Shown here piece by piece: positions 1 to 64,000 of a stretch of DNA of 64,000 nt. A program made the position numbers and the translations under genes. The stretch comes from Octopus sinensis (lineage: Eukaryota): positions 868,001 through 932,000 of the forward strand of contig NC_043022.1 in assembly GCF_006345805.1 (NCBI RefSeq), in the 5' to 3' direction. The first letter of the stretch is position 1; every line of letters starts with the position of its first letter. Below the pieces are notes generated by a model. The model was not told where the DNA came from. It saw only the letters and a program-made list of their open reading frames with translations, and did no database searches.

Positions 1-1029
1 ATATATATATATATACACACACATACATACACATATACACAAACTTTTCTGAAGTAATGAATTTCACATTGTTTTGATTTCCCTTCATGTGTCTTCTTGC
101 TTCTCAATTTTTTTACACAAGAGGAACCAACGACATACTGTCAAATGTAGTTCAGGTATATGCCTCTGTGTGTGTGTGTGAGAAGACATTAGTTGTGCCG
201 ATGTCCACGTGTAGTTGCTTGAAAATCATTCCCTTATTTTGTTGGTTTTTAAAACCACAAACTGCATCACTTGTGCTTATTTTCTTCTGTACTACAGATC
301 TTGATTGGTAGGTGTTATTGGCATGCACACACACACACATATATAGTTAGCTAAGACACTCATTCAGATATTGAGTCACAGGCATTGCTAAGGGGTGGAG
401 AAGACCATGTTTCACTACGAGTTTGAGTCTTTCTATTTTTGTACCTTCAACACTTGCTAAAAATTAACGATAATTAAGCGTTAGCCATGTTCCAGCCATA
501 TTCTATCTTCGCTCAATGTGTGTAAACAAACACATGCACACACAGACTTTATAAAATTTATATATGTATATATCTATAAATACAATATATATATATATTA
601 TACCTGCTTACACACAAAAGTATAAATTATGTAATGTATATATTTTGTGTGTGTGTGTATTATATATATAATGTATAAATATAAAAGTTTATGTATAGAA
701 AAACTATAAGGGAAGGGATTGTTTCCACTTCATTATGGAACTAATTCTTCTGTGTCACAAATTCTAATGCCCCCGGGGCCCTGATGGTGGTGGGGTAGGG
801 CAGTGTAAACGTAAACTACACAATTTTCCTTCCGCTCAACATAAATCTGAAGTTTCTTATCTTTGTAAAACAAAATATGATTATTATTATTATTATTATG
901 ATAAACGTTTATTTCTGTTGTTGTTTTTATTTTGCTTTCATCTGCCGTGTTTAATCAAACTTAAACTATCATCACCCTTTTGTATATATGGATGTATGTG
1001 TATATGCAGTTCTGTTCTATATATATATA

Positions 1030-1174
1030 CAAGGGTGGGCAAAAGTAAGCATACAGTTGCTTAATTGGAGTGGGATGTTCTTTGCCTTCTTATTCTAAAA
1101 AAGAAATAGAGAAGTGAAAAGAACATTCCATTGATATTTTCAAGCAACTGTAGACCTACTTTTGCCCACACCTG
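1030..1174. mobile_element. Tc1/mariner-like MITE
   Basis: About 33-bp imperfect TIRs ca.g.gtgggcaaaagta.g..tacagttgctt, inserted next to a TA run. Confidence 0.7.
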
Positions 1175-4119
1175 TGTGTGTGTATTATGTGTATATATGT
1201 ATGCATATATGAAACTGTCACCACTTTCACTCCAGCTTGTTAAAGATTTTATTTTAGAGCAAATTAGGGAAAAAGAATGTCTTTCAAACCATCAACCAAT
1301 CCAACTTATGAAAGCAAATGGTGGTGGTCATTTGGACTGTTTGGTTTTGGGGGTTTGTGTGTGTGCGTGTGTGCCTACATTAGAAAGAAATATTTTCATT
1401 ATTAAAGCAACAAGCTGACTGAATCATTAACACAAGACAAAATGCTTAGCAGCATCTGAGTTCAAATCCCGCAAGGATTGGTAAAATGAAGTACTTGTGT
1501 TGTGACTAAAACTCCTTCCCTCAAAAGGCTGGTCTTGTGCCAAAATTAAAAAGAACCATTATTATTATTATTATTATTATCACCTGATAATGTAAATTCC
1601 CAGATAGTTCATTTTCAATCTGATCAAACTCGTTAGCAGTCAGACGACTCTCGTCAAGTGCTTATCTATTTACATTCTTTTCTATTATTAATCTTGTAGC
1701 TTCAAGATTTCAATGATGTGATTGTTTATTTTCAGAATAACATTGTAGGATAGGTGTGAGAGGCCAAATCTGGATGGTTTGAGCAGAACCCAGCAAGAAG
1801 ATCTGGGCCAGTTTAATAGCCAAACTGTGAAATGATGTAAATAAATGCATATAAAGGGGCAAAAATCACACATTTCTCTTCAGGTCCATAACGATACTAG
1901 TATGGCACAGTAAGTGATTGAGGGGAAATTAAGGTTTTTCTTAAAAAGAGGGGGGACAACAGTAATTTGTATATACACTTGTGCTATAGTTGTTACTGCT
2001 GGTTGTGTTAGTAGTGGGGGTCATGTAATTTTTCCATGTTTTTGTTGTTTTTTTTTTTTTGTTTTGTTTCTTTTCCTGCTTTGTTATAATTTTGTTAACG
2101 TTATGTGAATTGCTTTTTTTTTTATTTACTGTAATATATAAACATTGTTGTTGGCCATTTTTTATTTTTAAAAAATCGCTTTGTTTTCCGTTTTTTTGCT
2201 TTATCTTATTTGAAACTCGAATCAAGCTGTTCCCTTCATACGTATGTGTAGATATGTAAGTGCAAAATGTGTGTGTGTGTGTGCATATATTTGTGTGTAT
2301 ATATCTGCTTACGTATATGTATATAAATAATGTACATGGTATGTATGCACATGTATGTGTATATGTGTGTGCATATCTATCTATATATATACACACACAT
2401 GTGCGCATATATATATATACATGTGTGAGTGTGTATGTGTAATGCTTATATCATTTGTTGCCAAACTATAGAACATAATTTTTGCCTTTACCAAATTGCT
2501 TTCTTTATATTTTTTTTCTACTTTTTTTCAAAAACCTGTTTTCACCATTTCTTTTTGTCTTTTTTTTTAGTCATCGTTCCAATGACAGTCCCCCCCACCC
2601 ACCCACTCATCCACAGTTTCTCTCTATCTCTCGTCACCTTCTCCTGTATGAACCCCTAATTTACCTCCTAACCCCTCCACACTCCTATTGCATTATTAAT
2701 AAAACAGCCCCCTTTTATCATTAGCTTCTCTCACATTTCATTAAAGAGCAACTAAAGGACATTAATTACTATAATTAAGGACCAAGCTGAACTAGGTTTG
2801 GCAAGAATTAGATAGGGCACTGATCAAAATGCAGGGCTTTCTTTCTTTGTTTGTTTGGGGGAGAGAGTCTGGCTTTTTATGTTGTGAATTCAAGTCCCGT
2901 CAAAAGTCAAACCATGTATTTATTATTATTATCTGTTAAGGCAGTGGAGCTGCGGAATCATTAGCAAGCTGGACAAAATGTTTGGCAGCATTTTGCCCGT
3001 CTTTACATTCTGAGTTCAAATTCTGCCTAAGTCAACTTTGCCTTTCATTCTTTCAGGGTCGACGAAATAAGTACCAGTTACATACTGGGGTCAATGCAAT
3101 CGACTAGTCTCCTTCCTTCAAAATTTCAGGCCTTGTGCCTTTAGTAGAAAGAATTATTATTATTATTATTATTAAGGGTGTTGGATTGGCAGTACTGGTA
3201 GAGTGTTGAACAAAAATGTCTTGACTGTTTAGTTACATCTCCCGTTCCTTAGTTCAAACCCCGCCACGGTCAACTTTGCCTTTCATCCATCCAGGGGTCG
3301 ATGGATGAAATGAAGTAAATAGTCAGGTGCTGGGATCAATGTTACTAACTAACCCCCACTTTCCTCCTCAAAAACAGCTGGCCTTGTGCCTGTGCTAAAA
3401 ACAACTATTATTATTAATTCTACCTCGGGTAAATCTTTCCCCTCTTTTTCCCCTTCTTCCTCACCTTGACTAACCCCAAATATTTTTCAATTCCAAACCC
3501 ACACACACAGTTACACACAAGCGCGCGCGATTTGTTTTTTTTTCCCCTTATTTGCTTTATATATATATATAAATATTTTTTTTTTCCTTATTATTTTATC
3601 TAATTAATTAAATGTTTGTTTAGGGTGTGATCTCTATAGATGACTAATAAACTCAAGCTGCTGGTACAGCAAAAACCCAATCTCTTATTATTATTATTAT
3701 TATTATTATTTTCTTTTCTGACGAAGCCAATCTGGTATTGGTCTCTTATATATTATTCCGCTCTCACACCTCATCATATTCAGCCTATGTTTGATATTAA
3801 TGATAACATTATTACTAACAGTAGTAGTAATAGCTGTAGTAGTAGTAGTAGTAGCAGCAGCAGCAGCAGTGGTATTACTATTATGATTGCAACCACCACC
3901 ATCATCATCATCATTTCTATTAATATTACGTTCCCCACTGATTTCTATCATTAACTGTACATATATATGGTGTGTGTGTATATACATATATACACACGCA
4001 TGTGGCTTTCAACAGATGCTTGTTATTCTGTAAATGTCTTATAATGAATATATATATAAATACATACATATACACACATATATAATGTACATAAGTATAT
4101 GTGTGTGTGTGTATATATG

Positions 4120-4168
<49 letters not shown>

Positions 4169-4475
4169 GTAGACACTATCAGGATTATATTTTATGCATC
4201 TGTAGTGTTTGTTAACTACTATATATATATATGTATGTATGTATGTATATATATATATATATGAAATATCAATATTTTGATTGAGTTAGAAAACAGAAAT
4301 CTAATTGATACAAATTAATTTATTAATTAATTTACATATTCACCGTTAATAAATTAATTTGTATACATTAGATAGATCTCTCTGTTTTCTAACTCAATAA
4401 TAATATTTGGTATTTTACGATATTTTACATAATATATTTAAACCAGTGTATCTTGGATAAAAATATCCTCGTTGT

Positions 4476-4511
<36 letters not shown>

Positions 4512-6540
4512 GTACGTATACACACACACATATATATGTAATGTAATGACAAAATTTTTTTAAATTATTACCAAAAAAAACCAAAATGAAAGGTAAATTT
4601 CCCCCCCTTCCTTCATGGCCTTCGCTGGCCGCTGGTCATGTTGAAGTAGACAATATTTGTATTTCTATATATCAACACCACCCTTAATTCATTCCCTTCT
4701 GGTATTTTTTGTTGCTTTTTCTTTTTTTCTTTTGGTTGTCAGGTTTTTTTTGTTTGTTTTTCCTTTTACTTGTTCCTGAAGACCAAACTTTCTGGATTTT
4801 GTTTTTTTACATTTTAATTAATTCATTAATTTTATTAAAACATTTTTTTTTTAAAGCAGTTAAAAAGCACATTTTTTTAGGGGAGTGGGACAGCACTATT
4901 TATCTCTAAAATTAATTAATGGCTTCTAGTAATTTGAATGAGAAATATATAATAGATATATAATATATATATATATATGTGTATATATATAAAACATGTA
5001 TATATATATATATAAAACATGTATATATATATGTGTGTGTGTGTATATTATATAATATGTATATGGTTTAAATAAAAGGTTAAAAAAAGGCAGGGGGGGT
5101 CAATGGACCCAGAATTATATAAAACTGCCCTCCCCGACCCCCTTCTCTTTCTCTCTAATCCCCCCACCCACCCAAAACCTCCTCGCCCCCATTCAGGTTG
5201 ACACTGTACAATCTACTTTCATTATAAACAATAAAGTTTCCTTTGGTTGTACTGAGTAAGGAAAAAAAATAGAGACGCTTGTTTTTGTTTTGTTTTTTTG
5301 TCTTGTTTTGTTTGGTTTTTTTCATCTTGACCAGTGGTCTGGAGGGTGTTGTTGGTGTTTTATTTATTTCGTCTTGACCATTGGTCAAGATGGATGTGTG
5401 TCTTTGTTGTGTTTTTTTTTTTTTTAATCTTGTTCATAGGTGCAGATGTGGCTGTATGGTAAGAAATTTGCTTCCGGACAGCATGGCTCTGGGTTCAGTC
5501 CCATTGCATGGCACCTTGGGCAAGTGTCTTCTACTTATAACCTCAGAATGACCAAAGCTTTCTGAGCAGATTTTGTAGAAAGAAACTGTGTACACACGCA
5601 CACACACTATGTTGTACTTACCAACTTATGGCAGCACACTGTGTGAAATGCTTAGCGGTATTTCGTCTGTCTTTATGTTCTCAGTTCAAATACCGAGGTC
5701 AACTTTGCCTTCCATCCTTTTGGGGTCGATAAATTAAGTACCAGTTGCATACTGGGGTTGATCTAATCAACTGGCCCCCTCCCCAAAAATTTCAGGCCTA
5801 GTGCCTACAGTAGAAAAGAATGTACTACCAGCTAGCTACATACAAACATATGGTTTCAGGTTCAATCCCACTGTGTGGCACCTTGTGCAAAGTGTCATCT
5901 ACCACAGCTCTGAGCCAACCAAAGCCTTGTAAGGGGATTTGGTAGATGGAAATTGAAAGAAGCCCATCGTGTGTTTATGTATTTGTGTTTGTCCAGCACT
6001 GTTACTTTACCACTGGTGTTGGTTTGTTTGCATTCCTTGTAACATAGCAGTTTGGCAAAAGAGACAGACGGAATAATTACTGGGGTCAATTCATTCGACT
6101 AAAACCTTTCCAAGTGGTGCCCCAGCATGGCCACAGACCAATGACTGAAACGAGATAAAAAATTTGGTCAAGATAATGTGTGCATCTTTATCCTTAATTT
6201 TATCTTGACCAGCGGTCATTGAGTTGTGGTCCCTACCTTTATTCCATTGGTCATTGGGATTTGTTGTGTCCAGTCGATTGGTCAAGATGATTTCATTTAT
6301 TTGATCTTGTTGCCAATTTTGTTTTTATTTTTATATTGTATTTTTTAAAATATTTTTGTATATTTATTTATTTATTTATTTCCCTACACACACACACACA
6401 CAGAGGAATAACAACAACAACAGTAGCAGCATCACTATTCTCTGTTCACTAAATAATTACTTCCACTTCCAGGAAATTCTAATTATTTATAATAATAATA
6501 ATAATAATAATAACAATAATAATAATAATTGGCTACTCTC

Positions 6541-8060
6541 AAGGGTGGACAGTAGTCTGGCTCAATTGTTAGTGTGCTGGCCAAAATGCTTTGTGGTATT
6601 ATTTTCCGTGCAAATTTTACAGTCGAGTTCAACTTTGCCTTCCGTTATTCCAGATTCGTTAAGTACTTTGGGTCCACTTAACTGGTTAAACCCCCTCTTC
6701 ATTTCTCATCCCAAATTTCTGGCCTTTGTGCCTATATTAGAAAGAATTATTGTTACTATTATTATTATTATTATTCCAAAGCAGCAAGCAGGCAGAATCG
6801 TTAGCCTGCTGGACAAAATGCTTAGCAGCACTTTGTCCGTCTTTATGTTCTGAGTTCAAATTCCACCGAGGTGAACTTTGCCTTTCATTTTTTTCTGGGC
6901 TGATATATTAAGTACCAGTTAAGTGCTGTGGTCGACGTAATCGACTTAACCCCTCTCCCAAGATTTCAGGCATTGTCCCCTATACTAGAAAGGATTATTA
7001 TTAGCAGAATCATTTGCACGCCAGGCAAGATGTTTAGTGGTATTTCGGCTGTCTACATTTCGAGTTCAAATTCCACCAAAGTCAACGTAGCCTTTAATCC
7101 TTTCAGGGTTAATAAATTAAGTACCAGTGAAACAGTAGGGGCCATGTAATTGATTAGTCTCCTCCCAAAAAATTTCTGGCCTTGTGCCTTTAGTAGAAAG
7201 TGTTATCATCGTCATCCGAGACAGCAAGCTGGCAAAATCATTAACATGCTCAGCATTTCATCTGGCTTTATGTTCTGAGTTCAAATCCCACCAAGGTTGA
7301 TTTTGCTTTTCACCCTTTCGAGGTTGATGAAATAGGAACCAATTGAGCAGTGGGGGTTGATGTAATCAACTTGTTCTCTCCCCCAAAACTGCTGGCCTTG
7401 TGTCAAAATTGGAAATCATTATTATCATTATTGGGTGAGAGAGAGCATCACACGCTATCAAATTGATGCTGGAGTACAAGTGTGTGAAGCCCAATAAACC
7501 CATCTGATAAGGGTACACCGGGAACATTACGAGCTGGCAGAGTCGTTAGCACACCTGGCAAATTGCTCAACAACATTTCATCCATCTATGGATTCTGAGT
7601 GCAAATTGTGCCGAGGTTGACTTTGCCTTTCAGGATTGATAAAATAAGTACCAGTTGAGTACTGGAGTTGATGTAATTGACCTGGTCCCTATCCCAAAAC
7701 TGCTGGCCTTGAGCCAAACTTTGAAACTATTATTATTATTATTAGGTTAGTTCATTGGCAGAATCATTAAAATCAGAAATAATGCCTTGTGGTATTTGTC
7801 CCAGCTCTTTACATTCTAAGTTCAAACCCTACTGAAGTCAGCTTTGCCTTTCGTCCCTCAGGGATTGATGAAATAAAGTATCAGTCATGTACTGGGGGAT
7901 TGCTTAATCCACTAATCCTTCTCTCCTTGATACTGCTGGCCTTGTGCCTAAATTAGAAAACACTGTTGCTGTTGTTGTTACTATTACTCTTATCTCCTAT
8001 TTATCTTTCTGGGATAAAATAAAATGAATACCAGTCACGTGATGGGGTCAGCTATGGCTA
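6541..8060 (+). repeat. SINE family A array (about 7 copies); smaller + arrays at 2938-3410, 9180-9770, 12545-13325, 31138-31365
   Basis: Same unit and (ATT)n spacers as 16897-20120. Confidence 0.85.
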
Positions 8061-9887
8061 TGTGGTTAAAATATTTACTTCAGAACAGTGTGATTCCAGG
8101 GTCAATCCCACAACTTGGCACCTCAGGTTGAACAATACATTGTGAGACAAATTTGGTACATAGATACTGTGTGTACGTACATATATATGTATATATATGT
8201 GTGTGTATATATATGTATACACACACACACATCTCCCTGGAAATGTATCAAAGTTCATCTGGCAGTAAGAATATGCTTCCAGAGGGATTTGTGGTCCAGA
8301 GTAGCCAGAGATAACAAGTTTTATATATATATATATATAATTTCTTTTACTAATAATGTATATCAGCAGAAAAAATACAAAAAAAATACAAAAAAAACCC
8401 AAGAACAGTGACCCACCCTTGTTGGAAATGCAGTGAAACCAGTGATTGGCCCGTTGGGGATCTGAAACCAACGAAGCTATTGTTCATAAATTATGATTTG
8501 AAATTAAAATAAATAATTAAAACCTAATTAATGGGGTTTCGCTTTCACGTCTATTCTTTGTGATCTGTTTGAAAAAAACCTTTTTTTTTTTTTTTGCTTT
8601 TTTTTGTTTTTTTTTTTCATTTTATAATTTTGGTCTTATCTTTCTTATGTTGTCTTGTCGACATCTCTTGGTGATATTTTATATTTCAAAAGAGGACAAG
8701 AAACCTGCTCTGCTCTCATATTTTTACCCCTCATCTATCTTAGTACAAAGCCATCAATCTCTATTTCTGTTTTGGGGTTCACGACCTTGCATGCTACATG
8801 GCGACCTCACTAGTGCTGGTGCCAGAGAGAAAAAAAAAGCACCCAATATAGGCTGTAAAGGGGTCAATATTATAAAGGGCATCCCGTTATAGAAACCATG
8901 CCAAAGTAGACAACCTTCAGCCTGTCAAATCCTGTCATTCCAACAGGAAACATGGACGTGATGATGACAATAAAACATTAAATTTGGAAGGAGCCAGGGA
9001 TATGTGGTTCAGAAATTCATTTCTTAATCACAATTGTCCTGGGTTCATTCCTGCTGTGCAGCATCTTGGGGCAAATGCTTTCCTACAACAGTCTTGAGTT
9101 GACCAATATTATTTTGTGCATGGAATTTAAGAGATGACAATTAGATGAGAGGATGTTATTATTATTATTATTATTATTAATTTCGCTGAGGTTAGCTTTG
9201 CCTTTCATCCTTTCAGTACCAGTGAAACACTGGGGGTCGATGTAATCAACACATCCCCTCCCCCAAAGTTTCGGGCCCTGTGTCTTTTAGTAGAAAGGAT
9301 TATCAATATCATCATCATCATCATTATTATGGATGGTAGTGAGCTGGCAGAATCGTTAACATGCCAGGCAAAATGCTTGGTGGTATTTCATCTGCCGCTA
9401 CATCCAGAGTTCAAATTCTGCCAAGGTCGACTTTGCCTTTCATCCTTTCGGGGTCGATAAATTAAGTACTGGTGAAACACGAAGGTCAACATAATCGACT
9501 ATTCAAGCCTTGTGCCTAGTGTAGAAAGGATTATTATTATTATTATTATAAGGGTGGTGGGCTAGCAGAACCATTAACATGCCAGGCAGAATGTTTAGCA
9601 GCATTTTGTCCATCTTTACATTCTGAGTTCAAATTCCACTAAGGTCAACTTTGCTTTTCATCCTTTCAGGGTCAATAAAAATAAGTACCAGTTGAGCACT
9701 GGGGTCAATGTAACTGACTAGGCCCCTCCCACAAATTTCAGGCCTTGTGCCTTATTATTATTATTATATGGATTCAAATGTTAAAATGAGGCAAGTTAAA
9801 GAATAACAATGAAATATTTAGTGATGGGCAGGGAGGGATTAAATACAAAGAGCTTAGTCTAACTATGAAGTTCTAGTCAATTTGGAC

Positions 9888-9925
<38 letters not shown>

Positions 9926-10569
9926 ATCATTTAATGTACACAGTATTAAAAACATGATCCACTAATAGAGACACTGTGATTAGGCAGATGGAACCATGTG
10001 CCCTGAACCTGAGGATTGCAAGGCACATTATATAAACCTGCCTAATTAAGGTGTCTCCTTGGCATGAAACTATCAGCAGCTCTTATTTTAATAGTGTGCA
10101 TTAAATGACATTTATCTCTCACTGGATGGATTGCTTTTTTTTTTTAGTTGATCTTACATTAACAAAACAGTAAACTATATGCACATATATACACACACAT
10201 ACACATCTAAATCTGCAATTGACTGGAGGGATACACTGTGATCTCAGTCCCTTATATGTCATGGAAACTAGGTGACCAGCCCTATGCATCCAAGGGCTCG
10301 AAACCCTAATGTCCAGGGTTGATGATGATGATACATATATAAGATATAAATTAGAGATAAAACTACTATTATGCAAACCAAACAGTGATAAACATAAACC
10401 AATACATAAATAACAAATAATATATATTTTTTTATAAAACATATAACTTATAACTAGATCTCAAAAAGTATAAAATGAATGATCAATATATAATATAATG
10501 AGTAAAAACACTACGTACGTTTCATGGCTACAATTAAATTTGAATTACAATTAAGTTTATACTCCCTAA

Positions 10570-10600
<31 letters not shown>

Positions 10601-10969
10601 TATGACGTATGTGTCCATTTATTTTTATGTCAACTTTTCCATACTTGCATGGGTTAGATAGATACATTATTGGGGGGTATCCTTTTTACAACCAGACAAC
10701 CTTACCCAATTTTCAAGTAAGGAACATCTTATTCCTCAACACTTCAAAAGGGGCTGAATGAGTTTATTGCCCAAAGACCTGACAATAACAAAAATATTGC
10801 CCCTATCTCACCAATTTAACATCCAAATGAGTAAGCGATAGACAAATACACACACACACATAAATATATATTTAAGTTGCTTAAGTCAGGAAAAAATGCA
10901 CTCATATCTGATAATAGAGTTGGTATATTAAAATATTAATTGAAGTGTACAGTATTATATATCCATTAC

Positions 10970-11066
10970 AGCCAGTCTTACTAATTAGTTTCATGTTCAG
11001 GATTCAACGGAGTGTTAGGTAACAATTCATTTATGTAACCTTGCACTCATCAGAGGTAGACTGGCT
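10970..11066 (-). ncRNA. Type I hammerhead-ribozyme-like motif (degenerate)
   Basis: Minus strand: agccagtct-acct-CTGATGA-gtg...cat-GAAA-ctaattag-TA-agactggct, with a 9-bp stem I and a palindromic stem III. Confidence 0.5.
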
Positions 11067-12084
11067 ACCTCTGGTGAGTTAGGCTCCTGTTACAGACCTG
11101 TAAAACTTGAAGTAGCATGGAATCAAATCAAACTGTTTTAATATATATATATATATGTGTGTTAATGACAGTTTTAAAATACCATAGCAGTAACCCCAAC
11201 CCTCCATTACAGTATTTAGTTTTAGGCTATCTCCCTTTATATATATATAAGGTGGGGGTTGATCTTGCATTTCTTCTGTGGATAATAAAACAAGTAACCA
11301 GGCTAGAAATACTGGGACCAGGGTGAGGGTTAAGGATTTGGTAAAGCTCTTGAAGATGGTGTCCCAGCATGGCTAAGTTCTATGATGGAAACTGGTAAAA
11401 GAATACCTCATTGATAGGATTGAGGTTTGGGGGAGATTCTTTTTAGATTAATGTGAAGAGATGGCTGGCAAGTGGCATCTAAAATTAACCCCACCCCCAG
11501 AATACTGCCGGTACTTAATTCATGAACACTAAAAAGAGATGTGAAAGGTAAACCATCTTGTCTTTCTTCAATTGACCCACTGTAGGAGTTGAACTCAGAA
11601 CATGAAGGAGTAAAACTAAATACTGTTAAAAGGATTTTAACTCCTCCTCAACCACTTTCAAAATAATAATAGTAATAATAATATTTCATATTTTTGACTC
11701 AAGGGCAGCTTGGGGAAGGTGGGGATGAGTTGAGTTTTAATAGAGCTCAATGTTCAACTGGTACTTATTTTATCAGGATGAATGGCAAAGTCAACCTCAG
11801 CGGAATTTGAACTTAGAACATAGTGACAAGCAAAATACCACTAAGCATTTCATCCAGCGTGTTCGCAATTCTGCCAGCTCACTGCCTTAATAATAATAAT
11901 AATAATAATAATAATGTACTTTTTATCTTGATATGAGATCACCATGTCACACACATATGGTTGTGATGCATGTGTCTGGTGTGCCCTTGTCAGGTAGATA
12001 ATCCTGATGGATATATTGGGCTTTATATATTTGTACCCCCCAGTGTCACTTTGATGGCATGTGCTGCTCTCTCACTCAATATTT

Positions 12085-12426
12085 AAACAGGAAAGTGAGA
12101 AAAAAATAGACATATTCAATCCTCTTGAGTCCAAAATAGCTCAACTGTCAATGATCAAAAAAAGGTGAAGATAGTGCCAATTATTGTTGGCTCCTTGGGG
12201 ACAGCCTCGAAACATATTGAGAGGAATATAAAGAAAATCAGAATAGGGTGTCCAGTAGAACTGTTACAAAAGGTTTGCCTCCTTGGCACAGCCAGAATAA
12301 TCAGGAATGCATTAGATAGCTGAAGAGAACAGATTGCATGGCACCAGAGGCTGCGGGCAGCAAGCTTGCTATGCATGTGGGACTCCAAGAGTTCCAACAA
12401 AACCAGAGATAATAATACTAATAATA
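12085..12426 (+). mobile_element. R4/Dong-type (RLE) LINE 3' fragment
   Basis: KQESEKK...VKIVPIIVGSLG...LLQKVCLLGTARIIRNALDS*, resembling a restriction-like endonuclease C-terminus, followed by a (TAA)n tail. Confidence 0.8.
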
Positions 12427-12920
12427 CTTTCTTTATTGGCCACCAGGGCCGAATACAAAACAGAATAATAAGAAGAACAATGCCTAGTTTAGGAATGAGC
12501 CCTGCAGTTTTTAGGGCAGAGTGCAAACCTGTGTTGTTATTGTTAAGGCAGCAAGCTGGCAGAATCATTAGAATGCCAAGCAAAATGCTTAGCAGCATTT
12601 CATACACCATGTTGCGGGTTCAAATTCTGCCATGGTCAACTTTGCCTTTCATCCGTTCAGGGTTCGATAAAGTAAGTAACAATTGAGTTCTGGGGTCAGT
12701 GTAATCGACTCACCTCCTCCCCCGAAAATTGCTGGCCTGGTGCCAAAATTTGAAATCCTTATCATTATTGATGTTATTGGTGTTATTCCATTGGGACTGA
12801 CTTTTCCCTTCATCCTTTCAGTCGACAAAGCAAAGAACCATTTCAAGCACTGAGGTTGAGGTCATCAACTAGACCCTCCCTCAAAATTTCAGGCCTTGTG
12901 CCTACATAAGAAAATTATCA

Positions 12921-12956
<36 letters not shown>

Positions 12957-13109
12957 GGGTAGCAAGCTGGCAAAATCGTTAGAGCAATGGACTTTGCCTT
13001 TCATCCTTTTGGGGTCCATAAATTAAGTACCAGTGAAACACTGGAGTCAATGTAATCAACTAGTCCCATCTCCCCAAATTTCAGGCCTTGTGCCTTCAAT
13101 AGAAAGGGC

Positions 13110-13140
<31 letters not shown>

Positions 13141-13608
13141 TGAAGGCAGTGAGCTGGCAGAAAATGTTCTGCTGTGTTTTTTTTTTGTTTTCTTTATCTT
13201 CTCTGATGAAAATCCTGCCAAAGTCCTTTTTTGCCTTTCATCCGAGGGTGGGGGGCATCATTAAAATAAAGTACTGGGGTTGATGTAATTGCCCAATCCC
13301 TCCCCCAAATTTCAGGCCTTGCCCCCCTATATAGTTTCACTGCACCCCATGGCCACCTCTGCTAGTTTTGTAATTCCAATTCCACATTTTACCCCTTTAC
13401 TGTTCAGATTATTCCGTCAACTGTAATCCTTATTTATCCATATTGTCATGAATTAATCCTGCATTATCTCATACCTTTGAGATTTCAATAATGTGATTAC
13501 TTATTTTTAAAAAGACATCACAGGGTAGGTGCAAGAGGCCAGATCTGGCTGGTTTAAACATAAAACAAGTAGAAAATTTAATATATGTATCTCTTACTGA
13601 TATATATA

Positions 13609-13934
13609 CAGGGTTGGCCAAAAGTCATCCAACAGTAAATCAAAATTCCAAAAATACTTAATATTCAATTTCATTTATTCATTCCAATTATGAATGGTTA
13701 ATAATGGATGCTATGAGTTTAAAATCAGTTTTTTTTTTTTCAACATTTGTCTATTTATCAGAGAAGTCTCATAAAATATTACAGAGATGTACTTGCATAG
13801 CAAGTGACCTGATCTGAGATCGTGTGTTGGAACGAAAACAATTGCAGCGTGGAAGGTGTTCATAAAATAATTTTTTTCATCTTGGAATTAAATGGGGTTT
13901 TTTTAATTTACAATCAGGTGACTTTTGGTCAACC

Positions 13935-13937
<3 letters not shown>
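13609..13937. mobile_element. Tc1/mariner-like MITE with a nested fragment
   Basis: TIRs cagggttggccaaaagtca / tgacttttggtcaaccctg in TA context. Confidence 0.75.
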
Positions 13938-13939
<2 letters not shown>

Positions 13940-14004
<65 letters not shown>

Positions 14005-14006
14005 TA

Positions 14007-14070
<64 letters not shown>
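13940..14070. repeat. (TA)n microsatellite, example of many TA/TG/ATT/GAT runs
   Basis: Directly visible. Confidence 0.98.
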
Positions 14071-14072
<2 letters not shown>

Positions 14073-15356
14073 TTAATATTAAACCCTTTAACACTCAGCA
14101 TCCTCTGTCAAACATAATGCTTATTTATTCAAGCTCTGAGATTTCAATAATGAGATTGTTTATTTTTTACAATGGCATTGTTGGGTAGACGGCAAGGGGC
14201 CAGATCTGACCAGCTTGAACACGAAAAAGGTAGAATATTTGGGCCAGAAATGGCAGGATTAAATGCCAAGGGATAAAGTGTTAATATTTGAAATTAAAAC
14301 ATTCCATCATAATTTTCTTAAGAATATTTTGTTCAATTATACACCAAACGCCATCTTAATATCGAAAAAAAAATAGTTTTGTATACATATTCTTGATTAT
14401 TTTACAAAATTAAATTGAAATTCACGGGCCATGTATGATAATAAAAGGGTTATATAGACAGGGAGTGGGGGTAGGGGTTTATTTTTTGTTTTTGGTGGGG
14501 AAGGGTTTTGATGTTTGTAGTAATCCTTTACGATTTTGTGTGTATACTGAGCTGTAAAAAAGTAAGGGGTTTGCAACTAGAGAGCCGAGTCCACAGCTAG
14601 TAGTGGGTCCATATCCTTTCATTTCAAATAATACGCTGCAAACGCTCGATTTTTGTCGGGAGACAGAGGAATGATACGACACAGCACAACCTCCTGTTTC
14701 TTGTCTTTTAAACCGAAAACAGTCAAACGGAAACTAATATTCTCCTAATGTAAAGCTAACAAAAAGACATAAGTATTTTTTAGAATATATATATATTATA
14801 TATAAATATAAATATATGTATGTATGTGTGTATCTGTCTGTTGTAGATGTAGAAACAAAGTGTCCAAGTGGATTAGGTACTGGACTACCAATTCAGAAAG
14901 TCTAGAGTTCAAATCCACTGCAGGCATTTTTACATGTGTTTTGGGTTGTACATAAATTTAATTAACACTGCACGCTTTAATTAATTTTATTGGCCAGGTA
15001 CCAGATTCTCTGGCAATGTTACCTGCAATATATGATATTTTTTACACCTACTCATGTACATTTTTTATAAATCAAATATATCGATTCTCTTATGACTAAT
15101 CTGGCAAGTACAGAGAAGACAATGTTTTACTGAGGAGAGCTGAAAAGACCGAAATATGTCCGGGGTTGTCTCCCTTGCTTGCCAAAAAAAGACATCAGAT
15201 TAATATGATATTAATCGTTGAACTAATTTGTCCTTTTACTCACTAATTATTATTATTATTATTGATTAAATAGATTTGTGTTTTTTCCCTCATCACATTA
15301 AATATGGTGGGCCTACATGTCATAAAAATTGGATTCCTCTCCAGAAGTGCATGTAC

Positions 15357-15414
<58 letters not shown>

Positions 15415-15572
15415 CACATATACACATACAAAAATACAAACATTCATATACACATATACATACATATATATACAAAAATATTCGTACACACATATTTATG
15501 TATACATATATACATGTTCACATGCACACATATATATATACACACAAAAATGTGTGTGCAATATATATGTAT

Positions 15573-15630
<58 letters not shown>

Positions 15631-16178
15631 CATCCTTTTAAGTATGTGGACCAAGCGCTATTGGCCCTCCTTCACTGAAAAGCCTCTGAAATATTCAAGA
15701 TGTTTACATTATTTTTCTGTATTTCTCTTGTTTTGTTTTTTTGTTGTTTTTTTTTAAACATGATCCCATCTTGGAAACAAGATGGCCAAGTGATATCCAT
15801 ATCAAACTACCAACTCCAAAGCCAAAGGTCCAAATCTACTCGCAAGCATCCCATTGTTTTTTTTCTCGAGAAAGCAACAGCACATGCGAGTTGTATATGG
15901 TGGTTGAACTGCTAGAAATAGCAGCCATGGTTATATTGGATAATAACGTTATGTCCTATATGGCCAAAAAAAGATGGGATGGGATGGTCATGGCTGAGAA
16001 ATCTATGATCATAGATTTACTTGACCAGAGACTGACCTGGTATGCTTTTTGTATATCATCGGTATGCTCTGTGTTCATATTTGTCAGAAATATGCACCCA
16101 GTGTTTGATCCCTTGGAAAATGTTATCTGCAAATACATACTGACTGGTTTTCTCTACAAATATGTGTGTGTGTGTATG

Positions 16179-16218
<40 letters not shown>

Positions 16219-16506
16219 CTACACACACACACACACACTTTTTCATTTGTGGATTAATAGTGCTACCAATGGTTTCATGTGACACAAATTCACAATTCTT
16301 CAAGAGTTCCATTTTATGATGAACACAATTAGCAACATCCTACGCTGGAACACTTGAAGAATTGTAAATTTTTTTCAATATGAAACCACTGGTGGCACTG
16401 GTAATCTACAAATAAAGAATATTTACCACCAAATGCAAAGTTGAGGATTCATATTCACTGTTCAATATTATGATTTGTGTGTGTGTATGTATGTATGTAT
16501 ATAAAA

Positions 16507-16539
<33 letters not shown>

Positions 16540-16896
16540 TACACAAATATTGAACAGTGAATATGAATGCTCAGCACTGCATTGCTGGATAAATATTCTT
16601 TATTTGTGGGTTAACAAGACTACCATTGGTTTCATGCTGAGAGATTTCTTAGCAATTATCAAGCTTGCCATGTGGGATGTTTGTACTTGTCTCCATCTTG
16701 GATAAGAATATATATTTGCCTTTCATTTTGTAGGCCATGAGAACCAGAGATCACCCCTTTAACCAAAGTTTTCCTTTGAATGGGGGGCTTAAAAGAGGCG
16801 TTTTAAAATTTTACATTTTTGTACATATCCTATAAATGACATTTAACTAGTCTTTCTATAAACCTTACTAATCAGATTGATTGATGTTAGTATCAA

Positions 16897-17609
16897 AGGG
16901 CGGTGGGTCGGCAGAATTAGTAGAGTTATTGCTAGACAAAATGCTTTGCGCTATTTGTTCTGCCCTTTATGTCCTGAGTTCAAATCTAGCCAAGGCCAGC
17001 TTTACCTTATAGCACTGCAGGATTGACTGATAAAGTAAAGAGCCAGCCACATACTGAGATCTGAAGTATTGGCTTTACCCACTTCAAGTCTGAGGTTTTG
17101 TGGCAGATCTTAAAAATCATTATTATTGTTTTTGTTGTTGTTGTTGTTGTTCTGCCAGCAGTGAGCTGGCAGAATCATTACTGCAGCAGGCAAAATGCTT
17201 CGGGGCATTTTATGTCTTTGCATTCTGGGTTCAAATGCCACCGAGGTTGACTTTGCCTTTCATCCTTTCAGGGTTGATAAAATAAGTACCAGTCAAATAC
17301 TGGGGTCAATGTAATCAGCTAGCCTCCTCCCCACCAAATTTTAGGCCTTGTGCCTATAGTAGAAAAGCTTATTATTATTATTATTATTATTGCTATGAAC
17401 TGGCAGAACCATTAACATGCCAGGCAAAATGCTTAGCGGTGTTTGTTCCATTTTTACGTTCTGAGTTCAAATTCCACTAAGGTCAACTTTGCTTTTCATT
17501 TCTTTTGGAGCGGGGGTCAATAAAATAAGCACCAGTAGAGCACTAGGGTCAATGTAATCGACTAACTCCACTCCCCAAATTGCTGGCCTTGTGCCAAAAT
17601 TTGAAATCA

Positions 17610-17649
<40 letters not shown>

Positions 17650-18395
17650 GCAAGGCGGTGAAATGGCAGAATTGTTAGCATGCTGAACAAAATGCTTAGC
17701 GGTACTTGGCCTGTCACTATGTTCTGAGTTCAAATTCTACTGAGGTCGACTTTGCCTTTCATCTTTTTGGGGGGTTGAATTAATCAACTATTCCCCTCCC
17801 GCTAAATTTCAAGCCTTGTGTCTTCAGTAGAAAGGATGATTATTATTAAGGTGGTGAGCTGACAGAATCGTTAGCATGCCAGGTGAAAATGCTTAGTAGT
17901 ATTTTGTCCGTTTTATGTTCTGAGTTCAAATTCTGCCAAGGTTGACTTTGCCTTTCATCCTTTTGGGGGTTGATGAAAAAAGTACCAGTTACACACTGGG
18001 ATCAATGTAATCACAAAATTTCAGGCCTTGTACCTATAGTAGAAATGATTATTATTATTATTATTATTATTATTTAGGTGGAGAGATAGCAGAACCATTA
18101 GCACACCGGGAAAAAAATGTTTTGTAGCATTTGGACTCCTCTCAGGTCAACTTTACCTTTCATCTTTTCGGGGTCAATAAAAGAAGTACCAGTTGAATCC
18201 TGGGGTCAATGTAATCGACTTAACCCCCTCCCCTAAAACTGCTGGCCTTGTACCAAAATCCGAAACCATTATTGTTCTATTTTAAAGGATTGACGTAACT
18301 CCTCACAAATGGTAACAGACAATACGAAGAGCACAATTTTTCAACAGCCTGTCTTTGTTTTGTTATTGCAATCACATCATACTCTTCATATTGTC

Positions 18396-18431
<36 letters not shown>

Positions 18432-20120
18432 GGCGGTGAGCTGGCAGAATTGTGAGAACGCTGGACGAAATACTAAGCAGTATTTCGCCCATCACTACAT
18501 TCTGAGTTCAAATTCCACCGACGGTGACTTTGCCTTTCATCCTTTCAGGGATGGGGTCGATAATTTAAGTACCAGTTGTACACTGGGGTTGATGTAATCA
18601 ACTTAACACCTTCTCCAAACTACCTACCCTTGTGCCCAAATTTGAAACCATTATTATTATTATTATTATTAAGGCAGCGAGCTAGCAGAATCGTTAGCAT
18701 GCTGGGTTTAATGCTTACCAGTTCTTTGCCCATCGCTACATTCTGAGTTCAAATTCTACCAAGGTCGACTTTGCCTTTCATCTTTTTGGGGTTGATAAAT
18801 TAAGTACCAGATCTTTTCCTTTTGAACGGCAGATTTCAACACAATTTCAAGTTAACTAAACACTTTAAAACATATACTGGTAGAATGTGTCAAAATAAAA
18901 CATTTTTTTCTCTTGGCTTTCTTGAGAAAATTGTAATTTGTAAGTTTAACATAGTTTAATTTTTTGAATTTTAACCAATCGATGGCCTCTACTGAGCTAA
19001 AATCATTTGCTGCGTCTAAAACTGAGACAACATCCTGTCACTAACCCTAACCCTAAATTTTAGCCTTTTGTTTTTTTTTTCTTAATTGTTAAATTAATTT
19101 AAGGATAACAATTAAGAAGAAGAAAAAAAAACGAAAGGCTAAAATTTAGGGTTAGGGTTAGTGTTAGGGTTAGTGACAGGATGTTGTCTCAGTTCTAGAC
19201 ACAGCAAATGATTTTAGCTCAATAGAGGCTATCGATTGGTTAAAATTCGAAAAATTAAACTACGTTAAACTTACAAATTACAATTTTCTCAAGAAAGCCA
19301 AGAGAAAAAAATGCTTTATTTTGACACATTCTACCAGTATACGAAGTTTAAAAGTGTTTAGTTAACTAGAAATTGTGTTGAAATCTGGCCTTCAAACGGA
19401 AAAGATCCTAAGTACCAATTATGTATTGGGGTCAATGTAATCAACTAGTCCCCTCCCCCCAAATTTCAAGGCTTTATGCTTTCAGTAGAAAGGATTATTA
19501 TTATTATTATTATTACCATAAGGGCAGTGGAGCTGGCACAGTTATTACTGAACTGGAGAAAATGCTTAGAGGCATCTCTTCCAGTTGTTTACATTCTGAG
19601 TTCAAATTTTGCCAAGGTCGACTCTGCTTTCATCCTTTCAGGGTCGACAAGAACCAGTCAAGTACTGCAGGGTGATATGATTGACTGGCCCCCTCCCCCA
19701 AAATAACAAGCCTTGTGCTTATAACAGAGAGGATTATTATTATTATTATTATTATATTATTATTCTACTGAGGTTGACTTTGCCTTTCATCCTTTCAGGG
19801 TTGATAAAATAAGTACCAGTTATGCACTGGGGTCCGATTTAATCAACTGCCCCCACCTCCCCCAGACTTGCTGGCCTTGTGCCAAAATTTGAAATCATTA
19901 TTATTAGTATTAGAGGGCTGTTGACTGGCAGAATCAGTAGAGCATCAGACAATGCCTCGTGGTATTTAGTTACGTTCCGAGTTCAAATCCTACAAAGGTC
20001 GACTTTGCCGTTCATCTTTCCAGGGTGGGTCAATTCATAATCAACTGTTACCTCCAACCCATCCCCCACCCCCCAGAAACCTATTTGTGGCCCCTGCGCC
20101 TACACCAAAATTTGTTATTA
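16897..20120 (+). repeat. Head-to-tail array of about 11 copies of tRNA-derived SINE family A (Meta-domain-like core)
   Basis: Units of about 240 bp: A box (gagctggcagaa), B box (gttcaaattcc), core gtcgactttgcctttcatcctttc.gggtcgataaa.taagtacc, and (ATT)n tails between units. Confidence 0.9.
18810..19408. mobile_element. About 600-bp foldback (long-TIR) DNA element with internal telomeric repeats
   Basis: Arms of about 280 bp are reverse complements. The direct repeat taagtacc(a) flanks it at 18801 and 19409, and the element splits a SINE. Confidence 0.9.
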
Positions 20121-20187
20121 ACATCAAACTATTTTTCTTTTGCTCTCTAGCTTTTGTCATGTAGTAAAACGTGTGTGTATATATGCA

Positions 20188-20236
<49 letters not shown>

Positions 20237-21899
20237 GTATGTATAATGTAATAGCTACAAGCACTGGGTTATTGGTGGAGGGGGGATGTTTTTTGTGTTT
20301 GTTTTGTTGCTGTTTTTTTTTGCTGGGGAGAGGTGGGGGGGGTCGTATTTATTCATTTATTAATTTAATTATTTATTTATTTTTATTATTGCCCACTCTT
20401 CATAGCTTGAAAATTCTCAATCTGTGATAATAAAATAAAGTCAAAAATTAAAAAAAAAAATTAAAAAACGCAAAATAAAAAGAAATAAGACTATACTGTT
20501 TGTTAACTTTAATCACGTTTTTTCCCCCGGCCCCTAATTGATCAATTCACTAACGAATGTAAAAAGAGTGGCACTGAATAAAACTGTAAAATGCCACAGA
20601 CCATGTAGCATCACACGAGGTCATTTGTGGGGAGCCTCCATGTGACAGCCTCTAAAAAACCTGTTAAAAATAACAGCCAACTCTCCCTCAAATCACACCT
20701 TACTATCTTGAAAAAGACCAAAAAGAAGTGTCTTAATCCCCACCCCTATGACACCCTTCTCTCATCTCTTCCTCTGACCTGCCCCCCCCCATAACCGCCC
20801 ACATGCACATGTATTTTTCTATCTATGACTTTCTGGGTTCCTCACCTCTCTCAGTATTTCTCCATTTAATTCTACCAGGGTCAACTTTGTCTTTCATCCC
20901 TCTGAGATCGATAAAATTCAGTACCAATGGAATGGATTTCCCCCTCCCCTCAAAACTGCTGGCATTTTCCCAAAACTAGCAAGAATTATTTCTCCCTTTC
21001 TTGACCCCTTTCCAGTCACACCTCCCATCTATACACACACTTATAATACATGATAGCCCTGAAACTTCCCCCACACACAACCCTCCTTATGACCTTGTTT
21101 TTTTGTCTCTCCCCTTCTTAGTAGATCCTAGCACAATGCCCTTTCTGTCCCCTGTTCTCAGTCATACTCCTTTCCCCAAAAGGCTTACTTTTACCCCTCA
21201 CAACTACAAATCTATCCCTCTCACCTTACTTTACTTTCCTTCATCAAGCCACTCAAAATTACTGCACCCTCCTTTAGTTATAGGGGTCACTTCAGGTCCT
21301 TAGTCCGGCATATTGCAAGACAATATCAATACAGATGCAACAAAAAAGTGCCCAATACACTCTGTGGAATGGTTGGTGTCAGGAAAGGCATCCAGCCATA
21401 GAAACCAAGCCAAAGACATAGACATTAAGCAGTCCACCAACTTATCGGATCCTGTCATTCCATTTCTACCCCAGCCCACCCAAGAGGTTTATCCACTTCT
21501 TGTTACCTGTACCCTATCTGATGAACACCAGCCTCAATCCCAAACTAGACACTTCTTCTAATCCTTTCTCCCCACAAATAACAATCCCCTGGAATTCCCT
21601 CTCTATTCTATCTACTTCTTCCAACTACTGACCTACTGAAGTTTCAATTTAACATAATCTGTAGTGACCATTCAACGTGCTAGAAAAAACAACCAAATCT
21701 CCATCACACTTTACTGTCCTAAAAAAAGAAGGGTAGATTGGAGAGTAGTATTTCTTGATATAGACAGGATGGTCATAGCTGGATCACTTTTGATCTTAAG
21801 TCTGCTCAATCAAGGCTGACTTAAAAAAGAAAGCAATCTCATTGATTTGGAGAAGCCTACAAAAGCCATAGGTGCTGCCCCACCTTCTCTAACGAATTA

Positions 21900-22290
21900 A
21901 ATATGATCTGGTTCAAACCACTTTCCAGCAAAACTATCATTACAATTTTACTCCCCCCAAAATTTATTCAACAGGAATAATATAAAAGAGAGCTGCTCTC
22001 CAAACCCCTTGCATTGGGGAAAACCATCAAGTTTATATCACACTAGAATTCTTCAACATAATACAGATAATACAAAAGCGAAAAGGAGATAACTGAAATT
22101 GTTAAAACTATCAGCTTTCTCTCCTTGATTACCAATGAATGAAAGCATTGTGTAACAAGTGACCAAAGGAAAAGTGGTAGTAGTATGTCTTGCATTGGCT
22201 TGACTGAAAGTTCATTTAAAAGAAGACTATAACAACATATGGAAAGACCACCCCAAGGAAAATATTACATTAATCTCCAAGTACATCTGA
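21900..22290 (+). mobile_element. Degenerate Penelope-like element (linker plus GIY-YIG endonuclease)
   Basis: Fragments IWFKPLS (cf. IWFNPPYS), ESIV, CIGLTESSFKRRL*QH (cf. YIGxTExxFKxRYxNH) and ISKYI* (cf. LSKYIW) occur in the expected order. Confidence 0.7.
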
Positions 22291-22404
22291 TATTGGTTGA
22301 AAACAAAGTTTTGTGTTTGGGTGTACAAATGAGAAAAAAAATTCAATACTTATAGCTACAAAGTTTTGTGTGTGTGTGCGTGTGTGTGTATTGATTTTTA
22401 ATTG

Positions 22405-22822
22405 TAGAGGGAACGTGTGAAAGGGGTAGGTCAAGGAAGACATGGGACAAAGTGTGAAAAAGGATCTACAGATATTGGGACTCAGAGAGGGGATGACAGG
22501 GGATAGTGACTCCTGGTGGTTTGCTATGCTTGAAAGGACATGTGAAGCTAAGTAAAAGCATGATTGCCCTTGCAACCTTCTCCAGCTGAGAGCATCCCTA
22601 ATCTTGTGGGATCGTAGGTACTGCTGCCACGTAAAAAGCACCCATGCCAGTGTTGTGTAAAAGCACCCAATACATTCTGTAAAGTGGTAGGCATTAGGAA
22701 AGGCAACCAACCATAGATACCATACCAAAACAAACATGGAGCCTGAGCAGTCCTTCAGATGATCAGCTTCTGTCAAACTGTCCAACACATGCCAACATGG
22801 AAAATGGATGTTAAATGATGAT
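22405..22822 (+). mobile_element. RTE LINE 3' fragment (second coding remnant at about 35795-36205)
   Basis: GTCERGRSRKTWDKV...DLQILGLREGMTGDSDSW motif, then the 3' UTR gtccaaccca/acatgccagcatggaaa...gttaaa and a (GAT)n tail. Confidence 0.8.
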
Positions 22823-23139
22823 ACACACACACACGAATATATCAAAAATACACTTAAATATTCAGAGAGAGAGTTCAATGCATATATAGAGTCAAAACAC
22901 TTTTCCAAGTTGATAGTGACTTCAAAGTTTCATCACTATTGGTTTCTCAAATTATAATACACTGAACTGTCTGCCTTCTGAATTCAAATCCCATTGAAGT
23001 TAACTTCATCTTTCATCCTTTGGCTGATAGAAGTGATGGGTTGATAAACAAGTACCAATGCATACATCCAACACTGTCTTCAGGCATAGTAAGATTAGGT
23101 AATTGTTGCCTGGGGCCCCACAGGTGTTGGGGGCCCAGT

Positions 23140-23400
23140 TCTAATCTATGTATGTTGTGGGTTTGCTGTCAATAAATAAATGAATACTATAGGGCCCATT
23201 GCACTGATTTGCCTGAGGACCTGGCAGATCTAGAGGCCTCGTTCTGATCATATGTATGTTGTGGCTTGCTGTCAACAGATGAATATTATACGGCCCATTG
23301 CACTGATTTGTTTGGGGACCTGGCAGATCTAGGGGCCTCATTCTGGTCATATTTATGCTGTTGCTTGCCATCAATAAAGACTATAGGGCCCATTGCATTT
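23140..23400 (+). repeat. About 102-bp tandem repeat, 2.5 copies (possibly the interior of a decayed hAT-like MITE)
   Basis: tatgttgtg...ggcccattgcactgatttg...ggacctggcagatctag repeated. Confidence 0.7.
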
Positions 23401-23719
23401 TTTTCCCAGGAAACCAATAATACTGCTAGGACTGCACTGGGTGGATCAGATGTCTTGTGGTATAGGCCCCAGTCTTTGCATTCTGTTTTCAAATCCCAGT
23501 ATGGCCTGTGCACAGGCTGGACTTAATCAGTTGCCCATTTTAACACCACCACACAGCAACTTCAGTGCCTTCAGAGAACCCAACTCTGTAGGAAGCATTC
23601 AGGCCAAGTTTCCAGTATAACGATACTTCCCACCGGTGTTGGAGGCCCTACAAAGGGTCTGAGATCATTGGTATAATCTTTTAAATATATAAACCTGAGG
23701 ATTTTACCAAAAACTGGAA

Positions 23720-24670
23720 TTCTCTGTAGATTGAAAAAAAAACAAGGAACAGCCTTCATTGATTTTAAGCCCTTATCGGTGCCTCATCAGAAGTATCTAC
23801 ATCACTTGACCAATCCCAGAAAACCTAATGGCCCCAGAGAACCTGAGCTACTAATTCACATACAATTAGTGTTTAACAGTTTGTTTAATACCTGACAGTG
23901 TCAAGGTATGACATGATATACAACATAATACCTACATAGTAGACATACATGTCACTTTTAGTTATTTCTCTCTATATCAAAAGTAAAAAAAATGAGGAAA
24001 AACCTGAAGTAGTTTTTGACCCTTACTGGCATCCCATCAAAGGTATCTAGATTACTTAACCAATCCCAGGGAATCTAACAACTTCAGAGAACTGAAGTTG
24101 CTAATTTGTATACCATTCTTGTTTAACAGTTTGACACAAGAGGCCTTCAGGAAGGACATCAGTTCACAATGTCAAGGTAGCTTAGAATACATGTGAACCA
24201 ATACGGCAGGCATACAAACATAGCAATTTTTCCTGTTTCTTTATAGATTGAAAAAAAATGATGATCGGCCTTTGTTGATTTTTAATCGTTACTGGATTTT
24301 CATTAGAGGTATCTACATCACGTGATCAATCCCAGAAAGAAAAACTAATTTGCATATTACAAGTGCTTAACACCTTATTTAACATCATCAGCCTGTCAAC
24401 AGGGATGTCAGTCCACACAGAATCAAGGCTTGGTGTAATAAATAATATATGTAAATCTTCTACTATATAGCCTTGTGAGGGAACTTAGCAGACAGAAACT
24501 TTGTGAAAGCCTGTCATATATTTTTGTGTGTGTGCATGTGTGCTTTTGTGTCTGTCCCTCACCCTCACCACTTGGCAACCTGTATTGGTTTGTTTACATC
24601 ACTGTAATTTAGCAGCTCAGCAAAAGAATATGTCACTTTTTACTTATTTCTCTGTAGATTGAAAAAGAAA
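23720..24670 (+). repeat. Diverged tandem repeat, about 250-270 bp unit, about 3 copies plus a fragment
   Basis: tct.t.tagattgaaaaaa...gtatcta.at.ac.t.a.caatcccag recurs at about 23722, 23968, 24237 and 24650. Confidence 0.7.
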
Positions 24671-24858
24671 AAACACTGATAAAAAGCTTTAAGGAAATGA
24701 ATCTGATCGGAGGAAGGAACCCGTGATTGGATGGTTGAGCAGCAGTTGAAGGATGCAATAAAGAGGGGCTGTCTTTTCTGCTATAGGAATCAAATTTTGG
24801 AGACAAAAATTAACAGCCATAAAAAAGGAGGTTGATCTATTTACCAAGACAACTTTAA

Positions 24859-25081
24859 CCCTTTCATTGCTGGATTTATTTTGAGATGCTCTGTGTGTCT
24901 TTCAATTAATTTTAGTAAAATGACAAAGAATTTAGTAAAATAACTTCGTTATCATTAAGCTACTGTTAGGATCATAAATTGTGACTAAGGTTTGGTGGAA
25001 GATTTTAATTCAAAACTTATGGAAACAAGACATTTGTACTCAGAGCCAGAGGTGGTTTCAGCTGGGTTGGTCACGAAAGGG
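24859..25081. mobile_element. piggyBac-type MITE family 1 (other copies about 30985-31095 truncated, 31553-31718, 39170-39392, 55227-55444)
   Basis: TTAA ccctttc...gaaaggg TTAA with a shared internal sequence; the termini resemble those of the 32495-33581 element. Confidence 0.85.
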
Positions 25082-28000
25082 TTAAAGGAGCAAGAATTCC
25101 ATGTGAAATGCAGCAGGATTTGGAAAGATAGAGACAATGTTTGAATATTTATACATGTTTACACTAAATGCTATCTAGATTTGCATGCTGGAAAATACAA
25201 CACACACACAAACTGTACCTACCATTTCTAATATAAAATGGTGTTTTCTGTGATATTTAATATCTATTAGACAATTAACTACTACTACACACATACACAC
25301 AAGTACCATGTTTCCCAGTATACAAGTTAAAATTTTCAAACCAAAATGTATAGTCGAAAGAGGCAGGTCATCCTCTACACCGAGATGACTTTGGAGAATT
25401 AAAAATGAAATGACTAGAATTGGAAAGATAGGGACAATGGTTGAATGCTTATACTGCATGGGTACCAAGATGACTTGTATGCCAGAAAATATGCTAACTC
25501 TCTTTACTCTTTTACTTGTTTCAGTCATTTGACTGCAGCCATGCTAGAGCACCGCCTTTAGTCAAACAACTTGACCCCAGGACCTATTCTTTGTAAGCCT
25601 ACTACTTATTCTATCAGTCTCTTTTGCAGAACTGCTAAGTTACGAGGACGTAAACACACCAGCATCAGTTGTCAAGCGATGTTGCGGGGACAAACACAGA
25701 CACACAATCATATACATATATACATAATATACATACGACAGGCTTCTTTCAGTTTCTGTCTACCAAATCCACTCACAAGGCTTTGGTTGGCCTGAGGCTA
25801 TGGTAGAAGACACTTGCCCAAGGTGCCACACAGTGGGACTGAACCCGGAACCATGTGGTTGATAAGCAAGCTACTTACCACACAGCCACTCCTGTGCCTA
25901 AATTATACGCAAGACTGAGGCAGTGAGCTGGCAAAATTGTTAGCTTGCCAAGCAAAATGTCGAGCAGCATTTTGGTCTCCTTTATGTTCAGAGTTCAAAT
26001 TCCACTGAAGTCAACTTTACTTTTCATTTTTTCAGGGTTGATAAAATAAGTACCAGTTGAGCAGTGGGGTCAATGTGATCGGCTTGCCCCCTCCCCTCAA
26101 ATTGCTAGCCTTGTATCAAAATTTCAAAACAAAATGTACTCGAGAATAAACAATGGAAACAGAGGCAAAAGCAGAGAAAACCTGAAGAAATTTGAGGAAA
26201 GTAGGAAGATGCATTATCTCATATCTTCAAGATCTTGATGGTGTAATTACTTAACGTAGAATAACATTGTAGGGTAGGTGTGAGAGCCTGGATCTGGTCA
26301 GTTTGAACATAAAACAGATTAAATATTTTGGCCGGATATGGCCGGTTTAAATACTAAAGGGTTAACAGTTTGACACAAGAGGCCTTCAGGAAGGACATCA
26401 GTTCACAATGTCAAGGTAGCTTAGAATACATGTGAACCAATACGGCAGGCATACAAACATAGCAATTTTTCCTGTTTCTTTATAGATTGAAAAAAAATGA
26501 TGATCGGCCTGAGGCATGAAAAGCAGAAACAGGGATGAACATCCCCAACTCTTCAAATACCTTAGATATGTCAGTACATGAAAAAGATAAGAATACTATG
26601 TAAGGTGCAGACATGGCTGCTTCATGGTTAAAAAGCTTGCTTCACAACCAATGGGTTTCAAGTTCAGTCCTGTGCAGCACCTTGGACAGGTGTCTTCTAC
26701 TATATAGCCCTTGTTAGACGGAAACTGAAAGAAGCCCATCATGTGTGTGTGTGGTGTGTGTGTGTGTGCAGATGGCCACAGTCTAATGACTCAAGATAAA
26801 AAATACCTTTTTATATACACACACATACATATCATCATCATCATCATGATCGTTTAATGGTTTCCATGAGTTACTACATCTTGTCATTACTCCAGAGGAG
26901 CCCCATTCTGGCCACTTGTACCCCAAATTATTGAGACAAAAAATAAAAGGAAGGAAGGTAGAAATTTAGGAATACAGAAGAAGGAGAAAAAAAAGAAAAA
27001 CAGTGAATAATTGTTTGTTAGAATTTAGGAGGTGGGGGGCAGAAATGGAGAGGCTGAAGAGAATTCTGAACTACATGGTACAGGTATGGCTGGATTCCAG
27101 GTTCATTTAACATCCAGCTTCCATGCAAGTATGGGTTGGGATATAGGAAAAGATGTCACCATCATCTTTTAACATCCACTTTCCATGCTGGCATGGGTTG
27201 GACAGTTTCACTGGAACTGGTAAACCAGAAAGCTGTTCCAGGTTCCAGTCTGATTTGGCATAGTTTCTACAGCTGAATGCCCTTCCTAATGGCACCCACT
27301 CCAAGAGTGTAACGGGTGCTTTTTATATGCTGCTGGCACAGGTGCCATTTGCACAACACCAGTATCTGCCACGACTGTGATTGTACTTGGTTTCATGGGT
27401 CTTCTTCTCAAGCTCGACATAATGCCAAAGGTCTCGATCATTCATCATTGCCTCCACGAGTCCCAACACTTGAAAGGTGCTCTTTACGTGCAACCGACAT
27501 CACCCACTTTGCCTCCGTGAGGCCCAACGTTCAAAAGGTGTTCTTTACGTGCCACTGGCACGAGTGCCATTTACATGACACTGGTAATGGCCACGACTAC
27601 GATATCATTTGGCTTGACGAGTCTTCTTAAGCAGAGCATATCACCAGACACCTTTACTCTTTCACTTGTTTCAGTCATTAGACTTCGGCCATGCTGGGAC
27701 AACACCTTGAACAATTTAGTTTAGTCGAATGAATCGACCCCAGTACTTATTTATTTGTTAAGCCTGGTACTTATTCTACCAACCATTTTTTTGCTGAACT
27801 GCTAAGTTACAGAGACATAAACACACCACTTGTCAAGAAGTAGGGAATGTGTGACAAACACACACTCACACATATATATAAAATAATAAATAAATGCGCC
27901 CTTTCAAAGCCTAGCCAGGCTCATGGGCCCGGTTTCCCGGTTTCTATGGCATATGTGTTCCTAGCAGGACAGAGCGCCAGTCCATCGCAACGTTTCTCAT

Positions 28001-28633
28001 TTTTGTCAGCTGAGTGGACTGGAGCAATGTGGAATGAAGTGTTTTGCTCAAGAACACAATGCGTCGCCCGGTCCAGGAATCGAAACCACAATCTTACGAT
28101 CATGATGCTGACGCCCTAACCACTAAGCCATGCGCCTCCACACACATATATATAACTAAAGAATAAATTAGAAAGAGACAAATTTCAAAGTCAACAATAC
28201 TCCTCATCAAAGCCAACATGTATTCAAACACGGAGGGCATATGTGTGTGTGTGTGTGTGTTTGGATATATCTTGGCATTGATGAGGAGGATTATCAACTT
28301 TGAAATTTGTGTCTTACTCATTAATTCTTTAGTCTAATCGCTCAGTAAACTAAGTCCTCTGCTGTTGTTTCTTGAACAGTTTACCTCTTTAATTTTTCAT
28401 TACATATAGATATATATATATATATATATACGATGGGCTTCTTTCAGTTTCCACCTACCAAATCTACTTATAAGGCTTCGATCGTCCTAAGGCTACTGTA
28501 GAAGACAGTTGCCCAAGATGCCATGCAGTGGCACTGAACTCAGAACCATGTGGTTGGGAAGCAAGCTTCTTACCACATAATGACACCAGTGTCCATACAG
28601 TTTTCCATATATATATATATATATATATACACA

Positions 28634-29020
28634 CAAGCAAAACGCACCCCCGGCCAATGGACGGTGCTGAGTTGTCAAACATTTAACCCAAATTTTCTCA
28701 AAACAACTTGCCCAACCGTCCCATTTTGTGGCATTATTTCAAGCCAGCCAGCTTTTTTTGCGCAAACTGCACATGCATTTTTCTCGCGTACGCATTGTAT
28801 CGATCGCAACAGCTGATGTACTTGCATGTACAAATGCACGTTCCCACGGCTTTATCGATCGCATTCTCACCTGGAATTGATTTTTGTAATTTTTTCAAGA
28901 TTTATACACGCCCTGATACCGTCGGTATCTACATATCAAATTTGAGCGCAATCAGATGGAGGATGCCCGAGATCCTAGAAGACACACACACAGACAGACA
29001 GACAGATTTTATATAATAGA
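28634..29020 (-). mobile_element. Non-autonomous Helitron-like element
   Basis: On the minus strand: 5' TC start (tcttatatataaaa), (tctg)n, a subterminal gcacc...ggtgc hairpin and a CTTG end. Inserted between A and T with no TSD. Confidence 0.65.
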
Positions 29021-29687
29021 TATATATGTATATATATATATATACATACACACACACACATATATGACTTAAGAGTCTGCCGTCTACATTCTTTTGTTTT
29101 GAGTCAGTTGCCTAGTTTGAAACAAAGTCTTTCAGTGACTGTGACAACATCTTCGCCACCATCATCATTCTTCCTCCTCCTCCTCTCTTCTTTATTATTT
29201 CATTTATCAAAACACTGTTTCCTCTACTGCTATCTTTACCACTCAAAAACTTTTAAGGCCTACTTCATGAGTCATTGAGATAAATATTACACACACACAC
29301 ACATCTGTGTATTCACAAATACATAACTCACATTATATATATATAAATTAATAATAAATATTAAGGAATAAATCCAAACTTACAGGGAAAAATCAGATTT
29401 AGGATTAAATCCAATTTTATAGTAAAATATTATATCATATTAAATTAGAGATAAAACCACTATTAGGCAAATCAAACAATGAAAAACATAAGCCAATGCA
29501 TAAAATTAATTTAATTTATATTATTTTAAATATATATCAAATGTATTAAATTAATTTTATGCATTGGCTTATGTTTTTCATTGTTTGATTTGCCTAATAG
29601 TGGTTTTATCTCTAAATTAATATATAATAAAATATATTTATCTATGTATGTGCAAGTGTATGTATTCATATATGTATACATACACTT

Positions 29688-29890
29688 GCTGAAAAGTTCC
29701 TGGCTTGAAGGCTATTGCAAAAGGCCTGGTTGGAAGCTCCCAACCCTCTGAGTTCTTTTACAGGGCTTAGAAGAATTGAAGGGCTGCTGCAATAAGTGTG
29801 TGAATCTGAAAGGGGAATATGTTGAATAAAATCATTAACTGATCCTGTATTTTCTTTTACCCAAGCCAAGAACTTTTCAGTACCTCTACG
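29688..29890 (+). mobile_element. mariner-derived MITE keeping the transposase C-terminus
   Basis: TIRs ctgaaaagttcctggctt / aagccaagaacttttcag. The interior translates QGLEELKGCCNKCVNLKGEYVE*, like the mariner GIxxLxxRWxKCxxxxGxYVE* end. Confidence 0.8.
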
Positions 29891-30041
29891 TCTGTGTATC
29901 ATCTTTGATTCTTTCACTCGCCAGACTGCAACCATGTTTGAACACTGCCATAATTTTTATTTTTTTTACTTTTGTTGTCGCTTTATGATTGAAAGTTGGT
30001 CAATAATCAAGATGTTTATATACATATATATATATAATATG

Positions 30042-30084
<43 letters not shown>

Positions 30085-32494
30085 CATTCATCATCATCAT
30101 TTTCATTTAGCGTCCGCTTTCCATGCTAGCATGGGTTGGACGGTTCAACTGGGGTCTGTGAAGCTGGAAGGCTTCGTCAGGCCCAGTCAGATCTGGCAGT
30201 GTTTCTACAGCTGGATGCCCTTCCTAACGCCAAACAATATATATATAAATTAGAGAAGAACCACCATGTAGCAATTCAACAATGATATAATTAAATCATT
30301 CCATATAGAAAAAAATTAAAGTTACGATAAAACATTTACCTAGAACTATACACACACGGATAGATAGATAGAGATGGATGGATGGATGGATGGATGGATG
30401 GATGGATAGATAAAATGGTTGTTTTGATGTCCACTTTTCCATGTTCACACAAGTCAGACAGAACTTGTTGAGGTGGATGTCCTTTCTGTCACCAACGCTC
30501 CCCATTTCCAAGTAAGGTCATAATTCCCCAGGAGCAAATGTTTCCACAGAAGATAAGAAATAAAGGACATCACTTGCAGGACAGGGACATTCATTTACAA
30601 CTCTATTATACTCTCACTCTATAACTTTTTACCTTCTTTGAGCAACAACCTAATAAGATTAACTGCAAATGTCCCTCGGACTTCTGTTGTTCATTTCTTT
30701 TTAATTTGATTTGCTTTGGTATGTAATTTGCAGGTTCTGAGGAGCAGAGAGAGTTGTAGTAATTGTGGAAGAGGAAACACGCTGAAACGCAGCACTTGTG
30801 ATGGACTGGAGCATGGACTGTCCCACTGATCATCAACCAGAAGGCTTTCCTTTGGACGTGGCCAAGGAGACAACAGTGATGCATTTCATTTCCTTTCCAC
30901 AGCCTCCATAATATTTTTCTTTTAATCCACCCGGGTACATCCACTGTCAACTTATTAAAACCAATGTTAATTCAAAAGATTATTAACCTTTTCATTACCG
31001 TACTTCTGTTGAGATGCTCTGTGTGTCTTTCAATTAATTTTAAATATAACAAAGAATTTAGTAAAATAACTTCATTATCATCAAGCTAGTTTTAGGACAC
31101 ACTAAGCATTTTATTATTATTATTATTATTATTATTAAGGTGGTGAGCTGGCAGAATCGTTAGCACGCTGGACGAAATGCTTAGTGGTATTTCACCCGTC
31201 GCTACATTCTGAGTTCAAATTCCTCTGAGGTCAACTTTGCCTTTCATCCTTTCAGGGTTGATAAAATAAGTACCAATTACACACTGGAGTCAATGTAACC
31301 GATTAACTCCCCACCCCACCCCACCCCAATCTCAGGCCCTGTACCTACAGTAGAAAGGATTATATTAAAGATTGTTATTCTTTAATCAGTGTATATGCAG
31401 AGTTTAAAGTTTGTTCTCATATTGTAAATTTACTGAATTTATAAAATTACTGAAAATCAACTTAATTTGCAGATTTTGGTTCATAGTTGTTTGAGGTGTT
31501 AGAAATAGCAGCCAAATCTTGTGCAAATTGAAGACACGTTTGACTGACTGTCAACCCTTTTGTTACCATATTTCTGTTGAGATGCTTTATGTTTCTTTCA
31601 ATTCATTTTAAATATAACAAAGAATTTAGGACAATAATTTGGTTATCATTAAGCTGAAAGCAAGACATTTGTACTTCAGAGCCAGAGTTGGTTTCAGGCA
31701 TGTTCTTAGCAAAAGGGTTAAAACACACAAAAAGAAAAACCCTCAAAAGGTACTGCTAGCCACATCTAAGGGATGAAAAGAGTAAATTAAAAAATAAAAT
31801 ATGACCCTGAAAAGCTGGTGATCAATATGGTTAGCATCATCATCCTTTCTTCTGACTCTCTATGTTCAGAGTACAAATCCTGCCTTTCATCCTGTCAGAC
31901 TCAATAAATTAAGTACTGGTTGAGCACTGGAACTGATGTAATCAACTTCCCCTCCCCTCAAAATTATTGGCCTTGTGCCAAAATTAGAAAGAATTCTTAT
32001 AATTTTCTGAAAGAAAGTGGTCAGCTGGCAAAATCATAACCATATCAGCATTTTGTGTGTCTTTGCATTCTGAGTTCAAATTCCACTGAGGTCAATTTTG
32101 CCCTTCATCCTTGGGGGGGGGGGGGGTTCGATAAAGTAACAGTTGTGCACTGAAGTCAATGCAATCAACTTGTCCCCTCCCACAAAATTGCTTGGGCTAA
32201 AATCTGAAATTATTATTAGTCTTAAAAGGGGACAGCAGAATGGCAGATCTGTTAAAGTGCAAGGATAAGATGCCTTGAAGAATTTGTCCCAGCTCTTTAC
32301 ATTTTTGAGTTCAAATCCCATCAGTTTGGAGGAGGTCAAGACTATCAACCAAGTACTATGGCCAGTGGTAAAAACCAGCCTCCACCACTTGAACTTGCAG
32401 ACTTTGTGACTAAATTAGAAATGTAGGTACTGGGGGGGGGAGTAGAGTGGGGGTCAATGGTATTTTCTGGCTTTGTGCCACCATCATCATTTAA

Positions 32495-33581
32495 CCCTTT
32501 CGTTACTATATTTCTGACCAAAATACACCCCTTATGTGTTTCAATTAATTTCTAACGTAATCATAAATTTAGTCTGGTTTCATTAAACAACTATAACTTT
32601 TTAATTTATCGATATATTAATCTGATTTTTGGAAGATAATTTAATGAAATATTCTCAACCAATTCTATACTATAATTTTTGTCACAAAGTGACTCTAATT
32701 GTAGGTAGATACAGGTAAATTCCACAAAATATAAAATTATTAAAATTTTGTTCAAACATCGCTATAGAAAATGGGTTATTAGCTAATATTCAGTTGGGTA
32801 TACAACAAAATTTTACGATAGAATTTGTTATTCTGGGTAACTTTCTGATACCCATAATAATATTTATGGCAAAATAGGCCTTAATTTCATTTAAGGTTGT
32901 GGGAAATAACAAGCTATCCTTTCTTTCGTTTTGTTTACGTTTAGCGTAACGGTTCGTTTTCGTCGTAATGATTTCAAATGGGCTCATTCGAAAAAGTAAA
33001 AAGAAATAGTCGAAGGCTTTACCCTTCTGGGAAAGTCTGTGGCTTGGTCCAGTTTCTTCAGAAAAATCACCGAAAGAAACAGTTTTTAAATTTTCACTCC
33101 ATTCAGGTGCCAATTCGTTTTCTTTATCGCTGTCGGAGATCTCAGATTCACTGTTTTCACTTTCGGAAAATGAAACATCAGATTCATTATCAAATACCAC
33201 ATGCTTTTTTTTTTCAGTCATGGAGTTAGATTTATGAAGGTCTTCAGTAGAAAATCCTTCGAATTCTGACTCGCTGCTTGATATAATGAAATTCGTATCC
33301 ATTTTTTGTCAGAATTACAAATTTTGAAAACACAATAGGAACAAATTTCGGAAAAAAATCTCCCAAAATTCACGGAATTAAAATTACACTTCGATTATTG
33401 TACAAAACTGTAGTTGAACTGTTTACGAAGTATAATACGTGTTTTCACGAATGTACTGAAGAGATTCGCTCTGATATTCTCATTTAAATATGAATAGGTA
33501 AATTCGGGCGGCTTTGGGCGGTTTGGTCTCATAAACCAAAATTTTTTTCGGGCGGCTTTGGGCGGTTTGGTAACGAAAGGG
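32495..33581 (-). mobile_element. Internally deleted piggyBac element
   Basis: TTAA on both sides (32491-32494, 33582-33585); TIR ccctttcgttac / gtaacgaaaggg; a duplicated subterminal ttcgggcggctttgggcggtttggt; contains a transposase N-terminal ORF. Confidence 0.92.
32790..33302 (-). pseudogene. Truncated piggyBac transposase (PGBD-like N-terminal part)
   Basis: Acidic Ser-rich N-terminus followed by GP...AFDYFFLLF...IITTKTNRYA...TTLNEIKAYFAINIIMGIRKLP, typical of piggyBac. It stops before the DDD catalytic core. Confidence 0.88.
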
Positions 33582-36500
33582 TTAATGTCTATTTTGCATG
33601 CTGGCACGGGTTGGACAGTTTGATAGGATCTGGCAAGACAGAAGTCACACCAGGTTCCATAATCTGTTTCGGCATCGTTTCTATGACTGGACACCAATCA
33701 CTTTACAGAGTGTTCTGAGTGCTTTTTACATGGCCCCATGGTTTTAGGATCTCAGTTCTGTTGTGGTGGGCATGTCTTCTTGAGTACAGCAACTTGCCAT
33801 ATTACTCCGTCCCAGAAACCCTTTTTATTGTTAAATGGAAGAATCAGAATCATTAGGGGGTCAAAACAAAATACATTGTAGCATTTAATTGTTGCTTCTT
33901 ACATTCTAAGTTCAAATCTCACCGCATTCAACTTTGCTTGTCATCCTTCCAGGGTCGACAAAATACCAGTGAAATACTGAGGTCAATATTTATTTCTTTA
34001 TTGCCCTCAGGAGGCTAAACATAGAGGGGACAAACAAGGACAGACAAAGGGATTAAGTCGATTACATCGTCCCCAGTGTGTAATTGGTACTTATTTAATC
34101 AACCCCGGTGGAATTTGAACTCAGAACATAATGACAGACAAAATACCACTAAGCATTTCACCTGGCATGCTAACAGTTCTGCCAGCTCACTGCTTTGACT
34201 GAGGTTAATATTAGTGAGGTTTCCTTAGAGGTTTCTCTGTAATTTTGTAGCAGCCTTGGTGGTGGCTGTGAAGGCACATGGCCTGGTGGTTCGGCTGTTG
34301 CACTCACAACCACAAGGTCATGGGTTCGATTACCAGACCAGGTAGTGAACTGTTCTAAGACAAAACACTTCATTTCATGTTGCTTCTGTCCAATCAGCTG
34401 TGAATGAGTAAGCCTCCAACGGACTGGCACCCCCTTGAAGTGATGTGGGGGTTGAGATTGCAGTCATTTATATGCCATGGGCTCACAGGGGCCAGTTTGT
34501 ATTTTTCTTTTTACTTGATGGTGAACTAACACTCCGTCGGTTACGTCGACGAGGGTTCCAGTTGATCCGATCTACGGAACAGCCTGCTCGTGAAATTAAT
34601 GTGCAAGTGACTGAGTACTCCACAGACATGCATACCCTTAACCTAGTTCTCAGGGAGATTCAGCATGACACAGAATGTGACAAGGCTAGCCCTCTGAATT
34701 ACAGTTGCAACTCATTTTTGTCAACCGAGTGGACCGGAGCAAAGAGAAATATGATTCTTGCTCAAGGACAAAATGCACAGCCAAGAATAAAAGCCACGAC
34801 CTCACAATCGTGAGCCAAATACCCTAATCACTAAGCCACGTACCTTCACTCACTTGATGGTGACTAAATAAAAAAAAACTGTATAACACTAAACTGCATC
34901 TGGTAGTGGGGCCCTGGTTTGGGAATTCCAGGGCTTTGAGGAATATGGGACCACATCTTGGCCACTGTTGTTTGCAGGTGCTACACTGACCCAGAGTAGT
35001 CACACCTGTCAGGATCCCAGCTAAGGATTAAAGAGCATGTGACTACCTGAGCAAGGGCGTGTTGAAAGGATGGAGGATGTAAATGATCTGAGCAAATGAA
35101 TTTATTAAATCAATGGTGAAATATCATAAGATGGTGAGCAGACGAACAGACAAGAAACTGTCAATGGCCAGGGTCAACCAGTTCAGTTAGCAAACTACTG
35201 CTGCCACCTGTGGACATGGCATGCACAGAGGAGATATCTAGTTCGTGAAAAACCAATGTGACTAAACATCATCATCATTTAACATCCGTTTTCCATGCTG
35301 GCATGGATTGGATGGTTTGACCGGGGCTGGTAAGCTGGAAGGCAGCACCAGACTCCAGTCTGATTTGGCCATGATTTTCTACAGATGCCCTTCCTGACGC
35401 CAACCACTCTGAGAGTGTCATGGGTACTTTTACGTGCCATTTGCGTGACACCAGTATCTGCCACGACTGCAATTTTGCTTGGTTTGATGGGTCGTCTTCT
35501 CAAACACGACATTTTGCCAAAGGTCTCAGTTATTGCATGCATGAGGCCCAATACTCGAAAGGAGCTCGGCCACTTTGCCTGGAATTCATGCTTCATCTTT
35601 TGATTGAGGCATCTGGTGTGAAAGAGTTACATTGGTCCTTGGAAAGTCGTCCGACCTGAATGGAAGGAATGAAACAAAAGAATGATCACCCCAACAGCCG
35701 ACAAAATAACAATAACAGAACCTTTCTAAATAAGCACCCATATTGTATACATAACATCGTCCTCATTTAACATTTGCTTCCTATGCTGGTATGGGTTGTG
35801 ATGCAGATGGATGAGGATAGTTGCATAAAGAAATGCTGACCACCTGAAGTGGATAAAAGCTGTGGGAGAGGAAGACCAGCAAAGACACGGGATGAAGCAT
35901 TATTGAAGGCCAATCTCAAAATGCCGAACCTTATGAAGGAGATCAAGATATGCCCACCACAACAGAACTGAGATCCTAAATCCAAGGTGCAACATAAAAA
36001 GCATTGGTGTGGGTGATGGTGCCACTTAAAAAGCACCCGATACACTCTGTAAAGGGGTTGGCACTAGGAAGGGCATCCAGCCAGAGAAACCAAGTTAAAA
36101 CAGAGACTAGGGAACCTGATGCAGCTCCCAGCCTTGCTAGTGCCTGTCCAACTGTCCAACCCATGCCAGCAGGGAAAACAGACGTTATGTATTGATGATG
36201 GTGATGCAGAGGACTGCACCGAACTATACTGTGTGTTTCAGCATGGTTTCTTCTGTTGGATGCAATGCAAACCACTTTACAGAGTGCACTGGATGCTTTC
36301 TATGTGGCATCAACATGAGCAAGGTCACCGAGGAACCCACAAGACAAAGACAAACCCTCACCCACCTCAAATGATTGGGGGAGTCGTAGAGAGGAAGGTG
36401 GCACTGTGCCAGGTGATGACGGAGGGAGAGTAAGACGGAGGGAGAGTAAGAGGGAGGGAGAGAAACAGGATTCTTGTTGTAGAAGAGATACATGACTGCC

Positions 36501-36596
36501 CCAACTGGAAAAAAAAGAGAGAGAGAGAGGCAAGCAGAGAGAATACTACAATAACAACAACAGCAGCAACAACATTTGAAAAGTAGTTATAAATAT

Positions 36597-36740
36597 TTAT
36601 TCCCATTTTTTACTAACATTCAGAGATTTGAAGCAATCTTCAGCAACAACATTCTTATACCAGGTTTTTTGTGGCCGAGATCGAAACAATTCAGTCTTTC
36701 TCTGAGCCCTGCGTTCGCTCATGTGATTGATTTCTTCTCC
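36597..36740 (-). CDS. MRPL57: mL63 (MRP63) terminal coding exon
   Basis: ttttctttttag|GGA GAA GAA...TGG GAA TAA, 144 nt, encoding GEEINHMSERRAQRKTELFRSRPQKTWYKNVVAEDCFKSLNVSKKWE*. The end LNVSKKWE resembles human LNVTKKWS. The three exons total 324 nt = 107 aa + stop. Confidence 0.92.
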   Translation of the reverse strand, partial: GEEINHMSERRAQRKTELFRSRPQKTWYKNVVAEDCFKSLNVSKKWE

Positions 36741-37898
36741 CTAAAAAGAAAACAATATTTCAAAAGAACATTTAAGACAGACACATTCAGGAAATTCCTT
36801 TTAATTGCATAGCTTGGTTAATTGCATGACTGCTTACTGTTTACTTAGCATCAAATCCATGCAGAATTGTTCAGTTAAATGCATATGCAGGACATGTCGA
36901 TTTTGGTTAATTGCATATATTCTTTTATTCTTCTTTTACTCATTTCAGTCATCTGTGTGTGTTGGGGTCTCCTTGCCTTGTCAGTGTGCGACAGCTGTAA
37001 ATGAGCATCACTGTCATACAAGCAGTGTCTACGGAACACCACCTTAAAGGATTTCAGCCAAACAAATCAACCCCCATGACTTATTCTTTGTAAGCCTAGT
37101 ACTTATTTTATCAGTCTGTTTTGCCAGACAGCTAAGTTACAGGGACATAAACACACCAACATTGGTTGTCAAGCAATGGTAGAGGTGGGGAGACAAACAC
37201 ATACATACATACAACAGGCTTCCTTTACTTTCTGTCAACCAAATCCACTCACAGGACTTTGGTCAGCTCAAGGTCACACAAGTGCCTTACAGTGGGACTG
37301 AACTTAGCACCATGTGGTTGGGAAGCAAGCTTCATACCACACAGCCATGCCTGACCCTATATATGCAAAATTTGTCCATTTTGGTTCACTGTATCTAGAT
37401 AATTTCTCCAGAGGGAATTTTTTTTTCCCTAATTGAAAACAAAATTTAACATTTGATTTGATGGGGGAAGTGAAAAATAACAATTCTGGAAGCTTCTGTT
37501 TACAAGAGTAATTTTAACAACTGTACGTTCCACTCTTCCGTGCAAAGTTACTTCATATAAATTGCTCTGTTAAATTCCTCAGTCACTTAGCGGTCATCAA
37601 TTGTGCTAGTATTGAGGAGTGGCCATGGATGGTGGCTCTAAGGAAAGCTAGTCACTATAAAGTTACACCTCACAGACCCTGTTATATAAACATGCACAAA
37701 CATTGCTTTATGCTACAAGTGCAATGGATGTCTTTATCACACACATGAAAACTGCTAACATCAACAGATTTCACTCTCTTGCTGCAGAAATCAAATCTAT
37801 TCACTCAAAATTTTACTACCCTTTAACTGTGCAGTTTTATATACGAATCTATCTTTTGTTGAGGAACATCATGTTTGAAACAATTTTCTAATGAGATA

Positions 37899-38323
37899 TT
37901 GAAACTCTGACGTCTGGCAGTTGACTTGGCAGATACCCATAAAATTATTAACTCTGAGCACCTTTTCAAACTCCACCTGTCTAACACCCATGGACATATT
38001 TACAAAGTCAGAAAACAGCATAGCTCCCATGACTTTCGGAAACATTTTTTCACGCTGAGAGTTGCTGAAGCATGGAACAAACTGCCGGCATCAGTTGTTA
38101 GTTGTCAGAGCACTGCATTCTTCAAAACTTCCATGCTTCCTGAGATTCACCAACGCTACACCTGATTTTCTCCCCTCCATACACACGCAAATATGTATCT
38201 GACACATACACTGTTCACTTTCCAGACATTTGTACATTACTGCATATGCTTTATATGCACTTTTGACAAGTTGTGGTGCACCTGAGCACTGTATACAATA
38301 ATTTCATTATTATTATTATTATT
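37899..38323 (+). mobile_element. 5'-truncated CR1-like LINE
   Basis: DLADTHKII...THGHIYKV...RKHFFTLRVAEAWNKLP ORF2 C-terminal motif, then a 3' UTR and an (ATT)n tail. Confidence 0.85.
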
Positions 38324-38389
38324 TTGAGGCAACAAGACTTGCAGGAAATACCAATTCTAATTTTTGGAAAATATTTAACATCATTACTG

Positions 38390-38737
38390 GAATAAGCATC
38401 AACATCAAAAATCAAATGGAAATTGTAGTTGTGATACCTGCGCCAGTGGCATGTAAAAGGCACCATCCGAACATGGCCGATGCCCTTGACTGGCTTCCGT
38501 GCCTGAAAAAGTACCAACTGATCGTGGCCGTTGCCAGCCTCGCCTGGTACCTGTTCCGGTGGCACATAAAAAGCACCCACTACACTCACGGAGTGGTTGG
38601 CATTAGGAAGGGCACCCAGCTGTTGAAACACTGCCAGATCAGACTGGAGCCTGGTGCAGCCTCCTGGCTTCCAAGACCCCAGTCGAACTGTCCAACCCAT
38701 GCTAGCATGGAAAACGGACGTTAAACGATGATGATGA
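38390..38737 (+). repeat. RTE-type 3' UTR repeat, example copy (others about 8775, 21330, 27110-, 30085-, 35270-, 39460, 41165-, 43360, 57620, 60280, 63010)
   Basis: Recurring aaaagcaccca.tacactc...gtggttggcattaggaagggca...ccaacccatgctagcatggaaa.cggacgttaaacgatgatgat. Confidence 0.8.
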
Positions 38738-40711
38738 AAGGGTTAAAATTAGTTAATTACAACATAAAAGAGAATAAAGGATGTCATCAATGTCGTAATC
38801 AACTTCGTTAGTGTAATCATCCTTATCATTGTTACTATCATTGATTAACCTTTTTACTGTGGAAATCAGACAAATCCACTCAAAATTTCTTAACAGGGGG
38901 AAATGGTTATAAATACCAGTCTGTCTTTTGTTGGGGAATGTTTGAAATTATTTTGTGTTGAGAAATGTTGAGGTTATCAAAGCAAGGTGACTTGCAGAAA
39001 ATACCATGAAATTTAATTTTGCACTTAAAAGGGTTCTCAAATTATTTAACCATTTCAATGAATTAAAAGCTCTCAAATTCCAGCTTGTTTGATTTTTTTT
39101 TAAATCCTATTTTTAATTGCACAACAAATTTTCTTCTTCAGTTAATAAATGTTTCTCACCAACATTGTTTAACTCTTTTGTTACCAACTCGGTTGAAACT
39201 TGCTCTTGATTTGAGTACAAATGTCTTGTTTTCATAAGTTTTAAATTAAAATCTTCCACCAAACCTTAGTCACAATTTATGTTCCTAACACTAGCTGAAT
39301 GATAACGAAGTTATTTTACTAAATTCTTTGTTATATTTAACGTAAGTGAAAAAAACACAGAACATCTCAAAATAAAAACAGTAACAAAAGGGTTAACATC
39401 CACTTTCCTTAAGTTCATAGGGGTCAGATGGAATTTGTTGAAGCAGATTTCCTCTATTAGGAGGCACAGGCACTTACACATGTGAAGACCTGTCAAACCA
39501 GGTAAAATCGTAGTCCTGACCGATGCCAGTGCTGTCTGACTGGCACCTGTGCTAGTGGCATGTAAAAAGCACCGTTTGAGCATTGGGCCTCATAGAGGCA
39601 GTGACAGGTGACCGAGATCTTTGGTGATATATCGTACTTGTGTAGACCTGTCAAACCAAGTGAGATCATAGTCATGGCCAATGCTGGTGTCATGCTGCTG
39701 GCATGTAAAAAGCATCCATTAGAATCTTGGGCTCAGTACACTCTGTAAAGTGGTTGGCATTAGGAAGGGCATCAAGCTGTAGAAACCAGGCCAAAATAGA
39801 CTGTGGAACATGATGTGGCCCCTGGCCTTGCCAGCTCCTATCAAGCTGTCCAACCCTTGCCTGCATAGAAAGTGGACATTAAATGATGGTGAGATATATA
39901 TGAGACCAGCTTCTTTCTTTCAATTTCCATCTACCAAATCCACTCACAAGGCTTTAATTGGCTCAAGGCTATGACAAAAGAGACCTGCTTAAGGCGCCAC
40001 GCAGTGGGACTGAACCTAAGATCGTGCAGTTTGGAAGCAAATTTCTTACCATACAAACATGCCTGCATCTAAATGTAGCCAAATTATTTTACCATTTCAA
40101 TAAATTAAAAACTCTCAAACTCCAGATTCTGGGGGAGTTTTTTTTTTTTTATTTTATTTTAAATTGTGTAATAAATTTTCTTCTTCAATCACTAAATTCT
40201 GTTTCTCTGTTGTGGATAAAATTTGTATTAAAAAAAAAAAGAGAAAAAAAAAGCTTTTTTAAAATCAAATGGATAATGAATGTTATTTTGTTTGTCTGTC
40301 ATTACACACTTACATAAACCTATAATTAACCTAATTAAATGTTTCTTAACCGCCGTGATCCTAATTATTATCTTTGACAAATTCAAAGAGTGTGAAAGCC
40401 ACAATTTGGTTATGTGTGAATAATTGAAAACTTCATTCAGTTGCTTTACATCTGTATTTCCATGCTGGCATGGGTTAGATGGAGATGTATTGGGGTAGTA
40501 TTTTAAGGTTTGTTGCCCTTCCTATTCCCAACTTTCTGCCACCTTATTTGCAAAACAGTTAAGGGGGTATTACTTTTATTTATTTATTCCAATGGTCTTC
40601 AAAAGCAGAGAGCTACAGAATGCATTGTTTACAGCGAAAATAAACAGATTGCTAGGATCGTGGCAAGAAAAAACACAGCGTAAACATTCATAAACATGCA
40701 TACACACACAC

Positions 40712-40767
<56 letters not shown>

Positions 40768-43700
40768 TGTTCTTTGTTCTTTTGTTTCAGTAATTAGACT
40801 GCAGCCATGCTGGAGCACCGCTTTTAGTTGAACAAATCGAACCAAGACATTGAAAGCCTAGTACTTATTCTGTTGGTCTTTTTCGCAGAACCACTAAGTA
40901 ACGGGGATGTAAACAAACCAACATCGGTTGTGAAGCGATGGTGGTCAGGACAGACAGACACACACACACACATATATATATATATACACACACACGACAG
41001 GCTTCTTTCAGTTTCCACCTACCAAATCCACTCACAAGGATTTGGTTGACCCAAGGCTATAGTAGAAGACACTTGCCCAAGGTACCATGCAGTGGGACTG
41101 AACCCAGATCCATGTGTGGTTGGTAAACAAGCTACTTATCACACAAACACTCCTATATATATATATATCATCATTTAATGTCCATTTTCCATGCTGGCAT
41201 GGGTTGGATGGTTTGATAGACACTGACCAGCAGAAGGGCTGTTCAGAATCCGTCTATTTTGGCATGGCTTCAATGGCTGGATATCCTTCCTGACACCAAC
41301 CACTTAATAGTGTACTGGACGCTGTTACGCAGCACCTGCACAGGTGCTTTTGATGTGGCACCAGCACCTAGGAGCTCACAAGGTTAGCTGGAGATGGTTG
41401 CAGGGGACAAGCCTGTGTGCAAGGACAACCACACTTTTACTTAGCTTGACAACCAATGGTGTGTTTATGTCCCTGTAACTTAGCAGTTTAGCAAAAGAGA
41501 CCAATAGAATAAGTACTAGGCTTACACAATATGAGTCCTGGGGTCGATTTGTTCGATTAAAGGCGGTGCTCCACCATGGCCACAGTCAAATAACTGAAAC
41601 AAGAATATACACACATACACACACACACACACGTGTCGGTTATCTCCCCTGTCAGTGCATAGAAAGTGCTTTTTGTGGCTATAAGGGTCTTTGACTCATG
41701 TTTCTAGCAATGTAGGTGCTACCCTGCACCCTGAGTTACTATCAGTGACAAATGAATTTTTCCTTTTTGGCATTATGTTGCATCCAGCCACCTTTGTTAT
41801 TTTAGATGGTTGAAATTTACAGAAAAATAAAAGACGAAGACAGGAGTATAAACAACAAGTGTGTATTAGGTTGACGCTCAGTAAGATGAGAAAGTCTTTT
41901 ACGTTTTCGAGCCTACACTCTTCAACAGAAAGGAACTTGAGGAAATAAACAGAGAAAAAAAAAAATCTTTTGGAGTTAGTGGTCAATCATGATGCTATTT
42001 TCAGTTTCTGTGAACAAATTTGATTCATAGGACCCTGGTTCTCATGGAGCTACAGTTAAAGAAAAAACACTTTTCCAAGGTGCAGCACAGCGGGACTGAA
42101 CCCCAAACCATGTGATTGGGAAGAAAAATTCTCAGCCACACCTTGAAAGACTATCAAAAGTGAATTCAAAATCCCCATAGGTGACAGTTCAACAGACTGC
42201 TGTGTCAATATATTTCAATAAAAAACAGGTTGGAGTGAAGTATAAGTAAATCGTGTTACACAAAATATAATGAAGGAACATGGCTTAGTGGTTGGGTTAT
42301 CTGGTTCAAGATCATAAGGTCAAGGGTTCAATTCCCAGTGGTGTGTTGTGTCCTTGAGTAAGACACTTTATTTCATTTTGCTCCAGTGTCCAATCACCTG
42401 ACAAAGATGAGTTTCACTTGTAATTCAAAGGGGCCAGCATTGTCACACTGAATCTCCCTGAGAACTACATGAACCCATGAAACCCCAGAGTACTTAAATT
42501 TCTGAATATTACTTTTAAATTTTTACAGATTATTGAAAATAGGTTAAAATGAAAAAAAATAATTATTAAAACTCCTTTACTTCAAATAGAAATGGAAATA
42601 CTCGGTGTCCTAGGACAGTGGAACTTAATGGTTTGAGGGCGTGTGTGTGTATGTGTCTGTGGAGTACTCAACCCTTGCACGTTAATTTCACAAGCAAGCT
42701 GTTCCATTGATCGAATCAACTGGGTCACTCATCATACCTGACAGAGGCTAGTTTTGTATATGAAAAGAAAGTATTTTCCGCTTCTTTGATCAGATATTGA
42801 AGTGTGACATACAAAGACCCCCTTTGGTCATGAATGACCATGGGATTGCACCTAGAACGTTACCCTCTGAATCACAAGTCCGGTTAAGGTTGTTTATGGA
42901 AGACCAGCAATCACCCATGCATACCAGCTCCCCACTCTCTGTGCCACCAATGTTATCCAAGGCAAAGGGGCCAATACAGCTTGGTATCAATGACATCACA
43001 ACTCATTTCTACAGCTGAGTGAACTGGAGCAACGTGAAATAAAGTGTCTTGCTCAAGAACACAACATATAGCCTGGTCCAGGAATCAAACTCACTACCTC
43101 ACGATTGTGAGCCGAACACTCTAACCACTGAGCCATGTGCCTTTACAGACACAATACATTACAACAGACAATATTATTGAAATCTTAGAATTGGTCACTT
43201 ACTGCTGTAAATTAGGCCGGTTTCTTTGTTTATGGCTACAGAACTGGTTGAGTTGGTGTTGCCTTATTTGCTGAGCCTTTTTATACTTGGTTGGGCCTCA
43301 TGGAGGTTCTTTTTGGGCATTGGGCCTGACAGTGGCAAAGCGGATGAGTTTCTTTCAAGCATTAGGCCTCACGGAGGAGAGGTGGCTGGGTTCCTTTCGA
43401 GTGTTGGGCCTCACAGAGAGGCAATGACCAGGACCTTTGGCATTATGTTGTGCTCGAAAAGAAGATTTACGAAGCCAAGCAAAATCACAGTCATGACGGA
43501 TACCAGCGTCACACAAACTGGCACATGTGCCGGTAGCATGTAAACACACCCCGGTGTCACATAAATGGTACTTATGCCAGTGGCACATAAAATCACCCAT
43601 TACACTCTCAGGGTGCTTGGTGTCAAGAAGGGCATCCAGCCATAGAAACCATGCCCAACAAGAAAGGGGCCTAGTGCAGACTTCCAGCGTGCCAGCCCAG

Positions 43701-45007
43701 CCAAACTGTCCAACCCATGCCAGCATGGACAACAGACGTTAAATGGTGGTGATGAAGCCCTGACATTGGTATTGCTTTCTTTGCAGAGCTATTCACTTGG
43801 CACTCCGTTATCTTTAACCTTTTAGCATTTAAACCGGCCATATCCAATCTAATATTGTCAGTTTAACGTTCAAGCTGACCAGATCTGGCCTCTCACACTT
43901 ACCCTACACTGCCTTTCTAAAAGTAAAACAATTACATCATCAGAATCTCAAAAAATGCCTGATTAATTGAAAACAATGTGAATAGATAAGGATTCCATTT
44001 GACAGAGTAATCCGATTGCTAAAACATCAAACCACACCTAACCAAATATTCTTCTTGTTTTATGCTCAAACTGGTTAGATCTGGCCTCTCACATCCACCC
44101 AACAATGTCATTCTAAAAGAATTCCATCACTGAAATCTCCAAGATACAAGATGATACCTGATTAATTGAAAACAATGTGAAGAACCAAGGATTACATTTG
44201 ACAGAGGAATCTGAATACTGAAGGGTCAAAGATGTCCAAAAGAGGTTTTACAAGTGAATAGGGATGGATTAACTCAGTTCTATGATTGGATGAGTACCAA
44301 TAAGGGATTTTTTAAAATTTTTACACACCCATTAGCCCTGTTAAAAAAATTCTCATGGACCCAGTGCCAATCCTAAGAAGAAATAATCGTTTAATGGAGT
44401 CAGAATGCTTCAAATTTGGTCTCCTTTGCTTGAAATAATCCATTGTTACTCATAAACAACAGCCATAGTATAAAATGTCTAGGTTTTGGAGTCTGGAGGT
44501 CTCTGGTTGACACTTTGAACAATTCATGTAAAACAATGTAATATTTAAGAACTAGCTGGCCCCATGCGGTCAAAAATTTCAACTAATTGTAATATTTTAT
44601 AAATAAATAAATAAATATGGATGGTAAATCAAATTAATACACTTGTCAATGTTCACATACATTCACATACTTCCCTTGTACAAGCACACACACACACACA
44701 GTGTTGAAACACTGGTTTTTCTTTTCAGCATTGAATGTTCACTATCCCATTTGCACACACACACATTCACATACTTCCTTTTTACATACACATGTACTCA
44801 CACAGAGTTGAAACACTCCCACTACCAGTTTGCCATCACCCCTTCCTTCCTCATGTTGTGACAGAGAAAAACACGAGTATTATTATAGTAGATGCTAAGG
44901 TAGAAAGCTGGCAGAATTGTTAGCATGCTGGGCAAAATGCTTGGTGGCATTTTGTCTGTCTTTATGTTCTGAGTTCAAATTCTGCAGAGGTCGACTTTGC
45001 CTTTTAT

Positions 45008-45172
45008 GGCGTAGGAGTGGCTGTGTGGTAAGTAGCTTGCTTACGAGCCACATGGTTCCGGGTTCAGTCCCACTACATGGCACTTTGGGCAAGTGTCTTC
45101 TACTATAGCCTCGGGCCAACCAAAGCCTTGTGAGTGGATTTGGTAGACGGAAACTGAAAGAAGCCCATCGTG

Positions 45173-45215
<43 letters not shown>

Positions 45216-45416
45216 TTGTGTATCTGTGTTTGTCTCTCGTGACAACCGATGCTGGTCTGTTTATGTCCCCGTAACTTAGCAGTTCGGCAAAAGAGACCAA
45301 TAGAATAAGTACTAGGCTTACAAAGAATAAGTCCTGGGGTCAATTTGCTCGACTAAAGGCAGTGCTCCAGCATGGCCACAGTCAAATGACTGAAACAAGT
45401 AAAAGAGTAAAAGCGT
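45008..45416 (+). mobile_element. tRNA-derived SINE family B (CORE-like, octopus OR2-like); other near-full copies 25497-25898(-), 40775-41155(-), 46939-47334(+), 57114-57519(-), 62323-62705(+)
   Basis: Head ggcgcaggagtggctgtgtggt...ggttcagtccc, CORE-like accttgggcaagtg, an internal (TA/TG)n, and the tail ccagcatggcc.cagtcaaatgactgaaacaag(taaaagag)n. Confidence 0.88.
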
Positions 45417-45504
45417 AATAAAATAAGTACCAGCTGGATACCAGGGGGGGGTCAATGTAATCAACTTACTCACTTCCCTGAAATTGTGTCAAAATTTGAA
45501 ACCA

Positions 45505-46215
45505 CAATTCTCTGTGGATTTTGAACCCAGAATGTAAAGACGGACGAAATGCCGCTAAGTGTTTGGCCTAGCGTGCTAACGATTGTGCCAGCTCACCACC
45601 TTAACGACGATAATGAAAACAGTTTCAAATTTTGGCACAAGGCCAGCAGTTATGGAGGAAAGGGTAAGTCAATTACATTGACCCCAGTCCTCAGCTGGTA
45701 CTTAACTTCGAAAGGGGACTATATGGACACCAGTGGCACTGAACTCACAATGTGAAGCTTCCAACCTTACAATAATAATAATAATCCTTTCTACTAAAGA
45801 GACAAGGCCTGGAGCAGAGGGACTGGTTGATTATATCGACCCCAGTGTTTCACTGGTACTTAATTTATCAACTCCGAAAGGATTAAAGGCAAAGTCAACC
45901 TCAGACATAGCAACAGCTGAAATACCGCTAAGCATTTAGTCCAGCATACTAACAATTCAGCCAGCTTGTCCCCTTAATAATAATCCTTTCTACTATAGGC
46001 ACAAGGACTGAAATTTGGTGGGAGGGAACTAGTTGATAACACTGACCCCAGTGTTTCACTGGTACTTAATTTATTGACCCTGGAAAGGATGAGAGGTGAA
46101 GTTGACCTCAGTGGAATTTGAACTCAGAATGTAGCAACAAGCAAAGTATTACTTAAGCATTTCATCTAGTGTGTTAGCAATTTTGCCAGCTTACCACCTT
46201 AATAATAATAATAAT
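45505..46215 (-). repeat. SINE family A array on the minus strand (others at 11700-11915, 33988-34196, 57950-58395)
   Basis: Reverse complement of the same unit, with (AAT)n spacers. Confidence 0.8.
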
Positions 46216-46464
46216 ACTGACACTCTCTCTTCTGGTGTAACATTGGATAGATCTACATGGCCACCAAACCAAAATTGCCAATCTCACTCAAGTCACATGG
46301 CTTTGTTAAAAATATGAAAGAAAACAATATATATTGAATGATATATTTCTAAAACAATGCCTGAAAAACTGACAGGATGGGCATGTTAGTAACATTTTTA
46401 AACACAAGTCAGGTTAGTCAGGTTTAACAACAACAAAAACAATAAAATAAAAGCAACACCAAAC

Positions 46465-46576
46465 CTGGGAGAGAAACGACTTTGACAGAATTTCCAGGTT
46501 GTTCTTTTCTCGTAGAAGATCTTCTAGAGCTTTTTTCTTCATTCTTTCAGTAATGTAAGGGTAGAGACGGACTTTC
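46465..46576 (-). CDS. MRPL57: mL63 (MRP63) coding exon 2
   Basis: ttgttcttcag|G AAA GTC...TCC CAG|gtttgg, 112 nt, encoding KVRLYPYITERMKKKALEDLLREKNNLEILSKSFLSQ. The phase fits exon 1 and restores the GKxR motif; it aligns by eye with human [37 protein letters not shown]. Confidence 0.9.
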
Positions 46577-46808
46577 CTGAAGAACAAATAAATAAGATTG
46601 CATAAATAATCATGTGACTGAATTCTTCGAATGGGAACCTGCTTCAATATTTTTATAACCAGGTTCACTCTGGTCTCATTTTACTAGCAAGCTTAGACCA
46701 AAGCGAACCTCTCCTCATAAACTATGGATAAATTTGATACAATAATAAAATGTATTAAACTGTAAATAAATATTTCCCAACACATCACTGATAGATTTTT
46801 AAACTAAT

Positions 46809-46927
46809 GCTTACGGCCATATCACGTTGAAAGCACCAGTTCTCGCATGATAACCAAAGTCAAGCAACATCGAGCCTAGTTAGTACTTAGATGGGTGACC
46901 ACTTGGGAAACCTAGGTGCTGTAAGCA
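46809..46927 (+). pseudogene. 5S rRNA pseudogene in mL63 intron 1
   Basis: 119 nt gcttacggccatatcacgttgaaa...ttagtacttagatgggtgacc...gtgctgtaagca with pairing ends and box A/box C-like blocks. Several CG>CA/TG-type changes, a single copy, and no oligo-T terminator. Confidence 0.88.
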
Positions 46928-47344
46928 TTAACTCCATAGGCATATGAGCAGCTGTGTGGTAAGTAGCTTGCTTACCAACAACATGGTTCCAGGTTCAGTC
47001 CCACAGCGTGGCACCTTTGGCAAATGTCTTCTACTATAGCCTCGGGCCAACCAAAACCTTGTGAGTGAATTTGGTAGATGGAAACTGAAAGAAGCCTGCC
47101 GTATATATGTAAATATGTTTGTGTGTCTGTGTTTGTCCCCCCAACATCGCTTAACAACCAATGCTGGTGTGTTTGCATCCCCGTAACTTAGCGGTTCGGC
47201 AAAAGAGTACAATAAAATAAGTACTAGGCTTACAAAGAATAAGTCCTGGGATCGATTTGCTCAACTAGAGGCAGTGCTCCAGCATGGCCACAGTCAAATG
47301 ACTGAAACAAGTAAAAGAGTAAAAAGAGAGAGTAATGAAGTATT

Positions 47345-47920
47345 TTAATTCAAATTACAATAAATGTAAACGAACAATGCTTGCTTTGAGAAGCTTTGAG
47401 CTTTGAGATATACAAGATTCAGATAAGGAACTAATTTATTCTCAAACGCAGAAATGCTGATAATATAGCAGGATAAAGTCTCCATATTTTGTGGCAAAAT
47501 TTGTGAGCAACCAGACATGAGACTCAAACCCACATCCCTTTATCAGTCAAGTGCTGACAAATTTTTCCGCAAAATATGGAGACTTTATCCTGCTGCTTTA
47601 TCAGCATTTGAGAATAAATTACTTCCTTATCTGTATCTTACAATACATCTCAACGCTTCTCAAAGCAAATATTGTTTGTTTACATTTATCATAATTTGAA
47701 GTTAACCGACAGCGTCTTATATCCTAGCTTTAGAAGTTCAAAAATTGCAGTGGGCAGTTTAGCTTAATTGGTAAAGCACTTGACCGGTAATCAAAGGGAT
47801 TTCAGTTTGAGTCTCATGGCTGGTTGCTGAAAAATTTTTCCACAAAATATGGATATTTTATTCAACTGTTCTATCAGCATTTCAGCACTTGAGAATAAAT
47901 TATTTCCTTCTCTGTATCTT
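47345..47920. repeat. Three pieces of a tRNA(Thr-like)-headed SINE; the first two form a foldback
   Basis: Head ggcagtttagcttaattggtaaagcacttgaccggtaatcaa at 47752; 47345-47510 is the reverse complement of 47553-47706. Confidence 0.7.
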
Positions 47921-48789
47921 AATTCATTTGTATACAGGGAACCCGTCTTGTCAATGAGGAAGAGGATATTTCTAAACAATAATTTAAGAATAAATACATT
48001 TATATTATGTTCCTTCTCAAGCCATGTGTGGCTCATAAGGGCCGGTTTCCCGGTTTCTTGGCGTATAGCTTCCCCACCTGGACGGGACGCAGCAAGATGC
48101 AGGAGGAAAGAGTGAGAGAAAGTTGTGGCGAAAGAGTCAGCAGAAGTTCGCCATTACCTTCTACCGGAGCCGCGTGGAGCTTAGGTGTTTCGCTCATAAA
48201 CACACACATCGCCCGGTCTGAGATTCGAACCCGCAATCCTTCGACCGGGTGATGTCAGCTAACAAACAACATCAAAGATCCACAGCCAAGCTCCAGTCAA
48301 CAACAAATTTTTATGTAAATTTTGCAACTATTTTCTTACACTAATTTGTGTATTTCTCGTATTTGCATTCTTTGGTGCTTTTCTATGTACAAATAGCACT
48401 GTTGTAATACAATACAGAAGGCTGTGTGTGACATTTACCTGGGAATGTAAAAATATAAAACAAAGTTATATAGGCCTATAGGCAGACTAATGACCAAATT
48501 GACTTGCGACCAATCAGTTGGAACCAATTGTGGTCATAAGTCAACAACGACCTGTCTATATAGAGATATCTACTTTTGCCTTGTTTCATTCACTGTACTG
48601 CAGCCATGCTGGGGGGCCTTGATGAGCTTCAAATAAATTGACTGCAATATTTTTTTAAGATCAGTAGTTATTTTATCAGTCTCCTTTTGCTGAACTGCTA
48701 ATGTATAGGAACAGAAACAAGTCAACAGAGGTTGTCAAGTGAGTGAAGAGGAGAGACAAACACAAATAGGTTTGTGGTGTTTGAAGTTT

Positions 48790-49178
48790 TGCAGGCAGTG
48801 ATACGACTTTTTCCAAGTTCATCTCCTGCATGGAGGGGGGTATATACAAAACTATACTGGTGTTTCACACAATTTTTCAGTTAAAGGGTTCACTCTTTCT
48901 ATGGCCATTCAAAACCGTCCAAGGGTGGTTGTGCATAACTTTACATTTCCCCAGTCACCCCGCAAAGCCATTAAAAAGTCTATAGAAGTGACTTTTTTGT
49001 GAATTTTCTATCCCAAACCCAATCAAAATGCTTGAAACTTGAAACGTTAATTGAATGGCAGCTAGGTGTATGTGACTGGTCGGAGATTTGGACAGTACTC
49101 GTGTGTATGTATGTACACACGCAGCTGTATATGCATGCACTAGCACTATGACCCGGCAACACCGGGTCATAATGCTAG
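48790..49178 (+). mobile_element. Probable Helitron-like element 3' part
   Basis: GC hairpin tgacccgg-caaca-ccgggtca followed by taatgCTAG|t. The 5' boundary is uncertain. Confidence 0.5.
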
Positions 49179-49949
49179 TTTATATTATAGAAGATATATA
49201 TATGCACTGAATGGCATCAAGTCCATGGGTAAAAATACCTGAAAACTACTCATTTAGACACTAGTCTGAATGCCTACCAACAAGAAACTCCTCCCCGTTG
49301 TAAGACAGTAAGCATGGGATATGAGGAATATAAAGCGGCCATTTCTACCACATTATCTTAACACCTTCCATTAAGGCACTTGTTCATCCGAGTTGTCTCC
49401 TTTGAAAGGAGAGCCTGATCGGAATAAATCGATAAAATATATTTATTTTTGTTTTAAAATTTATTTGGTTCCTATAGAAATAAATTAGAAATAATAAAAA
49501 CGGAAAACACAAAATCTAATTATGTTCAAGGCGAAGTACAAGTATTTAATTAGAAATTTCAGATACTTTAAACGACATCCGTTAAGGTTATGTGAACTGC
49601 GCGTTACATTTGAATAGCATTTCTCTCTAATAACCAGTAATTTAAATTCTACGGGAAAGCTTGAAAATGACACAGGAATTTAACATTAAAATTGGAGACA
49701 AAAAAAGGAAACGAAAATGCAATACAGGGTTGTCTATTTGAAAAAAGATTACTACGTGACATTTAAACAGGGGACTTTCATATTTAATCTTTCTTTAACT
49801 CGTTTTAGTCACTGGACTGCGGTCATGCTGGGGCACAGCCATGAAAGGTTGAGCCGAACAAATCAACATCAATTATTTTGCTTTTATTTTTTTTTTTCAA
49901 CTAAGCATTGGTACTCATTTTATCGATTCTTTTTGCCGAACCGATAAGT

Positions 49950-51745
49950 ATTTTTACATTCTCTTTGAACTTTTTTCTGGAACTTTTAAGACTTTCTTTT
50001 TTGCACATGGCAAAAACAAACGGTGCAACTGTTTTGGAGTGGGAGGTGGTCCCACCCAAACAGTGGATTAAAGATCTTGAGAAGAGGGCGGTGGTACTAC
50101 GGACCTATTCTAGGTCATGTGGTGCCATCGCCCTCTTCGACAAGAGCGTAATAGAGAGAGAGAGTTGGCAGACTTCCTGCCAACTATAAAATTTATTTCA
50201 CCGGGGACCAAATTTGCAACGGTGTGGTTGCTGTTTTGTACCCCCGAGGAAGCTGGCAGATTTGCCAGCGAGCCCCTTCAGGGAAAAGAAATTTTGTTCC
50301 TCCCCACTTATTGTGGGAGGAAGATAAGAAGAGCTTGGGTGTGCGGGCTGCCCCGGGCACGGAGGCGGGATGGATCGAGAAGACCATCCGGCAAGGCCTG
50401 GGGGATAGCGGGCCCAGGCTATTGAGTGTGAAGATTACTGCCGCAATCGACTGGGAGGGGTCAAAGGCAACTTTGACCCTGTGGACCTCGGTGGCTGTGG
50501 GAGACCTGATGTTTCCAGATTTCCTAAAAATGGCCGGGTACAGGTACCCGGTGATACTTGAGGGACGCCCCACCCTGGCCATATCAAAAGGAACTGTCCA
50601 GGGGGCCATGGTGGGGCCCTGGAGCATGAGAAAGAGGTGCTCGCCGCCCCCTCATTGGAGAGGGAGACGGTGGAAGTCATGGAGGAAGTTGCCTCCACGA
50701 AAAGAAAAAGAAAGGTAACAATGGTTGCTCACCAAAGAATGTTCAGGCGGCGGAGGAGGGTAGCAACCCCCGCGTCTCTCAATGCAGCCCCTTGCTCCCG
50801 CAACCTCAAAAAGAAAGAGGAAAAAGAGGAGCAGAGGATGGTCGGCGGATGTTCCTGGCCCGCCAACAGAGCCGCAGGTGGGATGTGTGTAACCTGCGGA
50901 TAGGGCTCCGTCAGTGGGAAGTATGCCACTGACGGAGCAGTGTGAGGTCCCTTTCTGTGAAGGGGAGGTGTTTGTCCTCCTTTACCACAAGGGAGGGATG
51001 GTGAGTAAATTTTTGGACGGCTTGGGTGAACAAGAACGTGTGTACTCGGACTGCGCAAGTAGTCTATGGCCTCCGCAGGTGGCTGCGGAGGTAGTAACTG
51101 AATAAATTTTGTCAAGGGTCACAGTGACCTTTTTTATTTTTTTAGTTTATTTATTTTATTTTTTATTTTATCTAGTTTCAGCTTACGAGCTGTGGCCATG
51201 CTGGGGCACCGCCATTTGGTGTTGCTACATGATTTTACTTCACAAATGCTTTTTAGCAATTGCCATTTGGTGCATGAGAGAGTTCGATGCAGCTGCCCTC
51301 ATCTGCACCTCCTGCCGTGAATTTGGTTCATCTGGGACACCTGACAGGAAGAGATCCAGTTTTATTTTAAAGACATCTGCATCCACCCCATGCAGGTCTC
51401 TCAGGTTCTTTGGCAGGATATTGAAGAGCTGTGGGGCCTCTGAAGCCCAGGCTATCACAGTATCTTGTCCTATATCTTGATGGCATATTTGACAAGGAAG
51501 AATTTGCTTTCCTCTTTGCAGGCCCCGACTTGTTGATGCAGAGTTGTCTGCAGGCGGCAAGTCACTTAGCTTGGGAGACTTGACAAAGAGAATCGTTGTA
51601 AGAAACTTTGTATTCGAGGGTTTGTCGGTCGGTGGGCGCCAACATCCCTATCATTATGTTTCAGTTCATCTCATCTTGTCCATGTCCAGCCCACAAGCTT
51701 CTCTCTGTGTGCTGCCCTTGTGGAAAATTAAATGAAATAAAGAAG
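49950..51745 (+). mobile_element. Non-autonomous L1/Tx1-like retroelement: frameshifted ORF1 plus 3' end, interrupted by a CR1-like fragment
   Basis: GC-rich. From the ATG at 50007 three frames join into one gag/RRM-like protein (VVLRTYS...FCTPEEAGRF...LPTYCGRKIRRAWVCGLP/PGTEAGWI...YPVILEGRP). No RT is visible; it ends in gcccttgtggaaaattaaatgaaataaa. Confidence 0.6.
51130..51455 (-). mobile_element. 5'-truncated CR1/L2-group LINE 3' end
   Basis: PQLFNILPKNLRD...FKIKLDLFLSGVPDEP...RAAASNSL C-terminus, a short 3' UTR and an (AAAAT)n-like tail. Confidence 0.75.
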
Positions 51746-54700
51746 CTTGCTTCCCAATGACTGTGGTTCTGGGTTCAGTCCTACTGCGTGGCATCATGGG
51801 CAAGCGTCTTCTATAACCTCGGGCCGACTAAAGTTTTGAGTGGATTTTTTTAGACGGAAACTGAAAGAATCCCGTTGTACATAACGTGTATGTTTGTGTG
51901 TTTTCCTGTGTTTGTCCCCAACCACCGCTTGACAATTTGTGTTGGTTTGTTTACGTCCCTACAACTAAGAAGTTCGGCAAAAGAACGATAGAATATCATA
52001 ATAAAAGACACTTGCTCAATGTGCCGGGCAGTGGGACTGAACGCGAAACAGAGTGGTTGGGAAGCAAGCTTCTTAACCCCACAGCCACGCCTGCGCCTAC
52101 AGATTTTTTTTTTATTTTCTTTTATAACAAAATAATCTGTTTCTCAGATTAATTAGTTTTAAGAAGAAAAAATAATTACTGTTTCTATTTTTTCTAATTT
52201 AACGAATCAATGAAGCAATCATTGAATGCGCTCTTCAATGAAGGGAGAGAACTTTGTTGGTTTGACCTTTTGCATCTTTGTCAATGAGAGATGTCCTTCC
52301 AATGAAGAGCAGATAACTCTGCAACAGGGGAGGTAACTTCGCAAAACCTAGAGAATTTAATAAGTCTTCCTACTCTAGACAAAAGTACTTATTTTATCGA
52401 CCTGAAAAGATCAAAGGCATGTAAAGCCGGAAAAATGCCGCTAAGCATTTTATCCGACACGCTAACAGTTCTGCCAGCTCGCATTCAATCACCTGACAGA
52501 GCGTGTCACCGTCGTTCTCAATTGATTGGCAAGAATTGCCGGCGAATTCCCTTCTAATCAGATTTTTAAAATGGACACGATTATATGTTGTCCTAGTTAC
52601 ACTATACCAGGTAAAAGAATGAAATAATTCTGATCATAGTGGTAGTCCATTAGAACTGACCTGGGGTTAAACAATAACAGAAAAAAGTACAGCCTATACA
52701 TGAAGAATATTTAAACTCCAATATAGAAAGGTCTAAAAAGGACGCGAAATTTGTGCTTCAACCTCATCTATACAAATGAGAGAATCACTATGTGATAGCT
52801 CGATCTGCTAGAAGTTGCAGTCGAATCTCACTCGAATCACATTCTACTGTCTCAGAATAAGGTACATTGAATATTGTGGCATTGGTAAAATGAAACGGGT
52901 ACAGCTGCTTATTGAAGGTGAAATTGGGGCTAAAAAAGAAAAAAATAACGTGGCTCAACCTAGTCGTTCGACCTACTAGAAATAGTAACCAAATTTCCCT
53001 ACAAATAATACCCTACTGTCTTGAAAGGGAAACGGACACACTGACTAATATAGCCCAAGGGATCCAAAATTTGAGGTAAGAAGGGGATGGTCACAGGTTA
53101 AACTTGGCCTTAACAACAACAAAACCTACCAGAATCGAATGATTCTGTGTTTGTCAATAAACGTCTGACATTGTCAGGAGATTATAAGGTAATTTTAGAA
53201 AGAAAAAGCATCTCTGCGAGATATCTTTAATCCTTTGTCCTGTGTCTCACATGTTTCCCTGGAGTCCCTACATCATAAGATACACATTAGCATTTTTGTT
53301 TCAACCACCAGAGTAACTTGGGACTTATGGAAGGAAAGCTTCATATTACTCAGAATGTATGAAAGAAGGGTTAACTAAATTCTGGAAACAAGCATGGACG
53401 TTTAGGTCAAACTTACGAAAAAGCTTTGGATAGGCTAAGGGTTAATATCTGACTCGGTAGATAGAAACTGGAAGAAGCCCAGCATGTGTGTCTTTGCGTT
53501 TCCTTGCCTTGACATGACATGATAGTCGTGAACAAGTGTTGCCATCATGCAAGCAGTGTCTGTTGTTTGCAATCTTCCACGAAAACATGTCTGGCCAAGG
53601 GGAAGCATTATCTCACTTGGAAACAGATGAGGGTTGGTGACAGGAAGCACGTCAAGCCATGAAACATCCGGCTCAAAGACATTCGTCTGACCCATGCAAG
53701 CACGGAAAAGTGGACATTAAAACAATGATGGTAGTGAATTGAATTTTAGGTTCAATCTCACAGCATGGCTCCTTGAGCAAGTGTCTTAAGCTTTCTCCTC
53801 TAAGACTTTTCAAGAATGAAATCTACTTCAAATCACATCCTAATGTTTAAAATTTGAAAACGATACATTACATCTGTGTTTCCCAACCTGGTCCCATAGC
53901 AAAGTTCAGATTTAGGGAGCAGGGACACAGGCCTGATGAAGGGATCCACACAACTAGCTGTTTCTTCCTGAAAGTTTCTATTACTTTTTTATTTCTTTAA
54001 TATTTATACACAAAAACATACATACATTCCCTATACACAATGCGTTTTCAGTGCCACTTGACTGTGTAATCCACCTGGCCATTTGCACTTTAGCTTGTAG
54101 TCTAACTTTAACCCAGATCAGGTCATTTTACAGTGTGGACTGCAGATACTGTGGTATGCTGCATGCAAAAGCAGCAATGCATTTTCTGTATCTTAAGTTC
54201 AGTCATAAAAAAAGAGTTACTAAGAAACGAGAAAGGTATCTGGTAGTCGTGGGATGGGTTAAAAATAACAGCTAAATCGCTCTTTTAAATCACATATTTT
54301 CCCTTTTTCTTTTCTGCATAATTGAATGAATTCAAAAAAACTAAAAGTTATGAGGCATTATATAGAGTGCTTAAAACAGAATTCTACCATGAGGAGTTAT
54401 ATGGGGTGCTTAAATATAGAATTTTGGCCTAGAAAGGATTTGTTTGATACTTCAATAATAATTTATTATCGATGAATGAAGCATCAAACGGGTATTGAAA
54501 ATGCCTCGTATGAATACTATGTTAATGCTTTGAAGTTCATAAGGTGGGTAATATGAAGTGCTTAAACCAGAATTTAAATGACCATCCCTAAAGAGTAAAT
54601 TGCCTACGTCTCTTCGGTGAACTTTAGGACAGTTTCTGAGGGTGGAGGGCGACCAGGGGCAAAATGACGGCCGCGGAACTTCCTGAAATGGTAAACCTCA

Positions 54701-55617
54701 CAAAAAAATAACTTGAATTTGGCGGCGGGGTTGCGATGCGACCCACCTCACGAGTCATGTCTCATGCAACCCGCTTTTCGAGAAAGGTTACCTATGTCTA
54801 GTTTGGGGCCACAGAAAAATTAAGATTGGAGACGAGCTAGAAAAAGGTCGGAGCGAAGGGCGACGGTAAAGAATGCGCACAACACGCGGTGTTAAGGGTT
54901 CGAATTACGTGGAAAACGGATGGTGTGCGTATTCTTTACCTCTGCCATGTTGGGAACCACTGCATTTGGTAATACAGTCCTACGAGCCACTAAAAAAAGA
55001 TGTAGTCACGGCTGGAATGTCCTTCACAAAGGGTCAAACTAAAGGGTCTAACTAAAGGTTAGATACTAGGGCTGTTCTGTCAAGAATGACCTAGGAATAA
55101 ACAAAAACGAAGGAGGCCTTTATACGGTCACGCAAAATGCTAGAAACAGCAGACTACCTTCCATAATACTCTACTGTATTTCAAATAACACAAAGGAGAA
55201 TGCAGTCCTATATAACTGCCTTAATAACCCTTTCATTACCAACCTGGCTGAAACTGGCTCTGAGTACAAATGTCTTGTTTTCATAAGTTTTGAATTAAAA
55301 TCTTCCACCAAAACTTTTGTCACAATTTATGTTCCTAACACTTTCTAAATGAAAGCTGAGTTTTTTTTACTAAATTCTTCATTATATTTAAAGCAATTGA
55401 AAGAAAATTAGAGCATCTCAACAGAAATATAGTAAATGAAAGGGATAAGAAAATAAAAAGGACGGGGTAGTCATAACTGGAGCGCCTTTGATAATAGGTT
55501 TGCTTGGGTCGGGGTTAGCCAAAACAACAAGTGAAAAAATGTGTGTGAGCTGAATAATAACCAAAGTCGTTAAATGCATTATTTCAGCATTTCATTGGAA
55601 TATATTAATAAACCTAC

Positions 55618-55685
55618 CCTTTTGTCAAGTGTCCGGGAATATGTTGGAGTTTCTTGAAGAAACAAGAAACAAGCGTGAGTCTCAT
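55618..55685 (-). CDS. MRPL57: Mitochondrial ribosomal protein mL63 (MRP63/MRPL57), coding exon 1
   Basis: The reverse complement reads ATG...AAA GG|gtaggt = MRLTLVSCFFKKLQHIPGHLTKG (68 nt, phase-2 donor). This matches the mL63 N-terminal pattern MxLT..L...(I)PG...GK. Confidence 0.9.
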
Positions 55686-55918
55686 GTCGGATCGTCAGGT
55701 CGGCATTTCACGGGAGAAGAACTAGCATCTTTAGTTTCGGCAAAACAGCGGGGATTTACAAATAAAACAAAAATGATAATTTCAAAGTCTGAATAACACT
55801 AAAGTAGATTTTTGTATATTTTAAATAAGCTTTAACAATGAGACATGTTTTAAATGCTTAAATAAAACCCAAATGTGTATTGGTTAATGCGAAACTAAAG
55901 TTGTTACTTTTTTTCAAA
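55686..55918. promoter_or_regulatory. Putative bidirectional promoter and 5' UTRs shared by mL63 and mL44
   Basis: 233 bp of repeat-free DNA between two divergent ATGs; CpG-rich compared with the rest of the window. Confidence 0.75.
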
Positions 55919-56003
55919 ATGGCTTCGCATCGCATGTTTCTGTTTTGGACCCGAAATATTTCGCCTTCGCTGCTTCGATTAGCAACGACCAAGACTCAAC
56001 AGA
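55919..56003 (+). CDS. MRPL44: Mitochondrial ribosomal protein mL44, probable coding exon 1 (presequence)
   Basis: caaaATGGC start; encodes MASHRMFLFWTRNISPSLLRLATTKTQQ, which is Arg/Ser/Thr/Leu-rich with no acidic residues, as in a mitochondrial presequence. The phase-1 donor A|gtaatg is compatible with the acceptor at 61910. Confidence 0.72.
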
Positions 56004-56328
56004 GTAATGTATTCCATTCTCTACCGATTCCTATTTCTTTTACTGTTATCTTGTCAATAATATTTCTTCCATTTGAAACTCTTTATTAGCAGAGAAGTCT
56101 CTCGTCTACTCCGGCATTTCGTGACCTTGTGCTTCGATATAAACATCCTGGACTCCACCTGCTAGAAATAACAGTTAAAATCTCTCTCGAATATCAACTT
56201 GCAACATTTTTTTTTTTTTTTTAAGCGGGGAGAGCGAATTTGGATGATATAGTGTATGATAAATTGTGTCTGAAAAGACAAGATGGTCACAGATTGCTTT
56301 AATCATATTGTAAGTCAGGGAGGGTGAA

Positions 56329-56645
56329 GGCGCGTGGCTAAGTCGTTAGGGTGTTCGGATCACGATCGTAGGTCGTGAGTTCAATACCTGGCAACGTATT
56401 GTGTCTTTGAGCAAGAACACTTAATTTCACGTTGTTCCAGTTCGCTCAACTGGCAAAACTGAGTGGTACCCTGTAACTCAAAAGGGCCGGCCTTGTCACA
56501 TTCTGTGTCACACCGATTCTCCCTGAGAACTACGTTAAGGTTACACGTGTCTGTGGAATGCTCAGCCACTTGCTCGTTAATTTCACGAGCAGGCTGTACT
56601 GTTGATCGAATTGACTGGAACACTCATCGTCGTGACTGACGGAGA
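56329..56645 (+). mobile_element. tRNA-derived SINE family C (copies 34530-34850(-), 42275-42750, 63695-63975; related heads with other tails at 27895-28140, 42800-43145, 48020-48250, 61055-61390, 61415-61720, all minus)
   Basis: A/B-box head followed by gtgtc.ttgagcaag.acactt.atttcac.ttgctccagt.cactcagctg. Confidence 0.8.
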
Positions 56646-58415
56646 ACCAGTATAAGTCAGAGCGGGTAAAACAACTTGTAAACGTGCTAAGAGCTACTGG
56701 CTGTCGTTCGAACCTTTTAGAAACAACAGCCAACTGTCCATCAAATCACATTCTACCTTTAAAAGAGCACAGAGAAATTAGTTGACGCAATTCCAGATAA
56801 ACTTTGGGGGAAAAAGAAAGCTCGGGGTGGTCTCGGATGGAAAGTCTTTGATCATAGGTCTGCCAGATCATTAGAGTTGACCTGGAACTGATCAGCATTT
56901 CATTCGTTTTTATGTTTTGAGTTCAAATTCCACTGAGGTCGACCTTGCCTTTCATCGTTTCAGGGTTGATCAAATAAGTACCAGTTGAATACTTAGGGCG
57001 GTGTATTCGACTTACCCCTCCCCCGAAATTGCAGGCCTTGCACCAAAATTTGAAATCAATATAAAGAATCAGAAAAGCAGAACCATTTGCCCATCAGACA
57101 AAATGCTTAGCATTTACTCTTTTTACTCTTACTTGTTTCAGTCATTTGACTGCGGCCATGCTGGAGCACCACCTTTAGTCGAGCAAATCGACCCCGGGAC
57201 TTATTCTTTGTAAGCCCAGTACTTATTCTATCGGTCTCTTTTGCCGAACCGCTAAGTGACAGGGACGTAAACACACCAGCATCGGTTTGTCAAGCAATGC
57301 TAGAGGGACAAACACAGACACACAAACATATACACTCACACACATATATATATATACGACAGGCTTCTTTCAGTTTCCGTCTACCAAATCCACTCACAAG
57401 GCTTTGGTCGGCCCGGGGCTATAGTAAAAGACGCTTGCCCAAGATGCCACGCAGTGGGACTGAACCCGGAACCATGTGGTTGGTTAGCAAGCTACTTACC
57501 ACACAGCCACTCCTGCGCCTTTAGAAACAACAGCCAACTGTCCATCAAATTTCTTTCAGTTTGATATTTAAATTATAATTATTTTTATCTCAGATATTTA
57601 ATGAACTGAGTAAGCCAAGTGAAATCCTAGTTGTGGCCCAATGCCAGTGTCATGTAACTGGCATATAAAAAGCACCCATTACACTCTTGGAGTGGTTGGC
57701 ATTAGGAAGGGCATCCAACCGTAGAAATCCTGCCAAATCAGACTGGAGCCTGGTGCAACTCCCCAGCTTACCAGTTTTCAGTCAAACCGTCCAATCCATG
57801 CCAGCATGGAAAGCAGACGTTAAATGATGATGATGATGATGATATAAAAAGATATAAACCCAAGAACCTGTTTCTCGTTTATAATGTCTGACATATATTC
57901 AGCCCCACATGAAATAAAATTTGTTCTCGCTGTAATTAATTATCCTTCCTGCTTTGGGTATAAGGCCTGGAATTTTGTGGGCTGGATCTAGTTGATTACA
58001 TCACTCTCAGTGTTCAACTGGTGCTTATTTTATTGACCCTGAAAGGGATGAAAGCCAAAGTCGACCTCAGCAAGATTTGAACTCAGAACATAAAGACAGA
58101 CGAAATGCCACTAAGCATTTTACATAGTATGTTAATGATTCTGCCAGCAGCTGCCTTCCATTATTCTAATAATACTGGTTTCAAATGTTGTTACAAGTAC
58201 AGCAGTTTTAGGGGAGGGGGCAAGTCAATTACATCGACCCCTCCCCCAGTATTCAGCTGGTACCTATTTTATTGACCCTGACAGGATGAAGAGCAAAGTT
58301 GACTTCAGCAGAATTTGAACTGTGAAGGGAGAACCAGAGAAAATGGTGCACAGCATTTTGTCCGGCATGCTAATGATTCTGCTGACATGTTGCTTTCTTG
58401 ACTTATCCTTAATAA

Positions 58416-58641
58416 CTAGCTGGCCCCATGCCATCAAAAATGATGGCTAATTTTTTTGCCACAAAAAGGTGGCAAAAAAAATCAAATGATGCTTCAAATC
58501 TGTGTGAGAATGTGTTTGTGCATGTGTGTACATTTATATGGATAAATAGCAGAGTCTGTAGCATACGCAGTTTTCTATACTTTGTCACAGCCTGCTTCTT
58601 TACTTTTTAAGTGTGTCTGTTTATATATATATATATCGAGA
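58416..58641 (-). mobile_element. Helitron-like element (related end at about 44552)
   Basis: The minus-strand 3' end has the hairpin gccatca-tttt-tgatggc about 10 nt before CTAG|T; the probable 5' TC is at 58641. Confidence 0.6.
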
Positions 58642-58796
58642 TAATTTACGAAGAAAACAACAAAAGACGAAGACAGGTGGTGTACAAGACAAACAGATGT
58701 ATTAGTATAACGCTCAGGAATAGAAAAAGTCTTTTACGTTTCGAGCCTACGCTCTTCTACAGAAAGGGACACAGAAAAAACAAGGAGAGAAAAATA

Positions 58797-58857
<61 letters not shown>

Positions 58858-58863
<6 letters not shown>

Positions 58864-59190
58864 ACAATTGCAGCGTGGAAGGTGTTTGTAAGACATTTAA
58901 GAAACACACAAAAGCCGTTTGATTCACTTCAACATTTAAGTTTAATTTGTCAAAATATTTTCGTCCCTTTAAGACCACGACCTGTTCACTGATGCAGCAC
59001 GGATTTTTGTCAGTGAAGAGGTCGCGGTCTTAAAGCAATGAAGATATTTTGACAAATTAAACTTAAATGTTGAAGTGAATCGAATGGCTTTTGTGTGTTT
59101 CTTAAATGGCTTACAAACACCTTCCACGCTGCAATTGTTTTCGTTTCAGCACACAATCAAATCACTTGCTATGCAAGTACATCTCCGTAA
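58858..59190. mobile_element. Palindromic MITE with the left end lost in (TA)n
   Basis: Inverted arms of about 135 bp around 58995-59010. The right end matches the arm fragment at 13779-13860. Confidence 0.8.
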
Positions 59191-59198
59191 TATATATA

Positions 59199-59256
<58 letters not shown>

Positions 59257-60893
59257 TATATATATCGTCCAACCCATACTAGCATGGAAAGCGGACGTTA
59301 AACGATGATGATGATATATGTATGTATGTATGTGTAAATGTGCATGTGTCTTTCTGAATAAACATACACTAACACATATACACTCCTGACCTGGCAATTG
59401 TGAGCCAAATACCCCAACTGCTAAGCTGTGCACCTTCACTGTGGAGATATGCAAATAAATAAAAACAGTTTGACATTCTCTGTGTGTGTGTGTACGCACG
59501 TGCATGCATGTTTGTGTTAAATTTTCATCCTCGTCGTCATTGTATGGTGAACAATTCAACCCCAGGATTTTTTTTTAAACCTAGTACTTATTCTGTTGGT
59601 CTCTTTTGCTGAATCGCTAAGTTACAGGGATGGAAACCCACTAACACTGGTTGCCAAATGATGATGGGAGATAAACACAGACACAAAGAAACACACACAC
59701 ACACACATCATCCGTCCCCCAACAAACCAATCTCTTCTCTTTCTCGCATTTCCTTCTTCATTCACTATGCCTAGCTCTCACTCCCCAATCCTGTCCTCAC
59801 GTCCCTGTTTCTCTGTATCATTGCTATCCAGTAGCCCCTCCAACTCTATATATACTCAGATCTTTCACCACTTACTTGCACTCTTTCATCGCACTCCCTT
59901 CGCAATATCCTGTTACTTATATTAAGGCATATGAACCTCAAGGCTATGCCCTGGCATTTGCCACCATCTCTCTCTCTCTCTCTCTTCCTTTACTCAACCA
60001 TCTCATTTATACTCTGATCCTCATTCCTTGTGAGTATGCCTGGCATTTTACCACCATCTCCATCCTGCAGTCTCCCACTCTCTCTTTCCTTCTCCTGCAC
60101 TTCCCTCAGGTTGAGCAACCATGTATTTCCTTTGTGGAAGCACACCTGTTTCTGTTTTCATTCCTGGTCTTTTTCTCTCCAGCCAGGTAACCTTGTACTC
60201 CCTCTACAGCAAAACACCTGTATCTGTCTCCCTATAACCTTTTCATCACCACTAACTCCAATGCCTCCTCCCTTCTTAAAAGTTTTTGTCTTGCAAGTAC
60301 TTGGTAAACCTGTCAGTGCAGGCACCACTTGAAAGCATGCAGTCCACACTGTAAAGTGGTTGGTGTTAGGAAGGGCATCCAGCTGTAAAAACCTTGCCAA
60401 AACTTACCTCACCTGTGCTTGTGCCATGAAAAAAGCACTTAGTCCACTCTGCTGAGTGGCTGGTGTTAGGAAGGGCATCCAGGAGTTAAAATCCTGCCAA
60501 AACAGTCACAGAAGTCCGGTGCAGGCCTTGGCCTGGATTGCACTTATGGTACCATTCCACCCATGCTAGCATGGAACATGTATGTTATATGATAATGATG
60601 ATGATGATGATATATATTATAATGGAGGAGGCTCATAAGGGGTTTAGCCTTATGGCATATCTTCAGACCCCAAACACTGCTGGCCTAAGACCTCTTCAAA
60701 ATGCCTTGCTATAAAGGTAAACATTAGGTGATTATCTCCCTTCACCATTGGCCATCACCAGAGATGGTGACCACAAGATGGTGGCACGGCTGAAGCTTGA
60801 TGGCCAATGGCAAAGAGAGATAATCACCTAATGTTTACCTTTATAGCAAGGCATTTCCTCCTCCATATTTCGAAGAGGTCTTAGACCAGCAGT

Positions 60894-60964
60894 GTTTGAG
60901 TTCTGAAGATACACCGTAAGGCTAAACCCCTTATGAGCGAGAAACCCAGGGTAACCCCATAAAC
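60894..60964 (+). ncRNA. Type I hammerhead-ribozyme-like motif (degenerate)
   Basis: CTGAAGA (60903), stem II taagg/cctta, GAAA (60941), cccaggg, GTA triplet, then acccc. Stem I is imperfect here but perfect using the sequence of the inverted copy. Confidence 0.55.
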
Positions 60965-61910
60965 CACCAACCTTCCACTAGAATATTAACTTAGATTGTG
61001 CGTCTCCTGCAGATTTATGTATGTATGCATGTGTGTGTGTGTGTGTGTGGATATATGGGAGACCACCTTCGGTTATGAATGACTGTAAGATTGCATCTAG
61101 AAAGTTACCCTCCAAGGTACATGTCCAGGCAAGGTTGTTTATGGAAGACCAGCAGTCGCCCATGCATACCAGCCTCCTCTCTCCACACCATTGATGTTAT
61201 CCAAGGGAAAGGCAAAGGTCAATACAGCTTGACACCAGTGATGTCGCAACTCATTTCTACAGCTGAGTGAACTGGAGCAACGTGAAATAAAGTGTTTTGC
61301 TCAAGAACACAACACGCAACCTGGTCCAGGAATCGAACTCACAACCTCGCGATCGTAAGCTCGACGCTCTAACCATTGAGCCATGCACCTTCACATATAT
61401 ATATATATATATATCATGCAATCACGTAACCAACCAGGCTATCAGATGTTGTTACACATCGCTGGTCACAATGCACTTTGCATTGTTTTAGCCTTCAAAT
61501 GATGCCACCCTGCTGGCTAAGCAAGCAGGCCAACAGAAGAAAGACTGAGAGAAAGTTGCAGCGAAAGAGTACAGCAGGGATCGCCACCACCCCCTACTGG
61601 AGCCCTGCGGAGCTTTAGGTGTTTTCGCTCAATAAACACTCACAACGCCCGGTCTGAGAATCGAAACTGCGATCCTACAACCGTAAGTCCACTGCCCTAA
61701 CCACTGGGCCATTGCGCCTCCACATATATATATATATAACCCCTGAACTGGTTAACTTCTCTGTGGCTAAGTTGTCATGCCTCCTACATTTGGCCCCTTT
61801 TATCTACAAGTGTTCAACACTTTCTTTAATTAATTCTAAATCCTAAATTGTTTCTCCCTGATTTTATGTTGTTTTGTTTCATGCGTGTTTTTTTTTTTCT
61901 TTCTAAGCAG

Positions 61911-62052
61911 TTTTACCCATAATCCCCTCAAGTGTAACGATTGGCTGCCGCAGTTATAACAAGGCCTTGTACCCCTACCTCAGTGAACTGTACCGCAGAA
62001 GACTGAAAGTCGGACCTGAAAAGGAGAGACATCGCTCAGAATGGATCAACTG
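61911..62052 (+). CDS. MRPL44: mL44 coding exon 2 (gene continues beyond this exon)
   Basis: A polypyrimidine tract and aagcag acceptor precede (I)LPIIPSSVTIGCRSYNKALYPYLSELYRRRLKVGPEKERHRSEWINW, ending at the donor TG|gtgag. It resembles the mL44 N-terminal ELxxRxxxxGPxxxxxRSxxxxW(NY) motif. Confidence 0.85.
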
Positions 62053-63190
62053 GTGAGATTCTGTTACTTGGCTGTTGTTGTTTATAGAAGGGATGGGGTT
62101 GTGTAGTGGCTGCGTGGTTAACATGTTTACTTCATAGTCATAAGGTTCTGAGTTCGATCCCACAGATATTTCCTATCATGACTTTAGATCAGTGGTTCTC
62201 AACTGGGGTCCACATGGCCCTTGAATGGGGTACCATGTAAGATTTTGTTGTTAAAATTTATATGAAATAAATTGGCTATAATTCTACAATACACAAAATA
62301 TTTTTAACAATTTTTTTTATAAGGCGCAGGAGTGGCTGTGTGGTAAGTAGCTTGTTTACCAACCACATGGTTCCGGGTTCAGTCCCACTGCATGGAACCT
62401 TGGGCAAGTGTCTTCTACTATAGCCTCGGGCCAACCAAAGTGGATTTGGTAGATGGAAACTGAAAGAAGCCCGTCGTATATATTGTATATATATATGCGT
62501 GTGTGTGTTTGTGTGAGTGTGTGTCCCTAGCATCGCTTGACAACTGATGCTGGTGTGTTTATGTCCCCATCACTTAGCGGTTCGGGAAAAGAGACCGATA
62601 GAATAAGTACTGGGCTTACAAAGAATAAGTCCCGGGGTCGATTTGCTCGACTAAAGGTGGTGCTCCACCATGGACGCAATCAAATGACTGAAAAGAGTAA
62701 GAGTAAGGCAGCGAGCTGGCAGAAACGTTAGCACACTGGGCGAAGTGCTCAGCAGTATTTTGTCTGTCTATGATTTGAGTTCAAATTTTGCTGAGGTCGA
62801 CTTTGCATAGGCGTAGGTGTGGCTGTGTGGTAAGTAGCTTGCTTACCAACCACATGGTTCTGGGTTCAGTCCCACTACATGGCACCTTGGGCAAGTGTCT
62901 TCTGCTATAGCCTCAGGCCGACCAAAGCCTTGTGAGTGGATTTGGTTGACGGAAACTGAAAGAAGCCACTCCTACGCCTATGACTGCCTTTACTTCTTGA
63001 GTCCATTCTGACCTAAGCTGGTGCCACATATAAAGCACCCATTACACTCTGTAAAGTGGTTGATGTTAGGAAAGGCATCTGGCTATAGAAACTATGCCAG
63101 AATAGACAATTGGGGCCTGGTGCAGCCCTTCAGCTTGCCAGCTCCTATCAAACTGTCCAACCCATGCCTGTATGGAAAAAAAGATGTTAA

Positions 63191-63409
63191 CCCTTTAGTA
63201 TTTAAACCGGCCATATCTGGCCAAAATATTTAATCTGTTTTATGTTCAAACTGACCAGATCCAGGCTCTCACACCTACCCTACAATGTTATTCTACATTA
63301 AGTAATTACACCATCAAGATCTTGAAGATATGAGATAATGCATGATTAATTCAAATCAATGGGAATCAATAGGCATTATGTTTGATAGAATAATCAGAAC
63401 ACTAAAGGG
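63191..63409. mobile_element. piggyBac-type MITE family 2 (other copies about 1690-1825, 13390-13575, 14082-14272, 26209-26361, 43815-44226)
   Basis: TTAA ccctttagt...actaaaggg TTAA with shared core ccagatc(t/c)ggcctctcacacctaccctacaatg. Confidence 0.85.
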
Positions 63410-64000
63410 TTAAATAATAATAAAGATGATGATGATTTTGGTGGTGCTGAAGAAGAAGATAAAACAAGTAAACTATTTGGGTCAGATGTGGCTTGTTTAA
63501 ATGCTAAAAGGTTAAAGGAGGAAGAAATTATTAATGAGTTGCTGGAAGTTGTCCAATGTGTGATGGAATCTGGTGCCAAACGCCACAACAAGTAAGCTTA
63601 ATGCAATAATATCCGGCTGATTAGCTGTTAGCCACCAGTAACACTTGCTGTTTATCATTGTACTGACTGACATTATAGATATGGTTGTTAGTGAAGGAGC
63701 ATGGCTTCGTGCTTAAGGTATTCAGCTCATGATTGGAAGGGCATGAGTTCAATTCTCAGCAGGGTATTGTGTCCTTGAGCAAGACACTTTATTTTACACA
63801 GCTCCAGTCTACTCAGCTGGCAAAAATGAATTGTACCTGTAATTCAAAAGGGCCGGCCTTTTCACCTTCTGTGTCATGCTGATCCTCCTTGAACTACGTT
63901 AAGGGTACATGTGTCTGTGGAGTACTCAGCCACTTGCACATTAATTTCATGAGCAGGCTGTTCCATTGATCGGAACGCCAGTTAGATATGGTTGTTTGTT

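What the first reader, a model, noticed from the sequence alone, without database searches (positions are those of the whole stretch)
55618..56003. Two mitoribosomal large-subunit genes (mL63 and mL44) head-to-head with only 233 bp between start codons
Seen: divergent ATGs at 55685(-) and 55919(+), each opening a phase-consistent spliced CDS. The spacer is free of repeats although the introns on both sides (6-10 kb) are packed with them. Known: both proteins belong to the mitochondrial large subunit, and the human orthologues are unlinked. Inference: one bidirectional promoter co-regulates two stoichiometric subunits, possibly as a linkage created by coleoid genome rearrangement. The ORF track reconstructs neither gene.
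Basis: partly seen in the sequence, partly recalled or inferred. Interest (0 to 1): 0.75.

Follow-up and report, generated by a model that had tools for sequence, protein, structure and literature searches.

The report
Back-to-back mitochondrial ribosome genes in octopus
Two octopus genes for parts of the mitochondrial ribosome (mL63 and mL44) start back to back only 233 bases apart and likely share one short promoter, an ordinary housekeeping-gene layout already known from the human MRPS11/MRPL46 pair, and whether squid-and-octopus genome reshuffling created it is untested.

Summary
The ATGs at 55685(-) and 55919(+) open spliced genes matching database mL63 (whole protein) and mL44 (first two exons) exactly. 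Both first introns appear as joints in public contigs (4 of 4 and 3 of 4 runs). In 4 of 6 spliced-type runs the two transcript contigs stop inside the spacer, about 180-215 bp apart; in 2 they cross it. Consecutive accessions suggest the same adjacency in three Octopus species. A shared promoter is likely; co-regulation was not measured. The layout is ordinary: 26 mitoribosomal gene entries stand in the human table of 1,262 head-to-head pairs, including MRPS11/MRPL46. At those rates chance gives such a pair in about 12% of genomes, 7% for two large-subunit genes. The repeat-free spacer is unremarkable. An inverted 11-bp twin beside both starts is not enriched genome-wide and appears absent in O. 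bimaculoides. A coleoid origin could not be tested. The scan's notes held no earlier report of this pair. Verdict: new member of a known kind, low interest.

The parts
36597..36740 (-). mL63 (MRPL57/MRP63) coding exon 3, with stop codon
   Evidence: 100% tblastn match to P0001 residues 61-107; spliced frame equals P0001
46465..46576 (-). mL63 coding exon 2
   Evidence: Pfam MRP-63 hit; joint 46575/55617 in 4 of 4 runs
55618..55685 (-). mL63 coding exon 1, ATG at 55685, phase-2 GT donor
55686..55725 (-). Likely mL63 5' UTR (26-40 nt or somewhat more), holding a 3-codon upstream ORF at 55706-55695
   Evidence: Transcript contigs end at 55711, 55715, 55717, 55725 in four runs of three studies; contig ends are only a weak hint of starts. 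Upstream ORF read from the sequence
55686..55918 (.). 233-bp spacer between the start codons; AT-rich core 55726-55906 (27% GC), inferred bidirectional promoter, no TATAAA
   Evidence: single copy in the genome
55729..55739 (-). First copy of an 11-bp inverted twin (CGAAACTAAAG), just upstream of the mL63 contig ends; function doubtful
   Evidence: about 3% of shuffles give an 11-bp inverted repeat; 19 of 274 window tiles have one; not enriched genome-wide
55890..55900 (+). Second copy of the 11-bp twin, just upstream of the mL44 contig start; function doubtful
   Evidence: at most 7 of 11 bases compatible with the O. bimaculoides upstream peptide
55907..55918 (+). Possible very short mL44 5' UTR beginning with C plus seven T (TCT/TOP-like)
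   Evidence: One run's mL44 contig aligns from 55907 with 29 unaligned bases before it; weak, single run; exact run not compatible with O. bimaculoides peptide
55919..56003 (+). mL44 (MRPL44) coding exon 1, ATG at 55919, phase-1 GT donor
   Evidence: joint 56003/61911 in 3 of 4 runs
61911..62053 (+). mL44 coding exon 2; the gene continues about 37 kb beyond the window end

Best explanation
This is a head-to-head pair of intact, spliced nuclear genes for the mitoribosomal large-subunit proteins mL63 and mL44, whose transcripts likely start about 180-215 bases apart and likely share one short, TATA-less bidirectional housekeeping promoter. Mechanism, step by step: (shown) two divergent first exons flank an AT-rich 181-bp core; (inferred, from contig ends) each gene initiates at its own edge of that core with a very short 5' UTR; (inferred, from what is known of head-to-head promoters) one nucleosome-depleted region loads polymerase II both ways, so the two genes tend to be on together; (inferred) the pair persists because an insertion or break in so short a region would damage two essential genes. 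That both partners are mitoribosomal is most likely a by-product of these genes very often sitting in head-to-head pairs, not a special device for stoichiometry.
For: Exact protein matches and family hits. Splice joints at both first introns. Contigs of both transcripts end within the spacer in 4 of 6 spliced-type runs, three studies, while a DNA-like run crosses it unbroken. Consecutive accessions on same-length contigs in O. sinensis, O. vulgaris and O. bimaculoides. Start-to-start distance lies at or near the commonest human class, 101-200 bp (PMC1487180, passages). 26 mitoribosomal entries in the human head-to-head table, one pair of two; chance of such a pair about 12%, or 7% for two large-subunit genes.
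Against: No cap-mapped start, chromatin data or expression correlation was available. Contigs cannot show true starts. In 2 of 6 spliced-type runs a contig crosses the entire spacer, and a third has a low-depth contig reaching 55836, so some transcripts may start further out or overlap. No run is on record as RNA. Adjacency in other species rests on accession order, not on aligned DNA. The spacer is no better conserved than the introns in the one diverged DNA-like run (6 listed differences in 233 bp against about 19 in 583 bp; little power). The chance estimate uses human, not octopus, rates.
Confidence: 0.75

Rival explanations
1. The pairing is selected for function: a shared promoter with dedicated twin elements keeps mL63 and mL44 output matched, and the linkage was created by the coleoid rearrangement and kept across squids and octopuses.
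For: Adjacency indicated in three Octopus species; both proteins are in the same ribosomal subunit; an 11-bp inverted twin lies just upstream of both inferred starts; conserved divergent pairs are more often functionally related (PMC2871058, abstract and passages).
Against: No data outside Octopus. The pair was not found by name in the supplements searched of three cephalopod or animal synteny papers, though those tables use other identifiers. The twin is not enriched (35 against 65 control sites; paired form 5 against 35) and is not fully compatible with the O. bimaculoides upstream peptide. Chance pairing is not rare.
Confidence: 0.2
2. Two independent core promoters merely abut, or the 5' ends overlap, and the genes are regulated separately; proximity is a historical accident kept because it is hard to break.
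For: Contigs crossing the spacer in 2 of 6 runs. Different start contexts on the two sides (initiator-like for mL63 with an upstream ORF, pyrimidine run for mL44; read from the sequence). Close head-to-head genes can be insulated from each other in Drosophila (PMC3483549, search listing only).
Against: About 180 bp leaves room for little more than one nucleosome-free region (inference); most contigs stop at the spacer edges.
Confidence: 0.2
3. The arrangement is an assembly or annotation artefact.
For: None found.
Against: A DNA-like run of another organism label covers 55382-56350 in one contig; the region is single copy; three species' annotations give consecutive accessions.
Confidence: 0.01

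Closest known systems
Human MRPS11/MRPL46 head-to-head pair (PMC1487180; passages and supplementary Table S1 rows read)
   Same: Two mitoribosomal protein genes on opposite strands with starts close together (65 bp in human); listed as linked in human, chicken and Fugu.
   Different: One small-subunit and one large-subunit gene there; two large-subunit genes here. Different genes, so an independent origin. Conservation here is indicated only within Octopus.
Metazoan head-to-head (divergently paired) housekeeping genes in general (PMC1487180, PMC2670823; passages read)
   Same: Opposite strands, starts under 1 kb apart, TATA-less, housekeeping function. 9.4% of human and 31.6% of Drosophila genes are so arranged; such pairs are mostly lineage-restricted.
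   Different: The octopus core is AT-rich (27% GC), not a CpG island as in mammals; no octopus base rate was found.
MRPS12/SARS2, MRPL43/PEO1, MRPL47/NDUFB5, HSPD1/HSPE1 (table rows and passages)
   Same: Head-to-head pairs of two mitochondrial-function genes.
   Different: Partners are mostly not subunits of one ribosomal subunit; promoter activity in both directions has not been tested for the octopus pair.

Membership tests
mL63 (MRPL57, Pfam PF14978) | MRP-63 domain over the curated cut-off and homology to solved mL63 chains | tested here: met
   59.7 bits against cut-off 27; family profile hits PDB mL63 chains at E 5e-27
mL44 (MRPL44) | RNase III-like domain plus dsRNA-binding domain, homology to solved mL44 chains | tested here: met
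   PF22935 158 bits, PF22892 27.6 bits; PDB mL44 E about 1e-59
Head-to-head gene pair | Adjacent genes on opposite strands, divergent, no gene between | tested here: met
Head-to-head gene pair | Both genes transcribed and spliced | tested here: met
   GT-AG joints in public contigs
Head-to-head gene pair | Transcription starts under 1 kb apart | tested here: inconclusive
   Contig ends inside the spacer in 4 of 6 runs, crossing in 2; contigs cannot show starts
Bidirectional promoter | Shared cis-elements drive both directions; correlated expression | not testable with these tools
   Needs reporter, CAGE, ATAC and expression matrices
Coleoid-specific microsynteny | Present in octopods and decapodiforms, absent in Nautilus and other molluscs | tested here: inconclusive
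   Octopus only; metagenome scans found no relatives; no name hits in supplements searched
TCT/5'-TOP initiation at mL44 | Start at a C followed by 4-15 pyrimidines | tested here: inconclusive
   One contig aligns from C55907 with seven T following; definition from PMC6954239 passages; exact run not compatible with O. bimaculoides peptide

The most novel reading that the evidence does not exclude
The coleoid genome reshuffle brought mL63 and mL44 together and a single 180-bp promoter with mirrored elements at each edge was then fixed across squids, cuttlefish and octopuses to couple two large-subunit proteins, with mL44 additionally started from a TOP-like sequence: a compact, testable case of rearrangement creating new co-regulation.
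Probability: 0.12. Interest if true: 0.5.

Novelty: new member of a known kind. Interest (0 to 1): 0.22.

Why it matters
As it stands, little: it adds an octopus example to a well-known class, and both genes are already annotated in public records. Its practical value is a 233-bp candidate two-way ubiquitous promoter for cephalopod reporter work, and a simple marker whose age can be read off from a few genomes. It would matter more if it proved coleoid-wide, absent in other molluscs and more tightly co-expressed than other mitoribosomal gene pairs.

Tried and rejected
Pfam family searches of the own genome with PF14978 and PF22892 found nothing because the exons are short; the genes were found by frames and protein searches instead. 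A single-exon PDB search gave only chance hits. Two metagenome scans for the pair in other animals found no relative. No listed sequencing run is on record as RNA. Supplement searches for the gene names gave no relevant row (in one search the one hit was the cytosolic L44 family; five files were not searched; bioRxiv supplements were closed, and source tables of the synteny papers that I could not see may bear on the age of the pair). A complex prediction of mL44 with mL63 gave no answer. The human assembly paper places mL44 in the central body module and does not name mL63 in its text (PMC11638073, passages), so module sharing stays open. The twin 11-bp element as a general octopus core-promoter motif was rejected: 35 sites against 65 control, the 28 other loci inspected show no shared promoter-like context by eye, paired form 5 against 35. 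The repeat-free spacer as evidence of constraint was rejected. The processed mL63 pseudogene is cut at its 5' end and so gives no start site. Paper searches listed no report of this pair; the library lacks most subscription journals.

Full report
Observation. The window carries CAT at 55683-55685 and ATG at 55919-55921 with 233 bp between them. On the minus strand three exons (55685-55618, 46576-46465, 36740-36597) with GT-AG introns of 9,041 and 9,724 bp translate to a 107-aa protein identical to P0001, a record held for O. sinensis and O. vulgaris with the MRP-63 domain (E 4e-16); a profile of 30 relatives hits solved mL63 chains (E 5e-27). On the plus strand exons 55919-56003 and 61911-62053 (intron 5,907 bp) equal the first 76 aa of P0007, named mL44 in O. 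sinensis; tblastn finds ten coding pieces, eight beyond the window. P0007 has both mL44 domains and matches solved mL44 chains.

Transcription. None of the 24 listed runs is on record as RNA, but spliced joints show RNA origin. The mL63 joint appears in 4 of 4 runs and the mL44 joint in 3 of 4. Of six spliced-type runs laid (X5, X10, X16, X17, X19, X20), four have mL63 contigs ending at 55711, 55715, 55717 and 55725 (three studies). The mL44 contig aligns from 55907 in X17, with 29 unaligned bases before it; in X16, X19 and X20 its start, estimated from joint side length or bin depth, is about 55922-55929. Two runs (X5, X10) have one contig crossing the whole spacer, and X16 has a low-depth contig reaching 55836. 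The DNA-like run X9 covers 55382-56350 unbroken. Contigs cannot map starts, so this is a weak but consistent hint that both main starts lie inside the spacer, about 180-215 bp apart, with some RNA or DNA across it.

Spacer anatomy. The core 55726-55906 is 27% GC and has no TATAAA. It is single copy. It has no repeat hit, while the flanking first introns are at least 30% and 65% covered; but 81 of 177 equal windows in mL63 intron 1, 9 of 114 in mL44 intron 1 and 16 of 190 in mL63 intron 2 are also free, so the absence of repeats says little. I found an 11-bp inverted twin, CGAAACTAAAG, just upstream of each inferred start. About 3% of shuffles and 19 of 274 window tiles have an 11-bp inverted repeat. 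The extended 14-mer occurs 35 times in the genome against 65 for the control, the paired form 5 times against 35, and the other sites show no common promoter-like context. An older O. bimaculoides gene model reads 22 codons into the homologous region, and that peptide allows at most 7 of the 11 bases and not the exact C-plus-seven-T run (this assumes the extension is unspliced). The twin and the TOP-like start are therefore leads of low weight. In X9 the spacer differs at 6 listed places in 233 bp against about 19 in 583 bp of intron, which shows no extra conservation at this short distance.

Conservation. This is a proxy for adjacency within one genus. I obtained mL63 records for Argonauta, bivalves, gastropods, a chiton, annelids and a brachiopod but no matching named mL44 records, so gene order there is open. 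Metagenome scans and supplement searches added nothing. The coleoid-origin idea is neither supported nor excluded; an octopod-only or an older molluscan origin seems to me about as likely.

How surprising. In the human table of 1,262 head-to-head pairs, 18 MRPL, 7 MRPS and MRP63 entries occur (searched by these symbols; mitoribosomal genes under other names were not counted); MRP63 pairs with C13orf3, MRPL44 is absent, and MRPS11/MRPL46 form a pair 65 bp apart that is also linked in chicken and Fugu (PMC1487180, passages). Random pairing at these rates gives at least one pair of two mitoribosomal genes in 12% of trials and two large-subunit genes in 7%. Head-to-head genes make up 9.4% of human and 31.6% of Drosophila genes and are mostly conserved within lineages. 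An octopus rate was not available.

Mechanism. Shown: divergent, intact, spliced genes around a short AT-rich core. Inferred: starts at the two edges, one shared open region loading polymerase II both ways, broadly parallel housekeeping expression, and persistence because the region cannot easily be broken. Not shown: shared elements, correlated expression, or a selective link to subunit stoichiometry.

Papers: PMC1487180 passages and Table S1 rows; PMC2670823, PMC2871058, PMC13652810, PMC13508932, PMC11638073, PMC6367999, PMC6954239, PMC2246290 passages only; PMC9023564, PMC13508932, PMC12407938, PMC8917759, PMC12001498 supplement searches; PMC3483549 search listing only. Nine paper searches listed no report of this pair.

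Verdict. Real, correctly identified, probably unreported as a pair, but a new member of a well-known kind. Interest 0.22.

Noticed in passing
L036:1449-2220 (G000:C2:93505448-93506220): Processed (intronless) mL63 pseudogene, 78-86% identical, with frameshifts, stops, a roughly 400-bp insertion and an A-rich tail. The tail begins about 17 bases after the stop codon, and the gene's AATAAA overlaps its stop codon, suggesting a very short 3' UTR isoform.
   Followed up: partly
window 55706-55695 (-): Three-codon upstream ORF ending 10 bases before the mL63 start codon, inside all four transcript contigs that stop in the spacer.
   Followed up: no
window 61905-61910 (+): Tandem NAGNAG acceptor at mL44 exon 2; both sites keep the frame, and the contigs use the distal CAG.
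   Followed up: yes
window about 36615 (-), protein P0006: An O. vulgaris mL63 record has a different C-terminus (112 aa), which fits use of a GT donor inside exon 3 and would lose the conserved terminal tryptophan.
   Followed up: no
window 49950-51100: GC-rich stretch in mL63 intron 1 with open frames on the + strand, one holding a zinc-knuckle-like motif by eye; possibly a retroelement ORF1 fragment. No Pfam hit.
   Followed up: partly
window 32793-33308 (-): Fragment of a transposase (Pfam DDE_Tnp_1_7, E 1.6e-7) downstream of mL63.
   Followed up: partly
protein P0037: A Helobdella gene model fuses mL63 to a Vac_ImportDeg domain, probably a merged annotation of same-strand neighbours.
   Followed up: no
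window 55907, run X17: 29 bases at the 5' end of the mL44 contig do not align to the genome even at 80% likeness; an adaptor would be the simple reading, but the letters were not shown.
   Followed up: no
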